Assembly: GCF_009914755.1 (NCBI RefSeq)
Contig: NC_060936.1
Length of the DNA: 64,000 nucleotides
Origin: the human T2T-CHM13v2.0 reference genome, Homo sapiens
Strand: one strand, 5' to 3'
Every line of letters starts with the position of its first letter. Position 1 is the first letter of the stretch. The position numbers and the translations under genes are program-made. Under the pieces are notes generated by a model. That model did no database searches and was not told the origin of the DNA. It worked only from the letters and a program-made list of their open reading frames with translations. Shown piece by piece: positions 1 to 64,000 of this stretch.

Positions 1-1228
1 TAATTCAATAATACAAGTTAATATGGAGGCAAATAATTGTTAACCTTTTTAAATGCTGAATAATGTTTTATTGTTTTAATGTAGAGTAGGATTCTATGAT
101 ATATCTCATTCACTATAAAATACAAAAAAGTTGCTAAGGTTGAACAAAGATTCTCACTTTTTAATTTAATTTTGTAAGTTTTTGATTAATACAGAACATA
201 CAGAATGTTCTTTAAGCAGTATTCACCTTATAATTAATTAATTATATCTTCCTGAATAAAACTATATTGTATATTATTACTATTGTGGTTACATATGTAT
301 ATATAAATATTTGTCATAATTTCCAAAACCAGTATTATCATAGATGGCTACATACAAATCCATACACATATATACATACACATCCATACACATATGTATA
401 TATACACACAAATATACCTATAAAATGCCAAGTATTATACTAAATTATTCTTACCAATTCTGAAATTTAATCATCCAATATCCTATAACATTATTTGTAT
501 TATGTGTCAGTTTTCAAATCAGTGAGCTGAGTGAAAAATAAGTAAAAGTGTATTGATTAGAAGTCTGTGTGTTATGTGCCTCATTATTTCTTGTGAATCA
601 ATTTATAAAACTTGAAATTACAGAGGCAAAGTCAGTGCCATTTTTAATGACACATACAGCTAATTGTTACCTGTTGATAATTCTGCTAATACACATTCCC
701 CACAATTCGTATATGAGAAAGCCCTATTTCTGAATCCTTTACTCTTGAATGTGAGAAAGTTTTTAAAGAACTTGATGTTAGTCAGCTCTAAGGAGTAACT
801 TCATCACTGATTGAGATACTAAGAATTCTCTAAGAAACTTTAAAATAAAAGAACTCAGTGGATTCTTTTGAAAGTTCCACCAGTTTTACAACTCTAGAGT
901 GGTACCATTCAAATGACAGGCCTGCATGTACTTGAAATCAGGAAATCCATCTTTTGTTTTAGCAGCTAAACGTGTCTTTGTCTAAATCTCTATAATTAAA
1001 ACCAAGCATAGAGTAAATATGATGGAAGATTACTATCTGATTCCTACCTCCATATGAAATTGTGTGAAGTTATGTAATTAATGTTTTCAAAGTGTGGGAA
1101 TTCTTTCTTTTCATTGGTTAGCTATATATAATTATATAATCATAATACATCATTTTGAAAAAAATATGATGTGGGAAAATTAACTGCAAGGAATATACAT
1201 TTTATATTGCTTAAAAAGTTCTGTAGTC

Positions 1229-1532
1229 AGCCAGGCACAGCAGTTCATGCCTATAATCCTAGCACTTTGGGAGGCCAAGACGGGCGGATCACCTGAGGTC
1301 AAGAGATCGAGACCAGCCTGGCCAACATGGTGAAACCTCATCTGTACTAAAAATACAAAACAAAAAATTAGCTGAGCGTGGTGGCACATGCCTGTAGTCC
1401 CAGCTACTCGGGATGGCTGAGGCAGGAGAATCGCTTGAACCCGGGAGTGGAGGTTGCAGTGAGCCAAGATCATGCCACTGCATTCCAGCCTGGGTGACAG
1501 AAGGAGACTCCATCTCAAAAAAAAAAAAAAAA
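1229..1532 (+). mobile_element. AluS SINE, full length
   Basis: Dimeric Alu with A-rich linker and poly-A tail; TSD AAAAGTTCTGTAGTCA / AAAAGTCCTGTAATCA. Confidence 0.95.
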
Positions 1533-2539
1533 GTCCTGTAATCAAATAATAATTTTATAAAAGAGTAGTAAGAAAAATTTGAAGAGATTTTGGAATTGCA
1601 CACTCAAGTGGTACATCTCTTCGGCTCCAAAGATGTAACACTGGTAGGTAATCTCAGTAGAAAATCCATAAATAACAAAAACATTTAGTTTTGTATAAAA
1701 GTGAAGCTAAAATTTACTCGTACATCATAAGGGAAACCAATCATCTATACATTGTTTATAACATCAGAAAGCTGAATCAGGTTTTATAGAAATAAAATCC
1801 GGAACAATTAGTTGAGTTTTATCTTCATTTCTTCTGACAAGCTAACAAATGAACAATTTGTAACCTTGAATTGGCTGAATGCATCATTGGATAAAACAAT
1901 TTCATTTATGTATATAAATTTTCTAAGGAATATAGTTATTTTAGTTGTGGAGTATACTTGGTATTTGTGTGTAATGGCTGCTAGTAACTTTATATTGGCA
2001 TTTATTCTTTTCTTATGATAGAACTGCAACATTTTCCTTTTATAATTCTATTACATACACTTTACATTTTCTTTATATATTACACTGTTACATTAGAAAA
2101 ATAACATATACAAACATATATGTAATTTTGTATTTATCAATTTTAAAATATAATGGTAAGAAATTCTAAAACTTATGTAAATTGGACCTAACAAAGTAAG
2201 GGGACTATAATTATATGAAGGATAATTCATGTCATATATGTCCTTGGTGTTGTAAAATATAGATTTCTTTAATACAAAATTAGGAATTCAATTATATATG
2301 CCTATAAAATATGAAATTGACTCATAGAAAATATTATTTTTATCAATCCAGAAGTCATTGGAAAAGAATATATATTAAATTGGCATAAGAGTAGAAAACA
2401 AACTATGTGGATCAATTGAAATTCCCTCAGTTGGAGATGTATAAGGAACTAAATGTTTTAATTATTGTTAAAGGCACTACCTTCTCTCTCTCTGTCTCTC
2501 TCTGCCTTTGTCTTCCCCAACTTACCTATCTATGTATTT

Positions 2540-3510
2540 ATTCTTTAAAAATGTTGTTATGTTGTCTTCTGGCTTTTAATATTTTTTGCTGATTGCTGAG
2601 TCTTACTGCTGCTCTTTTCACACTAACATATATTGTTGGCTTTTTTAACAAGATATTCTTGTTTATAGAAATTTTATTATATGCTAATGGTAATTTTCTT
2701 TGTGTTTATTATGTGTTAAGTTTCTAGAGGTTCTTAAATTTCTAAGTTGATGCGTTTTGTCAGGTTCAGCACAATTTTGTTCACTATTCAAACATTGCTT
2801 GTATCTAATTTCTTTCTCTTTTTCTAATACTCCAGTTACACTTATATTTGACCTTGACATAGTATTCTACAAGACTATTATGTATTGCTTTATCTCTTTT
2901 TCATGACCCAGTTTGGTTCATTTCTATTACTCTACTGAAATTTATGTTAACGCTGTTGATTTTAAAAATTTGGATTTTTTTTTCAACTTTAGAAACTCTA
3001 CTTGACTCATTTTTAAAGATTCATTTTTTCCTTTATTTTCAAAAATACAGCTATATTTATATTAAAATCCTTGATTGCTAAATACAAATATAATCCATTA
3101 TCTGAACCAATTTTTGGTCTGTTATCAGCTTTTTTTCTAGATTTATAGTTCTATGGTCTTTAAAAACATCTCATAATATTTTAATGAATGTTAGTATTGC
3201 CTTGATATAACAACATTTTAGACAACACAGATGTCTAAATGATCATCCTCTGGAAAGAACTCACACTTTTCTCCTTTAGTTTAGGATACATTGTTAGCTG
3301 CTGAACTCTGAATCCAATACGATGCTGAGCTGATCCAAACCTGGGTATGGTTTTGGTAAGGCTCTGCTACCTCTATTCTCCCACCTTTTTGAGGATGTGG
3401 CCCATCTGACCTTTCATATAAGAGCCTTTGCTTGTTGTCAGTTTGTTTAGCAATAAAGGCCTTTTCCCCTGCTGTGACTATATCATCCTTACCCTTATAA
3501 GACCAGAAAG
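2540..3510 (-). mobile_element. Ancient L1M-type fragment, left part, interrupted by the L1PA7
   Basis: T-rich degenerate sequence resembling antisense L1M ORF1/5' region; appears to resume after the L1PA7 tail. Confidence 0.45.
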
Positions 3511-4837
3511 AAAACCTGGGGCAGCTGGCAAGATGGATGAATAGGAACAGCTCCACTGCAGCTCCCAGTGAGATCGAGGTAGAAGGTGGGTGATTTCTGT
3601 ATTTCAACTCATCTCATTGGGACTGCTTGGACAGTGGGTGCAGCACACGGAGGGTGAGCCAAAGCAGGGTGGGCTGTTGCCTCACCCAGGAAGCTCAAGA
3701 GGTCAGGGAATTCCCTCTCCTAGCCAAGGGAAGCCATTAGGGACCATACTGTGCACTCAAGCCCAGATGCTGCACTTTTCCCATGGTCTTCACAACCCAC
3801 AGACCAGGAGATTCCCTCTGGTGCTTACACCACCAGGGCCCTGGGTTTCAAGCACAAAACTGGGTGGCTGTTTGGGCAGACACTGAGCTAGCTGCATCAG
3901 GAGTCTTTCTTCATACCCCAGTGGCACCTGGAATGCCAGCAAGACCGAACTGTTCACTCCCCTGGAAAGGGGGCTGAAGCCAGGGAGCCAAGTGTTCTGG
4001 CTTGGTGGGTTCCACCCCAAAGAGCCCAGCAACCTAAGATCCACCAGCTTGAAATTCTTGCTGTTGGCACAGCAGTCTGAGCTCGACCTAGGACACTTAT
4101 GCTTGGTGTGGGGAGGGGCATCTGCCATTGCTGAGGCTTGAGTAGGTGGTTTTACCCTCACAGTGTAAACAAAGCCACCAGGAAGTTCGAACTGGGTGGA
4201 GCCCACTGCAGCTCAGCAAGGCCCCCATGGCCAGACTGCCTCTCTAGATTCCTCCTCTCTGGGCAGGGCATCTCTGAAAAAATAAAGGCAGCAGCCCCAA
4301 TCAGGGGCTTATAGGTTAAGCTACCATCTCCCTGGGACAGAGCACATGGGGGAAGGGCAGTTGTGGGCACAGCTTCAGCAGACTTAAACATCCTTGCCTC
4401 ACAGCTCTGAAAAGAGCAGTGGATCTCCCAGCACAGAGTTTGAGCTCTGCTAAGGGTGAGATTACCTTCTCAAGTGAGTCCCTGACCCCATGTCTCCTGA
4501 TTGGTAGACACCTCCCAGTAGGGGCCGACAGACACCTCAAACAGGAGAGCTCTGGCTGGCATCTGGCGGGTGCCCCTCTGGGATGAAGCTTCCAGATGAG
4601 GGAACAGGCAGCAATCTTTTCTGTTCTGCAGCCTCCGCTGGTGATATCCAGACAAACAGGGTCAGGAGTGGACCTCCAGCAAACTCTAGCAGACCTGCAG
4701 CAGAGTCGCCTGACCTTTAGAAGGAAAACTACCAAACAGAAAGGAATAGCATCAACATCAACAAAAAGGACGCCCACTCAGAGACCCCATCCGAAGGTCA
4801 CCTACGCCAAAGGCCAAAGGTAGATAAATCCACAAAG

Positions 4838-5844
4838 ATGGAAAGAAACCAGTGAAAAAAGGCTGAAATTTTCAAAAACCAGAACGCCTCTTCTTCTGCA
4901 AAGGATCACAATTCCTTGCCAGCAAGGAAACAAAACTAGACAGAGAATGAGTTTGATGAATTGACAGAACTAGGCTTCAGAAGGTTGATAATAATAAACT
5001 CCTCTGAGCTAAAGGAGTATGTTCTAACCCAATGCAAGGAAGCTAAGAATCTTGAAAAAATGTTAGATGAGTTGCTAACTGTAATAAACAGTTTAGACAA
5101 GAACATAAATGACCTGATGGAGCTGAAAAACAAAGCATGAGAACTTTGTGAAGCATAAACAAGTATAAATAGCCAAATTCATCAAGCAGAAGAAAGGATA
5201 TCAGAGATTGAAGATCAACTTAATTAAATAAAGCATGAAGACAAGATTCAAAAAAAAGAATGAAAAGGAACAAACAAAGCCTCCAAGAAATATGCGACCA
5301 AATTTACATTTGATTGGTGTACCTGAAAGTGACAGGGAGAATGAAACCAAGTTGGAAAACCCTCTTCAGGGTATTATCAGGAAAACTTTCCCAACATAGC
5401 AAGACAGACCAACATTCAAATTCAGGAAATACAAAAAACACCACAAAGATACTCCTTGAGAACAGCAACCCTAAGACACATAATCGTCAGATTCACCAAG
5501 GTTGAAATGAAGGAAAAACTGTCAATGGCAGCCAGAAAGGTCTTGTTACCTACAAAGGGAAGGCCATCAGACTAACAGCAGATCTCTCTGCAGAAACCCT
5601 ACAAGCCAGAAGAGAGTGGGGGCCAATATTCAACATTCTTAAAGAAAAGAATTCTCAACCCAGAATTTCATATCCAGCCAAACTAAGCTTCATAAGTGAA
5701 GGAGAAATAAAATCCATTACAGACAAACGAATGCTGACAGATTTTGTCACCACCAGGCCTGCCTTACAAGAGTTCCTGAAAGAAGCACTGAATATGGAAA
5801 GGAACAACCAATACCAGCCACAGCAAAAACATATCAAATTGTAA
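4838..5844 (+). pseudogene. L1 ORF1p remnant (stops and frameshifts)
   Basis: ATG at 4838 in the L1 ORF1 context, TAA at 5842-5844, several in-frame stops. Confidence 0.85.
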
Positions 5845-7471
5845 AGGCCATCGATGCTATAAAGAAACTGCACCAACTAATGGCCAAAATAAAAAGCTAG
5901 CATCATAATGACAGTATCAAATTCACACATAACAATATTAACCTTAAATGTAAATGGGCTAAGTGCCCAAATTAAAAGACTCAGACTGGGAAACTGGATG
6001 AAGAGTCAAGACCCATCAGTGTGCTGTATTCAGAGACCCATCTCATGTGCAGAGACACACATAGGGTCAAAATAAAGGGATGGAGGAAGATCTACCAAAC
6101 AAATGGAAAGCAAAAAAAAATAGGGGTTACAATCCTAGTCTCTGATAAAACAGACTTTAAACCAACAAAGATCAAAAGAGACGAAGATTGGCATTACATA
6201 ATGGTAAAGGGATCAATGCAACAAAAAGAGAATAACTATCCTAAATATATATGCACTCAATACAGGAGCACCCAGATTCATAAAGCAAGTTCTTAGAGAC
6301 CTACAAAGAGACTTAGATTCCTACACAATAATAGTGGGAGACTTTAACACCCCACTGTCAATCTTAGACAGGACAACGAGACAGAAAATTAACAAGAATA
6401 TTCAGGACTTGAACTCAGCTCTGGACCAAATGGAACTAATAGACATCTACAGAACCCTCCACCCCAAATCAACAGAATATACATTCTTCTCAGCACCACA
6501 TCACACCTACTCTAAAACTGACCACATAATTGGAAGTAAAACACTCCTCAGCAAATGGAAAGGAACAAAAATCATAACAAACAGTCTCTCAGACCACAGT
6601 GCAATCAAATTACAACTCAGAATTAAGAAAATCACTCAAAATCGCACACCTACATGGAAACTGAACAACCTGCTCCTGAATGACTACTGGGTAAATAAGG
6701 AAATTAAGGCAGAAATAAAGAAGTTCTTTGAAACCAATGAGAAAAAAGACTCAACATACCAGAATATCTGGGACACATTTAAAGCAGTGTCTAGAGGGAA
6801 ATTTAAAGCACTAAATGCTCACAAGAGAAAGCAGGAAAGATCTAAAATCAACACCCTAACATCACAACTAAAATAACTTGGGAAGCAAGAGCAAATAAAT
6901 TCACAATCTAGCAAAAGACAAGAAATAACTGAGATCAGATCAGAACAGAAGGAGATAGAGATATGAAAAACCCCTCAAAAGATTAATGAATCCAGGAGCT
7001 GGTTTTTTGAAAATATCAACAAAATCGATTGACCACTACCCATATTAATACAGAAGAAAAGAGAGGAGACTCAAATAGACACAATAAAAAATGATAAAGG
7101 GGATATCACCACTGATCCCACAGAAATACAAACTGCCATCAGAGAATACTATAAACACCTCTATGCAAATAAACTAGAAAATCTAGAAGAAATGGGTAAA
7201 TTCCTGGACACATACACCCTCCCAAGACTAAACCAGGAAGAAGTTGAATCCCTGAATAGAACAATAACAAGTTCTGAAATTGAGGCAGTAATTAATAGCC
7301 TACCAACTAAAAAAAAGTCCAGGACCAGACAGATTCACAGATGAATTCACCCAGTGGTTAAAAGAGGAGCTGATACCATTCCTTCTGAAACTATTCCAAA
7401 CAATAGAAAAAGAGGGAATTCTCCCTAACTCATTTTATGAGGCCAACATCATCCTGATACCAAAGCCCGAC

Positions 7472-8541
7472 TGTTGCGGGAAGTCAGGGACCCCAAACGG
7501 AGGGACCAGCTGAAGCCATGGCAGAAGAACGTAGATTGTGAAGATTTCATGGACATTTATTAGTTCCCCAAATTAATACTTTTGTAATTTCTTATGCCTG
7601 TCTTTACTGCAATCTCTAAACATAAATTGTGAAGATTTCATGGACACTTATCACTTCCCCAATCAATACCCTTGTGATTTCCTATGCCTGTCTTTACTTT
7701 AATCTCTTAATCCTATCAGCTGAGGAGGATGTTTGTCGCCTCAGGACTCTATAATAATTGCATTAACTGCACAAATTGTACAGCATGTGTGTTTGAGCAA
7801 TATGAAATCTGGGCACCTTGAAAAAAGAACAGGATAACAGGAATTGTTCAGGGAACAAGAGAGATAACTTTAAACTCTGACCGCCGGTGAGCCAGGTGTA
7901 ACAGAGCCATATTTCTCTTCTTTCAAAAGCAAATGGGAGAAATATCGCTGAATTCCTTTTCTCAGCAAGGAACATCCCTGGGAAAGAGAATATGTGCCTG
8001 GGGGTGGATCTCTGAACTGGCCTCCCTGGGTGTGGCCGTCTCTTATGGTCGAGGGTGTAGGGGTGAAATAGACCCCAGTCTCCCAAGCATTCCCAGGCTT
8101 ATTAGGAAGAGGAAATTCCCGCCTAATAAATTTTGGTCAGACCTGTTGATCTCAAAGCCCTGTCTCCTGATAAGATGTTATCAATGACAATGGTGCCTGA
8201 AACTTCATTAGCAATTTTAATTTTGCCTCGGTCCTGTGGTCCTGTGATCTTGCCCTGTCTCCACTTGCCTTGTGATATTTTATTACCTTGTAAAGTACTT
8301 GATGTCTGTGGCCCACACCTATTCGCACACTCCCTCCACTTTTGAAAATCCCTAATAAAATCTTGCTGGTTTTTGTGGCTTGTGGGGCATCACAGAACCT
8401 ACCGACATGTGATGTCTACCCCAGATGCCCAGCTCTAAAATTTCTCTCTTTTGTACTCTGTCCCTTTATTTCTCAAGCTGGCCAATTCTTAAGGAAAATA
8501 GAAAAGAACCTACTTGAGTATCGGGGGCAGAGTCCCCGATA
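7472..8541 (+). mobile_element. MER11 (MER11C-like, 1070 bp) LTR, inverted relative to the provirus body
   Basis: Starts TGTTGCGGGAAGTCAGGGACCCC, internal ~90 bp tandem duplication, AATAAA, ends CCCCGATA. Confidence 0.92.
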
Positions 8542-8543
8542 TC

Positions 8544-8561
8544 TGGCGCCCAACGTGGGGC
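8544..8561 (+). promoter_or_regulatory. Primer-binding site, perfect 18-nt complement of the tRNA-Lys(CUU) 3' end
   Basis: TGGCGCCCAACGTGGGGC, 2 nt after the LTR end. Confidence 0.93.
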
Positions 8562-9870
8562 CAGTTTGATTATTCGTCCAAATTTTGATATTTCCTACTA
8601 ACAGCATGTAAAGAGGCTTAACACAACTCTGTATGGGAACAGTCAGGTTGGAGGTAAGTAAAGCAGAATGTCTGGGTCTACGATGATACTGAGAGAGTGG
8701 GACGGTAGTGGGAACAACAGTCAGAATAGTTTTCCCTTCCCATACTCGCAGTCCGGACATGGCACAGCCAATTTCCAAAGTTCTGGGTGTTCTGGGCCCA
8801 GAATGGGAAGTATCATACGAGGCCTCGGAGGGGGCGGTAATGCCTTTATTTTCCCATTTTAAGGGAACGAATGAGCTGATCCTCCTATGCAAAGTTGAAT
8901 GATGATTCTCATTCTCCTGATAAGAAATAAAATTAGCCTCCAGGCTTTCCCTTCCACCAGAGAAGCAATTGTTTTTTAAATAGCCCTTTGGTGCTCAGTC
9001 TATTACTAAACCATATGAGTCATTTTTTAATATTGCTGCATGTGAGTTAACACAATCTTCCAAATTAAAGTTTTAGATGGGCCCTCAAAATTTTTAGGTC
9101 ATGATTTTCCTGCAGGTTTATATTGAAAGTATGGGGTATCTCCCATTACTCCTCCTTTCATTTGTTTTAAAGGAGAAAGGGAGAGGCCAGAGACCAAATG
9201 TCCCGTTTTATCTGTAGCTGATCTTTCCGGAAGATAAACGGCCCAGACTTGAGTTTCTAGATGGATGCAACCAGGTGCATGTCTGAGACACAGAGGCGGG
9301 TATTTATAACCCATGGTAACATTAAATGCAGTGCCTTCTTCTCCTGGTTGAGCAGGGCAATGGTCATCTGTGGCTCCAGGCATCCACACACTATCGTTAG
9401 TGTAGATTTCTGCAGGAGCATCTATCCAGTTGAGACGTTGAATAAGTGGAGGAACAGGCACATAAGCCCAGTAAGAATAATTATGTGTAGCAGATAAATC
9501 AGTGTGAGAGAAAACTGGTGAGACAGAAAGTATGAGGAGGAGAATCATTAAATAAAACCTAGTGTAAGTGAGATTGAGTGCTGAAGGAGGAAGAGAAGAA
9601 CAGAGGGATGTTATTTTCAGGCTAATAGAAATGGCAAGATTTTTACATTTGTAAGGAGAAAAAGAAAGGTAATCAGGAGAAGTGTGATTAGTTAGATGGG
9701 CCTCCATTGCCATCATGGAGGATTGATTTATACCCATTGTTATTTGGTGTGCCTGTTTCTGAGGAGTTGGCACAGATCTCACCACGTCTGAAGGCAGTCT
9801 CTGACACAGACACCTTTTCTCTGTGATTTTCGTTGTCAGTATTCACCTGACGCTTGAGTCTTCTGGGGGG
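8562..9870 (-). pseudogene. env: HML-8 env remnant (signal peptide and SU only; TM missing)
   Basis: NYSYWAYVPVPPLI, YTNDSVWMPGATDD, GYKYPPLCL and CVKPLYMLLVGNI are homologous to HML-2 SU; truncated before the furin site. Confidence 0.88.
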
Positions 9871-12371
9871 TACCCAGACAGGGGATTGATGATCTCCTGG
9901 TGAAACACAAGCATATCCTCTTCCCCACATTATAATTGTGCCAGGTTCTCAGGTATTGGTTTGGGAGTTTTTCCATAACACTGGCTTGCCTTCGTTTAAG
10001 GAGAATTTTTTGCCTGTATAATGGTGTTCGGCTGCAGTTAGAGTATTATCTTTAGGAACAGTTAAAAAATTTAAAGTAAACAATGCCAAATGTAATTGGG
10101 AGTGGGGAGTAGTTAAATCATGTTTTGGTTGTTCAGATTGTTTGGACAATTGGGTTTTTAAAGTGCGATTGGCCTGCTCCACCACAGCCTGTCCCTGAGG
10201 ATTGTAAGGGATTCCAGTAATATGGGAAATTTCCCACTGTTGCATAAATGAATCAAAAACCTTACTAACAATTCTAGGGGCATTGTCTATCTTTATTTGA
10301 TATGGAAGCCTCATAACTGCAAAGCAAGAATATAGATTTTTTTTTAACATGGGCTGTGCCTTCCCCTCTTTGGCAAGTAGCCCAGATAAAACCTGAGAAG
10401 GTATCTACAGAGACATGCACATATGACAGTCTGCCAAAGGAGCTAACATGAGTCACATCCATTTGCCATAAAGCATTAGGAGTTAGGCCTCTAGGATTAA
10501 TGCCAGATTCCTGATTTGGAAGTACGAAGACCTGGCACTGAGGGCAGCTGTGAACAATAAACTTAGCCTGTTTCCAGGTAAGAGCAAACTTATCTTTTAA
10601 TCCAGCGGCATTGACGTGAGCGAGATTATGGAACTCCTGAGCTTCTTGGGTTGCAAAATAGACCAAAGAGTCGACTTTATGGTTACTGGCAGACATGGGT
10701 CCTGGTAAAGTGGTATGAAACCTAGTATGTGTAATATAGAAAGGGTGTCTATGTTGGTGAACCGCCTGTTGTAACCTTGAAAATAAAGAAGCCAATTCAG
10801 AATTATCAATATGTTTGATAGTAGCAGTTTCTATATTTTTAGTGGCATGTACAACATAAGCAGAAGCTGAGACAATATTTAAAGGTTTGGGGAAATCCTG
10901 TATAGCAGTAATCACAGCAATTAACTCCACATTTTGAGCAGAAGTATAAGAGGTAGAAATAAGTTTGTCTGTAGGACCTACGTAACTGGCATTGCCATTA
11001 CTGGAGCCATCATTGAACACTGTAACAGCCTCAGGAATGGGTTGATCTTTGGTTAATAGAGGAACCACCCAAGACATCATTTTTATAAAATCAAACAATT
11101 TGTTTTTTGGATAATGATTGTCAATAACACCAATAAAATCAGCCAAGTGAATTTGCCATGGTACAGAATGTTGAAAGGCAGCTTGAACTTCGAGCCGATT
11201 TAAAGGAATTACAATTAAGTTTGGATCAAATCCAGAAATTTGAAGTATTCTGCACTGAGCCTGTCCAATTAATATGGCTATTTGGTCTAGATAAACAGAC
11301 AAAGTTTTTGACACAGAATGAGGAAGAAAACACCACTCCACTAAATTATTATGTTGAACTATTAGTCCAGTAGGGGAGTGTAATGAAGAAAAACCAGAAG
11401 CTGAAGAGGCTGAAATGGCTGTACTCTAGATAACTGGGCAGTCTGGATTCTTTCCTCTATGAATTCCAGTTCTAGTAAAGCCTCAGGAGTCAAAGTCCTG
11501 GTGCTGCAGGATCGGAATCTCCCCGCAGAGTAGAGAATAAGTTAGACAGCACACAGGTTGGAATGCCTAAAGTAGGTCTTAAATAATTAATGTTACCCAA
11601 AAGTTTTTGGAAGTCATTTAACATTTTTAAAGAATCTCTCCTAATTTGAACTTTTTGAGGTTGAATACATTGTTTATCAACCACCGTTCCTAAATATTGA
11701 ACAGGAGTGGTCTGTTGAATTTTATCCTGAGCGATGTGCAATCCAGCCTCTGTAACACAGTGGCTCTAAATTTGGTAACAGTCAATTAATTGTTTATCAG
11801 TGGGGGCAGCAATTAAAATATCATCAATATAATGAAGAATATAGACCTCAGGAAATTGGGCTTGAACTGGTGAAAGCACTTGTCCAACATAAAGCTGGCA
11901 GATTGTAGGGCTATTTAGCATTCCCTGAGGAAGTACTTTCCATTGATAACGAGCTGCAGGCTCCTGATTATTGATAGATGGTACAGTAAAAGCAAATTTT
12001 TCACAATCCAATTTATGTAAAGCAATATGAAAAAAAACTTTAAGATCAATAACTATGAGAGGCCAATTTTTAGGTATTAAAGCAGGGGCAGGCATTCCAG
12101 GTTGGATGACCCCCATAGGTTTAATCACAGTATTAATGGCCCTTAAATCGGTTACCATCTGCCATTTGCCTGATTTCTTCTTTACTAGAAACACAGGAGA
12201 ATTCCAAGGGGAAAGAGAAGGTTCCACATTTCCAAGTTGCAACTGCTCAGAAACCAATTGATTTAAAGCCTCCAGTTTTTCTTTAGAAAGTGGCCACTGC
12301 TGAATCCAGGCAGGTGTGTCAGATTTCCATTGCAAGGTAATAGGATCAGGAGGCATGGCAGCAGCCGCCAC
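9688..12371 (-). pseudogene. pol: HML-8 pol remnant (RT, RNase H, integrase), frameshifted
   Basis: LPQGMLNSP and YIDD (RT); DGSSNG (RNase H); HNLAH..CPQC, WQMDVTH, PYNPQGQAVVE and [11 protein letters not shown] (IN). Confidence 0.93.
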
Positions 12372-12929
12372 TAAAAATGATAACCTAAACCAGCCCTGTT
12401 TTCTTTTATAGTAACTGGGAGGGGTTTAGTAATCCCTTCATGCTTTGGACCGAGACTGAGTCCAGGAACAAACCCCATATTTTCCATCATATGCTGACTG
12501 GGAGCACTATAAGTGTTATGTGGAATATTAATTTCAGCCTCCCACTGTGCCAGTAAATCTACACCCCAAAGATTAATGGGAATTGGTATGATATAGGGCT
12601 GAATTGTACCCTTTTGACCATCAGGGCCAGTGCAAGGCAAGATAAATGTGCTCTCATAAACTTCCTCAGCCTTTCCAACACCTACTAGTCCCATGTTAGC
12701 CAGATGTTTAAGCCAAGAGGAAGGCCATAAACTAGAGGAAATAACAGAAACATCAGCACCAGTATCTACTAGGCCCTCAAACTTTCTTCCTTGAATGTGT
12801 ATGGTGCAGGTGGGCCGTTGTTTAGAAATTATATTAATCCAATAAGCGGCCTTTTCACCACCGGAGCCCATCCCAGGGCCACATGTCTTATCTACTATGT
12901 TTAAAACAATATTAGGTAGTCAAAGCAAT
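12371..12929 (-). pseudogene. pro: HML-8 pro remnant: dUTPase C-terminal stub, aspartic protease and G-patch
   Basis: GLVDTGADVSVI active site, PINLWGVDLL, G-patch MMENMGFVPGLSLG; protease frame open 12371-12871. Confidence 0.9.
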
Positions 12930-14694
12930 TGTTAAAAACTTTTTAACAGTGCAATTTTTTTGAATATGACCAAGTTGTTCACAATCATAGCAGGCTCCAA
13001 GAGAAGAATTAATGGGACCAGTGTGGTTGGTGTCCTTCATGGCCCATGCCCACAGAATAGTTTTGTGGGCATCTGATCCAATGCCTTCACAAGCTTTAAT
13101 ATATGCAGGCAACACCTCATGATCAGGTAAATTTTGTCGTTGGACAGAACGCATGGCCATTTTACATTCATGGTTTGCATTTTCAAAAGCTAACATAGGA
13201 AGGAGAATGCCTTGAGCGCACTCATCAGAGACAGATTTTTTAACAGCATCTTGTAATTTAGCCAAAAAATCAGGGTATAATTCAGGGTGACCTTGTTTAA
13301 CTGTGGTAAAAGAAACAGGAGTTTGGCCTGGAGCACATAATTTATCCCAAGCTCTCATGCACACCTTTGTTACTTGTTCTGTGGTAAGGGCATCAAAGTT
13401 TAATTGGGCATAAGCATCAGAGAAACTATGGGAGCCTGTGAGCTGAGCTTGAGTAATTAGAATGCCATTACTGTTATTTAGCTGAGCCTACAAACGGGCC
13501 TCCTCTGACCACCAGGTATGGAATTGTAAATGCTGAGATGGGGTTAGAACAGCTTTTGCCGAAAGGTCCCAATCTAAAGGGAGTAAAGTGACCTCAGTAC
13601 AAAAAGTTTGTAAAACCATCTTAACATAAGGAGAAGTAGGACCATACTGAGTACAAGCATCCTTAAATTCTTTTAAAAAGGTAAGATTAAGAGGTACATA
13701 ATGATGCATTTGCAACCCTTGGAAGTTAGGTGGGTCTAGCGCGACCAGATAAGTCCACGCGTCTAATCCACTTGTTTCTCTGTTTTGGCATAACAAGCTT
13801 TGCATTGAAGTTTCAAGAGTAGGCATCTGAGTCGGAGTCAGCATAGAAGTGACAGGAAAAGCATGTGTAGATAAGGGAAACTGAAGGTGAGAGGGTCGGA
13901 CTGGGATGAGAGTGTGAGAAAGAGGCATTGGGGGAGCAGAAGGAGCAGAAGTATACTGGTGATTACTGGTGTTCACGTGTGAAGAAGGGTACAGAGAAGC
14001 AGGCTGAGTAGATGGTAAAGTGACTGGTTGAGGAACCGAAATGACAGGAGGGTGAGGGGCTGAAGTGGGTGGGGGAGGGCCAGCAGAATTACAGGTAAAG
14101 TGTAGTTTGGTCCCAGAGCCGCTAGGTGATTCCAGAGGTTTGAGAAGAGAAGAATTAGCATATATAGGATCCTGGGCTGTGTGAGTCCAGGCTGCAGGAG
14201 TTACACGTACTGGTTATTCATGAAAAGAAATAAGATCATCAGGGTGACCATAAGTCAAAGTCACTGGAGTTAGACATTGAATTGTCTACATTGTCAGGTA
14301 GGGAAGGAGTAGCCGGAGGGAGAGGCTGATCAGATAACGAAGGCCGTGCAGGAGAGAAAGATTGAAGAAAAGGTGGAGGATCGTCAGATTCAGAAAACTG
14401 TGGTAACTGTAGGGGGCCATGGGATTGGTATGTCATCAGGACAGCACGTACCAAGGCCCAGTCACCCCAAACAGTGATGGGAACATAATTCCCTGTGGAG
14501 ACCAGTTCCCTGAATGTTGTAGCAACATGATCCCATAGTTCTACACCTAAGGTTCCTTTTTCAGGAAACCAAGTACAGTATTTTTCTACCGTCCTGAATA
14601 GAGTGATCATATTTTCCATAGGCAATTGAACACCGCCCTGTTTTAACAGGAGTTTAATATAGCAGAGATAAGCATGATGCTTAGACTCTGCATG
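12930..14694 (-). pseudogene. gag: HML-8 gag remnant (MA, Pro-rich region, CA, first zinc knuckle)
   Basis: MA YCTWFPEKGTL; CA LKEFKDACTQYGPTSPY; MHR VKQGHPELYPDFLAKL; knuckle CYDCEQLGHIQKNC. Confidence 0.9.
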
Positions 14695-14699
14695 AAAGA

Positions 14700-14717
14700 A
14701 AGACCATGGGGGTGCCA
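14700..14717 (-). promoter_or_regulatory. Degenerate genomic PBS of the provirus
   Basis: TGGCACCCCCATGGTCTT, 2 nt downstream of the minus-strand LTR. Confidence 0.8.
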
Positions 14718-14719
14718 GA

Positions 14720-15788
14720 TATCAGGGAATCTGCCCCGATATTCAAGTAGGTTCTTTTCTATTTTCCTTAAGTGTAGGCCAGCTTGAGAAATAAAGGAAC
14801 AGAGTACAAAAGAGAGAAATTTTAAAGCTCAGTGTCTGGGGGAGACATCACATGTCAGTAGGTTCCGTGATGCCCCACAAGCCACAGAAACCAGCAAGTT
14901 TTTATTAGGGATTTTCAAAAGGGGAGGGAGTGTGCGAATAGGTGTGGTCATAGGCATCAAGTATTTTACAAGGTAATAGAATATCACAAGGCAAGTGGAG
15001 GCAGGGAAAGATCACAGGACCACAGGACCAAGGCAAAATTAAAATTGCTAATGAAGTTTTGGGCACGATTGTCATTGATAACATCTTATCAGGAGACAGG
15101 GTTTTGAGATCAAGCGGTCCGACCAAAATTTATTAGGCGGGAATTTCCTCTTCCTAATAGGCCTGGGAACGCTATAGGAGACTGGGGTCTATTTCACCCC
15201 TACAGCCTCGACCATAAGAGACGGCCGTGCCCAGGGGGGCCAGTTCAGAGACCCACCCCCAGGCACATATTCTCTTTCCCAGGGATGTTCCTTGCTGAGA
15301 AAAGGAATTCAGCGATATTTCTCCCATTTGCTTTTGAAAGAAGAGAAATATGGCTCTGTTACACCTGGCTCACCGGTGGTCAGAGTTTAAGGTTATCTCT
15401 CTTATTCCCTGAACAATTGCTGCTATCCTGTTCTTTTTTCAAGGTGCCCAGATTTCATATTGCTCAAACACACATGCTGTACAATTTGTGCAGTTAATGC
15501 AATTATTACAGGGTCCTGAGGCGACATACATCCTCCTCAGCTGATAGGATTAAGAGATTAAAGTAAAGACAGGCATAGGAAATCACAAGGGTATTGATTG
15601 GGGAAGTGATAAGTGTCCATGAAATCTTCACAATTTATGTTTAGAGATTGCAGTAAAGACAGGCATAAGAAATTACAAAAGTATTAATTTGGGGAACTAA
15701 TAAATGTCCATGAAATCTTCACAATCTACATTCTTCTGCCATGGCTTCAGCCGGTCCCTCCATTTGGGGTCCCTGACTTCCCGCAACA
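14720..15788 (-). mobile_element. MER11 5' LTR (1069 bp)
   Basis: Reverse complement of 7472-8541, roughly 95% identical by eye. Confidence 0.93.
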
Positions 15789-18299
15789 CCTGACAGAGAC
15801 ACAACAAAAAGAGAAAATTTAGGCCAATATACCTGATGAACATCAATGCGAAAATCCTCAGTATAATACTGGCAAACTGAATCCAGCAGCACATCAAAAA
15901 GCTTATCCACTACGATCAAGTGGGCTTTATCCCTGGGATGCAAGGCTGGTTCTACATACATAAATCAATAAACACAATCCATCACATAAACAGAAGCAAT
16001 GACAAAACAAGATTATCTCAATAAATTCAGAAAAGGCCTTCGACAAAAATCAACAGCCCTTCATGCTAAAATCTCTCAATGAACTAGGTATCTGTTCAAA
16101 ATAATAAGAGCTATTTATGATAAACCCACAGCCAATATCATACTTAATTGGCAAAACCCAGAAGCATTCCCATTGAAAACTGGCACAAGACAAGGATGCC
16201 CTCTTTCACCAATCCTCTTCAACATATTATTGAAAGTTCTGGCCAGGGCAACTGGAGAAGAGAAAGAAATAAAGCTTATTCAAATAGGAATAGAGGAATT
16301 CAAATTGTCTCTGTTTGCAGATGACATGATTGTATATTTAGAAAATCCCATCATCTCAGCCCAAAATCTTCTTAAGCTGATAAGCAACTTCAGCAAATCC
16401 TGAGGATACAAAATCAATGTGCAAAAATCACAAGCATTCCTACACAACCATAACAGACAAACAGAGAGCCAAATCAAGAGTGAACTCCCATTCACAATTA
16501 CTACAAAGAGAATAAAACACCTCGGAATACAACTTACAAGGGAGTGAAGGACCTCTTCAAGGGGAACCACAAACCACTGCCCAAGGAAATAAGAGAGGAC
16601 ACAAACAAATGGAAAAACATTCCATGCTCATGGATAGGAAGAATCAATATCGTGAAAATGGCCATACTGCCTAAAGTAATTTATACATTTAATGCTATCC
16701 CCATCAAGCTACCATTGATTTTCTTCCCAGAATTAGAAAAAACTACTTTAAATTTCATATGGAACCAAAAAAGGGTCCACATAGCCAAGACAATCCTAAG
16801 CAAAAAGAACAACACTGTAGGCATCACACTACCTGATTTCAAACTATACTACAAGGACACCATAACCAAAACAGCATAGTACTTTTACCAAAACAGATAT
16901 ACAGATAAATGGAACAGAACAGAGGCCTCAGAAATAACACCACAGATGGTGGTAATAACATATGAGATGTAGATACAGCCATCTGATCTTGGGCAAACCT
17001 TACAGAAACAAGCATTGGGGAAAGGATTCCCTATTCAATAAAAGGTGTTGGAAAAACTGGCTAGCCATATGCAGAAAACTGAAACTGGACCCCTTCCTTA
17101 CACCTTATACAAAAATTAACTCAAGATGGATTAAAGACTTAAATGTAATACCTAACACCATAAAAACTCTAGAAGAAAACCTAGGCACTACCATTCTGGA
17201 CATAGATATGGGCAAAGACTTCACGACTAAAACACCAAAAGCATTGGCAACAAAAGCCAAAATTGACAAATAGGATCTAATTAAACTAAAGAGCTTCTGC
17301 ACAGCATAAGAAACTATCATCAGAGGGAACAGGCAACCTACAGAATTGGAGAAAATCTTTGCAATCTATCTATCTGACAAGAGGCTAATATCCAGAATCT
17401 ACAAATAACTTAAACAAATTTACAAGAAAAAAAAACCATCAAAAAGTGGGCGAAGGATATGAACAGATACTTCTCAAAAGAAGACATTTATGCAGCCAAG
17501 AAACATATGAAAAAAAGCTCATTATCACTGATTATTAGAGATATGAAAGTCAAAACAATAATGAGATACCATCTCATGCCAGTTTGAATGGCCGTCATTA
17601 AAAAGTCAGTAAACAACAGATGCTGGACAGGATGTGGAGAAAAATGAATGCTTTTACACTGTTGGTGGGAGTGTAAATTAGTTCAACCATTGTGGAAGAC
17701 AGTGTGGCAATTCCTCAAGGATCTACAACTAGAAATACCATTTGACCCAGCAATCGCATTACTGGTATATACCCAAAGGATTATAAATTATTCTACTATA
17801 AAGACACTTGCACACATATGTTTATTGTGGCACTGTTCTCAATATCAAAGACCCATTTGATATTGGAAATGGGTTTTTTGATGTGGAAAAAACCCAAATG
17901 CCCATCAATGATAGACTGGATAAAGAAAATGTGGCACATATATACTGTGGAATACTATGCAGCCATAAAAAAGGATGACTTCATGTCCTTTGCAGGTACA
18001 TGAACGACGCTGGAAACAATCATTCTTAGCAAACTAACACAAGAACGGAAAATCAAACACCACATGTTCTCACTCATAAGTGGGAGTTGAACAATGAGAA
18101 CACATGGACACAGGGAGGGGAACATCACACACTGAGGTGAGGGGCTAAGGGATGGATAGCATTAGGAGAAACACTTAATATGATGACAGGTTGATGGGTG
18201 CAGCAAACCACCATGGCACGTGTATATCTATGTAACAAACCTACACGTTCTGCACATGCACCCCAGAACTTAAAGTACAATAATAAAAAAAAGAAAAAA

Positions 18300-18740
18300 C
18301 TTGTTCTATAATTCAGACTTAGATTTTTAGCACCCTGCTGCATACACGTTAGAATTTGTCAAATATCTCCAGTGGAAACTACCCACATGTGTTAGGTTTC
18401 TTGAGTTTCAGCCATATTGCCATAGCCCTGCCTAATTAATGAAAGTTCCCTGGTTTGTGTAACCTGAACACACAGCCCTCTGTCCAGGCATAATCTGTAT
18501 TCTTGGTCTCTGGCCAATGCCCTGAATCAGCAAGTACTTCAGAACAAAAAGCAGCTGCAGATAATCACCTTTTGCCTTCAGTTTTTTCTTTTCGAAAGTC
18601 TTATACCATCTAGTCCTTCCTGATTCTGCAGCTTTCTTAATGCTTTAAATTATTCGCTTTACTTGGCTTTCACATTGGTGGCTATGTGACCATTGATTTG
18701 CTGCAAATTATTTCATTGTCGCCAGAAGCAGAAATGCCCC
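18300..18740 (-). mobile_element. Ancient L1M-type fragment, right part (5' end)
   Basis: Degenerate sequence ending in GCCAGAAGCAGAAATG, resembling an antisense L1M 5' terminus. Confidence 0.4.
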
Positions 18741-18779
18741 ATATTTTAAGACTTGTTTGTTTTTGTACACAAATTATCT

Positions 18780-18995
18780 GAAGTTAGAATGTCTGATTTT
18801 GAATCTTGAATTCACCCATTACTGTACACCTGATGAAGGAAAATTAATTTAATCTCATATCATATCCATTTCTAATTGTGTAAACAAGAAAAAGTAACCA
18901 ACTTGATATGCTGGTTATGAGGATTACTTAGTTAATACCTAAAAACTGCTTAAAAGAGTGGCTGGTGCATGTTACGTATACAATATTATCTATTA
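18780..18995 (+). mobile_element. MIR SINE
   Basis: Degenerate MIR core and 3' end. Confidence 0.55.
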
Positions 18996-20181
18996 TTATA
19001 GTTATTGCTTGTATTTTTGCAATTATAAAATAATAAACTTAACATTTATCCGTTAATTTTTAGGGTATAAAATTCAGAAATCTAATTCAATTCTATAAGC
19101 ATTTTTTAAAATGTGTGCAAGACCATGTGCAAGGCCTTGCTTAAATATGCATGGTGGTGGCTAAAATGGAAGTGAATATTATCTCAAGTTGTACATGTTT
19201 TATATGTGTGCAAAAAATCAGTAAGTTCCACAACAAAAGCAAAAATAAAGATAAGTTTGGAGGCAGGGCAGAGAGAGCTATCCTTCCTACCTCCCCACCA
19301 GATACTGGATTAGCATAGGTATTGGCAGCTCAGAAAATAAGTACAAATCGTTCTACCTGCTTAAGCCACTTAAAGTACTCTTCCTAATAAGTTCTGCTTG
19401 TGAAGAATAGCAGTTTTAATTACTAAAATGCTTCCCCTAAGCACAAACTAGGTTCCTGAAATAACTTTGGAACTAGCTTATTGACTACATTGAATGTGCT
19501 GTAAGAACTGATAGAGAAGTTGCCAGGGGTCAAGTTGGCTATAAAGCAAATTACATTTCAAAAAAAAAAGTTCTGGAAATGTGTATTGAGTTCCAACCTG
19601 TTTAAAAGTGTCTTTCTTACTTATCTTCATCTGAAAGCAAGTCTTAGTACACTACATGGGAATATTCAGCATTTTAATGCAATGAATTTCTAGTCTTTCC
19701 TTAATTGTAGTCCCATAAAATTTATATTTGAAATAAATTTGGCCAGCACTAGTTTAAATTGGGTTCGATATATTAAGCAAATTGTTGTGAGCAATTTAAT
19801 GTTTTTCTTATTTTAGCAAACTATAGGCCTAAAAATTTTATGTGTTGTTTTTTAAAAAGCAGAAGAAATAAAAGGAAAGGAAAAAAGAATGGGTTGAATA
19901 AGTTGAGCCAGAAATTTGGGTTATGTCTTCAAAATATTCTTTTAACTCATTTCATTCAAAAGCATTTATTGGCACCTACTCTGTGCCACAAATAGGAGAA
20001 AAGAAAGATAACTAAATCAGAGTTAGTTCATGACTTTTTTCACCACTAGTCTTATTCTTCCCAAAGGCACATGTAAATCAAAAATGTTAACAACTTTAAT
20101 GCTCTAAATAAATACAGTGTTAATATAGCCAATATGTTCCAGAAAATTTAATGCAAACCTATTTTTATATTAACATAAAAT

Positions 20182-20332
20182 AGCTGAGTATGACAGTGTG
20201 CACTTGTAATCCCAGCTATTCAGGAAGCTGAAGTGTGAGTATCGCCTGAAGCCATGAGTTGGAGACCAGCCTGGGTAACACAGTGAGACCTCATCTCAAA
20301 AACAGCAAGACAAAAAACAAAACAAAACAGAA
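20182..20332 (+). mobile_element. FLAM/FAM Alu monomer
   Basis: Single 7SL-derived monomer with A-rich tail. Confidence 0.85.
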
Positions 20333-20899
20333 AATCATGATGAATCTGTGAACAAAAATTACCTTCATAATGAACCATTTAAATTGCCAATGAAAAACTT
20401 GCCTATATTTCATGAAATGTTTTAAAACTATGAAAAATATCTTTTAAAACATCTGATGATTATTATTTTGAAATGTTTTTCATACTTTCAAGCAAATATC
20501 AGTATATTCTACAATATACTGAATAAAGGGGAAATCTATTGAATTTAATCATTGCAAATGTAATAAGACAAAAAACTAGAAATTCAAGCTAGGCACAATA
20601 GCTTTGACATGTGATGCTATGTGTAAATTGCAATGTTCAGATTTGTAGAACCAGTACTTGTTCCATGGCTTCAGCATCCTAAAACATGCCCTTCACTACA
20701 ACTACCCATTTTGAAAATATAAAAAGGATGACAGAGGGTAATAGATTTTTATGGATAGGATGTCTTAAGGACTGTCTCTTTTTCCTTTCACTTCAATTGG
20801 GATAGTACCTACCCTTCAAAGACTGTGATGATGGGAATTCTATTAAAGTCTTGGAATATTTACTGTGAAGCCCATGTAGATTACAGATGTATTGCACTG

Positions 20900-21204
20900 G
20901 GCCAGGTGTAGTGGCTCATGCTTGTAATCCCAGCACTTTGGGAGGCCAAGATGAGAGGACTGCTCAAGGCCAGGAGTTTCAGACCAGACTGGGCATAGTG
21001 ACAGCCTGTCTCTAACAAAAAAATACAAAAATTAGCTGGGTGTGGCGGCATGAGCCTGTAGTTCTAGGTACTCAAGAGCTTGAGGCAAGAGGGTTGATTG
21101 AGCCCAGGAATTGAAGGCTACACCGAGCTTTGATTGCATCACCATACTCCAGTCTGGGCAACAAAACTAGACCCTCTCTCTGGAAAAAATAAATAAATAA
21201 ATAA

Positions 21205-21251
<47 letters not shown>

Positions 21252-21296
21252 CGTGTATGTGGGTATATATATATGTGGGTGTGCATATATATATGT
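20900..21296 (+). mobile_element. AluJ with tail expanded into (AAAT)n(TA)n(GT)n
   Basis: Diverged dimeric Alu; TSD AGATGTATTGCACTG / AAATGTACTGCACTG encloses the microsatellite. Confidence 0.9.
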
Positions 21297-22557
21297 AAAT
21301 GTACTGCACTGAAGATTTCACTCCTGCAAAAGAATTTTAAGGTGACTAGACACTGTGTGAAGAATTGCTTTAGTTTGGAGCTGCGGAGGGCTACTTTGCT
21401 GAGATCAAATGGCCTGAACTCCCAGAACTGGTAGCAAACAAGTATGCATGACTATTTCTCATGGCAGAGAAATTAGTCCCGTGTGATTCTGTGGATGGTC
21501 ATGGATCCTTCAGTGCTGTCTGCAAGGGTGAAGGTCCACCACTAGAAAAATCCTAGATGTGACCTCTTTGAGCCTAAAAAATGAGTCAAAATGAGTACCA
21601 GGAAAAAATATATAAAAGCATGCTAGATGTAAAAGAATTTAAGAATAGAGAGACATAGCAGAGACCTTCTGAAGGTCAACTGAAAATACTCCACAAGAAA
21701 ATCATCTTGCAGTACTTATCAGCTCCACAGGGTTATAACTCCATCTTAAAATAGCACTAATTTAAATAAGGCTGCTCCTGTTCCTATAGAATAATTACAG
21801 AAGAAATCAACCACATATACCTTTTTCTGTAGTGAGTTTCTAACCAAAAGCAGGCCCAAGCTACACAAAGGGAGAACATTTGACTATACAGAATGCTCAG
21901 AGTTTTGATTCATATTATAGATTCAATATTTTCATTAATAATTTAAGAATTTACGATTTAAAAAAGCAAATTGAGCAAAACATAAAAAAATAAGTATGAA
22001 TGATAGTAAGTTCAGGAGTCACATAATTGACCAAATTTCTCAATTTTACCCAGGAGACTGGTAAGGGTGGTGAACTAGATCGTTGTCTTACTAACACTTA
22101 CCCCATGGTGTTTCATCTATTGGTCACACCGATAGCTCAGGGGATGGGCCTATAGCAGTAATCTTTCCACACCCCACACCCACAGAGATAGGGAATAGAG
22201 AGTGTCATGAACTTAACTTAAGCAATGCTGCACATTTCCCAAACCAGTGAGATTTGTTTGGGCGTGGTCCATCAGTCCAATTATCAGGGCATTTGTTAGA
22301 TAGCGGTGGATGAAAATTATGTTCCCTCTCCGTGAATTGGAATGAAAAGAAATCTACTCTCCAATATTTAATATCCACTTTCAAACCTGAGGCAGAAACA
22401 CCTGGGAAAAACTATATGTAGAACATTTATAACAGAGAATTATAGAAAATTAAACATAGATCCAACTGAACTGACCTGAAGCCTTACCTTCTATAGGGTT
22501 AACTAAACTTGTTTGGTCTGTTTGAGATGGATTTTCTCTTACTTGCATTGCAAACCA

Positions 22558-22756
22558 CTATATATATGTATATATGTATATATATACACACATATTTTAT
22601 ATATATGTATGTGTGTGTGAAAGAGTATTGTGTATGTACACATATATATGTATATTTATATGCTTACAAAATAATGTCAAAATTATTTCAGGCAATTATG
22701 CATGAAAATTATATATATATATAGAGAGAGAGAGAGAGTGAGAAAGAGAGAGAGAG
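22558..22756. repeat. (TA)n/(TG)n/(GA)n compound microsatellites
   Basis: Direct inspection. Confidence 0.85.
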
Positions 22757-22784
22757 GATTTTATGTATAATTGCTTCTCAAGAA

Positions 22785-23035
22785 GGCAAAATAGCAATGT
22801 GGTCTAGGCATGTAATCCTGATCCTGAATTTAAACACGTTTTCTAACAGCTAGCATCTGCATATCCCTAGAAAAGTCATTTGTTAACTCTAAGCCACTGT
22901 TTTCTTATTTGTAAAATGAGGATAATTCTATTATCTGCACTTTGCTATTGTTGTGAGGATCAAAGAAGACATATGTATTGGCTGCAGTGCCTGGCACTTA
23001 TAGATAAGCACTCACAAACTATTGGTAGAAATAAT
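22785..23035 (+). mobile_element. MIR SINE
   Basis: MIR core TAACTCTAAGCCACTGTTTTCTTATTTGTAAAATGAGGATAAT. Confidence 0.75.
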
Positions 23036-23435
23036 TATGATACAGTATCATTGAAGAGTACTTATAAAAGAGAAATGTTTACTGCTTTGTCAGTTATTTG
23101 GCCATGATTAGTGTTTTAGTTTCTGCTATTTATATGTCTGCCCTAAGTGATAAAAAGGGAGCAAATAAAATCTAAAATATTATTGTTGCCTTCCATAGAT
23201 GTATAGTCTATTTGAGGACACTTCATTTACTAAGCAAATAATTAAGCACAAATGGCACTCTCTACATACAAGTGACAAAAAAGGATGATAATTATAATGC
23301 AAGAAATAGAGTTAAGAAAAAGGAAATGGTGATTGAAGTGTTCATATAGACCTCATGGAAGAGTTGGAAATTGACCTAGATAGAATAATATAATCGAATG
23401 CTTTCAATTTTTAACTGAATCTTTTGGCAGTAAAA

Positions 23436-23447
23436 CTCTGTCTCTCT

Positions 23448-23478
<31 letters not shown>

Positions 23479-23518
23479 ACTCACACACACACACACACTC
23501 TCTGTCCCTCTCTCTCTC
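23436..23518. repeat. (TC)n(CA)n microsatellite
   Basis: Direct inspection. Confidence 0.9.
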
Positions 23519-24347
23519 CAAGGCTTACAGGAACAAATACATCTTAGAGAAAGTAAAATGTGTACTTTTTGTCGCAATCCCTTTTTCCATAAACATATTC
23601 TGAAAAATATTTGAGAACGTAATGCGAAAAGATGACTCTGACACACAGATAGTAATTAAAAAGCAAGTCACACTTTTCTTTACTAATACAGGTCATTCAT
23701 TCTTAGGAGTGCCAGATCTGTATAGTAACTGTGTACTTAGATGATTCAAATACAACAGAGGATCCACCCTCACTCACTACCAACAAAAACAAACATAACA
23801 ATTTGACTCTCTCATATTTTCTTTCAAATGAATGGAAAGCTATGCTTTTGTTATAAGTGTAAAAATAGAGAAATCATTTTTGTGTCTCCTCCCCACCATT
23901 CCCCATCCATTCTACCACCAAGCTCAGCCAAACTGGCACCATCTGACTTTTGGGGAGCCTGAGGCGGAGGTAAAATTAGAAGGCCACAGATAAACATTAA
24001 CACTTAAATGATATAAATTGTTAAAAAAAACTGTAAATATTTTGTACTCATACCTTGATAAATATACCATCATGAGAACAAAATTTGAAAAAATAAACCT
24101 GTGTTTTTTTATGGATAACAGTAAGCAAAATGTCAGACAACTGTATGTAATTACTGCCTGTGTTTATGTGTTCCTTATTTTAGTTAATTCATTTGGAGGT
24201 GGGAGTTCTTATTTATTTATATATGGATAAATTTTTATGGCATATATTGAAATGTTTTTCATTTCATAGCTTTGCTTTTTAATTATTTTGTCATTAGGAA
24301 AGTTTTGTCATTAGAGAAGGTTTATTATTATTTTTAAAAAACAAATT

Positions 24348-25720
24348 TTGGCAACCATGGATAGGTACTATTTGGATTTCCCTTCCAGAAATAAACTATT
24401 TGAAGAAATATAGTTCACTGATATCCTGCAGTACCTTTGAGATCCACCACTGTATTCAAGCCAAGGCCACACTCTGTCATGGCAATTCTTAGCCACGAGT
24501 TAGCACAGCAGAGATAATGCCTGGACGTTGCTGCCTAACAAAGGACACTTCCATAGATCATCTGTGAACCATATCTATTTTGGGCTGGCCAAGTTGTTAT
24601 CAGAGATGCACCACAGTCTGCGACTTTTCTTGCCTAATGATATTCTTTTCTACCCACTCTTCTTTCACAGGTGTCAGACTGCCATTATGGCGTGGAAGTT
24701 TCTCAGACTTCCTCTGCTCCCTCTTTCATTTACTTTTCATAGGGACTTCTCCAAATAAATTTCTTGACTTTTATCTCTCTTTTGATCCCTGATTGCCTAA
24801 AGATCCAAAGTCATACAGTTGGTATTAGGAGACATTCCAAGTAGAGGTGCTAAGATGAGATTTGGGGACTGGATCACTCAGCGCCCAGCTGACAAGAAAG
24901 CACATATTCCAAATGACAAGTGAGAAAGTGATAGTACATGGTACAAACTGGAAGATCAATTGCTAAAAATTTCATAAATACAAGTTTGTGAAAACCTCCC
25001 TGTAAAAGGAATGATCTGACAGGTGCAATGACTGAGGCATTTAAAAGATATGAGTAACACAGTACATGTAAGAAAGCCGAAGTGGTCTGGTTATTGCAAA
25101 AGTGCATTAAAGCTAACAGATATATCAAGAAACTCATCATGGTAAATAAACAAAGTCTGAAAGCTTGAGGGTCTCACTGGTAGCTTACAAAGAGGTCCTT
25201 AATTCCTACAGGGAGAGAGCACACCCAGCTGAGGAATAAACTCAAGATTTAATAGTTAAGCTCATGGAAATTCAAACATTATTGAACGTTCAACCAAGCA
25301 AATCTGCTATGCTAAAGTCAGGTCTTTGGTTCATAAAACCTGAGACCTTAGAAATGTGAAATGTGAATATATGTCAAGATGGACCCCAAATATTGTGGCT
25401 CTGCAGACTCCCCTAAAACCTCAGTATCTGGAGACCTAGACTTCCCTTTCCTAGTACAGGAAGATAATACCGAGGCTGTTCCCCTACAAGCCAATAAATG
25501 TCCCCTCAAGATTTCCTCTAACCCCTTTTCCTGAATGTTAGGTTGATAACTAGGATTAAATCCCAGCAAAACATGGCTGGAGGTATTCTTCACCAGAAAA
25601 AAAAAAAAAAAAAAGAAAGACTGCAATTAAGGGAGCTGTAAGAATAGTTAGCATGTACTGACACTGAACCAGAGGATTATCTGTGGGACTTGATTTTGAG
25701 AGTGCTTGATTGTGAACACA
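24348..25720 (+). mobile_element. LTR16-type LTR (24348-24817) plus ERVL-class internal fragment (ERV3-16A3-like)
   Basis: LTR16 motifs (TTTCACAGGTGTCAGAC, CAAATAAATTTCTTG, ends CATACA) followed by GTTGGTATTAGGAG...TTTGGGGACTGGATCACTCA. Confidence 0.7.
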
Positions 25721-26549
25721 CACACTACTTTGCAGTGAAGGAAGACTTGAGCAGTGGAAGCAAAAAGATAAGAAGAGAATAAATTAATTAACTTGTCAAA
25801 CCTTTATGCTAATATAGCATAATAATAATATACACTGTATCATTGAATTTGGAAGGACTGAATTATTTATATCTGCAATGGTAAAAACAGTAATCTTTAG
25901 CAGAAAAGTCATCAATGTCTGGCAAACATAGCCATACCCTAAGAAGACGGTGAATGATCCAATAGTATTGTGAACTAAGTGAGGCAGTAGTAGTGCCCAG
26001 AAAACGTGATGACAGTGAATATAATAATATGCCAAAGAAGCAGAACTAGCTGTGGGAAAGTACTAGTGGAAGCAACACACATTCTCTACATAGGTAGAGA
26101 TGACCAGAAAACCAAACAGAAGAGGAAATGAAATAAAGCGTAAGTGCGAATATCCATCAGGTGCTCCATCCTTCATATTGGGTTTATGCAATCAAGATGA
26201 AACAACTCCTACAATGGTGGTATTGAGTTTCTGCAATGGCAGTATTGTTCCATACTAGAAAAAGAAATAATTATGTGACCCCAGATTCTCTTCTGGCTAA
26301 TAATACAGTTAATTTCTATTTACGGAAAAACAATACTTGCCCAAAGACTTAGCTGAGTGAATTGTATCTAAATACTCTCTATTATTTTTTTAAAGCCTTT
26401 CCAATCATCTTTCCCCAACAACGATGTCTAATATGCTCTTTTCATACTACGTTGCCAGTCTACATACTAGAATATTAGCATGGTTGATTCAGCTTTCTTC
26501 TTCAAACATCTTTCAGTTCAGCTTTGGAATAATACTCCATGGTTCCTCT

Positions 26550-27355
26550 CAAATATCTTAGTATCTTTCTCAATTATTTCTCATTGTTTAGATCTCTAAA
26601 CACTTGAATATTCAAGGACATAGTCCTCAAAATTTTCTTCTTTTCTTTTGTTATCCTTACATATTAGGCAATTTAATTTAGTCTCATGGCTTTAGATGTC
26701 ATTTATATTTTCACAACTTACACATTTTACCACTGTTCCTTACTTTTCCCACAAACATCAGGCCTATGACCATTGCCTACTCTTCATCTTTACTTGCATA
26801 TCTAATTAATATCTCAAACTTAACAGATCCAAAATTAACAGCATGGTTTTTTTCTCTCCCTGCTCTATTTGCAGATTTGCCTGCCTGAGTAAATGCTCAT
26901 TTCATTTTACCAATTTTTCAGATCAAAACACTGAGTGTAATCCTTAATACCCCTTTTTTCTTATAAACCTTATCTTATCCATTAGAAAACCTAGTCACAA
27001 TCTGCCAGAATGTGTACATAGAATTGTAACTTTACAAATATCACGCATGTCCAAGGCATCATAATCATTAATCTATATCCATTTTCCTGAATTACTTTTT
27101 GTTTTATTATCAATTGGCATATTTGTTGTGCAGACATGTTTGATATGTACATATGCTTGTGTTTATGCACACATATAATTATTAATATATTCTAGATGTG
27201 TTTTTAAAACTTATGGTTTATTGTCAATATTCCTCTAATAAAATTTAAGTTTCATGAGATCACAGTGTTTTCCTTTTCAGTTTACAGCTTTATCATCAAA
27301 ATCCAGACTAGTGTCTAGTATAAGTGCTCAATAAATGTTATTGATTATAAATGTT
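26550..27355 (+). mobile_element. L2 LINE 3' fragment
   Basis: ATCTCAAACTTAACAGATCCAAAATT motif and AGTGCTCAATAAATG 3' end. Confidence 0.65.
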
Positions 27356-27701
27356 AGAGAATTTTAAAAGATCATTTTTTGATTAATGTATTATTGACCC
27401 AGAATTTTTAGTGTATTGCTAACCTAAAATTTAGTTTATATAAAGAAAGACAAGTGGGAAAATTACATTAATTATTATAAGCATTACACTACAAATTTGA
27501 AAAAAATGCACAAGAAAAATTGCCTACTATTTTATTTTAATAAAAGATAAGTGTTTTCAATGACGGCAGCAAACTCTATGTTTATTAATAGGACTTCACT
27601 ATTGTTACATTTCAATGGAAGTCAGACGGTTATATAAAAGTGTGTCGAGTTGTTGATTTTCGCCAAGAAATTTTAGGTGAACTGAATATCATATCACTTA
27701 C

Positions 27702-27734
27702 TGAATTGACAATCTCCGTTTCATAAGAAAGTAA
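27702..27734 (-). other. Candidate 33-nt spliced exon
   Basis: TTTTCTTCCCTTGTAG|TTACTT...AATTCA|GTAAGTG; length is a multiple of 3; non-repeat context. Confidence 0.4.
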
Positions 27735-28139
27735 CTACAAGGGAAGAAAACTTACATTCAGATGTAGATTTTAATCAACATGAAATTGGGATGTAGGGAT
27801 TATTTTCGATGATTTAATGGTCAGAGTTATCAAACTATGATCTCCAGAATCACCTACTTCCATAATGGAAATATGTATACAATATTAAAACACATTGAAA
27901 AAATTAATGTAGGCTACTGTCTTTTAGTTAATGTATTTTTACAAAAAGTTATAATTTATTTAATTATATTTAAAGTTTTAGAATAGTAGTCTTAAAGATA
28001 AAACAGCCATTTTGTATGAATTTCATTACTTTTTTACTTGCACTATCAAAAGGAGCATAATAAATCACATTTTTAAATGGAAATACTAATACAAATGTCC
28101 AAACTCAGTATCTGTGCACTTTTGCTGTCATAAAGTTTT

Positions 28140-28747
28140 AAACTAGTCCAACCACTGTGGAAGACGGTGTGGCGATTCCTCAAGGATCTAGAACTAGAAA
28201 TACCATTTGACCCAGCCATCCTATTACTGGGTATATACCCAAACAATTATAAATCATGCTGCTATAAAGGCACGTGCACACATATGTTTATTGCGGCACT
28301 ATTCACAATAGCAAAGACTTGGAACCAACCCAAATGTCTATCAATGATAGACTGGATTAAGAAAATGTGGCACATACACACCATGGAATACGATGCAGCC
28401 ATAAAAAAGGATGAGTTCATGTCCTTTGTAGGGACATGGATGAAGCTGGAAACCATCACTCTCAGCAAACTATCGCAAGAACAAAAAACCAGACACTGCA
28501 TGCTCTCACTTATAGGTGGGAATTGAACAATGAGAGCACTTGGACACAGGAAGGGGAACATCACACACTGGGGCCTGTTGTGGGGTGGGGGGAGTGGGGA
28601 GGGAAAGCATTAGGAGATATACCCAATGTAAATGACGAGTTAATGGGTGCAGCACACCAACATGGCACATGTATACATATATACCAAACCTGCACGATGT
28701 GTACATGTACCCTAGAACTTAAAGTATAATAATAAAAAAAAAGAAAA
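28140..28747 (+). mobile_element. 5'-truncated L1PA (L1PA4/5-like) 3' end
   Basis: ORF2 C-terminus (LELEIPFDPAI...SLIGGN), G-rich 3'UTR, poly-A. Confidence 0.92.
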
Positions 28748-31002
28748 TTCCAAAGCTATCTAAATTCAGCCTCCCTTTTTGTTAACTACAGTGGTCCACC
28801 AAAAAATACCAAAATACATTATAAATATTATTTTGGGCCTTTTTTCCATTCGTTATTGATTTATTTTGACCTTATTATTTAAGATTAGTTTATCTTTTTC
28901 AACTACTCATCAATTTATCCAATGTTTTCTTTATAAACCATTTCAGTTTTAGGCTTGGGAGAAAGTCAATCTTGAATTAATGTTTTTCTAGAATTGATTT
29001 AAGTGTGGGATGCTATTAGAACTGAAAGAGGCAAATCATTTGATATAACTGGTATATGTCAACCATCCATGTTCTTTCACTCATGCTAGCCTCCCTCTAC
29101 ATATGTTCTTTTACACTTGAGAAAGCATCCACGTTGCTTATTTTAAAGATGATTTTTAAACTATAAGCAGGGCCTATATCATAGAATTAATTCATTTTTA
29201 AGCCATTGTAAAAATTAGAGAGCTAGATTAAATTCATTTTAATCATTTGTAAAAGAAATAGCTTATTGGTTTGATTTGGAAACAAAGGAAATTAGCCAAA
29301 CTCATTTATGTAAACAATTTTCCTTTTCTGCTTAAAATATTTATTTTTCTTTTGAAATGTTATGAAACCATGGAGAAAATACACAAAATAAAACTTAAAT
29401 TAGGTGTCATCAATTTCTTAGCCTAGAAAATACCAGGAATTATTTATAAAGGGGGGTAAATCAATTTTTCTCCACAGGAAATGCCTAAAGGGCATTGGTT
29501 CAACCCAGTAGGTAAGCTGCCATATACATGCCAGCATCCTATCACCCAGCCAGAAGTGAAGGCTGCTTTTTACCTTCAGGATTTAACATTAGCCCACCAG
29601 TTTTCATATGCTTTTGTTCTTAAATATAGTTATAAGTAAGGTCAAATACTATAAAATACATAACTGTAAATACCACTATTTGGCAAGAAATAAATTTGAA
29701 GCATAATATTAAGATCAGTAACATATTGAATTTTTGTTTAATTAAAATGCCCACAATAAAAAGATAATGTTTTAATTATATGAATTATGTATTCCCCACC
29801 ACGGTGTATTTCTCATGGTAAGATATATTTTTCACCATGTCATTATAATTTTCTGTATGGTCTCTCATGGAACATATAAAATATGCAATGTGATTTAACT
29901 GTGTATATAATTAATATCTTAAAAATAATTTGGACTAACTCAATATTTAGAAAATTAACAGGTAGGTCATTGACAGTTCTAGGTCTATAACTTGGAAAAT
30001 GAGGAAAATCTTCCTGAGTTGACCTGAGGGATCAAAAACAGTGAAATAAAGGAGGTAAGCACTTCTTGTCTTATGTTACTTTCTACCCAAGATTCGGAAA
30101 GCTTGTCCTTTGCCAACTGCATAAAATCTCCCGATGGCTTTTAATGACCTTTACAATACTGTTCTGTATTATTGAGTGAAATAATTTCCTACTTAAATTA
30201 TCCATCAAAACAGACTCTATTCTTCTTTATCATGTTTTGTATTTTCTCTACAGTAGGGACCCTTAATTATTTAGTTTCTCATTTCTAGAATAGATTTCTT
30301 CTCCAGTGGAATTCAAATGGTATTCTGCTTCCCCTTACGTTTTTGGTGTGTCTACCACAGGGCATGTATAGAAGAAATTTGGGGTAATGTTCCCAAAAGT
30401 TAAATGATGTTTTTGAGTTAGCTCCAAATTCCTCACTGTCACTTCAGCCCAAGCATTTATCCATTTGTCTGTCTGTCTGTCTCTCTCTGTCTCTCTCTTT
30501 TCTCCTTTCTATTTTTAAACTCAGTTTTGGTAATTGAGTTTCCGCATAATATTTTGGATGATCAAGTTTGCCATTATACTTTTTACAAAACAATGTGTTA
30601 TATTATTTGTTTCTAAATGTTCCCTAAATTTATGCTTGCTTTTAATATTCATGTTGTATAATTTTCAGGCAAGAATTAGTTTATAATGTTTAGCACAGTG
30701 TTGGAGATGTAATAGACTGACTGGAATTTGGTTTATCTGAGGGTTGCTTAAATGCCTTTCAATTGACAATGACTCATATTGTCCATTTGTAATTTAAATG
30801 TGTTTTTATTTCTCTAAAACTGTGCTGATATTCATTACTAGAATGGTATTTAATAGGGATTTTGGTTGTAAAAAATTAAGGGTGATTTTTCCAGATCTTT
30901 TTGCTGGAACCATAGAAACACTAAACACTTTCAAATTCCCCCTTCATCCACATTCAGTCATCAAAAATGGATGGTTTCATATACTTAAAAATAAGCCCTG
31001 TT

Positions 31003-31393
<391 letters not shown>

Positions 31394-32760
31394 TTAAATT
31401 AACTCACTTTTAAATTTTAAATATTTACTTAAATTTTGAGCTACACAAATGAATTTTGGTATTATTCAGTCAGCAAAGGCAATAAAAACCCATTAAGTTT
31501 CCATTCAGTGATTTAAAATGACAGGGAAAAAAAGAGCTACCTCGGTATTAATATGAAAGAGAGAGTAGCATTCTCTCAGGGAGCTATTGTTATCTGTGAT
31601 GGATCTGGATGTGAATATATTGCATTTTGTCATATAAATATTTTCCACAGGGCTGCTGAATTACAATACTCTAAAGCTTTCCTTTTTCTCCATTCTCTTG
31701 CCATTACACACAAAACCAAAATCACTTAGAAACTCACATTAACTTAATATGTTATTTCATTCTGTTGATTGTATTTTTGGATTTTCCATTTCATGGAAGA
31801 ATTGAATGCTTATGATAAAAGACATTACAAGTATCTTAGAATTGTGTGTATTAATATTTCTTAACATTTAATATTATTTTTGAAAATAAATCTTAAAAAG
31901 CTTCTACTTTGTTCATATTAGATTCAAGCAATAATCAGTGATATTATATGTACTCTTATTTATAAGTTATAATTGTTCTTTGACTAAAACATCACATGTA
32001 TATATGAAAAAGGTGACTAAAAGATAAAAATTATAATAGTATAAATATTAAGGAATAAATTTAAATGTAATATGATTTATTTTATTTTTAAACACTAACT
32101 TTATTGTGTATCTTGAAATATTACAATTTTCTTTTAGGAGAGGAGAAAGAAATCAAATTTAGAATATCTACTATGTAACAGGGAGGGATGTTGTACATTT
32201 ACTATTTAATGAGATTGGTATAGTACATACACAGTGAGATTGGTGCAGTGGTAATAATAATTGAAATAGCAAGAATTATGACAATGTATTTAAGGCTTAC
32301 ATTTTTTTCAGATGCTTTTCTAAATATTTTACATGCATTAAATTATTTTTCTTCATAATCAACCTCTGAGGTGAGGTTTATTAATATCTCCTTTTATTTT
32401 AATTTATTCCTTCCATTTATTTTGTTTATCTTTTAAAGTATTTTACCCTAATCTGATAAAATAATTAGTACTTCCTCAAGTTCCATAAGAATTTCTTTAA
32501 TGTTTGTTTTTTAACTGAGGTTTTAAGAGTTGGAGCCTCTATTTGATTAAAAGCATTTTGTTATCAAATATTGAATATGTGCTGTTACATAAATGGTCTG
32601 ACTTCCATTTCTAGCTGAACTATTATCTTTAAAATATAATTTCAATTTTCTAAGCCTCAGTTTACCTAACAGTAAAACAAGGTCAATAATAGTTTATAAC
32701 TCATCAGTGTCAGAAATAACTCAGATTTCATGCATATGCAGTTCTTAGAAAAATATCTGG

Positions 32761-33038
32761 ATCCTAGCACTTTGGGAGGCTGAGGCAGGCAGATCACCTG
32801 AGGTCAGGAGTTCAAGACCAGCCTGGCCAACATAGCAAAACCCTTTCTCTACTAAAAATACAAAAATTAGGCGAGCATGGTGGTGCGTGCCTGTAGTCTC
32901 AGCTACTCAGGAGGCTGAGGCAGAAGCAGCAGAAGCGTCACTTCAATCTGGGAGGTGGAGGTTGCAGTCAGCTGAGATCATGCCATTGCACTCCAGCTTG
33001 GGTGACAAAGCAAGACTCTGTCTCAAAAAAAAAAAAAA
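32761..33038 (+). mobile_element. 5'-truncated AluS inserted in a MIR
   Basis: TSD-like AAAAATATCTGGA / AAAAAAATCTGGA; MIR core upstream at about 32580-32760. Confidence 0.9.
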
Positions 33039-33621
33039 TCTGGAACATGAAATTGATTAATACAGATGATCAATCATCTTAAATATAACAAAATTTTCTT
33101 ACTGTAATGAGTGGTTCAATGGTTCAATTAAAATTTTAGATTGTTTCATGGAATATGTGTGACTTCTCAATCAGATGAAATGTGAAAACATCAAAAAGTT
33201 CATTCAAGCAGGATAACAGGGCTGTTTATATGAAACAATAAAATCTTAAAAAAATACTTCATATATAAGTAATATATGGAAAAGGTCTGGAACTATTTGA
33301 AAAAAAAATGTTTTTGTTTGGTTCTTCAGATGATACAGAATAGTAATTGGGAGATAGAATTCTAGGTTTTGATACATGTGATAGTTTGACAATTTAGAAA
33401 CTAAAGCTTTATAAAAGCAATCATGGTATAGTGGCTGACTGGTTATTCAAATAGTTAGATCTCAGCCTGCCTGGATTCCAATCCTTAGTATAAATAATGA
33501 TTCTGAAATTGCACCTTAGGAGACATCATAATTCTATGCATGCCCTTGCTTAAGTGAGAGGGCATTTTTAGCACGATTATTCTAAACTGTAAAGAAATAG
33601 TTCACCCATATAATGGAATTT

Positions 33622-33790
33622 AAGCAGCACTTTTTAAACTTTATTGTGTATGCAGCACCTGAAAATTTTATTAAAATACAAGATTCTGACTCAGTTGTTC
33701 TGAGCTAGAGACTGGGATTTGGCATTTCTAACATGTTTCCAGATGCTGCTGATGTTGCTGGTCCATAAACCACACTTTGAGTAATTAAGG
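33622..33790. mobile_element. MER5A (hAT-Charlie) DNA transposon
   Basis: GCATTTCTAACATGTTTCCAGATGCTGCTGATGTTGCTGGTCCATAAACCACACTTTGAG. Confidence 0.8.
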
Positions 33791-34202
33791 ACATATTGGA
33801 AATTATCCACCCATCGTATAGTATCTTTTCCATCTGTTTATCAGAATGATGGAATTTTCACCACTTCAGATTTATTACTTTTCATCTGTCTATTCTTGTA
33901 TACAAATTTGAAATGGAAATGCCAGTGGGGACGTTTAGGAAGCAATTCCAACCTAGAGAATCTTTAGTATCAGCCAGACTTAAAGAAAAAGGAAATTTTG
34001 CTTGACGTGATTTGGAACAGGTGCACTCATCTTGAAAAAGCTATCTTTGGTAGAGGTCTATCATAGATAGTTGTCCTGGGATGGCTTTAGAAAGAAAGGA
34101 AACAAGAAGAGGCAGAAACATAGAGAAAAGAAATGTAGAAATCAGTTAAGTCAAACTTTACCCACCTTTCCATTTACCTTATGCAAGGTCAAGAGGACAA
34201 GT

Positions 34203-36260
34203 ATTATATTAGTTTGTATTGCTGCCATTACCACAATTTACAAAACATAAGTATCTTAAAACAATACCTGTTTATAATCTCACAGTTCTGAAGGTCTGAA
34301 CTTCTGAAAGTCTGAAGTCTAAAGCACCTTGACTGGATTCTCTTCTCAGGGTCTCATTAAACTTGAATCAGCGTATTATATCTGCTGGGGCTGTCAGCTA
34401 AGTCTCGGGGTCCACCTCCAAACTCACTGATTGTTGGCAGAAGTGATTTTCTTCGAATGCTTTCCCCACATTGTCCTCTTTACCATCAAGCCAGCAACGG
34501 TGGGTCAGTGGGTTGAGTCTTTCTCGTGCTTTTAATCTCTTTTTCCTTCGCTACCAGCCAGAGAAAGCGCTATGCTTTTGATGGCAGCTGTGGCCTATCT
34601 AGAGCAGCTGCTGCCATGACGCAGGTTGCAGTGGGGGAGGCGCGCAGGGGCTCCACAGAGCCACCTGGAGCCAGGAACAGGAGGGATCCCCGCCCTTTTC
34701 TGAATTGGAGGGTCGGGAGGCCAGCCCTCCCAGCTGCAGCCAACTAGTCTCAGCTACAGACCTGGACATCCCTGCGCTAGGGGGCCCGGGAAGCCCCCTT
34801 CCCCTGCAGGCTCTGAAGTGCCTGCTCCTACTGCCTGGCCTCTCCCGGCTCCCGGTGCCCACTCCGATTTTGGAGCAAAGTTGAGGCTGAGCCCGAGTGC
34901 TGTCACGATCCTACTGGGTGTGCACGCACTCGAGCCAGCGCTGACACACCAGTCCCCCTGCCGCCTTGGCCCGTTCTAGGATTTGGGACACCAATGAGCA
35001 TGAGAGGGAGCTGAGGTGGGGGCTGAGGGCAGCTCAGCATGGGCCTGCAGGCACCCCTCAGCGGGAACAGCCTGGGAAATATGGGCACCATGGAGGGTAG
35101 GTTGATGGCAGCAGGAGGCAGACAGGCTCCTGGGTGGAAAGGGGTGTGTCCCCAGTTAAGCCCCACCTTCAAGCTAGTGAGTGTCAGAAGCTTGGAGACT
35201 GAGCTGCCAGTTCCACTGCCCCGAGTAAGAACTTGTGGCTTTTTCCGGGACAGCCCATGGCCACCCATGGACCAATCAGCAGGCACTTCTTCCCCTCTGA
35301 AGCCCATAAAAACCCCAGACTTAGACAGACTGGCAGACGATGGGACCACCTGCCTGCTGATAGAATCTACCCACTCCGGGTCTCCTGAGAACTCTTCTGG
35401 CTCTCAGTGAAGCTCCTCTCCACCTTGCTCACCCTCCAGTTTTCTGTGTACCTCATTCTTCCTGGACACGGAACAAGAACTCGGATTTGATGAAAGGCAA
35501 AACTAAAAGAGCTGTAACACAAACAGGTCTGAACCCACCCCCCTCACTGACCCCCTCCACTCGACCAAGCTGCAGTGACGAGAAGAAGAGAAGAGCTATG
35601 GCCCTTTGGGGAACCCAGACCTAGGGACATCCTGAACCAGGGCTGTGACACCCTTTTTGAGGCTCTGTGGTTCCTGGTGTCTCCAAGCTTCCAGGCGCCA
35701 CTGCATTCTCCTTGTCCAGACGTGGGTGCATGCAGCTTCTGTTCCCTTATGCGTTCCCCACGTGGTCCTCTTTACCATCAAGTCAGCAATGGTGGGTCTG
35801 TGGGTTGAGTCTTTCTCATGCTTTTAATCTCTCATTTCAGTTTTGCTACTAGTCAGAGAAAGAGCTATACTTTTGATGGCAGCAGTGACCTGTTTGGAGC
35901 GGCTTGCCACTCTGCACTTGGCTCACACTTGGCAGGTGTAGGATCCAGGCCGTAGCACGACCCTGGTGTAGCCTGCAGGGCTGACTGGGCATAATGAGCC
36001 CAGGGGCATGAGCAATACGCAGGCCGACCAATACTCAGACAGAAGGTGCACTGGCCACAGAGGTTTCTGGCTGGCGAAGCAACACCTGAAGGATCTTGTG
36101 ACACTTTTAAGGGCTTATGTGATTACATTACAGACATTGAATAATCCATAATAATCTCCCTAATTTATGTAATCTTAATTAGATTGTAATCTTAATTACA
36201 TTTTCAAAGTCTCTTTGAGATGTAACATAACATATCTATGGGAGTAACACCACGTGCCAA
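34203..36260 (-). mobile_element. MLT1 (MaLR) LTR interrupted by MER52A
   Basis: TATTAGTTTGTATTGCTGCC...TCTCACAGTTCTG start; resumes after 36107. Confidence 0.65.
34579..36103 (+). mobile_element. MER52A-like ERV1 solo LTR
   Basis: TGATGGCAGC...TGTGACA termini, GC-rich, 4-bp TSD CTTT (34575-34578 / 36104-36107). Confidence 0.85.
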
Positions 36261-36614
36261 AGGTCATAGGGACAACCACAGTAACTTAATATTTTTTAAG
36301 AGGAAGCATGAACATGCTAGAATGAAAAGTTCACTAATTTGGATTCTCGACTGGGCTTAATTACATACTACTCCTTTTATATGAGAAAAATAAACACTCC
36401 AAGTATTATTTCTTTCACACTTTTTGAAAAACAAAAAAAGTGTGGCCTGATTTATTAATGCTGTACAATACCAAATTTATAAAAAAGCTTAAGATGTTAT
36501 TATTGCACATTCTAACTAATGCCAATCACAGGATTTTGCAAACATTAACTAAATAAATTAATAAATTGCCACATTTGAAGGCCATCAAATAAGTAATGCA
36601 TTTCAAAGCCAACA

Positions 36615-36886
36615 ATATAGTGCATGACATCTGCTTGGAACTTTACATCAGCCTTATAATTAAAAATTTATGAGATCTGCTATTTCTAATAAATGCCTTT
36701 TGCAAATTGCAATAGCATTCATCAGAGTGGTTTACAAAGACTGATTGTTACAAACAATGAAAAATATTTAATGCCTCAAGAAATCCCATTGTAACAGGCA
36801 AAAAAGCAGTTATTGGAAATAGAGATCTCATAATTTTTTATTTATAAGGCTGATGTAAAGTTCCAAGCAGATGTCATCTACTAAAT
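36615..36886. repeat. Long inverted repeat (arms ~95 bp, loop ~75 bp)
   Basis: 36624-36659 is the exact reverse complement of 36842-36877; pairing extends imperfectly both ways. Confidence 0.92.
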
Positions 36887-38359
36887 AAAATTTCACTACA
36901 CTTTTGATTACAATACAGAGAAGACTATAGCAACGTAAACTGTTTTTGAAGAAAAAAGATTATATTGCTCCAAACAACAAAGCATACTTTCTTTCATTTT
37001 TTTATAATGCATTCTAGTCTTTATACAATTCCATGCACATTTTTCAGTTATAATCAAAGTATTCATAGAACTGTGTATTTGTTTATTTCCACCAAATGTT
37101 ACATGATAAACACTTTTGCATTTTTCTACATGGTTTTAATAGAATAATTATGATAGATGGCTGAACAAGAATCTATCAGTTTGATGAAATGTAAATTTCT
37201 TAACTATTCCCCTATTCTAGGATACTCAGATGACAGTGTGTTTCTAATAATATGACTAATGCTGGATTTTTTAGTAAGTCATTTGTTTTCAAAAAATAAT
37301 AATAGTACATAAATCAAATTATTTTGAAAATGAATGAGACATCGTAAAGAAACTGGACAATTATTTTGGGAAATATCCTTGGAATATCATTTTTGTTGTT
37401 ACAGAAGAGTTATTGGATACATATCTCTCATCCATATATGTGGATTGTTTTGACTGTAATGATAAGGCCACCCATGGCAAAGATTTGTTTTTACACTCCA
37501 TCTGTTTGATATGTACTGTTTAGATTCGAAAAAAAATTTGGACCCCAGTGAGACACAGTGTTTGGTAATACTTTTTCATATACTTCAGTTACTCTGTGAG
37601 TCACTCTCTCCATATGCCTAACAGGATGTGAGCTTTGCAAAAACCTTTGAGAAATGGAATCTATTTCTCAGAAATGAATGAAGACTAATGCACACATCGC
37701 ATTCATCATAAAAAGTGCTTCTTAAATATCAAATAGTGGTTGGTGTGCAACAAGTGTGGAGAAGCAGAAGACATATGGACTATGTTTACTGTCTGGGCCT
37801 ATGATAAAAGTAAAAATCCCTGAATGGGGGTGTTTGTTTTTGTGAAAGCCTGTTTTAAATATTGTTGTACAAATTTTTTATCTGTACTAAATCTTTGTAT
37901 TTGTGGTATAAGTTTTAACTAAGTCTGATTTAATGATATACCCATTCCATTCTATTACAATTAAAGAATTAAATTAACTTTCCATTTAAGTTTCATACAT
38001 AAATAAATAACAAACATTAACTAATTTGAAAGGTATGATGGGATATTTCATCCAATTCAAAAATCACAGAAACCTATACCTTTATCAGTGCACTGATGTT
38101 TTTGTATTTTGTGTTTTTTTAATGTTTTCCTTTCCTGAACTGATAGCACTGATTCTCTATATTATTACTTTAGAAGTTAATTATGTGTCACCTCAGAATA
38201 GATCTATTGTTATTTTTAGCAGTATTAGTATTATTAACTTCTACAGTTTTGGTTTTGAAGACCTACTGAAAAGGTAGTGCAACTAAAAAATAAGCACAAT
38301 TCTACCAATAATTAAGGAACTACTTAAAATTCCTGAGACTCTAGATAAGAATGTCAGTA

Positions 38360-38905
38360 ATGTTCACAATCTATGTATCAACAAGCAAAAAACAAATAAC
38401 TCCATTAAAATGTAGGCAGAGGACATGCATAGACACTCTTCAAAAGAAAACATACATGCAGCCAACAAGCATGTGAAAAAATGGCCAGTATCACTCATTA
38501 GAGAAATGCAAATCGAAATGACATTGAGATACCATCTCACACAAGTGAGAATGGCTTTTATTAAAAAGTCAAAAAATAACAGATGCTGGAAAGATTGCAG
38601 AGAAAAGGGAATGCTTATACACTGCTGGTAGGAATGTAAATTAGTTCAGCCACTGTGGAAAGCAGTTTGTCAATTTCTCAAAGAACGTAAAACAGAACTA
38701 CCATTTGACCCAGCAATCCCATTCTTGGATATGTACTCAAAGTAATATAAATTGTTCTACCATAAAGACACATGCATCCATATGTTCATTGCAGCACTAT
38801 TCACAATAGTAAAACATGGAATGAACCTAATGTTCATCAGCGGTAGACTGAATAAAGAAAATATGGTACTTATAAACCATTGAATACTATGCAGCCATTA
38901 AAAAG
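38360..38905 (+). mobile_element. Old L1PA/L1PB ORF2 3' fragment
   Basis: L1 C-terminal region homology. Confidence 0.85.
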
Positions 38906-39649
38906 GCTAGCACTTCCTTTCTCCAGGGCAAATTTTTATTTTTATTTTTTGAACAGGTTGATGTGTTATGTAACATTGAAACACCCATTCTGCCGTTTAT
39001 TTTAATACAAAATTAATATTTAAATATGTCATACCAATATAGACTTGAGGAGTGAAAGTAAGGGATAGATTTTATCACTTTCATCTCCAGAATTTAGAAT
39101 GCATTTATGGATATCTCAGCATCTCGTAACTACTGTCAAATGTGTTTTAGAGACCTGCTAATTATGAAAGATTAGCAGTTATTCAGGATTGAAAGATTTG
39201 TAGTTAACACTTGGGGGAAATAGTCATTATCTTAGGGAAAACTAGCAATATCCAAAAAGCAGAGCTTCCTGAAATTAATACGGAGTTTGAGGAAGTTCTA
39301 AGTTTGGTATGACTAGGGCAAAAATTATATGTAGATGTTTGACTAAGGAAGATATTGGAGAAACAAACCAAGGCCAAATAATGAGGACTATTGTCATAGC
39401 CTGGATTTTATCCTTGTTGGTAACTTCAAAACTGGAGACACTCCAAGATTTGACTATGAAAATTGCAGAATAAGGTGCCATTTAAAATTTTTTTCTAGCA
39501 AATTAGAGAAAATACTATAAAGGTAGTTTTAATGGAAGGTTAGAAAACCATATGTAAAAATAATTTTAAGCATCCAGATGAAAGGGAGAAATAATATAAA
39601 TGATAACTAGAGAGCAGAAAAGGAAGATTTCAAAGAAGGAGATACAATT

Positions 39650-40635
39650 GACTGAGAATTAAGACCACCTGTATCAACATGACTTAACCATTTATTCCAG
39701 GAAATTCATTACAAGGAAAGTAATGCTCTAAACCAATAATTACCTTAACCATTTGCCTCTTTGCATCAGGAAATCCTTACAAACAAATGTATTTGATCAG
39801 TTTTCTAATGTGGGCAAACCCCTCTTCCATTTAGATAACATCTTTCTTATGTTGGCAAACGTCTTGCTTTATTATTGCCCCATGAAGTCCCCTGATCTTA
39901 AAATATAAAATGAATTTTGCCCAATTTCAACCAGTTCAAGAACTTTCAAAAAATAGTGCATATTTAGCCAGTTCTAGAATGATTAATTAAAATGCAAGTT
40001 TGCAAAGTATAACAGTAGAAAAGATGAGAGTTCTGTTTTATTTACACTTGGCATAAATATCTTTCCACTATGCTATATGTTATATGTGCTATATGCTAAA
40101 TGCGAGGTGGTAGGGAGAAAAGTTCAAGGCACACCACAGACACACACACACACAATCCCTCATTTTATAAAGGATTATAACCATGTTAAATTTCTACACT
40201 TTAGGTCACACCTTTCTTACTACGTGCATTTTGCCCTTCCACAATTCAGTCGGCCCCTGACTTAAGATGCATTTACTTACAATCTTTTTTCCTTATGCTG
40301 GTGCAAAAGGAATACATATTCAGTAGGCTCCTTAATATACAATCAAATTACATGAGGATGTACCTATCATAAATTTAAAATATGGTAACTGGCTTTGACA
40401 ATATTTTCAACTTACAATGGATTTATTGATTGTAACCCCATCATACATCAGGGAGCATCTGAAGAAGCCACCTAACCCCACTTGAGCCTAGACCCCAGAC
40501 TCTATACATCTCTTTCCCTAACTTCTGAGACATTATGAAAATTCTTTTAAGATGGCATTCTTCCTCGTTGCAATAAGTTTAATAAAACTCAACTCGATAA
40601 AAATATTTTCTGGTGATCTTTGTGGAAGAATTAAC
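39650..40635 (+). mobile_element. Degenerate ERV1-type LTR, interrupted
   Basis: LTR-like 3' end with AATAAA ending in ...AATTAACA; subfamily uncertain. Confidence 0.35.
40247..40461. mobile_element. Tigger4a/MER46-like DNA transposon
   Basis: Termini CAGTCGGCCCCTGACTTAAGATG and TGTAACCCCATCATACATCAGGGAGCATCTG. Confidence 0.7.
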
Positions 40636-41129
40636 AATCTAGGTCACGTTTCTTGATATCTTGGACATTATAGGTGCAGAGGAAGAAAGAAAGAAGAAAT
40701 GATGTATATAAATGAAAAGAAAAAAGAGAAGTAAAATATACGCTATTTTTAAATTTTTTTTAGCTCAGACAGGGAGTGATAATTGGTGATCTCAAGTAAG
40801 ACAGAGGGGAAACCTGCAGAAGAAAAATTGTGAGTTGACCTATCAACTAGTTCAATATAAAATTAATTAATTATTTGTGTGTTAAGTACCTGATAACTTT
40901 TTTCACTGTGTGACATTTCATGTACTCTGTCTATAATATAGTACACTAACAATGTCAACTTTACTATATTATTATTGAGCCAGTTTATGGGATTTGGTTT
41001 GTTTATTCTACTTGCAACTATTTCTATCCCAACTATTTTTTTCTCCAGCTAAACATAAAGATATTTACCGAAAAAACTATGTCTTTCTTTTTATTTACAT
41101 TATTTAAGCTACAGTATTATTTATTATAT

Positions 41130-41360
41130 GTTAAAATTGTTTCATGAAGCATATCAAGGACATTACTTATATTACATAATTTAATCATCAAAAACTAAGC
41201 AATGGGGTAAGTACCATTATTTTGCCTTTTTTTCATGTGAGAAAGTGGGAAGTATTAGGTTAATTTAACTTAACATCATAGAGATAGAATGTTGAACAAA
41301 AAGAACTGAACCCAGGCTGTGTGAGTCAGAATGCATATGCTTAACCTCTATGTCATACTT
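41130..41360 (-). mobile_element. MIR SINE
   Basis: GAACTGAACCCAGGCTGTGTGAGTCAGAATGCATATGCTTAACCTCTATG. Confidence 0.65.
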
Positions 41361-43349
41361 CAAATTACTAATAGAAATAACCTGTATACACATCTCTAGG
41401 AATATCAAGGCAAACACTACATAATATAGCATAATGGAAAGATATCATGCCAAGTGTAAATAAAACAGAGCTCTCATCCTTTCTTCTGTTATACTTTTTG
41501 CAAACTTGCATTTTAATTAACCCTTTGGAATTGGCTAAATAGGCACTATTTTTTGAAAGTCCTTGAATAATTTTATGAAAATCCAGACGTTTAAAGTAAT
41601 CTTGATTCCGCAATTTATACACTACAGTTTTTGTTTTTTATATCTGGAAATTAGGTGTTAAAAGTAGAAAAACTTGTTTGATATTATGCTACATAATTTT
41701 TAAACCACAACATTTCCTTATTTAAACATAATTCTTTTTGAACTTTTATTTTAGATTCAAGGAGTACATATGCAGTTTGTTACACACACACACAAAAAAA
41801 ACCCACAAAAACATAAATTAATAGACCAGTCGACTTTACAATGATTCAGTGAGGACATTGTAGGTGAGTAGGAAGAGTTCAGTTGCTAGTCCAGTTTCTG
41901 ATTTATCCTATTAATATTCTCCACTTTTATTTTTATATTTTATAAAATGATTTTTAAGTGTCCTTAATCCTTTAATTCTGGGCACAGGAGGTCCAGAAAT
42001 CCTTTCAAAGATTGCACGTGTGACAAACATAAGCTTTAATTTTAGATTGTAAAGCATTTTTGGAATTACTTAAACATTCCATTTAAAACCACCTAGTAGC
42101 CCATATTGAGTTAGTATTCTCTCCTCTGTAACAACTCAATTCCAACTGTTTAAGATTAACTCACATGTCATGAAATCTCAATGACTATTCTTTAACATTT
42201 AAGGTTTGCAAGACTGAATATTAACATATGTGCTTGCATTTGTACTATTATTTTACTATCATCTATAGTCTGGAGTTTAGTATTAAATGTAAGATAGAAG
42301 AAAGAAATACACATGATTTAAGGGCTTTTCATGCATAAGTATATGTATTAAAATGTATAGGCATTATTTTCCAGTTTGGTAAAAGGAATACTTTTTAAAA
42401 AGCTGATTAGACAATTTTATATTTATACTCACTAAAAGAAAATTATGCCTCAGGCATGGTTATATCAGTGAACTTACTATGAGAATAAATGAATTGAAGA
42501 AAATGAAAACCACCTATTTGCCTGCTGTAAATAAAGTGTTGTTTCATGTAAACCCATCAACTACAGCAGTTTACAACAGCTACCTAGATTTGTAGAGGCT
42601 AGACATATATAGGCTTTTGAGGATAACAATACATTTTAAAAAGATGGCACACATGTGATAAAGAATAGGTTGTCATAAATATGCTATAAAGCTATATCTC
42701 TTTTTTCACATCTGCCAGTTCCTTCTAGCCTTTCTCCACTTTCTTATTCTATAGATTTTTTTCAGTATCAGATATTTCCTCAATTTATTAATTAGTTATT
42801 TACAATAAGTGTGACCTAAAATGAAATTGTTTTCTGAGAGATTATGTCCCAACTGTTATTATTTACACAAACAACTATTCAGTCTAGCTTGCAGCTTCTA
42901 AATGGATTAAAATAATTTAACTAATTTAAATTTGATTAGAAAAATGACTAATTTCTTTTAGTACTGGATTTTGAAGTTTTAAAATAATTTCAATAATTAT
43001 TTCATTCTGATTTTTTGAAGATAATTTTTTTCTCATATGCATCTCCTGTGACACCTTCCACAGATTTTTTTCATGACATAATTTAATATATTACACTTTT
43101 AGATACGTTACATTTGGAGCCTCAGCTATAAAATGTTTAGCCGTGTATATTCTTGAAAGTCATCAGCTGCTCAAATGTTCTAGCCATTTTAAAGAGGTAA
43201 CACTTGTCTGAGTCATCATTATCAGGTATCCAAAGAATGATGATGAGGATATTGGTATGACTGTGCATCTGAAATGCGATTAGTACAACCAAGACAAAAA
43301 GCATACGCAAAACTCCAGAGTTTCTTTAGCCCTTTAGTAATGCTTCCCT

Positions 43350-44110
43350 TGCACTCTCTTTATCTCACCAGCCACACCCTTCCCCTTTCCTAGCAGACAC
43401 TGATCTGTTTTCTGTCAGTAAATATTCGTTTGCGTCTGTGGAGGTTTGAACAGATAATGTACTCTCTTTTGTGACTGGCTTCTTTCACTCAACATAATTA
43501 TTTTGAAATTAAATCTTATTGTAGCATATATCATTCCTTATTATAGCCAAGTAGTATTCCATTGCATGACTATATCATAGTTTGCTGATGATTCACCCAT
43601 TGATGAGCACACAGCTTGCTTTTACTTTTTGCTATTGCAAATAAATCTTCTATGAGCAATTGTCTACAGATCTTTGTATGAACATATGTATTCCTTTTGA
43701 TTGGGTAAATACCTAAGAATACAACGGCTGGGTCAAATGGTAACTGCATGTTTGAACTTTTTAAGAAGCTGCCAAACCATATGCAAAAGTGAATATTTCA
43801 ATCAGCAGTTCAAATTCCTCTATATACACAATTAAATTTAAGTTCAATATTTTTAATTTTAGTTATTCAAATAGATGTGTAGTGGTGTATCATGCAATTT
43901 GAGTTGACATTTTTCTAATGACAAATGATATCAAACATCTTTTCTTGTGTATATTCATATACCTCCTTTTGTCCTTTAAGTGACTTCAAATGTTTAGCAT
44001 TTTTTCTGCGTTGTTTTCTTATCATTGAATTTTGAGGGTTCTTTATATATTTGAATAAAAGTAATTTGTATGACATGTGCCTTAAAATATTGTATCCAGT
44101 CTGTGGCAGA
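43350..44110 (-). mobile_element. L1M 3' fragment
   Basis: Antisense L1M 3' region (TGGCTTCTTTCACTCAACATAAT, TTGGGTAAATACCTAAG). Confidence 0.75.
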
Positions 44111-46420
44111 AAATCACTTGATAAATGCAACATTTGTTCAGGCTAATAAATTTCAGCAAACTAGAATAGAAGGTTCTTCCTCAATCCTAAAAAATAGCAT
44201 CTAAAAAGAAACCTAGAAATAACATCATATTATCGACAAAATATTGAGATCTTTTTCTCTAAGATCAGGAACAATATAGGGAGGTCTATTGTCATCACTT
44301 CTATTCAACATTCTTCAGAGATTCCATGTAATGCAATAAGGCAAAAAAATTAAAAATAAAAACCTTCATACTGAAAAGGAAGTGTAAAACCATGTTTATT
44401 TATGGAAGACATGGACATCTATGTAGAAAAGCATATGGAATCTCCATGAAAACTTTTATGGGCCAAATGGATCACTGATTAAGGATACAGGCTATAAATA
44501 TTAATTCACAAAAAATCAATTAAATTTCTTTATATTTGCAATAAACACTTGGAAATTGAAATTAAAATTCTACACTTTGAGAGGTCAAGATGGGAGAGTT
44601 GCTTGAGGCCAGGAGTTTGAGTACAGGAGTTCAAGGTCAGCCAGGGCAATATAACAAGATCCTGTCCCTACAAAATTTTTAAAATTTAGCCAAGTGTGGT
44701 GATGCATGCCTGTAGTTCCAGCTACTCAGGAAGCTGAGGCAGAAGAATCACTTGAGCTCAGGAGGTCAAGTCTCCTGTGAGCCATGATTGTGCCATTGAA
44801 CTTCAACATGGGCAACAGAGTGAGACCCTGTCTCAAAAAAAGTAAAATTCCATACTATTTTCCAAAGCATCATAGTATTAATTACTTAGCGATAAATCTG
44901 AATAAGACATGCAAAACCTATACACTGAAAAATGAGAAACATTGTTGAAAGGGATTTTTTAAAGCCTAAGTAATGGAAAAATATACTGTGATCATGAACT
45001 GGAAGATGCAATATTTTTAGGATACCGTTTCTCTCAAATTTGATCTCTAGATTCAAGACAAAAACAATCAAAATCCCCGAAGGTATTTTTTTTCTGAAAT
45101 TTAAACTGATTTAAAATGCACATGGAAATTCAAAATGCCCATAAACTCAGTTGTTAAAAAAGAAGGACAAAGTTGGAGGCCATATACTACTTCATTTCAA
45201 GACTCATTATAAATCTGCAGTAACCCAGTCTATGTGGTATTGGCATCAAAAAAAACAAACAGATGAATGGGACAGAATAAGGAGTTTAAAAATAGTTCCA
45301 AATGGTTTTCTGAACAGCGTAAAGGCAATTCTTGAAGAAAGAGTAGTCTTCAAAAACTGTTGCTAGGAAAACTGCTTATTCATATTAAATATAAAATCTA
45401 TTTATACCTTATACCACATAAAAATCAAATCAAAATTAATAATTTAATGGAAAACCTACAGCTATGAAACTTCTAGAAGAAAGCATATAACAATTTTTTT
45501 GTGAAATTGAGTTAGGCAAAGACTTCTTAGACATAATAACAAAATTATATCATATTATCAAAAATAATTAAGCTTAGGCTACTCCAAAATTAAAATTTTC
45601 TACTCTCCCAAAGTAACTCTTAAGAGAATAAAAAGACAAGGCATAAATTGAAAGAATATATTTATAAATCAAATATTTGGAAAAAGATTATACTGAGAAT
45701 ATATAAAGAACTCTAAAACTAAAACCTCAAAAACTAGGAAATGACACATTTGAAACATTTTAGCAAATCATTTGAACAGATATTCAAGTTATTTTTGAAC
45801 ATATATATCAAATTATTTTTGAACATATATATCGCATACATATATAGCAAATGAAAACATGTTCAACATCATTACTCATTAGGTAAATAAAACTTTAAAC
45901 CAAAATAAGTTACCACTATATACTTATTGAAATAACTAAAATTAAAGTGATTGATTATACCAAATATTGTCAAAAGTAGAGCAATGAAACTCTCATAGAC
46001 TGTTGGCGAAAATGTGAAATGGTACAACTATGTTGGAAAACAGTTTGTCAGTTTCTTAGAAATTTAAATACATACCCATTATGTGACCCAGCTGTCCAGC
46101 TCTCAGAGAAGAAGAGTAGAAATATTGGAAGAGAAATGTAAACATCCGTTCATACAAAAGTTGTACATGAATATTCAAAACATTTTGATCTGTTTAACAG
46201 GCAAAATTGGGGCCATCTCAAATTTCTGTCAGCAGTGGGATGGGTGATGAACAAAATCTTTGGCAATTCCATACGTGGAACATTATTCAGGAATAAAATT
46301 GAATAAACTATTTCCATATACAACATCAAGGATGAATCTCAAAGTAATAGTGCTAAGTGAAATAAATAGGAACATTGATTTTATGTGTTCACATGTCAAC
46401 TGTACCTCACAAAATCTATT
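44110..46420 (+). mobile_element. L1M ORF2/3' fragment with an inserted AluJ
   Basis: Degenerate ORF2 RT to C-terminus. Confidence 0.75.
44573..44842 (+). mobile_element. 5'-truncated AluJ
   Basis: Diverged Alu; TSD-like AAAATTCTACACT / AAAATTCCATACT. Confidence 0.85.
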
Positions 46421-46499
46421 TTTAAAATCCATCCAATATTGCTTTTTCCAAGATTCTGATACAATATCCACAAACTAGGAATAACCCAAACTGGAGTAT

Positions 46500-47500
46500 A
46501 TGGATAACTTACTGAGGGGGTGATAGTTAAGGCACAGCTCAGATGAAAATAAGGAATGATTCTGGAATTTTGACTTGGAGAGCATTCCAGTCAGAGAGAA
46601 AATCCAATCAATGGTATTCAGTTATGAAATAACTTGGGATATTTGAAGGAAAACAGAATCCAATCTGGCCAGAACAGCTCTGACATTCAGACAGAGTGTT
46701 GGAAAATCAGGTGAGAGAAAATCAGGACACATGGTCATTCCAACAAACCTAATGAAGAGGTTACAGTTCATTCTCTAATGATTAGCAAACCACTGAAGAG
46801 GTGAGAGCAAGGAAGTGGCATGATCAAATTTATGTTTGAAACTGAAATCTGGCTGCACTATAGGGAGTATATTCTGAGATCACGCCAGATTTATAAGACT
46901 ATCACAGAGTTAAAATGAATCTGGACTTAGCAAGAAATAGTTGACGTTGTAACAAGTGTAATGTCAGCATATCTTCTTGTAATAAAGGCAATAAGATTTT
47001 TGGTCAATAAGATGCAGTGTATGAAAATACAGGTCACTAATGATATCAAGGTCTCTTGGACTGAGCAACTGAGTAAATGACACTACTATTTTCTGAGATG
47101 CAAATCATTAGGAAAGAAGAAAGTTTGGAAGGTATTTAACAAAAACAAAACAAAACAAAAACCCTGCAAGCATTTCATTGTAGACCTCAGGGTGAAAACG
47201 CAGCATCACCAGTTAGTATATGAGTTTAGAGTTCAGAAAAGAAGTTGGGGTTGGGATTCATCCCCAATGGTATTTGAAACCAGATTCAAAAAGAAGAATA
47301 GGAAACAAGTAAGCCTAGGGAAGATGATAGGTCTTAGTTTTGAGCCCTAGAACAATACATGATTTATTAAGATCAGACAGAAGAAATGAATCCATCAAAG
47401 GATGCTAAGAATGGGAAGAAGTTAAGGAAGAAATCTATACAAAAATATAATACCAAAAGCAAAGTTAAGGAATTATTAAGAAAAAAAGAAATATCAATGG
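46500..47500 (-). mobile_element. L2 LINE fragment
   Basis: Purine-rich antisense L2 motifs. Confidence 0.55.
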
Positions 47501-49949
47501 AGGCAAATGCACATATCCACTTTAGGTTTATCTGGAAATGGATCCTCCCATTTAAGATACTGTTATCAAAACACACATAAGAATAAACATCAAATTAAAT
47601 AAATAATAATTAGATACATAGGCATGTGTGGCTTATTTCTATCCACTTTGGAGCCAATCTAATGTATTGAATTTGGGTTTTTGCCCCAACCCAGATCTGC
47701 TCAGCAATGCCACATTCTCTCCTCTCTCCACAAACTCCCTACTTGTCTGTCCAAGACAGCTTATTTTTCTAGCTGAATGGGACAGCCTAATCCTAGAACA
47801 GGAAGCCTCCTATGAACAGGAATGAAACCAAATCCTAGAACAGGAAGTCTCCTATGAACAATCTAGGCTGCTTCCATTGCCACCAAAACAAAACAGAAAA
47901 AGTCCCCACACAAAGCCCCAATTAATAAGAAGAAACTTCTCTGCTGGCATATGGGCATTGGACCTGTAGAACTGTGTCTTCCCCATGGCTTGTCAGGAAA
48001 GACTGCACAAACTTGAAATGCATAGGAATTGATGCCACATAAGGGAAGATTTTGCTCAAGGAAAGACAGAGATGGGAAAGAGTTGGTAGTTTAAATTACA
48101 TAACTTTTCTCCTTCTCCATACCGCAGGCTATTTGAGCTATAGTTGTAGCTCTGACAGGACTGATAAGTATGTTCTTTGTGATACGGTGGCCAGCCAAGA
48201 AGTGCAGTCCTTTGTACTTGCTCTCCATTTTTTGGAATCTCCATTCCTTGTTCCCTTCACGTCTCTTCAGTTTTGCTACCCATCTCCACAAGTGATACTA
48301 TTTAAGTTTTTGCCTTAACCTCTTGTATTCTTGATAACCTAAGCTAAGAGACCTGAGAGAAAATAGTGATTTTTTTTCCTTTGCCCCATCATCTGTATGC
48401 CACCAAAATGCAATATTAAAATATCACCTGAGCTTACTCGTGTCTGAGATACTAGAAACTCCCACATACTACTTCTCCTTCATTTTTGTTAGGTCAATGT
48501 AAACAGTAAATTTTGTGGTTGTATATCCTCCTTGTTAGGCTACCTCTGGTCCAGAACAGCTACTTAAAAGAAAAACCCACACATCAAAAAGCTTGAACTG
48601 AAAAAGCACTTTTCCCTGCTGCATGGATAAGAGATTAGCAAAATCTGGGAAGCCTCATACTTTGATTATTCTCCTTGTCCTAATCATTGCAGAGAATGTA
48701 CCGTCTTAGTTCTGAAGCCTCCGTAGTATACTTTGTGACTAGACATCCCTATAAAAACTGGCCTCACTTGCCTAAGAAATGTATATGAGTCTTATTCCAG
48801 ATATATGTTTACCATTTCTGGTCATTCTTTTCACTTTGTCCTCCCTTTGCCTTATGAATTCTCATACCTTCCACTTAAAACTATGAACTTATGCCTAAAC
48901 CCCAGGGGATGTCATACATATTAAATTGTATGGACATGAGTGTAAAACTAAGCATTAATCTTGAGTTATTTCTGTAAAATAGAGAAAATGGACTCATTTT
49001 GAGGGCACAGATATAGTTTTAACACTATTATCTCCTTTAAGACACATAGGACAATATTAATATAATAAAATAACTTTGCTATTTTTATCATAACATGTAC
49101 AATCAATAAAGGGTCAAATTTTATTTTCTAAGCCATACCTTAGACTTGCTCTGCCTTAAAAGAACCTTGAGTTTCAGGGAGCATGACTGTGTCACAGCTC
49201 TAGGAAATTTTATATTAGGGTTTATGACACAGCATAATGAGAAAAGCATAAAGACTATTTCAGGTATATTAAAATCATTCCAGCATGGTTCATGACACTA
49301 TTTCAATCTGCGTGATTTATTCAAAGCTTGTAATTTAATCTTTTCTGGGGACCTTATACCACTTCAGTGTTCATTTATAAAATATTAGCATTTAGTTAGT
49401 AGCAGTGAACTAGATTTATAGCATAGAAAATATCTCAACTGATGACAAATAATAGAAAAAAGAGATTAAATATAGTTAGTTAAACTTTATGAAATTTTTC
49501 ATTTGAAACCTAGGATGGATTTTAGAAGAATATTAAAAAGAAGAGCAAAGTCCCTCAATGACTTTTACATTGGGTTTAAACATAATTATTTTTTCTTAAT
49601 AAATTTTGTAGACTTGGCTATGAGTTCACTAAATCTTGATTAATAAAATTCAAATTTTATATATATACATATATAATGTGTGTGCATTTCTGTGTGCGTG
49701 TATTTTTTCTTTGCAAGTGTTTATTCAATCACTTTAGCTTAGTGTATAATAAAAAACTTTATTGATATTTCTGGATTTTCTATTTTTTAATGCCATAAAA
49801 TAGTTTAATAACATGAGTTAGGAGTAAGCTTGATACCTGAGAAATATAGTGTGGCACAAGAGGACATCAATATAAGACAGAATGAAAATGTAATTAAATC
49901 AACACGCCTCCCTTCCTTAGGTTATGTGAATTTTGAAGATATATAGTGT

Positions 49950-51325
49950 TTTTTTTACATTTCTTTAAAAAGTTACATTGAGATAATTGTAGATTCAAAT
50001 GAAATTATAATAAATAATACACATAGTACCCATATGCCATATGCTCAATTTCCCCAGTGGTACCTGTAATAACTTGCACAATAATAAAAACAGTCAGGAA
50101 ATTGACATTGATAAAATTTAACAAACGTATTCAGATTTCATTAGTTTAATATGCACTCATTTTATTATGTGAGTATAACTTAGTTGTGTGCATTTTATTC
50201 CGTGTGTAGTGTCTTCTATCCATCTCTACAGTTAAGATACAGAAAGTCCTCTCACAAAAGCCCTCATGCTACTGTTTCATAGCCACAATCACCTTCTCCC
50301 TGTTCTTCCCCAAACCTTGTCAACCACTAATCTTTTCTCCATCTCTATAATTTTGTCATTTCTAGATTGCTATATAAATGGAATTATAAAATATGTAGAC
50401 TTTTGAGATTGCTCTTTTTTATAATCATTATAGCTTAGCTCATTTGTAATCAATCCAGGTTGTGTGTCTTAGTAATTTTTTCCATGGTGTGGATGTACCA
50501 CAGTTTGTTTAATCATTCATCTACTGAAGGACATTTCAGTTGTTTCCAGTTTTTGGCTATTATGAATAAAGCTGCTATGGACATACATGTACAGGTTTTT
50601 GTTTGAATATTAGTTACCATTAACCTGGGATATATTTCCAAGAGTGTAGTTGCTGGGGCTTAAGGTAAGTACATATTTACTTTTGTAAGAAATTATAATG
50701 TTCTTTTTCAGAGTAGCTGTACAAATTTACCTTTCCATCAGAAAAAGATGAATGATTCAATTTCTCCAAATTATTATCAACATTTCATGCTTTTGCCATT
50801 TAAAAATTGTAGCCATTCTGATAAGTGTATAGTGATATCCCTTCGTGGCTTTAATTTACCTTTCCCCGATAGATAATGACACTAAATATATTTTCATGGG
50901 CTTATTTGTGGCCAATATATGTTCTTTGGTGAAATTTGCTTTACGGTTTTTTTCCCCAATTTTTAATTGAATTGCTTGCTTTTTTAAAAAATCATTGATT
51001 TGGAGAAGTATTTTTGTAACATATCTTCTATTTCTTTGTCTAATATGTGGTTTGAAAATATTGCCGCTCACTCTGTAGCTTGTCTTTCAAACCTCTTAAA
51101 ATCTTTTGCAGAGCCAAAGGTTTTTTTTTTAATTTCAGTAAGATCCAATTTATTAATATCTGTGTTTATGTTTTATGCTTTGGGTGTCAAATCTAAAAAC
51201 TCTTCTCCTAGTCCTAGATCCTGATGATTTCCTTCTATGTTATTGTCTAGAAGTTTTGTAGTTTTATGCTTTATATTTAAAACCAAGATCCATTTTGAGT
51301 TGATTTTTGTATAACATGTGAGGCT
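49950..51325 (-). mobile_element. L1MA/L1MB 3' fragment
   Basis: Antisense L1M 3'UTR and ORF2 end. Confidence 0.8.
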
Positions 51326-51683
51326 CCCATATTAAAAAGTCTGTATTTTTTTTTTGAATTTTTACTTTAAAGCTTTAAAGAAATCTTTTAAAATTTCCAA
51401 TGAAAGGGCTTTAAATTTTTTATTAATTTCTAGTTTTATCATATGGTGATTAAAGAGTTATACTTACATTTTTAACTTATGTACCTTAATTTTATTTTTA
51501 ATCGAATTTTTGCCTAATTTTGTGATTGCTTCCTCTATGTACAGCTAGGAAATGGTAGAATATAGATGAAATCGCAAGAAACATATCTCTAAAATCGGAG
51601 CTCCTAACCATTATACTATGCTGCATACTAAAAAAACCCAAGAGTATATTGTTCAACTATTTAAAAAATAAGATGTATATATC

Positions 51684-51763
51684 TACAGGTTGGTGCAAAA
51701 GTAATTGTGGTTTTCGCCATTACTTTTAATTGCCAAACCTGGAAAACTTTTGCACCAATCTAA
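51684..51763. mobile_element. MADE1 (Hsmar1-derived MITE)
   Basis: 80 bp palindrome AGGTTGGTGCAAAAGTAATTG...ACTTTTGCACCAATCT. Confidence 0.9.
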
Positions 51764-51887
51764 ATCATCATCATCTATCTCCATATTTATCTGTCAGTTG
51801 GGAGGAATGTATTATGTATTACGGTCAGTAAAATTAAAAGAAAAGTGTAATATGTATAGAGTGTTTCTATTTTTATATAATATGTAG

Positions 51888-51888
<1 letters not shown>

Positions 51889-51922
<34 letters not shown>
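51889..51922. repeat. (TG)n microsatellite
   Basis: Direct inspection. Confidence 0.95.
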
Positions 51923-51929
<7 letters not shown>

Positions 51930-52444
51930 GAGCAGAGAAAAATGGTTTCAAAGATATATATTAAGGAATAAACAGGGATTACTTGGTTGAGTAGTAGAAA
52001 CGGAAATTGGAGGATAAGAAGAAAAATGATTCATTTTTAAAATAATTTTCTCATTTTAATATATTACAGCATTCTCTGTTACGGTATTTATTTGTTTTAT
52101 TTAAGAATTAATAAAGTGGAAAACAAAATAAATCACACCATCACTGATTTATTTAAAATAACAGCATTAAATTGCTTTATCTACATATTTTTCCTAGAAT
52201 TAAACAATTTAGGGCCTGAAAAGAGTCTTGCTGTGTTCTCTACCTTACATATCTTAAAGTTAAAATGATAAGTTTTGAACTCTATCTTACATTTTCCGCT
52301 GTCAACTAGATAATTTCTACACTAAATTATATATTTCTACACTAAATGTGTGTTTTGTATTACATTTAATACAAACTACTGCTGTTCATACTATAGTTAA
52401 AGCTTGGAAGGATACATAATTTATACCTTTAGAGTACTTTCTTT

Positions 52445-52912
52445 TTTAAAAAAAATTACTTCAAGTTTCAGAATACATGTGCAGAACAGTGCAGGTTTGT
52501 TACATAGGTATACATGTGACATGCTGGTTTGCTGCACCTATTAACCCATCATCTAGGTTCCCACCCCTTGCCTCCCACCTCCCAACAGGCCCTGGTGTGT
52601 GTTTTTCCACTCCCTGTGTCCATGTGTTTTCATTGTTCCACTCCCACTTATGAGTGAGAACATGTGGTGTTTGGTTTTCTGTTCCTGTGTTAGTTTGCTG
52701 AGGACGATGGCTTCCAGTTTCATCCATGTCCCTACCAAGGACATTATCTCATGGCTGCGTAGTATTCCATGGTGTATATGTACTGCATTTTCTTTATCCA
52801 GTCTATCATTAATGGGCATTTGGGTTGGTTCCATGTCTTTACTATTGTAAATACTTCTGCAATAGACATACGTGTGCATGTGTCTTTATAGCAGAATGAT
52901 GTATATTCCTTT
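52445..52912 (-). mobile_element. L1PA (L1PA8-like) 3' end
   Basis: Antisense 3'UTR and ORF2 end. Confidence 0.85.
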
Positions 52913-53370
52913 AACCAACCTAGTGCCCATCAACCAATAAATGGATAAAGAAAAATATACATACATATTTTTTATATTTCTATATATAGAAACATGCCAT
53001 GGAATACTACTCAGCCATAAAAAAGAATGAAATAATGTCTTTTGCAAAGACTTGGATGGAATTGGAGGTCATAATCCTAAGTGAACTAGCTCAGGAATGC
53101 AAAGCCAAATCCCACATGTTCTCACTTGTGGGAGTTAAGCTATGGGTATGCAAAGGCATAGAGTGGTATGCCAAACATTGGAGACCCAGAAGGCAGGATA
53201 ATTAATGAGAGGAGGGTGAAGAATTTTTTAAAAAAATTATACATCAGACAGAATGTACACTACTCAGGTGACAGGTGCAATAAAACCTGATTTCACCACT
53301 GTTTGATTCAACCACACTACCAAAAAACACTTGTGCCTCCAAAGCTATTGAAACAAAAAAAAATTAAAAA
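52913..53370 (+). mobile_element. L1PB-type 3' end
   Basis: GCTATGGGTATGCAAAGGCATA...ACACTACTCAGGTGACAGGTGCA, A tail. Confidence 0.8.
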
Positions 53371-53795
53371 CAGTCCCCTAGAGGTTTTTAAAAGTTTTGC
53401 ACATCCAACAGTCCTTTGAAATGGTGTGCGTGCACCATTTCACACACGGACACACACACACACAGATACGATTTCATGTTCAACTAATCGTATTGTATTT
53501 CCACATGCAGACTCACAATACTGTCTCCCATACTAAAAATTTTGAGAAGTCTTCTAGGAATGAAATATTTTTTTCCTTTTACTAAAATTTGTATAAATCT
53601 CTTTGCCATAGTAAATATATTTTACAAAAGCTATATAAACCTTTTGAGCATGTTTTTATTTTGGCATATATTTTTAATATACCTCTTAAATAAATTCAAA
53701 CATTTGCTGAAATACTAAAAATATGAAAATAAGGCCACTATATCATGGCCTTATACAAATGTGATATCATCTAGACTAACTTGCTCCATGATATT

Positions 53796-56435
<2,640 letters not shown>

Positions 56436-56501
56436 CTACATAGAAGTATCATTTTGTATGATTCAGTTACGCAGTCTTTATATTTATTTATTTTGAAAGC
56501 C

Positions 56502-56508
56502 ATCTACC

Positions 56509-56552
<44 letters not shown>

Positions 56553-56600
56553 CCTACCTACCTACCTTCCTATCTACCCATCTGTCTATCTACCTACCTA
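56502..56600. repeat. (TCTA)n/(CCTA)n tetranucleotide STR at an Alu tail
   Basis: Direct inspection. Confidence 0.9.
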
Positions 56601-56894
56601 TCTTGCTTTGTTGTCCAGGCTGGAGTGCAGTAGTGCCATTATAGCTCGCTGCAGCTGGAAACTCCCAGGCTCAAGTGATCCTCTCAGCTCAGCCTTCTGA
56701 GTAGCTGTGACTACAGGCATGCATCACCATGCCCAGCTAATTTTTTAATTTACTATCTTTTTTTTTTTTTTTTTGTACAGACAGGATTCTGTTATGTTGT
56801 TCAGACTTGTCTCAAACTCCTGGGCTAAAGTGATCCTCCCCCCTCGGCCTGCTAAAGTGCTAAGATTACAGGCATGAGCCACTGCATCTGGCGC
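56600..56894 (-). mobile_element. AluJ
   Basis: Antisense diverged dimeric Alu. Confidence 0.88.
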
Positions 56895-57547
56895 TTGGTT
56901 TTAGAAACTTTAGTATTGCTCTTTCAACTATTCAACAGTATGAAATTAGATTTTTTAAATGCAAACTATGAGAAAGTTCATAATTTTTTAAAAACCCACT
57001 GCCTCCTTCCTTTTTATTATTGTGCAAGCAGCCTCATAGTTCTAAGATGTCAGCATATTATCTTAGCTGTGGATGGATAGTTCATACTTTTTTTGTCTAA
57101 TTAGGTGTTTTCATATCAGTATTAAAGAGCTGACTTGTTGTCAAAAATGAAACTCAAAATTAGCACAAGAGAAAACAAACTACCTTAGACTGGTTTCTAA
57201 GAGAAGCTTGCTAATGATTAGAATTAAGGATGATTTTGTAGATTAATTTTACTGTGTATAAAAATTCTAGTATATATAGTAAATTATAGTTTGAAGTAAT
57301 TAATCTATTTCTCCTTATCACAAGAGGTTATAACATATTAAAAGTGAGCCATGTAAATATGTGCTTTGAATAGACTGCAGAGGAATATTTTATTCAACAA
57401 AAACATTGAAAAGCATGTGAGTAAAGGATAAAGAAACATTGTCCCAGAAGATGTGTAGTAGCCTATACATTTAAATTGTTTCTTTCAGTTGGATTCATCC
57501 AGTTCCTCGCTATCTCCTCTTTACCAACAGTATAAATTTAAAGTGCA

Positions 57548-60050
57548 CATAACTCTGTTTATTTGATGAATTACATTTATTGATTTATGTGTGTTGAACC
57601 AACCTTGCATCCCAGGAGCAAAGCCTATTCGGTCATGGTGAGCTAACTTTCCAATGAGCTCCTGGATTTGAGTTGCTAGTATTTTGTTGAGGATGTTTGC
57701 ACTACACATCAGGGATATCAGCCTGTAGTTTTCATTTTGCGTGATGTCATTAGCAGATTTTGGTATCAGGATAAGGCTCGCTTCATAAAATGAGTTAGAC
57801 AGGAGTCCCTCCTCCTCAATTTTTTAGAATAGTTTCAATAGGATTGGTACCAGCTCAGATGCAGAAAAAGCTTTCAATAAAATCCAACATTTCTTCATGA
57901 TAAAAACTCTCAATGACCTAGGCATGGAAGGAACATACGTCAAAATAGTAAGAGTAATCTATGACAAACTGCCATCCAACATCACGAGTGGGCACAAACT
58001 TAAAGCATTTCTGTTGAAAACTGGAAAAAGTTAAGAATGCCTAGTCTCACCACTCTTATTCAACTTAGTACTAGAAGTCCTAACGAGAACAATCAGACAA
58101 GAGAAAGAAAGCAAAAGCATCTAAACAGGAAAATAATTCAAATTATCTCTCTTTGCTGATGATATAATTCTATAACCAGAAAACCCTGAAAACTTCATCA
58201 AAAGGCTCCTAGAACTGATAAGTGATTTCAGTAAAGTTTCAGGATACAAAATCCATGCACAAAAAGCAGCAACATTTCTACACACCAATAACGTTCAAGC
58301 TGAAAGCCAAATTAAGAATGCAATTCCATTTATAATAACCACACACACACAAATAAAATACCTAGGAATATGTCTAACCCAGGAGGTGAAAAAAATCTCT
58401 CTAATGAGAACTATAAAATACTACTAAATGAAATCAGAGATGACACAACAAATGGAAAACATTCCATGCTCATGGGTAGTAAGAATCAATTCTGTTAAAA
58501 TGACCATGATGCCCAAAGCAATTCATATTCAACACACTTCCTATTAAACCACCAATGCCATTCTTCACAGAATTAGAAAAAAATATTTTAAAATTCATAT
58601 TGAGCCAAACAAAGAGCCTGAATTACCAAAGCAATCCTAAGCAAAAAGAACAAAGCTAGAGGCATCCCATCACTTGATTTCAAACAATACTACAAGGCTA
58701 CAGTAAGCAAAACCTCATGATAATGGTACAAAAGCAGACATACAGTTCAATGGAGCAGAATAAAGAACCCAGAAATAAAGCCACACACCTACTTCCATCT
58801 GATACATGACAAAATCAACAAACATAGGCAACAAGATTCCCTATTCAATAAATGGTGCTGAAAATACTACCTAACCACATGCAGAAGAATGAAACTGAGC
58901 CACTACATTTCACCATAAGCAAAAATTAACTTAGGATGGATTAAATACTTTAAATATAAGACCTAAACTATAAAAATCCTTGAAGAAAACCTATGAAATA
59001 TCATTTTAGATATAGGCCTTGGGAAATAATTTATGACTAAGACCTCAAAAGGAATTGCAACAAAAACAAAAATTGACAAGTGGGACCCAATTAAAATGAA
59101 GAGTTTCTGCACAGCAGAAGGAACTCAACAGAGTAAACAGACAACCTAAAGGATGGGAGAAAATATTCGCAAACTATGCATCAACAAGCAAAAAACAAAT
59201 AACTCCATTCAAATGTAGGTAAAGGACATGAACAGACACTTTTCTAAGAAAGACATACCTGTGGCCAACAAAGAAATGAAAAAATGCTCCACATCACTAA
59301 TCATCAGACAAATGCAAAAATAAAAACTACAATAAGATACCTGAGATGTCATACCAGTCAGAATGGCTATTATTAAAAAGTTAAAAACAACAGATGTTAT
59401 CAAGCTTGTGGAGATAAGGGAATGCTTACATTATTGGTGAGAATGTAAATTAGTTCAGCCACTGTGGGAGTAGTTTGGAGATTTCTCAAAGGACCAGAAA
59501 CAGAACTACCATTTGACCCAGCAATCTTATTACTCAGTATATACTCAAAAAATAGAAATTGTTTTATGAAAAGGACAAATGCACTTCTGTGTTCATTGCA
59601 GTGCTGTTCACAATATCAATGACTTGGAATTAACCCAGCTCCCCATTAACAGTGGATTGTATAAAGAAAATATGGTATGTACACACATGGAATATATATG
59701 CAGCCATGAAAAAGAAAATGTGGCACATTTACAACATGGAATACTATGCAGCCATAAAAAACTCTGTTCTTTGCAGCAGCATAGATGCACCCGGAGGCCA
59801 TTATCATAAGCAAGACAGAAACTGAAAACCAAATACTGCATGTTCTGATGTATAAGTGGGAGTCTAATATTGGATACACATGGACATAAAGATGCAAACA
59901 ATAGACACTGGGGACTACTAACAGGAGGAGGGAGACAGTGAGAGAAGGGCTGAAAACTACCTGGGTGATGGGATCAATCACAGCCCAAACCTCATGCAAC
60001 AAACTTATATAACAAACCTCCATATGTAGCCCCAAATCTAAAATAAAAAT
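57548..60050 (+). mobile_element. L1PA15/16-like 5'-truncated L1 with 5' inversion (57548-57856 on minus)
   Basis: The inverted ORF2 piece maps immediately upstream of the sense piece starting AGATGCAGAAAAAGC at 57857. Confidence 0.85.
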
Positions 60051-60082
60051 TTAATTTTCTTTTCAAAAATAATGAAGTCCAA

Positions 60083-60370
60083 GGCCGGCTGGCTCATGCC
60101 TACCCAGCACTTTGGGAGGCCGAAGTGGGTGAATCACTTGAGGTCAGGAGTTCGAAACCAGCATGGCCAACATGGCGAAACCCCATCTCTATAAAAAAAT
60201 AAGCTGGGTGTGGTGGCGCATGCCTGTAGTTCTAGCTACTCAGGAGGCTGAGACATGATAATTGCTTGAACCCAGGAGGCAGAAGTAGCAGTGAGCCAAG
60301 ATTGTGCCACTGCACTCCAGGCTGGGTGGCAGAGTGAAACCCTGTGTTAAATAATAATAATAATAATAAA
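60083..60370 (+). mobile_element. AluS with (TAA)n tail
   Basis: TSD AATAATGAAGTCCA / AATAATAAAGTCCA. Confidence 0.92.
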
Positions 60371-60599
60371 GTCCATATGACCAGAATAAAAAAGGGAGAG
60401 AGTGGGGAAAAATTAAATGGCTCCACCAATGGTGCTGATGCCTAACAGACAATAAAACCTTCCTTAGTTTCAATTCTGAACTAGCAACCCTGAGTTTAAA
60501 GCTCTTTCGAGAAAAAACTCCAACCTACTTATTATTTTGTTTTAAATATTTTATTTTATTTTAAATGAAGGGATATATTTACTTACTCTTAATGTCAAA

Positions 60600-63040
60600 T
60601 ACATTCATGTACCACCTAATGATGTTTCAGTCAACATATACCACAATGGATCTCATATACTACAGTCGTTTCCTAAAATTAAAAGGGAACTAAAAAATTT
60701 CTATTGCCTAGTGACATTATGACATCACAGCTGTCATAATGTGTCTGGAATTGGTGGGTTCTTGGTCTCACTGACTTCGAGAATGAAGCCACAGACCCTC
60801 GCGGTGAGTGTTAAAGCTCTTAAGGTGGCACGTCTGGAGTCTGTCCCTTCTGATATTCAGATGTGTTCGGAGTTTCTTCCTTCTGGTGGGTTTGTGGTCT
60901 GGCTGGCTCAGGAGTGAAGCTGCAGGCCTTCACAGTGAGTGTTACAGCTCATAAAAGCAGCGTGGACCCTAAGAGTGAGCAGTAGCAAGATTTATTGCAG
61001 ACCGAAAGAACAAAGCTTCCACAGTCTGGAAGGGGACCCGAGCGGTTTGCCAATGCTGACTCAGGCAGCCTGCTTTTATTCTCTTATCTGGCCCCACCCT
61101 CATCCTGCTGATTGGTAGAGCCGAGTGGTCTGTTTTGTCAGGGCGCTGATTGGTGCGTTTACAATCCCTGCGCTAGATATAAAGGTTCTCCACGTCCCCA
61201 TCAGATTAGTTAGATACAGAGTTTCAACACATAGGTTCTCCAAGGCCCCACCAGAGCAGCTAGATACAGAGTGTCGATTGGTGCACTCACAAACCTTGAG
61301 CTAAACACAGGGTGCTGATTGGTGTATTTACAATCCCTGAGCTAGATATAAAGACTCTCCACCTCCCCACCAGACTCAGGAGCCCAGCTGGCTTCACCTA
61401 GTGGATCCTGCACCAGGGCTGCAGGTGGAGCTGCCTGCCAGTCCCGCGCCATGCGCTGGCATTCCTCAGCCCTTGGGTGGTCGATGGGACTGGGCGCCGT
61501 GGAGCAGGGGGTGGTGCTCGTGGGGAGGCTCCGGCGCACAGGAGCCCATGGAGTGGGTAGGAGGCTCAGGCATGGCGGGCTGCAGGTCCCGAGCCCTGCC
61601 CCATGGGAAGGCAGCTAAGGCTCGGTGAGAAATCGAGTGCAGCACAGGTGGGCTGGCACTGCTGGGGGACCCAGTACACCCTCCACAGCCACTGGCCCGG
61701 GTGCTAAGTCCCTCATTGCCCCAGGCCAGCAGGGCTGGCCGGCTGCTCCGAGTGCAGGGCTTGCCAAGCCCACGCCCACCTGCAACTCCAGCTGGCCCGC
61801 AAGCCCGCACACAGCCCCGGTTCCCGCTCGTGCCTCTCCCTCCACACCTCCCTGCAAGCTGAGGGAGTGGGCTCCAGCCTTGGCCAGCCCAGAAAGGGGC
61901 TCCCACAGTGCAGCGGCGGGCCGAACGGTTCCTCAAGTGCCACCAAAGTGGGAGCCCAGGCAGAGGAGGCACCGAGAGCAAGCGAGGGCTGTGAGGACTG
62001 CCAGCACGCTGTCACCTCTCAATAAGGTTATAGTGCAAAGCATTACTCACATGTTTGTGGTTATGCTGGTGTAAACAACCCTACAGCACTGCCAGCCCTA
62101 TAAAAGCATTGTATACAACAATTATGTACAGTACTTAATACTCAAATATGATAATAAGTATGTTATAGGTTTGTGTATTTACTGCAGCATACTTTTTATT
62201 GTTGTATTAGAGTATATTCCTACGTATAAAACATTAATGTATAACAGCTTCAGGTATATCCTCCAGGGGGTATTCCAGAAGAAGGCATTGTTACGATAGG
62301 AGATGACGACTCCATGCTTGTTATTGCCCCTGAAAATCTTCCAGTAGAACAAGATGTGGAGGTGGAAGACAATGATATTGGTAATCCTGAACTTTTGTAG
62401 GCTTAGGCTGATGGGCATATTTGTGTCTTTGTTTTTAACAAAAATTGCTTATAGAATAAGTATATAAAGAATAAATTACTTTTGTATGACTGAACAATGT
62501 TGTGTTTTGAGCTATATGTTATTACATGAGTCAAAATATTCAAAAATTAAAATTTTGTAAAGTAAAATTTACAGTAAACTAATATCTACTTATTATTAAA
62601 GGAGGAAACATTTAAAAAACAAATTTAGTATAGCCTAAGTGTACAGTGTTTATACAGTCTACAGTAGCGTATGGAAATGCCCTAAGCCTTCACATTAATC
62701 TCTCACTCACTGACTCACTCAGAGCAACTTCCAGTCCTGCAATCTCCATTCATGTTAAGCGCCCTGTAACAGGAATACTGTTTTTTAAAAAATTTTTATA
62801 CTATATTGTCATTGTATCTTTTCAATGTTTAGATATATTTAGATACACTTACTTATTATTATGTTATAATTGCCTACACTATTCAGTAGAGTAACATGCT
62901 GTACAGGTTGTAGCCGTGGAACAATAGGTTATATCATCTAGGTTAGTGTAAATTTACTCTGTAAGGGTCACACAGTGATGAAATTGCCTAAGGATGCATT
63001 TCTGAGAATATATTCCCACTGTCAAGCAATGCATGACTGT
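60600..63040. mobile_element. Tigger3b/MER7-type DNA transposon interrupted by LTR12
   Basis: TIR-like ends TACATTCATGTACCACCTAATG / CAAGCAATGCATGACTGTA with TA flanks. Confidence 0.8.
60740..62021 (-). mobile_element. LTR12 (ERV9; LTR12C-like) solo LTR
   Basis: Minus strand begins TGAGAGGTGACAGCGTGCTGGC; repeated GATTGG (CCAAT) enhancer units; 4-bp TSD ATAA (60736-60739 / 62022-62025). Confidence 0.93.
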
Positions 63041-63481
63041 AGCGCAAAAGGTACGTAAGACTAAGCAATCTCTACAACACCTTGCTATGTCCTCATCCTG
63101 AGTTCCAATTTTAGTGATTTTTGTACTTTCTTTTAGTTATCTCCATTTATCTTAATAATTGGCTTGTACTGCAGCACTTTTTAATTCTAAAAAATACCTA
63201 TTTGACTTTCTATTACAATGAGGAAAACTTATTATATTTGCATCTATTTCCCACCCATCTCATTTGATGTTCTGAAATTTGGCAATCATATGTTTGTACT
63301 TGGAATATGTGAGTGTTTGCATTTTCAGTAATTTTGTAAGAATCTCTCTTGGCCCCCAGTCTAGAGTATCTTGTTTCTTAGTTGGCAATAGTTTTTAAAA
63401 TATTATTATTTTATAATTTCCCCCTTCTTTTTCTCTTTTTTAAAAAATCTTAGAATTTGGATATTAAATCTTCTGGCCTGA

Positions 63482-63494
63482 TACACGCACACAT

Positions 63495-63530
<36 letters not shown>

Positions 63531-63540
63531 AGACACACAC
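63482..63540. repeat. (CA)n microsatellite
   Basis: Direct inspection. Confidence 0.9.
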
Positions 63541-64000
63541 AAAGTTTTTATCTGCTCCATGAATTTTTCTTTTTTATTTTTACTTTTTATTTTTGGATTT
63601 TTGGTTTGGTTGCCATGTCCCAGTTTTGTGTGAGTAGCTTCCTTTGAATGTCTAATGATGATTTCCAGGCCCTTCACACTTAAGTGAAAATAACTAAAAA
63701 GCATTTAAGTAGATTCCTATCTGGTTATTTCCTGTGCCTGGTTGGCTTCCCTTTGCTAATGTATTTCAGCCACTTTTGTCTGTTCTTCTATTCTATTTTT
63801 CTTGTAAGTTTATCCTTTAAAGATTTATTTTAATGCCATTTAGTTTCAGGAGAAATAGAAATAATTTTACATGTTTAACTCACCACGTTTAACATGAAAG
63901 TCCCAAAGGATATTACAGCTTCATTTTACGCTATTTTTACACCTCTATTATTTTACAAAGAGTGTATATGAAGAAATACATATATATTTCTATATAAATA

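What the first reader, a model, noticed from the sequence alone, without database searches (positions are those of the whole stretch)
7466..15794. HML-8 provirus with two inverted 5'-type LTRs, integrated as one event through two U3 ends
Seen: MER11 LTR on + (7472-8541) plus PBS, then env, pol, pro and gag on minus, a second PBS, and a MER11 LTR on - (14720-15788). Both outer ends are the U3 terminus (TGTTGCGGG...CCCGCAACA). One 6-bp TSD (CCCGAC/CCTGAC, one CpG transition) flanks the unit, and the host L1 ORF2 continues with no loss. Known: retroviral LTRs are direct repeats, and betaretroviral integrase joins one U3 and one U5 end, making 5-6 bp TSDs. Inference: an aberrant U3/U3-ended DNA was integrated in a concerted reaction. 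Env TM, the PPT and the true 3' LTR are missing. A later inversion of the 3' LTR would not create a second PBS.
Basis: partly seen in the sequence, partly recalled or inferred. Interest (0 to 1): 0.92.

Follow-up and report, generated by a model that had tools for sequence, protein, structure and literature searches.

The report
Provirus inserted by two U3 ends

Summary
Window 7472-15788 is one 8317-bp unit. Its parts are a MER11C LTR (+), TC, an 18-nt PBS, then env-pol-pro-gag, a second PBS and an LTR on the minus strand. Both outer ends are U3 termini. The host L1 ORF2 resumes with exactly 6 nt duplicated (CCCGAC/CCTGAC).

New points:
- The left arm ends bluntly at nucleotide 18 of a perfect copy of the tRNA-Lys(CTT) 3' end. 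[quoted passage not shown]
- None of 29 ordinary HML-8 5' junctions read here has that 18-nt form; they match the tRNA for at most 15 nt. The right arm carries the ordinary form.
- About 850 nt (the rest of env plus the polypurine tract) are missing.
- The two LTRs are each other's closest relatives (5.0% apart).
- A second unit on chromosome 3 has the same logic: LTR + 9 nt of PBS + inverted U3 1-155, with a perfect 6-bp duplication.

Best reading (about 0.85): an aberrant plus-strand intermediate was integrated by integrase through two U3 ends. Whether reverse transcriptase or host end-joining joined the inner ends is open.

The published HML-8 catalogue lists the locus without the left LTR. 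Six literature searches found no such case. Verdict: new variant of a known kind; interest about 0.62.

The parts
7466..7471 (+). Left copy of the 6-bp target-site duplication (CCCGAC), inside host L1 ORF2
   Evidence: the left flank ends at L1 ORF2p residue 521.
7472..8541 (+). Left MER11C LTR (U3-R-U5), 1070 nt. It starts TGTTGCGGG and ends ...CCCCGATA.
   Evidence: (most of the 40 scored LTR matches, several shown to be solo LTRs, end at 8541).
8542..8543 (+). TC dinucleotide between the U5 end and the PBS. These are the two bases integrase would remove at a U5 end.
   Evidence: solo LTRs end at ...GATA, directly followed by their 6-bp duplications.
8544..8561 (+). 18-nt PBS, TGGCGCCCAACGTGGGGC. 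It is a perfect complement of the last 18 nt of tRNA-Lys(CTT)+CCA and stops before A58. With the LTR it forms a full-length plus-strand strong-stop DNA.
   Evidence: single exact match in the window; tRNA gene; blunt junction.
8562..9842 (-). env remnant (SU part). It is cut off at 8562, about 848 nt before where the 3' LTR starts in other copies.
   Evidence: (HERV-K_env_2).
9949..12425 (-). pol remnant (RT, thumb, RNase H, integrase Zn and core), with several stops and frameshifts.
12371..12919 (-). pro (retroviral aspartyl protease, G-patch).
12912..14721 (-). gag remnant (p10, p24 N and C domains, zinc knuckle) and shortened leader. About 136 nt of leader present in other copies are missing at about 14695.
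14700..14717 (-). Right, genome-type PBS (TGGCACCCCCATGGTCTT). It differs at 2 positions from the form in the closest relatives (TGGCACCCACGTGGTCTT).
14720..15788 (-). Right MER11C LTR (a true 5' LTR of the minus-strand provirus), 1069 nt.
15789..15794 (+). Right copy of the target-site duplication (CCTGAC). L1 ORF2 resumes at residue 520.

Best explanation
The unit is a by-product of faulty reverse transcription of an HML-8 (HERVK11/MER11C) virus, integrated in the ape germ line by the viral integrase through two U3 ends instead of one U3 and one U5 end.

Shown:
- The right arm is the left part of a normal viral DNA: 5' LTR, genome-type PBS, leader, gag, pro, pol and env up to a point about 850 nt before the PPT.
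- The left arm is exactly a plus-strand strong-stop DNA: U3-R-U5-TC plus an 18-nt copy of the tRNA-Lys primer, stopping before A58.
- The two arms are joined head to head with no overlap and no extra bases.
- Both outer ends are exact U3 termini.
- The host L1 carries one 6-bp duplication of the length typical for this family.

Inferred route, first version (about 45% of the total). The substrate was a gapped intermediate: double-stranded from the 5' LTR to the growing plus-strand tip in env, then single-stranded minus DNA over the last 850 nt of env and the PPT, then a double-stranded 3' LTR made by a PPT-primed strong-stop strand that still carried its 18-nt tRNA-copy tail. That tail left the U5 end unfit for integrase. 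Loss of the single-stranded gap left two duplex pieces, each with a good U3 end. The intasome joined these two ends to the target, and host end-joining sealed the inner ends.

Inferred route, second version (about 35 to 40%). Reverse transcriptase itself continued the strong-stop strand on the 3' end of the growing plus strand, as an end-to-end switch. This gave a single U3/U3-ended molecule that was then integrated normally.

Possible contributing features of the family (speculative). Its PBS matches the tRNA for at most 15 nt, so the 3' GGC of strong-stop DNA is mismatched at the second strand transfer. Its U5 end is ...TA rather than the canonical ...CA, while the U3 end is canonical.
For: 1. 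Anatomy and the 6-bp duplication with no host loss.

2. The left arm ends exactly at PBS nucleotide 18. In 19 of 19 other copies env continues ...AATCAAACTG|TCCAATGCA (CCC in one copy). Here it reads ...AATCAAACTG|GCCCCACGTTGGGCGCCA.

3. The 18-mer equals the complement of the tRNA-Lys(CTT) gene 3' end plus CCA. The next tRNA base (A58) is not copied.

4. The left PBS is not the virus's own PBS.
- 0 of 29 ordinary HML-8 5' junctions read have ...GGGGC. These are 13 loci, 11 and 10, with 5 loci shared between lists; 4 of them are copies of one segmental duplication.
- The closest relatives also lack one A (CCCACG instead of CCCAACG), as does the right arm.
- The left and right PBS differ at 8 of 18 positions, against 5.0% in the LTRs.

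5. The missing segment is the stretch between the breakpoint and the U3 start, including the PPT.

6. The LTRs are each other's nearest relatives in both halves. They are 5.0% apart, against 5.8-12.0% to 10 other copies. Private changes are balanced, 23 against 26. This is as expected if the two LTRs were identical at integration.

7. 6-bp duplications are the family norm: L005 ACAAAG, L007 CATTTG, L080 GCCATG, L086 CTGAGA, L052 AGAAAC.

8. A second unit of the same logic lies at C3:179365900-179367140. It is a full LTR + TC + TGGCCCCCA + inverted U3 1-155, flanked by CAGAGT/CAGAGT.

9. Other fossils of strong-stop DNA occur in this family: an LTR plus a 63-nt or longer copy of the tRNA (L052, L085).

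10. hg38 holds the same 7229-bp minus-strand part. The published coordinates chr12:84102187-84109415 have the length of window 8560-15788. The structure therefore does not rest on the T2T assembly alone.
Against: - No orthologue could be read, so the state at integration is inferred from one genome.
- No empty site was seen; only L1 paralogue and protein continuity support the single insertion.
- At the rate used by the HML-8 paper (0.2%/My, halved for LTR pairs), the LTR divergence of 5.0% gives about 12.5 My. That is younger than the gibbon-shared age (20-30 My) and the 28.5 My listed there.
- Divergence is uneven: 2.2% in LTR nt 1-500 against 7.4% in the rest. Other copies also diverge less in the first half, but the drop is stronger for this pair. 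Gene conversion between the arms is possible and unexamined.
- The three last PBS bases (GGC) resemble the env bases at the breakpoint in 2 of 3 positions (GCC against TCC on the sense strand). A 15-nt PBS plus one later substitution is therefore not strictly excluded. The extra A argues independently for tRNA origin.
- Concerted use of two U3 ends by integrase in vivo is inferred, not shown.
- The family-wide scan was incomplete.
Confidence: 0.85

Rival explanations
1. Post-integration rearrangement. A normal minus-strand provirus was integrated, and later its 3' LTR was inverted in place and the env 3' part and PPT deleted.
For: Inverted repeats and deletions do arise in old proviruses. The right arm shows another, unexplained leader deletion of about 136 nt. 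No orthologue was available to exclude a later change.
Against: An inversion needs one breakpoint exactly at the host/LTR border and would put the U5 end, not the U3 end, away from the host only by coincidence. It cannot create a PBS next to the inverted LTR. Still less can it create one that is 18/18 tRNA-type when the element's own PBS is genome-type and one base shorter. The inner breakpoint falls exactly at PBS nucleotide 18. A second unit with a perfect duplication shows the same layout.
Confidence: 0.05
2. Two separate insertions (a plus-strand LTR-PBS unit and a minus-strand provirus, nested or adjacent), followed by a deletion between them.
For: Units of LTR plus tRNA copy exist on their own in this genome (L052, L085, L057 and others). 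MER11 LTRs are numerous (1930 U3 starts).
Against: Two insertions would leave two duplications or unrelated flanks. Here one hexamer flanks the whole unit and L1 ORF2 continues with exactly two codons repeated. The two LTRs are each other's closest relatives with balanced private changes. That is not expected for independent insertions. The deletion would have to end exactly at PBS nucleotide 18.
Confidence: 0.04
3. Assembly artefact: one LTR was placed in the wrong orientation.
For: Kilobase-size inverted repeats can confuse assemblers. No reads were available here.
Against: The junctions are unique sequence: L1|U3 on both sides and PBS|env inside. The two LTRs differ at 53 of 1066 sites, so they are not collapsed copies. 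The independently built hg38 gives the same 7229-bp length for the minus-strand part, up to the PBS/env junction. A mis-orientation would not produce a tRNA-type PBS.
Confidence: 0.02

Closest known systems
Ordinary HERV-K(HML-8)/HERVK11 provirus with MER11C LTRs (catalogue of Scognamiglio et al. 2022, PMC10194239; passages and supplement searched by term)
   Same: Same LTR family, gene order, Lys-type PBS and 6-bp duplication. The locus is listed there as 12q21.31, minus strand, MER11C, 28.5 My, oldest orthologue gibbon.
   Different: The LTRs are inverted, not direct. There is no PPT, no env 3' part and no 3' LTR, but there is a second, tRNA-type PBS. The catalogue's coordinates stop at the PBS/env junction. 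The left LTR is in neither the provirus interval nor the solitary-LTR table. The words 'inverted' and 'PBS' do not occur in the main text.
HIV-1 defective proviruses from aberrant second-strand transfer, with tRNA(Lys-3) sequence at the deletion junction (PMC12657518; passages read)
   Same: [quoted passage not shown] The error arises at the plus-strand transfer step.
   Different: In HIV the strand lands further down the minus strand. The product is therefore a direct-orientation deletion with normal U3 and U5 outer ends. Here the sequence beyond the junction is inverted and both outer ends are U3.
Aberrant integrations in which integrase inserts one good end and host enzymes insert the other (ASLV and HIV-1; PMC5041404, passages read)
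   Same: One viral end is unfit for integrase. Viral DNA can be joined to further viral DNA in either orientation. Host repair takes part.
   Different: Those events give large duplications, deletions or inversions of host DNA at the aberrant end. Here both ends are exact LTR termini with the normal short duplication, which indicates that integrase made both joins.
Concerted integration of two identical viral ends in vitro (two-donor assays; intasomes assembled on two U5 oligonucleotides). Recalled from general knowledge; no paper was read here.
   Same: It shows that an intasome does not need one U3 and one U5 end.
   Different: That is a test-tube reaction with short donors. Here it would be a natural, germ-line-fixed product.
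DIRS-type retroelements with inverted LTRs (PMC3950715 and PMC7192593, seen only in the search listing)
   Same: Inverted terminal repeats flank a retroelement.
   Different: DIRS elements use a tyrosine recombinase and their inverted repeats are the normal design. This element encodes a DDE integrase (rve, Integrase_Zn) and belongs to a family whose LTRs are normally direct.

Membership tests
HERV-K(HML-8) / HERVK11 with MER11C LTR | LTRs homologous to MER11 copies genome-wide | tested here: met
   92-94% identity to full-length MER11 LTRs elsewhere; the locus is classed MER11C in print.
HERV-K(HML-8) / HERVK11 with MER11C LTR | Betaretrovirus-like gag-pro-pol-env with the matching domains | tested here: met
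   Gag_p10, Gag_p24, zf-CCHC, RVP, G-patch, RVT_1, RVT_thumb, RNase_H, Integrase_Zn, rve and HERV-K_env_2, in that order on the minus strand. No dUTPase domain was reported.
HERV-K(HML-8) / HERVK11 with MER11C LTR | Lys-type PBS after the 5' LTR | tested here: met
   the right arm has the family's genome-type Lys PBS (degenerate). The left arm has the full tRNA-type PBS.
Canonical integrated provirus | Two LTRs in direct orientation; outer ends are one U3 and one U5 | tested here: not met
   the LTRs are inverted and both outer ends are U3.
Canonical integrated provirus | PPT directly upstream of the 3' LTR | tested here: not met
   PPT present in 19 of 19 other copies; none in the window.
Canonical integrated provirus | Short target-site duplication of family-typical length | tested here: met
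   6 bp, with 5 of 6 bases identical (one CpG transition); 6 bp in other MER11 insertions.
Aberrant second-strand-transfer deletion provirus (HIV-1 type) | [quoted passage not shown] | tested here: met
   blunt junction after PBS nucleotide 18.
Aberrant second-strand-transfer deletion provirus (HIV-1 type) | Sequence beyond the junction in direct orientation, with normal 3' LTR | tested here: not met
   the sequence beyond the junction is env in the opposite orientation. There is no 3' LTR.
One-ended integrase plus host-mediated aberrant integration | One end abnormal (truncated, or joined with large host duplication, deletion or inversion) | tested here: not met
   both ends are exact LTR termini, and the host is changed only by the 6-bp duplication.
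Autointegration (inverted-circle) product | LTR ends joined to an internal viral site with a short duplication of viral sequence; no free LTR ends towards the host | tested here: not met
   the LTR U3 ends face host DNA. The inner junction is PBS|env, not an LTR terminus.
DIRS-like inverted-LTR retroelement | Tyrosine recombinase and no integrase-type duplication | tested here: not met
   rve/Integrase_Zn; 6-bp duplication.

The most novel reading that the evidence does not exclude
HML-8 was unusually prone to errors at the plus-strand transfer step. Two family features could explain this. Its PBS pairs with tRNA-Lys for at most 15 nt, which leaves the GGC 3' end of strong-stop DNA mismatched. 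Its U5 end is ...TA, not ...CA, while its U3 end is canonical. If so, strong-stop-DNA-derived units form a recurrent, overlooked class of germ-line insertions made by integrase from non-standard substrates. The class would include U3/U3-ended units such as this one and the chromosome 3 unit, and LTR + tRNA copy + short U5 stub units. Some elements now counted as 'solitary LTRs from recombination' would then have been born as single LTRs.
Probability: 0.3. Interest if true: 0.75.

Novelty: new variant of a known kind. Interest (0 to 1): 0.62.

Why it matters
- It would be natural, fixed evidence that a retroviral integrase can carry out a normal concerted integration with two identical (U3) ends in vivo.
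- It preserves a reverse-transcription intermediate (full-length plus-strand strong-stop DNA with its 18-nt tRNA copy) as a fossil about 20-30 My old.
- It shows that ERV catalogues built on the LTR-internal-LTR model miss such units. Here the left LTR is in neither list of the HML-8 catalogue.
- It points to a testable link between weak PBS complementarity or a non-canonical U5 end and aberrant products.
- It gives a search image (outward-facing U3 ends within one duplication; LTR + tRNA copy) for other ERV families and for long-read proviral data.
- A 1.07-kb inverted repeat 6.2 kb apart, inside a lncRNA intron, could also give long double-stranded RNA when transcribed. This was not tested.

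Tried and rejected
- Genome-wide list of U3 starts, to find all outward-facing pairs. 1930 matches were found but only 100 rows were listed, so the scan could not be done.
- Fetching 3-kb regions around the remaining 24 LTR-PBS places. Only 140-nt stretches were then read. For 10 of those 24 (L087, L093, L094, L097, L099, L102, L105, L106, L107, L109) I cannot tell chance matches from aberrant junctions.
- ARAGORN on the tRNA-like tails of L085 and L052 found nothing. Rfam's tRNA model did match L085 (32 bits, cut-off 29). L052 had no tRNA match at E 0.01.
- Direct translation of the L1 flanks failed on stop codons. Shorter stop-free stretches worked.
- Literature: searches found no description of a provirus integrated through two U3 ends. 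One search returned only unrelated uses of 'U3-U3', and one search returned 0 papers. One paper mentions in passing a guppy foamy-like ERV with 'inverted LTR', without analysis (PMC5210030).
- Autointegration, DIRS-like design, nested insertions and a simple inversion were considered and rejected (see membership tests and rivals).
- The idea that the uneven LTR divergence means two different template genomes was tested and not supported. The arms are nearest relatives in both halves, and other copies also diverge less in the first half.

Full report
**Observation**

The window holds two MER11 LTRs in inverted orientation.
- Arms 7472-8083/15177-15788 are 97% alike.
- Arms 8086-8313/14946-15173 are 93% alike.
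- Arms 8313-8526/14734-14947 are 93% alike.

Reading the ends gives two host junctions:
- ...ccaaagCCCGAC|TGTTGCGGG... on the left;
- ...CCCGCAACA|CCTGACagagacaca... on the right.

Both host junctions therefore abut the U3 start of an LTR.

A search of the window's own genome with 8300-8700 shows where the LTR ends. Most of the 40 scored matches (of 1545 candidates) end at 8541, that is at ...CCCCGATA. Solo LTRs with clear 6-bp duplications end there too: L005 ACAAAG and L007 CATTTG.

The left LTR is therefore 7472-8541. It is followed by TC and by TGGCGCCCAACGTGGGGC (8544-8561). That 18-mer is the only match to the pattern in the window at up to 3 mismatches.

On the minus strand, Pfam finds these domains in order:
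- Gag_p10, Gag_p24 (N and C), zf-CCHC;
- RVP, G-patch;
- RVT_1, RVT_thumb, RNase_H, Integrase_Zn, rve;
- HERV-K_env_2.

The right LTR is 14720-15788. It is preceded, in sense orientation followed, by TC and a degenerate PBS (14700-14717).

**Host site**

- The left flank translates to ...NIILIPKPD and aligns to human L1 ORF2p residues 467-520. Its last codon is therefore residue 521.
- The right flank begins PDRDTTK. After a 1-nt frameshift it aligns from residue 525 onward, which puts its first codon at residue 520.
- Exactly two codons (6 nt) are present twice and nothing is missing.
- The two copies differ by one C/T at a CpG.
- A diverged L1 paralogue in the same window has one copy of this position.

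**The left arm is plus-strand strong-stop DNA**

In 19 of 19 other HML-8 copies, env reads ...AATAATCAAACTG|TCCAATGCATTAATTG (CCC in one copy). Here it reads ...AATAATCAAACTG|GCCCCACGTTGGGCGCCA. The join is blunt, with no shared and no added bases. It lies exactly at the end of the 18-mer.

A tRNA-Lys(CTT) gene of this genome was found with the tRNA-like tail of locus L085 and confirmed by ARAGORN. It ends ...TTCGA|GCCCCACGTTGGGCG. With the added CCA, its last 18 nt are the exact complement of 8544-8561. The next base, A58, is not copied. That A58 is methylated and stops plus-strand strong-stop synthesis after 18 nt is recalled knowledge, not tested here.

The ordinary HML-8 PBS is different.
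- In 13 of the 19 loci L010-L028 it reads TGGCGCCCAACGTGG followed by T(T/C)TTTC. I left out L015, L019, L023, L025, L026 and L027, whose LTR-side match was missing or short.
- In the closest relatives it reads TGGCACCCACGTGGTCTTTC, with one A fewer.
- A pattern scan for LTR end plus PBS start found 54 places, against 4 for the control.
- Of the first 30 places, 11 are ordinary 5' LTR-PBS-leader junctions. Of the other 24, 10 are ordinary. All 21 are genome-type.
- Five loci are shared, so 0 of 29 ordinary junctions carry ...GGGGC. Four of the 29 are copies of one 8p23 duplication.

The right arm has the genome type, 2 substitutions from its relatives. The left and right PBS differ at 8 of 18 positions, while the LTRs differ at 5.0%.

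One caveat applies. On the sense strand the last three PBS bases (GCC) resemble the env bases at the break (TCC). A 15-nt PBS plus one later change is therefore not strictly excluded. The extra A speaks independently for tRNA origin.

**What is missing**

- In 19 of 19 other copies the 3' LTR starts 834-854 nt after the breakpoint-equivalent position.
- In the same 19 copies it is preceded by AAAAAGAAAGGGAGAGA.
- No such tract exists in the window.
- The unit therefore lacks the stretch between a point in env and the U3 start. That stretch is the region a growing plus strand has not yet covered.

**The two LTRs**

- They differ at 53 of 1066 aligned sites, or 5.0%.
- Each is closer to the other than to 10 usable comparison LTRs, which lie 5.8-12.0% away. 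An eleventh, L071, was mis-sliced and is disregarded.
- Differences polarised by the majority state of the comparison copies split 23 left-private, 26 right-private and 4 ambiguous.
- This fits two LTRs that were identical at integration.
- Divergence is uneven: 2.2% in nt 1-500 and 7.4% in the rest. Other copies also diverge less in the first half (4.0-9.4% against 7.4-14.3%), but the pair's drop is stronger. Gene conversion between the arms is possible.
- With the formula of the HML-8 paper (0.2%/My, halved for LTR pairs), 5.0% gives about 12.5 My. The same paper lists 28.5 My and gibbon as the oldest orthologue. This tension is unresolved.

**A second case and related fossils**

Locus L003/L074 (C3:179365900-179367140) consists of these parts:
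- a full MER11 LTR, then TC, then TGGCCCCCA;
- then U3 nt 1-155 in inverted orientation, 94% like the long arm;
- a perfect CAGAGT/CAGAGT duplication on the flanks.

Here too, both outer ends are U3 and one arm is a strong-stop strand, caught after 8-9 nt of the tRNA.

Among the 54 LTR-PBS places, only the chromosome 12 unit has two PBS facing each other within 12 kb.

Other fossils of strong-stop DNA in the family:
- L085 is an LTR + PBS + most of tRNA-Lys inside an Alu, without a clear duplication (Rfam tRNA 32 bits).
- L052 is an LTR + TC + a 63-nt tRNA copy + TCCCCCAATA, flanked by AGAAAC/AGAAAC.
- Five further units have an LTR + TC + 5-15 nt of PBS + a 4-19-nt U5 end before their duplication: L057, L065, L067, L080 and L086.

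HML-8 thus left many traces of errors at the tRNA-copy and plus-strand-transfer step.

**Mechanism**

Shown: two exact U3 termini, one family-typical 6-bp duplication, a full strong-stop arm, a blunt inner join and loss of the env-PPT stretch.

Inferred: integrase joined both U3 ends in one concerted reaction.

For the inner join I see two routes that the sequence cannot separate.
- Route 1. The substrate was a gapped intermediate whose 3' LTR was covered by a PPT-primed strong-stop strand still bearing the 18-nt tail. That tail spoiled the U5 end for integrase. The intermediate lost its single-stranded gap, and the two duplex pieces each offered a U3 end. Host end-joining sealed the inner ends. 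Blunt joins are typical of that pathway (recalled).
- Route 2. Reverse transcriptase switched from the end of the tRNA template to the 3' end of the growing plus strand. This made a U3/U3 molecule before integration.

Two family features may have favoured such products. The at most 15-nt PBS match leaves the 3' GGC of strong-stop DNA unpaired. The U5 end is ...TA in 12 of 13 copies and in solo LTRs, while the U3 end is the canonical TG.../...CA. This link is speculation.

**Rivals**

- A later inversion cannot make a tRNA-type PBS. It would also need breakpoints exactly at the host border and at PBS nucleotide 18.
- Two insertions plus a deletion do not fit one duplication, unbroken L1 continuity and sister LTRs.
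- Misassembly is unlikely. The junctions are unique, the arms differ at 53 sites, and hg38 gives the same 7229-bp minus-strand part.

**Comparison with print**

- The HML-8 catalogue (PMC10194239; passages and term searches of two supplementary files) lists the locus as a minus-strand MER11C provirus. Its interval has the length of window 8560-15788.
- The left LTR is absent from that interval. In the solitary-LTR table, the chr12 entries jump from 78.6 to 86.4 Mb.
- 'Inverted' and 'PBS' do not occur in its main text.
- A chimpanzee catalogue (PMC10918009, passages) lists chr12:81696811-81702819, minus strand, env 54.9%, 3' LTR 0%. This may be the orthologue but was not verified.
- HIV-1 work describes tRNA(Lys-3) inserts at deletion junctions from aberrant second-strand transfer, in direct orientation (PMC12657518).
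- HIV-1 work also describes rare proviral inversions (PMC9278108).
- ASLV and HIV work describes one-ended integrase events completed by the host, with large host rearrangements (PMC5041404).
- Six searches found no provirus integrated through two U3 ends. Only open-access papers and bioRxiv are covered, so older subscription literature may hold one.

**Verdict**

The finding is real. It is a new variant of a known kind: an aberrant retroviral DNA product that was integrated and fixed. It is of clear interest to retrovirologists and paleovirologists, but it rests on two fossils and on no orthologue yet.

Noticed in passing
L074 (= L003), G000:C3:179365900-179367140: Second unit with two outward U3 ends in one perfect 6-bp duplication (CAGAGT). 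It is a full MER11 LTR + TC + TGGCCCCCA + inverted U3 nt 1-155.
   Followed up: yes
L052 (G000:C7, about 12.733 Mb, minus strand) and L085 (= L053; G000:C7, about 98.371 Mb): MER11 LTR + PBS running on into a long copy of tRNA-Lys(CTT), read through past A58. L052 then carries a 10-nt U5 end and a perfect AGAAAC duplication. L085 sits in an Alu without a clear duplication.
   Followed up: partly
L057, L065, L067, L080, L086 (places listed): Five units of LTR + TC + 5-15 nt of PBS + a repeated 4-19-nt U5 end, directly followed by a 6-bp duplication (GATATG, GCCATG, CTGAGA; ATGTCT/ATGCCT). L065 is 5'-truncated in the locus, so its left flank could not be checked. L058, L073 and L077 carry a similar U5end-TCTGGC-U5end repeat inside a 5' LTR. 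The origin (slip-back during tRNA copying, or second-generation copies) is unresolved.
   Followed up: partly
window 8538-8543 and 14718-14723; L005-L007; L010-L028: The integrated U5 end of MER11 LTRs is ...GATA or ...AATA (TA, not the canonical CA) in 12 of 13 proviral junctions and in solo LTRs with clean duplications. One copy (L016) has ...GACA.
   Followed up: partly
L010-L028, L060-L110: The HML-8 genomic PBS matches tRNA-Lys for at most 15 nt (then T(T/C)TTTC). The MER11C-type relatives lack one A. A neighbouring family with LTR end ...CCCCAACATC has a PBS at or near the full 18-nt ...GGGGC form (exact in L100 and L103 after CpG changes), followed by TCCC(C/T)... (L068, L069, L076, L082, L100, L101, L103, L108).
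   Followed up: partly
window about 14695 (minus strand, just after the right PBS): About 136 nt of 5' leader present in all other scored HML-8 copies are missing in the right arm. No other scored copy shares the deletion (40 of 896 candidates scored).
   Followed up: partly
window 7472-7971 / 15289-15788 against the rest of the LTRs: The LTR pair diverges by 2.2% in the first 500 nt and 7.4% in the rest. This is partly a general rate difference along MER11 and possibly gene conversion between the inverted arms.
   Followed up: partly
window 57560-57856 (minus strand): An older, diverged L1 ORF2 fragment covers the same ORF2 region as the insertion site. It was used as a paralogous 'empty site'.
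   Followed up: yes
L058 (G000:C3, about 22.22 Mb): MER11 5' LTR + PBS + TCTTTCTT joined directly to U3 nt 292 onward in the same orientation. This is an internal deletion whose 5' edge lies just after the PBS.
   Followed up: no

What the first reader, a model, noticed from the sequence alone, without database searches (positions are those of the whole stretch)
8530..8580. Fossil plus-strand strong-stop DNA: LTR plus exactly 18 nt of tRNA-Lys(CUU) copy fused to antisense env
Seen: after the LTR end and TC comes TGGCGCCCAACGTGGGGC (8544-8561), and the sequence switches at once to antisense env SU (...NIKIWTNNQT). The provirus's own PBS is different (TGGCACCCCCATGGTCTT). Known: these 18 nt match the tRNA-Lys(CUU) 3' end, and plus strong-stop DNA is U3-R-U5 plus 18 tRNA-copied nt, ending at m1A58. 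Inference: the left arm is a strong-stop DNA that failed second-strand transfer, possibly because the genomic PBS was mismatched. It was then joined to, or primed on, a plus-sense strand within env, giving the inverted genome.
Basis: partly seen in the sequence, partly recalled or inferred. Interest (0 to 1): 0.88.

Follow-up and report, generated by a model that had tools for sequence, protein, structure and literature searches.

The report
Inverted-LTR provirus preserving strong-stop DNA
An ancient retrovirus copy on human chromosome 12 was inserted with its two end-repeats facing each other, and one arm still ends in the exact 18 letters the virus copied from its host tRNA primer, so it records a reverse-transcription step that went wrong.

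Summary
A MER11C-type LTR (7472-8541, +) is followed by TC. Then comes TGGCGCCCAACGTGGGGC (8544-8561), the exact complement of the 3' 18 nt of tRNA-Lys(CUU). Antisense HERVK11 env begins at once at 8562. The rest of the provirus runs on the minus strand to its own degenerate PBS (14717-14700) and a second, inverted LTR (15788-14720).

New here:
- The whole inverted-LTR unit is flanked by one 6-bp target duplication (CCCGAC/CCTGAC) inside a single L1. It therefore entered as one DNA molecule with a U3 end on both sides.
- PBS nt 16-18 (GGC) match the tRNA. None of 24 other HERVK11 leaders has them, and none of 28 other env copies has GGGGC at the junction.
- Nt 19 is not the tRNA's.

Best reading (about 0.78): the left arm is plus-strand strong-stop DNA that missed the second strand transfer. 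Its 3' end became continuous with minus-sense env DNA, and integrase inserted the product through two U3 ends. How the strands were joined is inferred: reverse-transcriptase priming or template jumping is favoured over end-joining.

Two HML-2 loci (7q22.2, 7q34) share the architecture at a 7-nt PBS/pol overlap, which suggests a recurrent pathway. Ten literature searches found no description of it.

The parts
7466..7471 (.). Left copy of the 6-bp target-site duplication (CCCGAC) in L1 ORF2-derived sequence
   Evidence: An uninterrupted L1 (L043:176-181) is matched by both the last 6 nt of the left flank and the first 6 nt of the right flank. A second L1 comparator in the window agrees.
7472..8541 (+). 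Left LTR (MER11C type, 1070 nt; TGTTGCGGG...CCCCGATA), U3-R-U5 in plus orientation
   Evidence: Inverted repeat with 14734-15788. 95% identical to the right LTR, which is its best non-self hit in the genome. 53 substitutions between the arms, split 23 left-derived and 26 right-derived against 4 outgroup LTRs.
8542..8543 (+). TC spacer between U5 and PBS, as in normal HERVK11 5' ends
   Evidence..GATATC TGG.. in family leaders. Solo LTRs end at ..GATA.
8544..8561 (+). [quoted passage not shown]
   Evidence: 9 tRNA-Lys(CTT) genes; nt 19 would be T. (0 of 24 family PBSs have GGC at nt 16-18).
8562..9842 (-). Antisense env (SU part), truncated. About 841-849 nt of the env 3' end plus the polypurine tract and a normal 3' LTR are absent.
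   Evidence: homology to 28 env copies starts at 8562. Pfam HERV-K_env_2, E=1.7e-28. Distance to the 3' LTR in the intact C4 and C8 copies from the coordinates.
9949..12919 (-). pol (integrase, RNase H, RT thumb, RT) and protease/G-patch, with stops and frameshifts
   Evidence: rve, Integrase_Zn, RNase_H, RVT_thumb, RVT_1, RVP, G-patch.
12912..14694 (-). gag (p10, p24, zinc knuckle), broken. Its first codons and about 136 nt of leader are deleted at the junction 14694|14695.
   Evidence: Leader gap seen against 24 other copies.
14700..14717 (-). The provirus's own genome-type PBS (TGGCACCCCCATGGTCTT), a decayed form of the family PBS
   Evidence: The closest relatives read TGGCACCC-ACGTGGTCTTTC.
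14720..15788 (-). Right LTR (5' LTR of the minus-strand provirus), inverted relative to the left LTR. Its outer end is again a U3 start.
15789..15794 (.). Right copy of the target-site duplication (CCTGAC). It differs from the left copy by one C/T change at a CpG.

Best explanation
This is one germline insertion of an aberrant HERVK11/HML-8 reverse-transcription product. It is not a rearranged normal provirus.

The left arm is plus-strand strong-stop DNA: U3-R-U5, the TC spacer, and 18 nt copied from the primer tRNA-Lys(CUU) up to the stop before A58. Normally this DNA anneals to the PBS complement at the 3' end of minus-strand DNA. Here its 3' end instead became continuous with minus-sense DNA starting in env, about 0.85 kb upstream of the 3' LTR.

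The most likely route is that the 3'-OH was extended by reverse transcriptase on a plus-sense viral template. An equivalent route is a run-off plus strand jumping onto the free 3' end of the strong-stop DNA. The far end was then finished like a normal 5' end (PBS-U5-R-U3). The result was a linear duplex whose two termini are both U3 ends. Integrase inserted it in a concerted reaction, making the family's usual 6-bp duplication.

Shown: the anatomy, the tRNA origin of nt 16-18, the break at nt 18/19, the single target duplication, and the sister relationship of the two LTRs.

Inferred: which template was used, whether one or two strong-stop DNAs were involved, and that the family's poor PBS match favoured the failure.
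For: 1. Exact 18-nt tRNA-Lys(CUU) complement including TGG for CCA. The 19th base (C) is not the tRNA's (T). Compared with 9 tRNA-Lys(CTT) genes of the same genome.
2. Nt 16-18 = GGC as in the tRNA. Nt 16 is T in all 24 other HERVK11 leaders.
3. No leader follows. Env homology starts at 8562 in 28 of 28 other env copies.
4. A 6-bp target duplication (5 of 6 identical, the mismatch a CpG transition) flanks the whole unit. Two uninterrupted L1 copies carry the hexamer once. Four of 4 MER11 solo LTRs checked also have 6-bp duplications.
5. Both outer ends read TGTTGCGGG, the U3 start.
6. The two LTRs are each other's best match (95%; next best 94%). Their 53 differences split 23:26 against outgroups, as expected for arms identical at insertion.
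7. The same LTR(+)-PBS-antisense-internal architecture occurs at HML-2 loci 7q22.2 and 7q34, at a 7-nt PBS/pol complementarity. This points to annealing of the strong-stop 3' end.
8. Background read as passages: m1A58 is the plus-strand termination site (PMC12657518), and the second transfer relies on the PBS complements at the two 3' ends (PMC6088434).
Against: At the env junction there is no useful complementarity: zero overlap, or 2 bp plus a terminal C:T mismatch. That is a poor primer-template pair, so end-joining cannot be excluded.

The complete right LTR requires either a second strong-stop DNA or a finished plus strand as template. Nothing in the sequence tells which.

The empty site and the orthologous loci in other primates were not examined.

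LTR divergence is uneven: 97% over the first 612 nt, 93% over the rest. This is unexplained.

None of the 10 literature searches found an experimental precedent for this exact product. Older subscription-journal papers were not searchable.
Confidence: 0.78

Rival explanations
1. Same starting material, but the join was made by cellular end-joining rather than by reverse transcriptase. A double-stranded LTR-PBS fragment (strong-stop DNA still paired with its template) was ligated to a broken viral DNA end in env. This happened in the infected cell before integrase inserted the product.
For: The junction has no convincing microhomology, as in blunt non-homologous end-joining. The anatomy, the target duplication and the tRNA-type nt 16-18 fit this reading equally well.
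Against: All 18 nt are kept without loss or filler, which is inherent to 3'-OH extension but not to end-joining. The two HML-2 loci with the same architecture use a 7-nt G/C-rich complementarity, which suggests annealing. A free double-stranded LTR-PBS fragment is not a standard intermediate (established replication scheme; PMC6088434, passages).
Confidence: 0.15
2. Post-integration chromosomal rearrangement. Two HERVK11 proviruses in opposite orientation, or an inversion within one, were fused by deletion, and the break after PBS nt 18 is coincidental.
For: ERV-mediated rearrangements are common in general (established knowledge). The right arm carries an unrelated 136-nt deletion, which shows the locus has suffered later damage.
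Against: The outer ends of the two inverted LTRs are bracketed by one 6-bp duplication, and the L1 is otherwise uninterrupted. The chance of at least 5 of 6 matches is about 0.005. The breakpoint sits exactly at nt 18/19. Nt 16-18 are of a type seen in 0 of 24 family members. No env 3' end, polypurine tract or third LTR remnant is present.
Confidence: 0.04
3. Autointegration (intramolecular integration) product, in which integrase inserted the viral ends into the virus's own env and inverted part of the genome.
For: Autointegration is a known source of inverted LTR arrangements in unintegrated retroviral DNA (recalled, not from a call).
Against: In such products the internal junction lies at the LTR terminus itself and is accompanied by a short duplication of the viral target. 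Here the junction lies 20 nt beyond the LTR end (TC + 18 nt). The products are also circles that integrase cannot insert.
Confidence: 0.01

Closest known systems
Plus-strand strong-stop DNA and the second (plus-strand) transfer of retroviral reverse transcription
   Same: The left arm has the defining composition: U3-R-U5, a spacer, and 18 nt templated by the tRNA primer, ending before position 58. Background from PMC6088434 and PMC12657518, read as passages.
   Different: Normally this is a transient intermediate whose tRNA-derived end pairs with the PBS complement and disappears into a normal 5' LTR-PBS-leader. Here the end is joined to antisense env and fixed in a germline.
HIV-1 defective proviruses with tRNA(Lys3) inserts at deletion junctions ('aberrant/deferred second-strand transfer'; PMC12657518, passages read)
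   Same: These are also errors of the plus-strand transfer recorded in integrated DNA, with tRNA-derived sequence marking the junction.
   Different: There the tRNA is read through past A58 (7-54 extra nt). The strand lands on minus-strand DNA in the normal orientation and gives a deletion. Here the copy stops at the normal 18 nt, the strand continues in the opposite sense, and the LTRs end up inverted. An HML-2-type LTR with about 63 nt of tRNA-Lys read-through (L084) is the closer ERV analogue of the HIV class.
HIV-1 proviruses with internal inversions (PMC9278108, passages read: 2 of 78 in its Fig. 5 legend carry inversions)
   Same: Integrated defective proviruses that contain inverted viral sequence.
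   Different: The passages I read give no mechanism, tRNA junction or inverted-LTR structure for them. Whether any has this junction is unknown.
HERV-K(HML-2) loci 7q22.2 (ERVK-14) and 7q34 (ERVK-15), listed in PMC3228705 (table passage read)
   Same: LTR(+), TC, tRNA-Lys PBS, then directly antisense pol-pro-gag-leader-PBS.
   Different: The junction lies in a 7-nt overlap (GTGGGGC), so nt 18 cannot be assigned there. The far end has no LTR (7q22.2) or only 34 nt of U5 plus spacer (7q34). Flanks show no 6-bp duplication (7q22.2) or a 266-273-bp host duplication (7q34). This suggests one-ended, non-concerted insertion.
Canonical HERVK11/HML-8 provirus (12q21.31 entry of PMC10194239; table passage read)
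   Same: Same internal genes, MER11C LTR, and age class (28.5 My, present from gibbon on, per that table).
   Different: The published interval is 7229 bp on the minus strand. That length fits the env junction to the right LTR only, so the inverted left LTR seems not to have been counted. The words 'inverted', 'PBS' and 'tRNA' do not occur in that paper's main text or its 2 held supplements.

Membership tests
HERVK11 / HERV-K(HML-8) provirus with MER11C LTRs | Internal gag-pro-pol-env of betaretrovirus type, homologous to other HERVK11 copies | tested here: met
   Pfam domains in order on the minus strand. 86-96% DNA identity to other genomic copies.
HERVK11 / HERV-K(HML-8) provirus with MER11C LTRs | Two LTRs in direct orientation, 5' LTR-PBS ... 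PPT-3' LTR | tested here: not met
   The LTRs are inverted. The left LTR is followed by a PBS rather than preceded by env 3' end and PPT.
HERVK11 / HERV-K(HML-8) provirus with MER11C LTRs | 6-bp target-site duplication made by integrase | tested here: met
   CCCGAC/CCTGAC. 4 of 4 MER11 solo LTRs checked also have 6-bp duplications.
Plus-strand strong-stop DNA | Complete U3-R-U5 starting at the U3 5' end | tested here: met
   1070-nt LTR from TGTTGCGGG to ..CCCCGATA, colinear with the other arm and with solo LTRs.
Plus-strand strong-stop DNA | 3' end = 18 nt complementary to the mature primer tRNA, CCA included, stopping before the base opposite A58 | tested here: met
   18 of 18 match. Nt 19 is C whereas 9 of 9 tRNA-Lys(CTT) genes predict T.
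Plus-strand strong-stop DNA | PBS portion templated by the tRNA rather than by the viral genome | tested here: met
   Nt 16-18 GGC against T(C)T or TTT in 24 of 24 other HERVK11 leaders. The other arm of the same element carries the genome type.
Plus-strand strong-stop DNA | Modified base m1A58 as the cause of the stop | not testable with these tools
   Only the position of the stop is recorded in DNA. The role of m1A58 is taken from PMC12657518 (passage).
Autointegration (intramolecular integration) product | Internal junction at the very LTR terminus with a short duplication of the viral target | tested here: not met
   The junction is 20 nt beyond the LTR end. The definition of the class is recalled, not from a call.
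tRNA read-through class of aberrant second-strand transfer (HIV-1; PMC12657518) | tRNA-derived sequence beyond nt 18 at the junction, with viral sequence resuming in the same orientation | tested here: not met
   There is no tRNA base beyond nt 18, and the continuation is antisense.

The most novel reading that the evidence does not exclude
There is a recurrent, so far unnamed side-pathway of retroviral DNA synthesis. Plus-strand strong-stop DNA that fails the second jump uses its tRNA-templated 3' end on plus-sense viral nucleic acid. This produces 'head-to-head' genomes that can still enter the germline. Entry is by concerted integration through two U3 ends when a second LTR is completed (12q21.31). 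When it is not completed, entry is one-ended and irregular (HML-2 7q22.2 and 7q34, formed twice at the same 7-nt complementarity). Such fossils directly reveal the primer tRNA and the A58 stop of extinct viruses. The pathway may also account for part of the unexplained 'inversion' class of defective HIV-1 proviruses.
Probability: 0.45. Interest if true: 0.75.

Novelty: new variant of a known kind. Interest (0 to 1): 0.62.

Why it matters
Reverse-transcription intermediates are known from biochemistry and cell culture, and they normally leave no trace. This locus preserves one for roughly 20-30 million years (age from the PMC10194239 table).

It shows several things:
- The extinct HML-8 virus was primed by tRNA-Lys(CUU), although its genomic PBS matches that tRNA poorly. 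A preprint (bioRxiv 10.1101/2022.02.10.479833; passages read) labels the HML-8 PBS 'tryptophan'.
- Plus-strand synthesis stopped after exactly 18 tRNA bases, as in modern retroviruses.
- A viral DNA with two U3 ends can be inserted in vivo with a normal target duplication.

Together with the two HML-2 loci, it defines a searchable signature for surveying primate genomes and HIV proviral datasets: LTR, spacer, PBS, then antisense internal sequence. The locus is also a 1.07-kb inverted repeat spaced by 6.2 kb inside an lncRNA intron, which is a potential hairpin or fragile structure. No present-day function is implied.

Tried and rejected
- ARAGORN finds no tRNA gene in the window, so the 18-mer is not part of a tRNA gene or pseudogene.
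- Homology-driven mis-transfer was rejected: the 18 nt upstream of the env breakpoint in other copies match the PBS at only about 3 positions (by eye).
- Segmental duplication was rejected as the origin of the two HML-2 junction copies. Homology starts exactly at the LTR start and the left flanks are unrelated. Identity is about 90%, with very uneven LTR identity.
- Mini-survey of PBS tails: 43 genomic hits of the Lys(CUU) 18-mer at up to 1 mismatch, where the terminal H of the pattern also counts as a position. Three show antisense internal sequence (this locus, 7q22.2, 7q34) and one shows tRNA read-through. Most of the rest fall into recurring leader types. Of about five rare tails only one could be fetched, and it looks like a normal leader with a splice donor.
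- Literature: 10 searches found no description of an inverted-LTR provirus joined through the strong-stop PBS.
- A 1985 J Virol paper on defective retrovirus DNA that I recall as possibly relevant is not held. It was not seen.
Full report
ANATOMY

The window carries a 1.07-kb inverted repeat: 7472-8526 against 14734-15788, in three blocks of 97%, 93% and 93% complementarity.

The left copy is a MER11-type LTR in plus orientation. It runs from TGTTGCGGG at 7472 to ..CCCCGATA at 8541, followed by TC (8542-8543) and TGGCGCCCAACGTGGGGC (8544-8561).

From 8562 the sequence is HERVK11 internal sequence read backwards. Pfam finds the following in that order on the minus strand, all with stops and frameshifts:
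- HERV-K_env_2
- integrase core and zinc domains
- RNase H
- RT thumb and RT
- protease and G-patch
- Gag p24, zinc knuckle and p10

The minus-strand provirus ends with a shortened leader, its own PBS-like 18-mer TGGCACCCCCATGGTCTT (14717-14700), GA (= TC), and the second LTR (14720-15788). The outer end of that LTR again reads TGTTGCGGG on its own strand.

THE 18-MER IS A tRNA COPY THAT STOPS AT nt 18

The 15 gene-encoded bases occur 30 times in the 3.1-Gb assembly, and the reversed control occurs 0 times. Nine hits are tRNA-Lys(CTT) genes (ARAGORN). The other 21 are preceded by TGG and sit after ERV LTR ends.

In the 9 tRNA genes the three bases in front are never TGG. The window's TGG therefore corresponds to the added CCA of a mature tRNA. 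In the same 9 genes the antisense continues TCGAACCC, so a 19th templated base would be T, and the window has C.

Established knowledge says that plus-strand strong-stop DNA ends after 18 tRNA-templated bases, because m1A58 terminates synthesis (PMC12657518, passage). The second transfer then uses the PBS complements at the two 3' ends (PMC6088434, passages).

NEITHER LEADER NOR ENV EXPLAINS THE LAST BASES

I aligned 24 other HERVK11 5' ends (loci). Their PBS agrees with the tRNA only up to about nt 15 (..ACGTGG) and then reads T(C)TTTCTTTTTCC. Nt 16 is T in 24 of 24, and none has GGC. Eight of them, the closest relatives of this copy, also lack one A (TGGCACCC-ACGTGG).

The left arm therefore carries tRNA-type bases that no sampled family member has. 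The right arm of the same element carries the family type.

On the other side, 28 other env copies read ..TTGGA|CAGTTTG at the homologous point. None has GGGGC, and the base before CAGTTTG is A in all 28. Env thus begins at 8562. Only the GG at 8559-8560 coincide with env.

Overlap at the junction is zero, or 2 bp followed by a terminal mismatch.

ONE INTEGRATION EVENT

The element sits in an L1. The left flank ends ..CCAAAG CCCGAC, and the right flank starts CCTGAC AGAGACACAAC.

An uninterrupted L1 in locus L043 reads ..CCAAAG CCTGGC AGAGACACAAC. BLAST aligns its bases 176-181 to both the last six bases of the left flank and the first six of the right flank. An older L1 copy in the window gives the same count of bases.

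So a 6-bp duplication brackets the whole inverted-LTR unit. Five of 6 bases are identical, and the difference is a C/T at a CpG. Nothing else in the L1 is lost or gained. Four of 4 MER11 solo LTRs that I fetched have 6-bp duplications, three with 6 of 6 bases identical and one with 5 of 6, and all four end in ..TA (GATA, AGTA, GATA, AATA).

The right LTR is the best non-self match of the left LTR in the genome: 95% and 1673 bits, against 94% and 1638 bits for the next. The arms differ by 53 substitutions. Against four outgroup LTRs, 23 are left-derived, 26 right-derived, 2 unclear and 2 neither. That is the pattern expected for arms identical at insertion.

Coordinates of intact copies on C4 and C8 put the env breakpoint 841-849 nt upstream of the 3' LTR. 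That stretch, the polypurine tract and a normal 3' LTR are absent here.

The junction is unique in the genome.

INTERPRETATION

Read on the window's plus strand, the element is a strong-stop DNA followed by minus-sense DNA, from env through gag to PBS-U5-R-U3. Both strands therefore begin with U3-R-U5-PBS.

The simplest history has four steps:
1. A strong-stop DNA did not make the second jump.
2. Its 3' end became continuous with minus-sense DNA. This happened by extension on a plus-sense template (co-packaged RNA or a plus DNA strand), or by a run-off plus strand jumping onto its free 3' end.
3. The other end was completed as a normal 5' LTR.
4. The blunt duplex with two U3 termini was inserted by integrase.

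What is shown: the composition of the left arm, the origin of nt 16-18, the position of the break, and the single target duplication.

What is inferred: the template, the number of strong-stop DNAs, and polymerase versus ligase.

The family-wide mismatch between the genomic PBS and the tRNA would leave the strong-stop 3' end unpaired after a correct jump. This makes failure plausible, but it is a family trait and not proof of cause.

Later chromosomal rearrangement is effectively excluded by the duplication and by the position and type of the PBS. Autointegration is excluded because the junction is 20 nt beyond the LTR edge.

RELATED LOCI

Among the 21 ERV-type hits of the 15-mer, L076 (chromosome 7) shows an LTR5Hs-like LTR in plus orientation, TC, the same perfect 18-mer, and then antisense HML-2 RT. 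Pfam on the minus strand gives RT and thumb, protease/G-patch, dUTPase and Gag through to the leader.

Its far end stops exactly at the outer edge of its own genome-type PBS (TGGTGCCCAACGTGGAGGC), with no LTR and no 6-bp duplication. Size and position fit the 7q22.2 (ERVK-14) entry of PMC3228705 (table passage).

A second locus (L094/L095) fits 7q34 (ERVK-15). It has the same junction with one substitution. It is the only other genomic hit of the 27-nt junction at up to 3 mismatches. Its left flank is unrelated, and its overall identity is about 90%. Its far end carries the PBS plus 34 nt of U5 and spacer. It is flanked by a 266-273-bp host duplication of 95% identity.

In 35 of 38 other HML-2 copies, homology to the query starts at PBS nt 12. 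PBS nt 12-18 (GTGGGGC) are therefore also antisense pol, a 7-nt complementarity that could guide mis-annealing twice.

These loci support annealing and extension of the strong-stop 3' end as a recurring event. They also show what happens when the second LTR is not completed. I followed them only partly.

LITERATURE

PMC10194239 lists 12q21.31 as a minus-strand MER11C provirus of 7229 bp, 28.5 My old, present from gibbon on (table passage). That length equals the distance from the env junction to the right LTR end, so the inverted LTR was apparently not included. 'Inverted', 'PBS' and 'tRNA' are absent from its main text and from its two held supplements.

PMC12657518 (passages) describes HIV-1 proviruses with tRNA(Lys3) read-through at deletion junctions. 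PMC9278108 (passages) reports rare inversions in HIV-1 proviruses, with no mechanism for them in the passages I read.

Ten full-text searches found no description of a provirus with inverted LTRs joined through the strong-stop PBS. Older subscription papers are outside the library, so prior description cannot be excluded.

VERDICT

It is a new variant of a known kind, namely aberrant reverse-transcription products fixed as defective proviruses. It has no implied present function. It has real value as a molecular fossil and as a search signature.

Noticed in passing
L076:530-3015, L092, L091:1-173 (G000:C7:106062273-106067172): HML-2 locus fitting 7q22.2/ERVK-14. An LTR5Hs-like LTR(+), TC and a perfect tRNA-Lys 18-mer are fused to antisense RT just after the thumb domain. 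Then come protease, dUTPase, gag and leader, all antisense. The element ends exactly at the outer edge of its own genome-type PBS, with no second LTR and no 6-bp target duplication.
   Followed up: partly
L094:580-3312 and L095:1-941 (G000:C7:143066953-143072240): HML-2 locus fitting 7q34/ERVK-15 with the same LTR-PBS-antisense-pol junction (one substitution) but unrelated left flank. The far end is the PBS plus 34 nt of U5 and spacer. The element is flanked by a 266-273-bp direct duplication of host DNA (95% identical), which suggests irregular, one-ended insertion.
   Followed up: partly
L084, minus strand (G000:C15:93549303 region): An HML-2-type LTR end, TC and TGG are followed by about 63 nt of antisense tRNA-Lys(CTT). 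This is a strong-stop DNA that read through A58, resembling the tRNA-insert class reported for HIV-1 (PMC12657518).
   Followed up: no
L032-L059 (24 HERVK11 5' leaders), PBS region: No sampled HERVK11 copy has the tRNA-type bases at PBS nt 16-18, and 8 share a 1-nt deletion inside the PBS. In this family the tRNA-templated end of strong-stop DNA seems almost never to be inherited, unlike the roughly even inheritance one might expect. The cause is unknown.
   Followed up: partly
window 14694|14695 (minus-strand provirus): About 136 nt present in 24 other copies are missing between the PBS-proximal TCTTTCTTT and CATGCAGAG. The gap takes out the leader with its GGTGAGT splice-donor-like motif and the first gag codons. 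Whether the deletion arose before or after insertion cannot be told.
   Followed up: partly
window 7472-8541 vs 15788-14720: Divergence between the two LTR arms is uneven: 97% identity over the first 612 nt, 93% over the remaining 440 or so. Possible causes are gene conversion between the inverted arms or regional rate differences. Not resolved.
   Followed up: no
literature: bioRxiv 10.1101/2022.02.10.479833: This preprint states that the HML-8 PBS is of 'tryptophan' type (passages read; it shows a 'PBS amino acid sequence' logo). The tRNA-templated 18-mer here and the family alignment point to tRNA-Lys(CUU).
   Followed up: partly
G000:C2:167201056, C17:44194566, C14:64632017, C19:43114681: Lys-type PBS 18-mers (up to 1 mismatch) followed by rare tails that match none of the recurring leader types. 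They could be low-copy families or further junction fossils.
   Followed up: no
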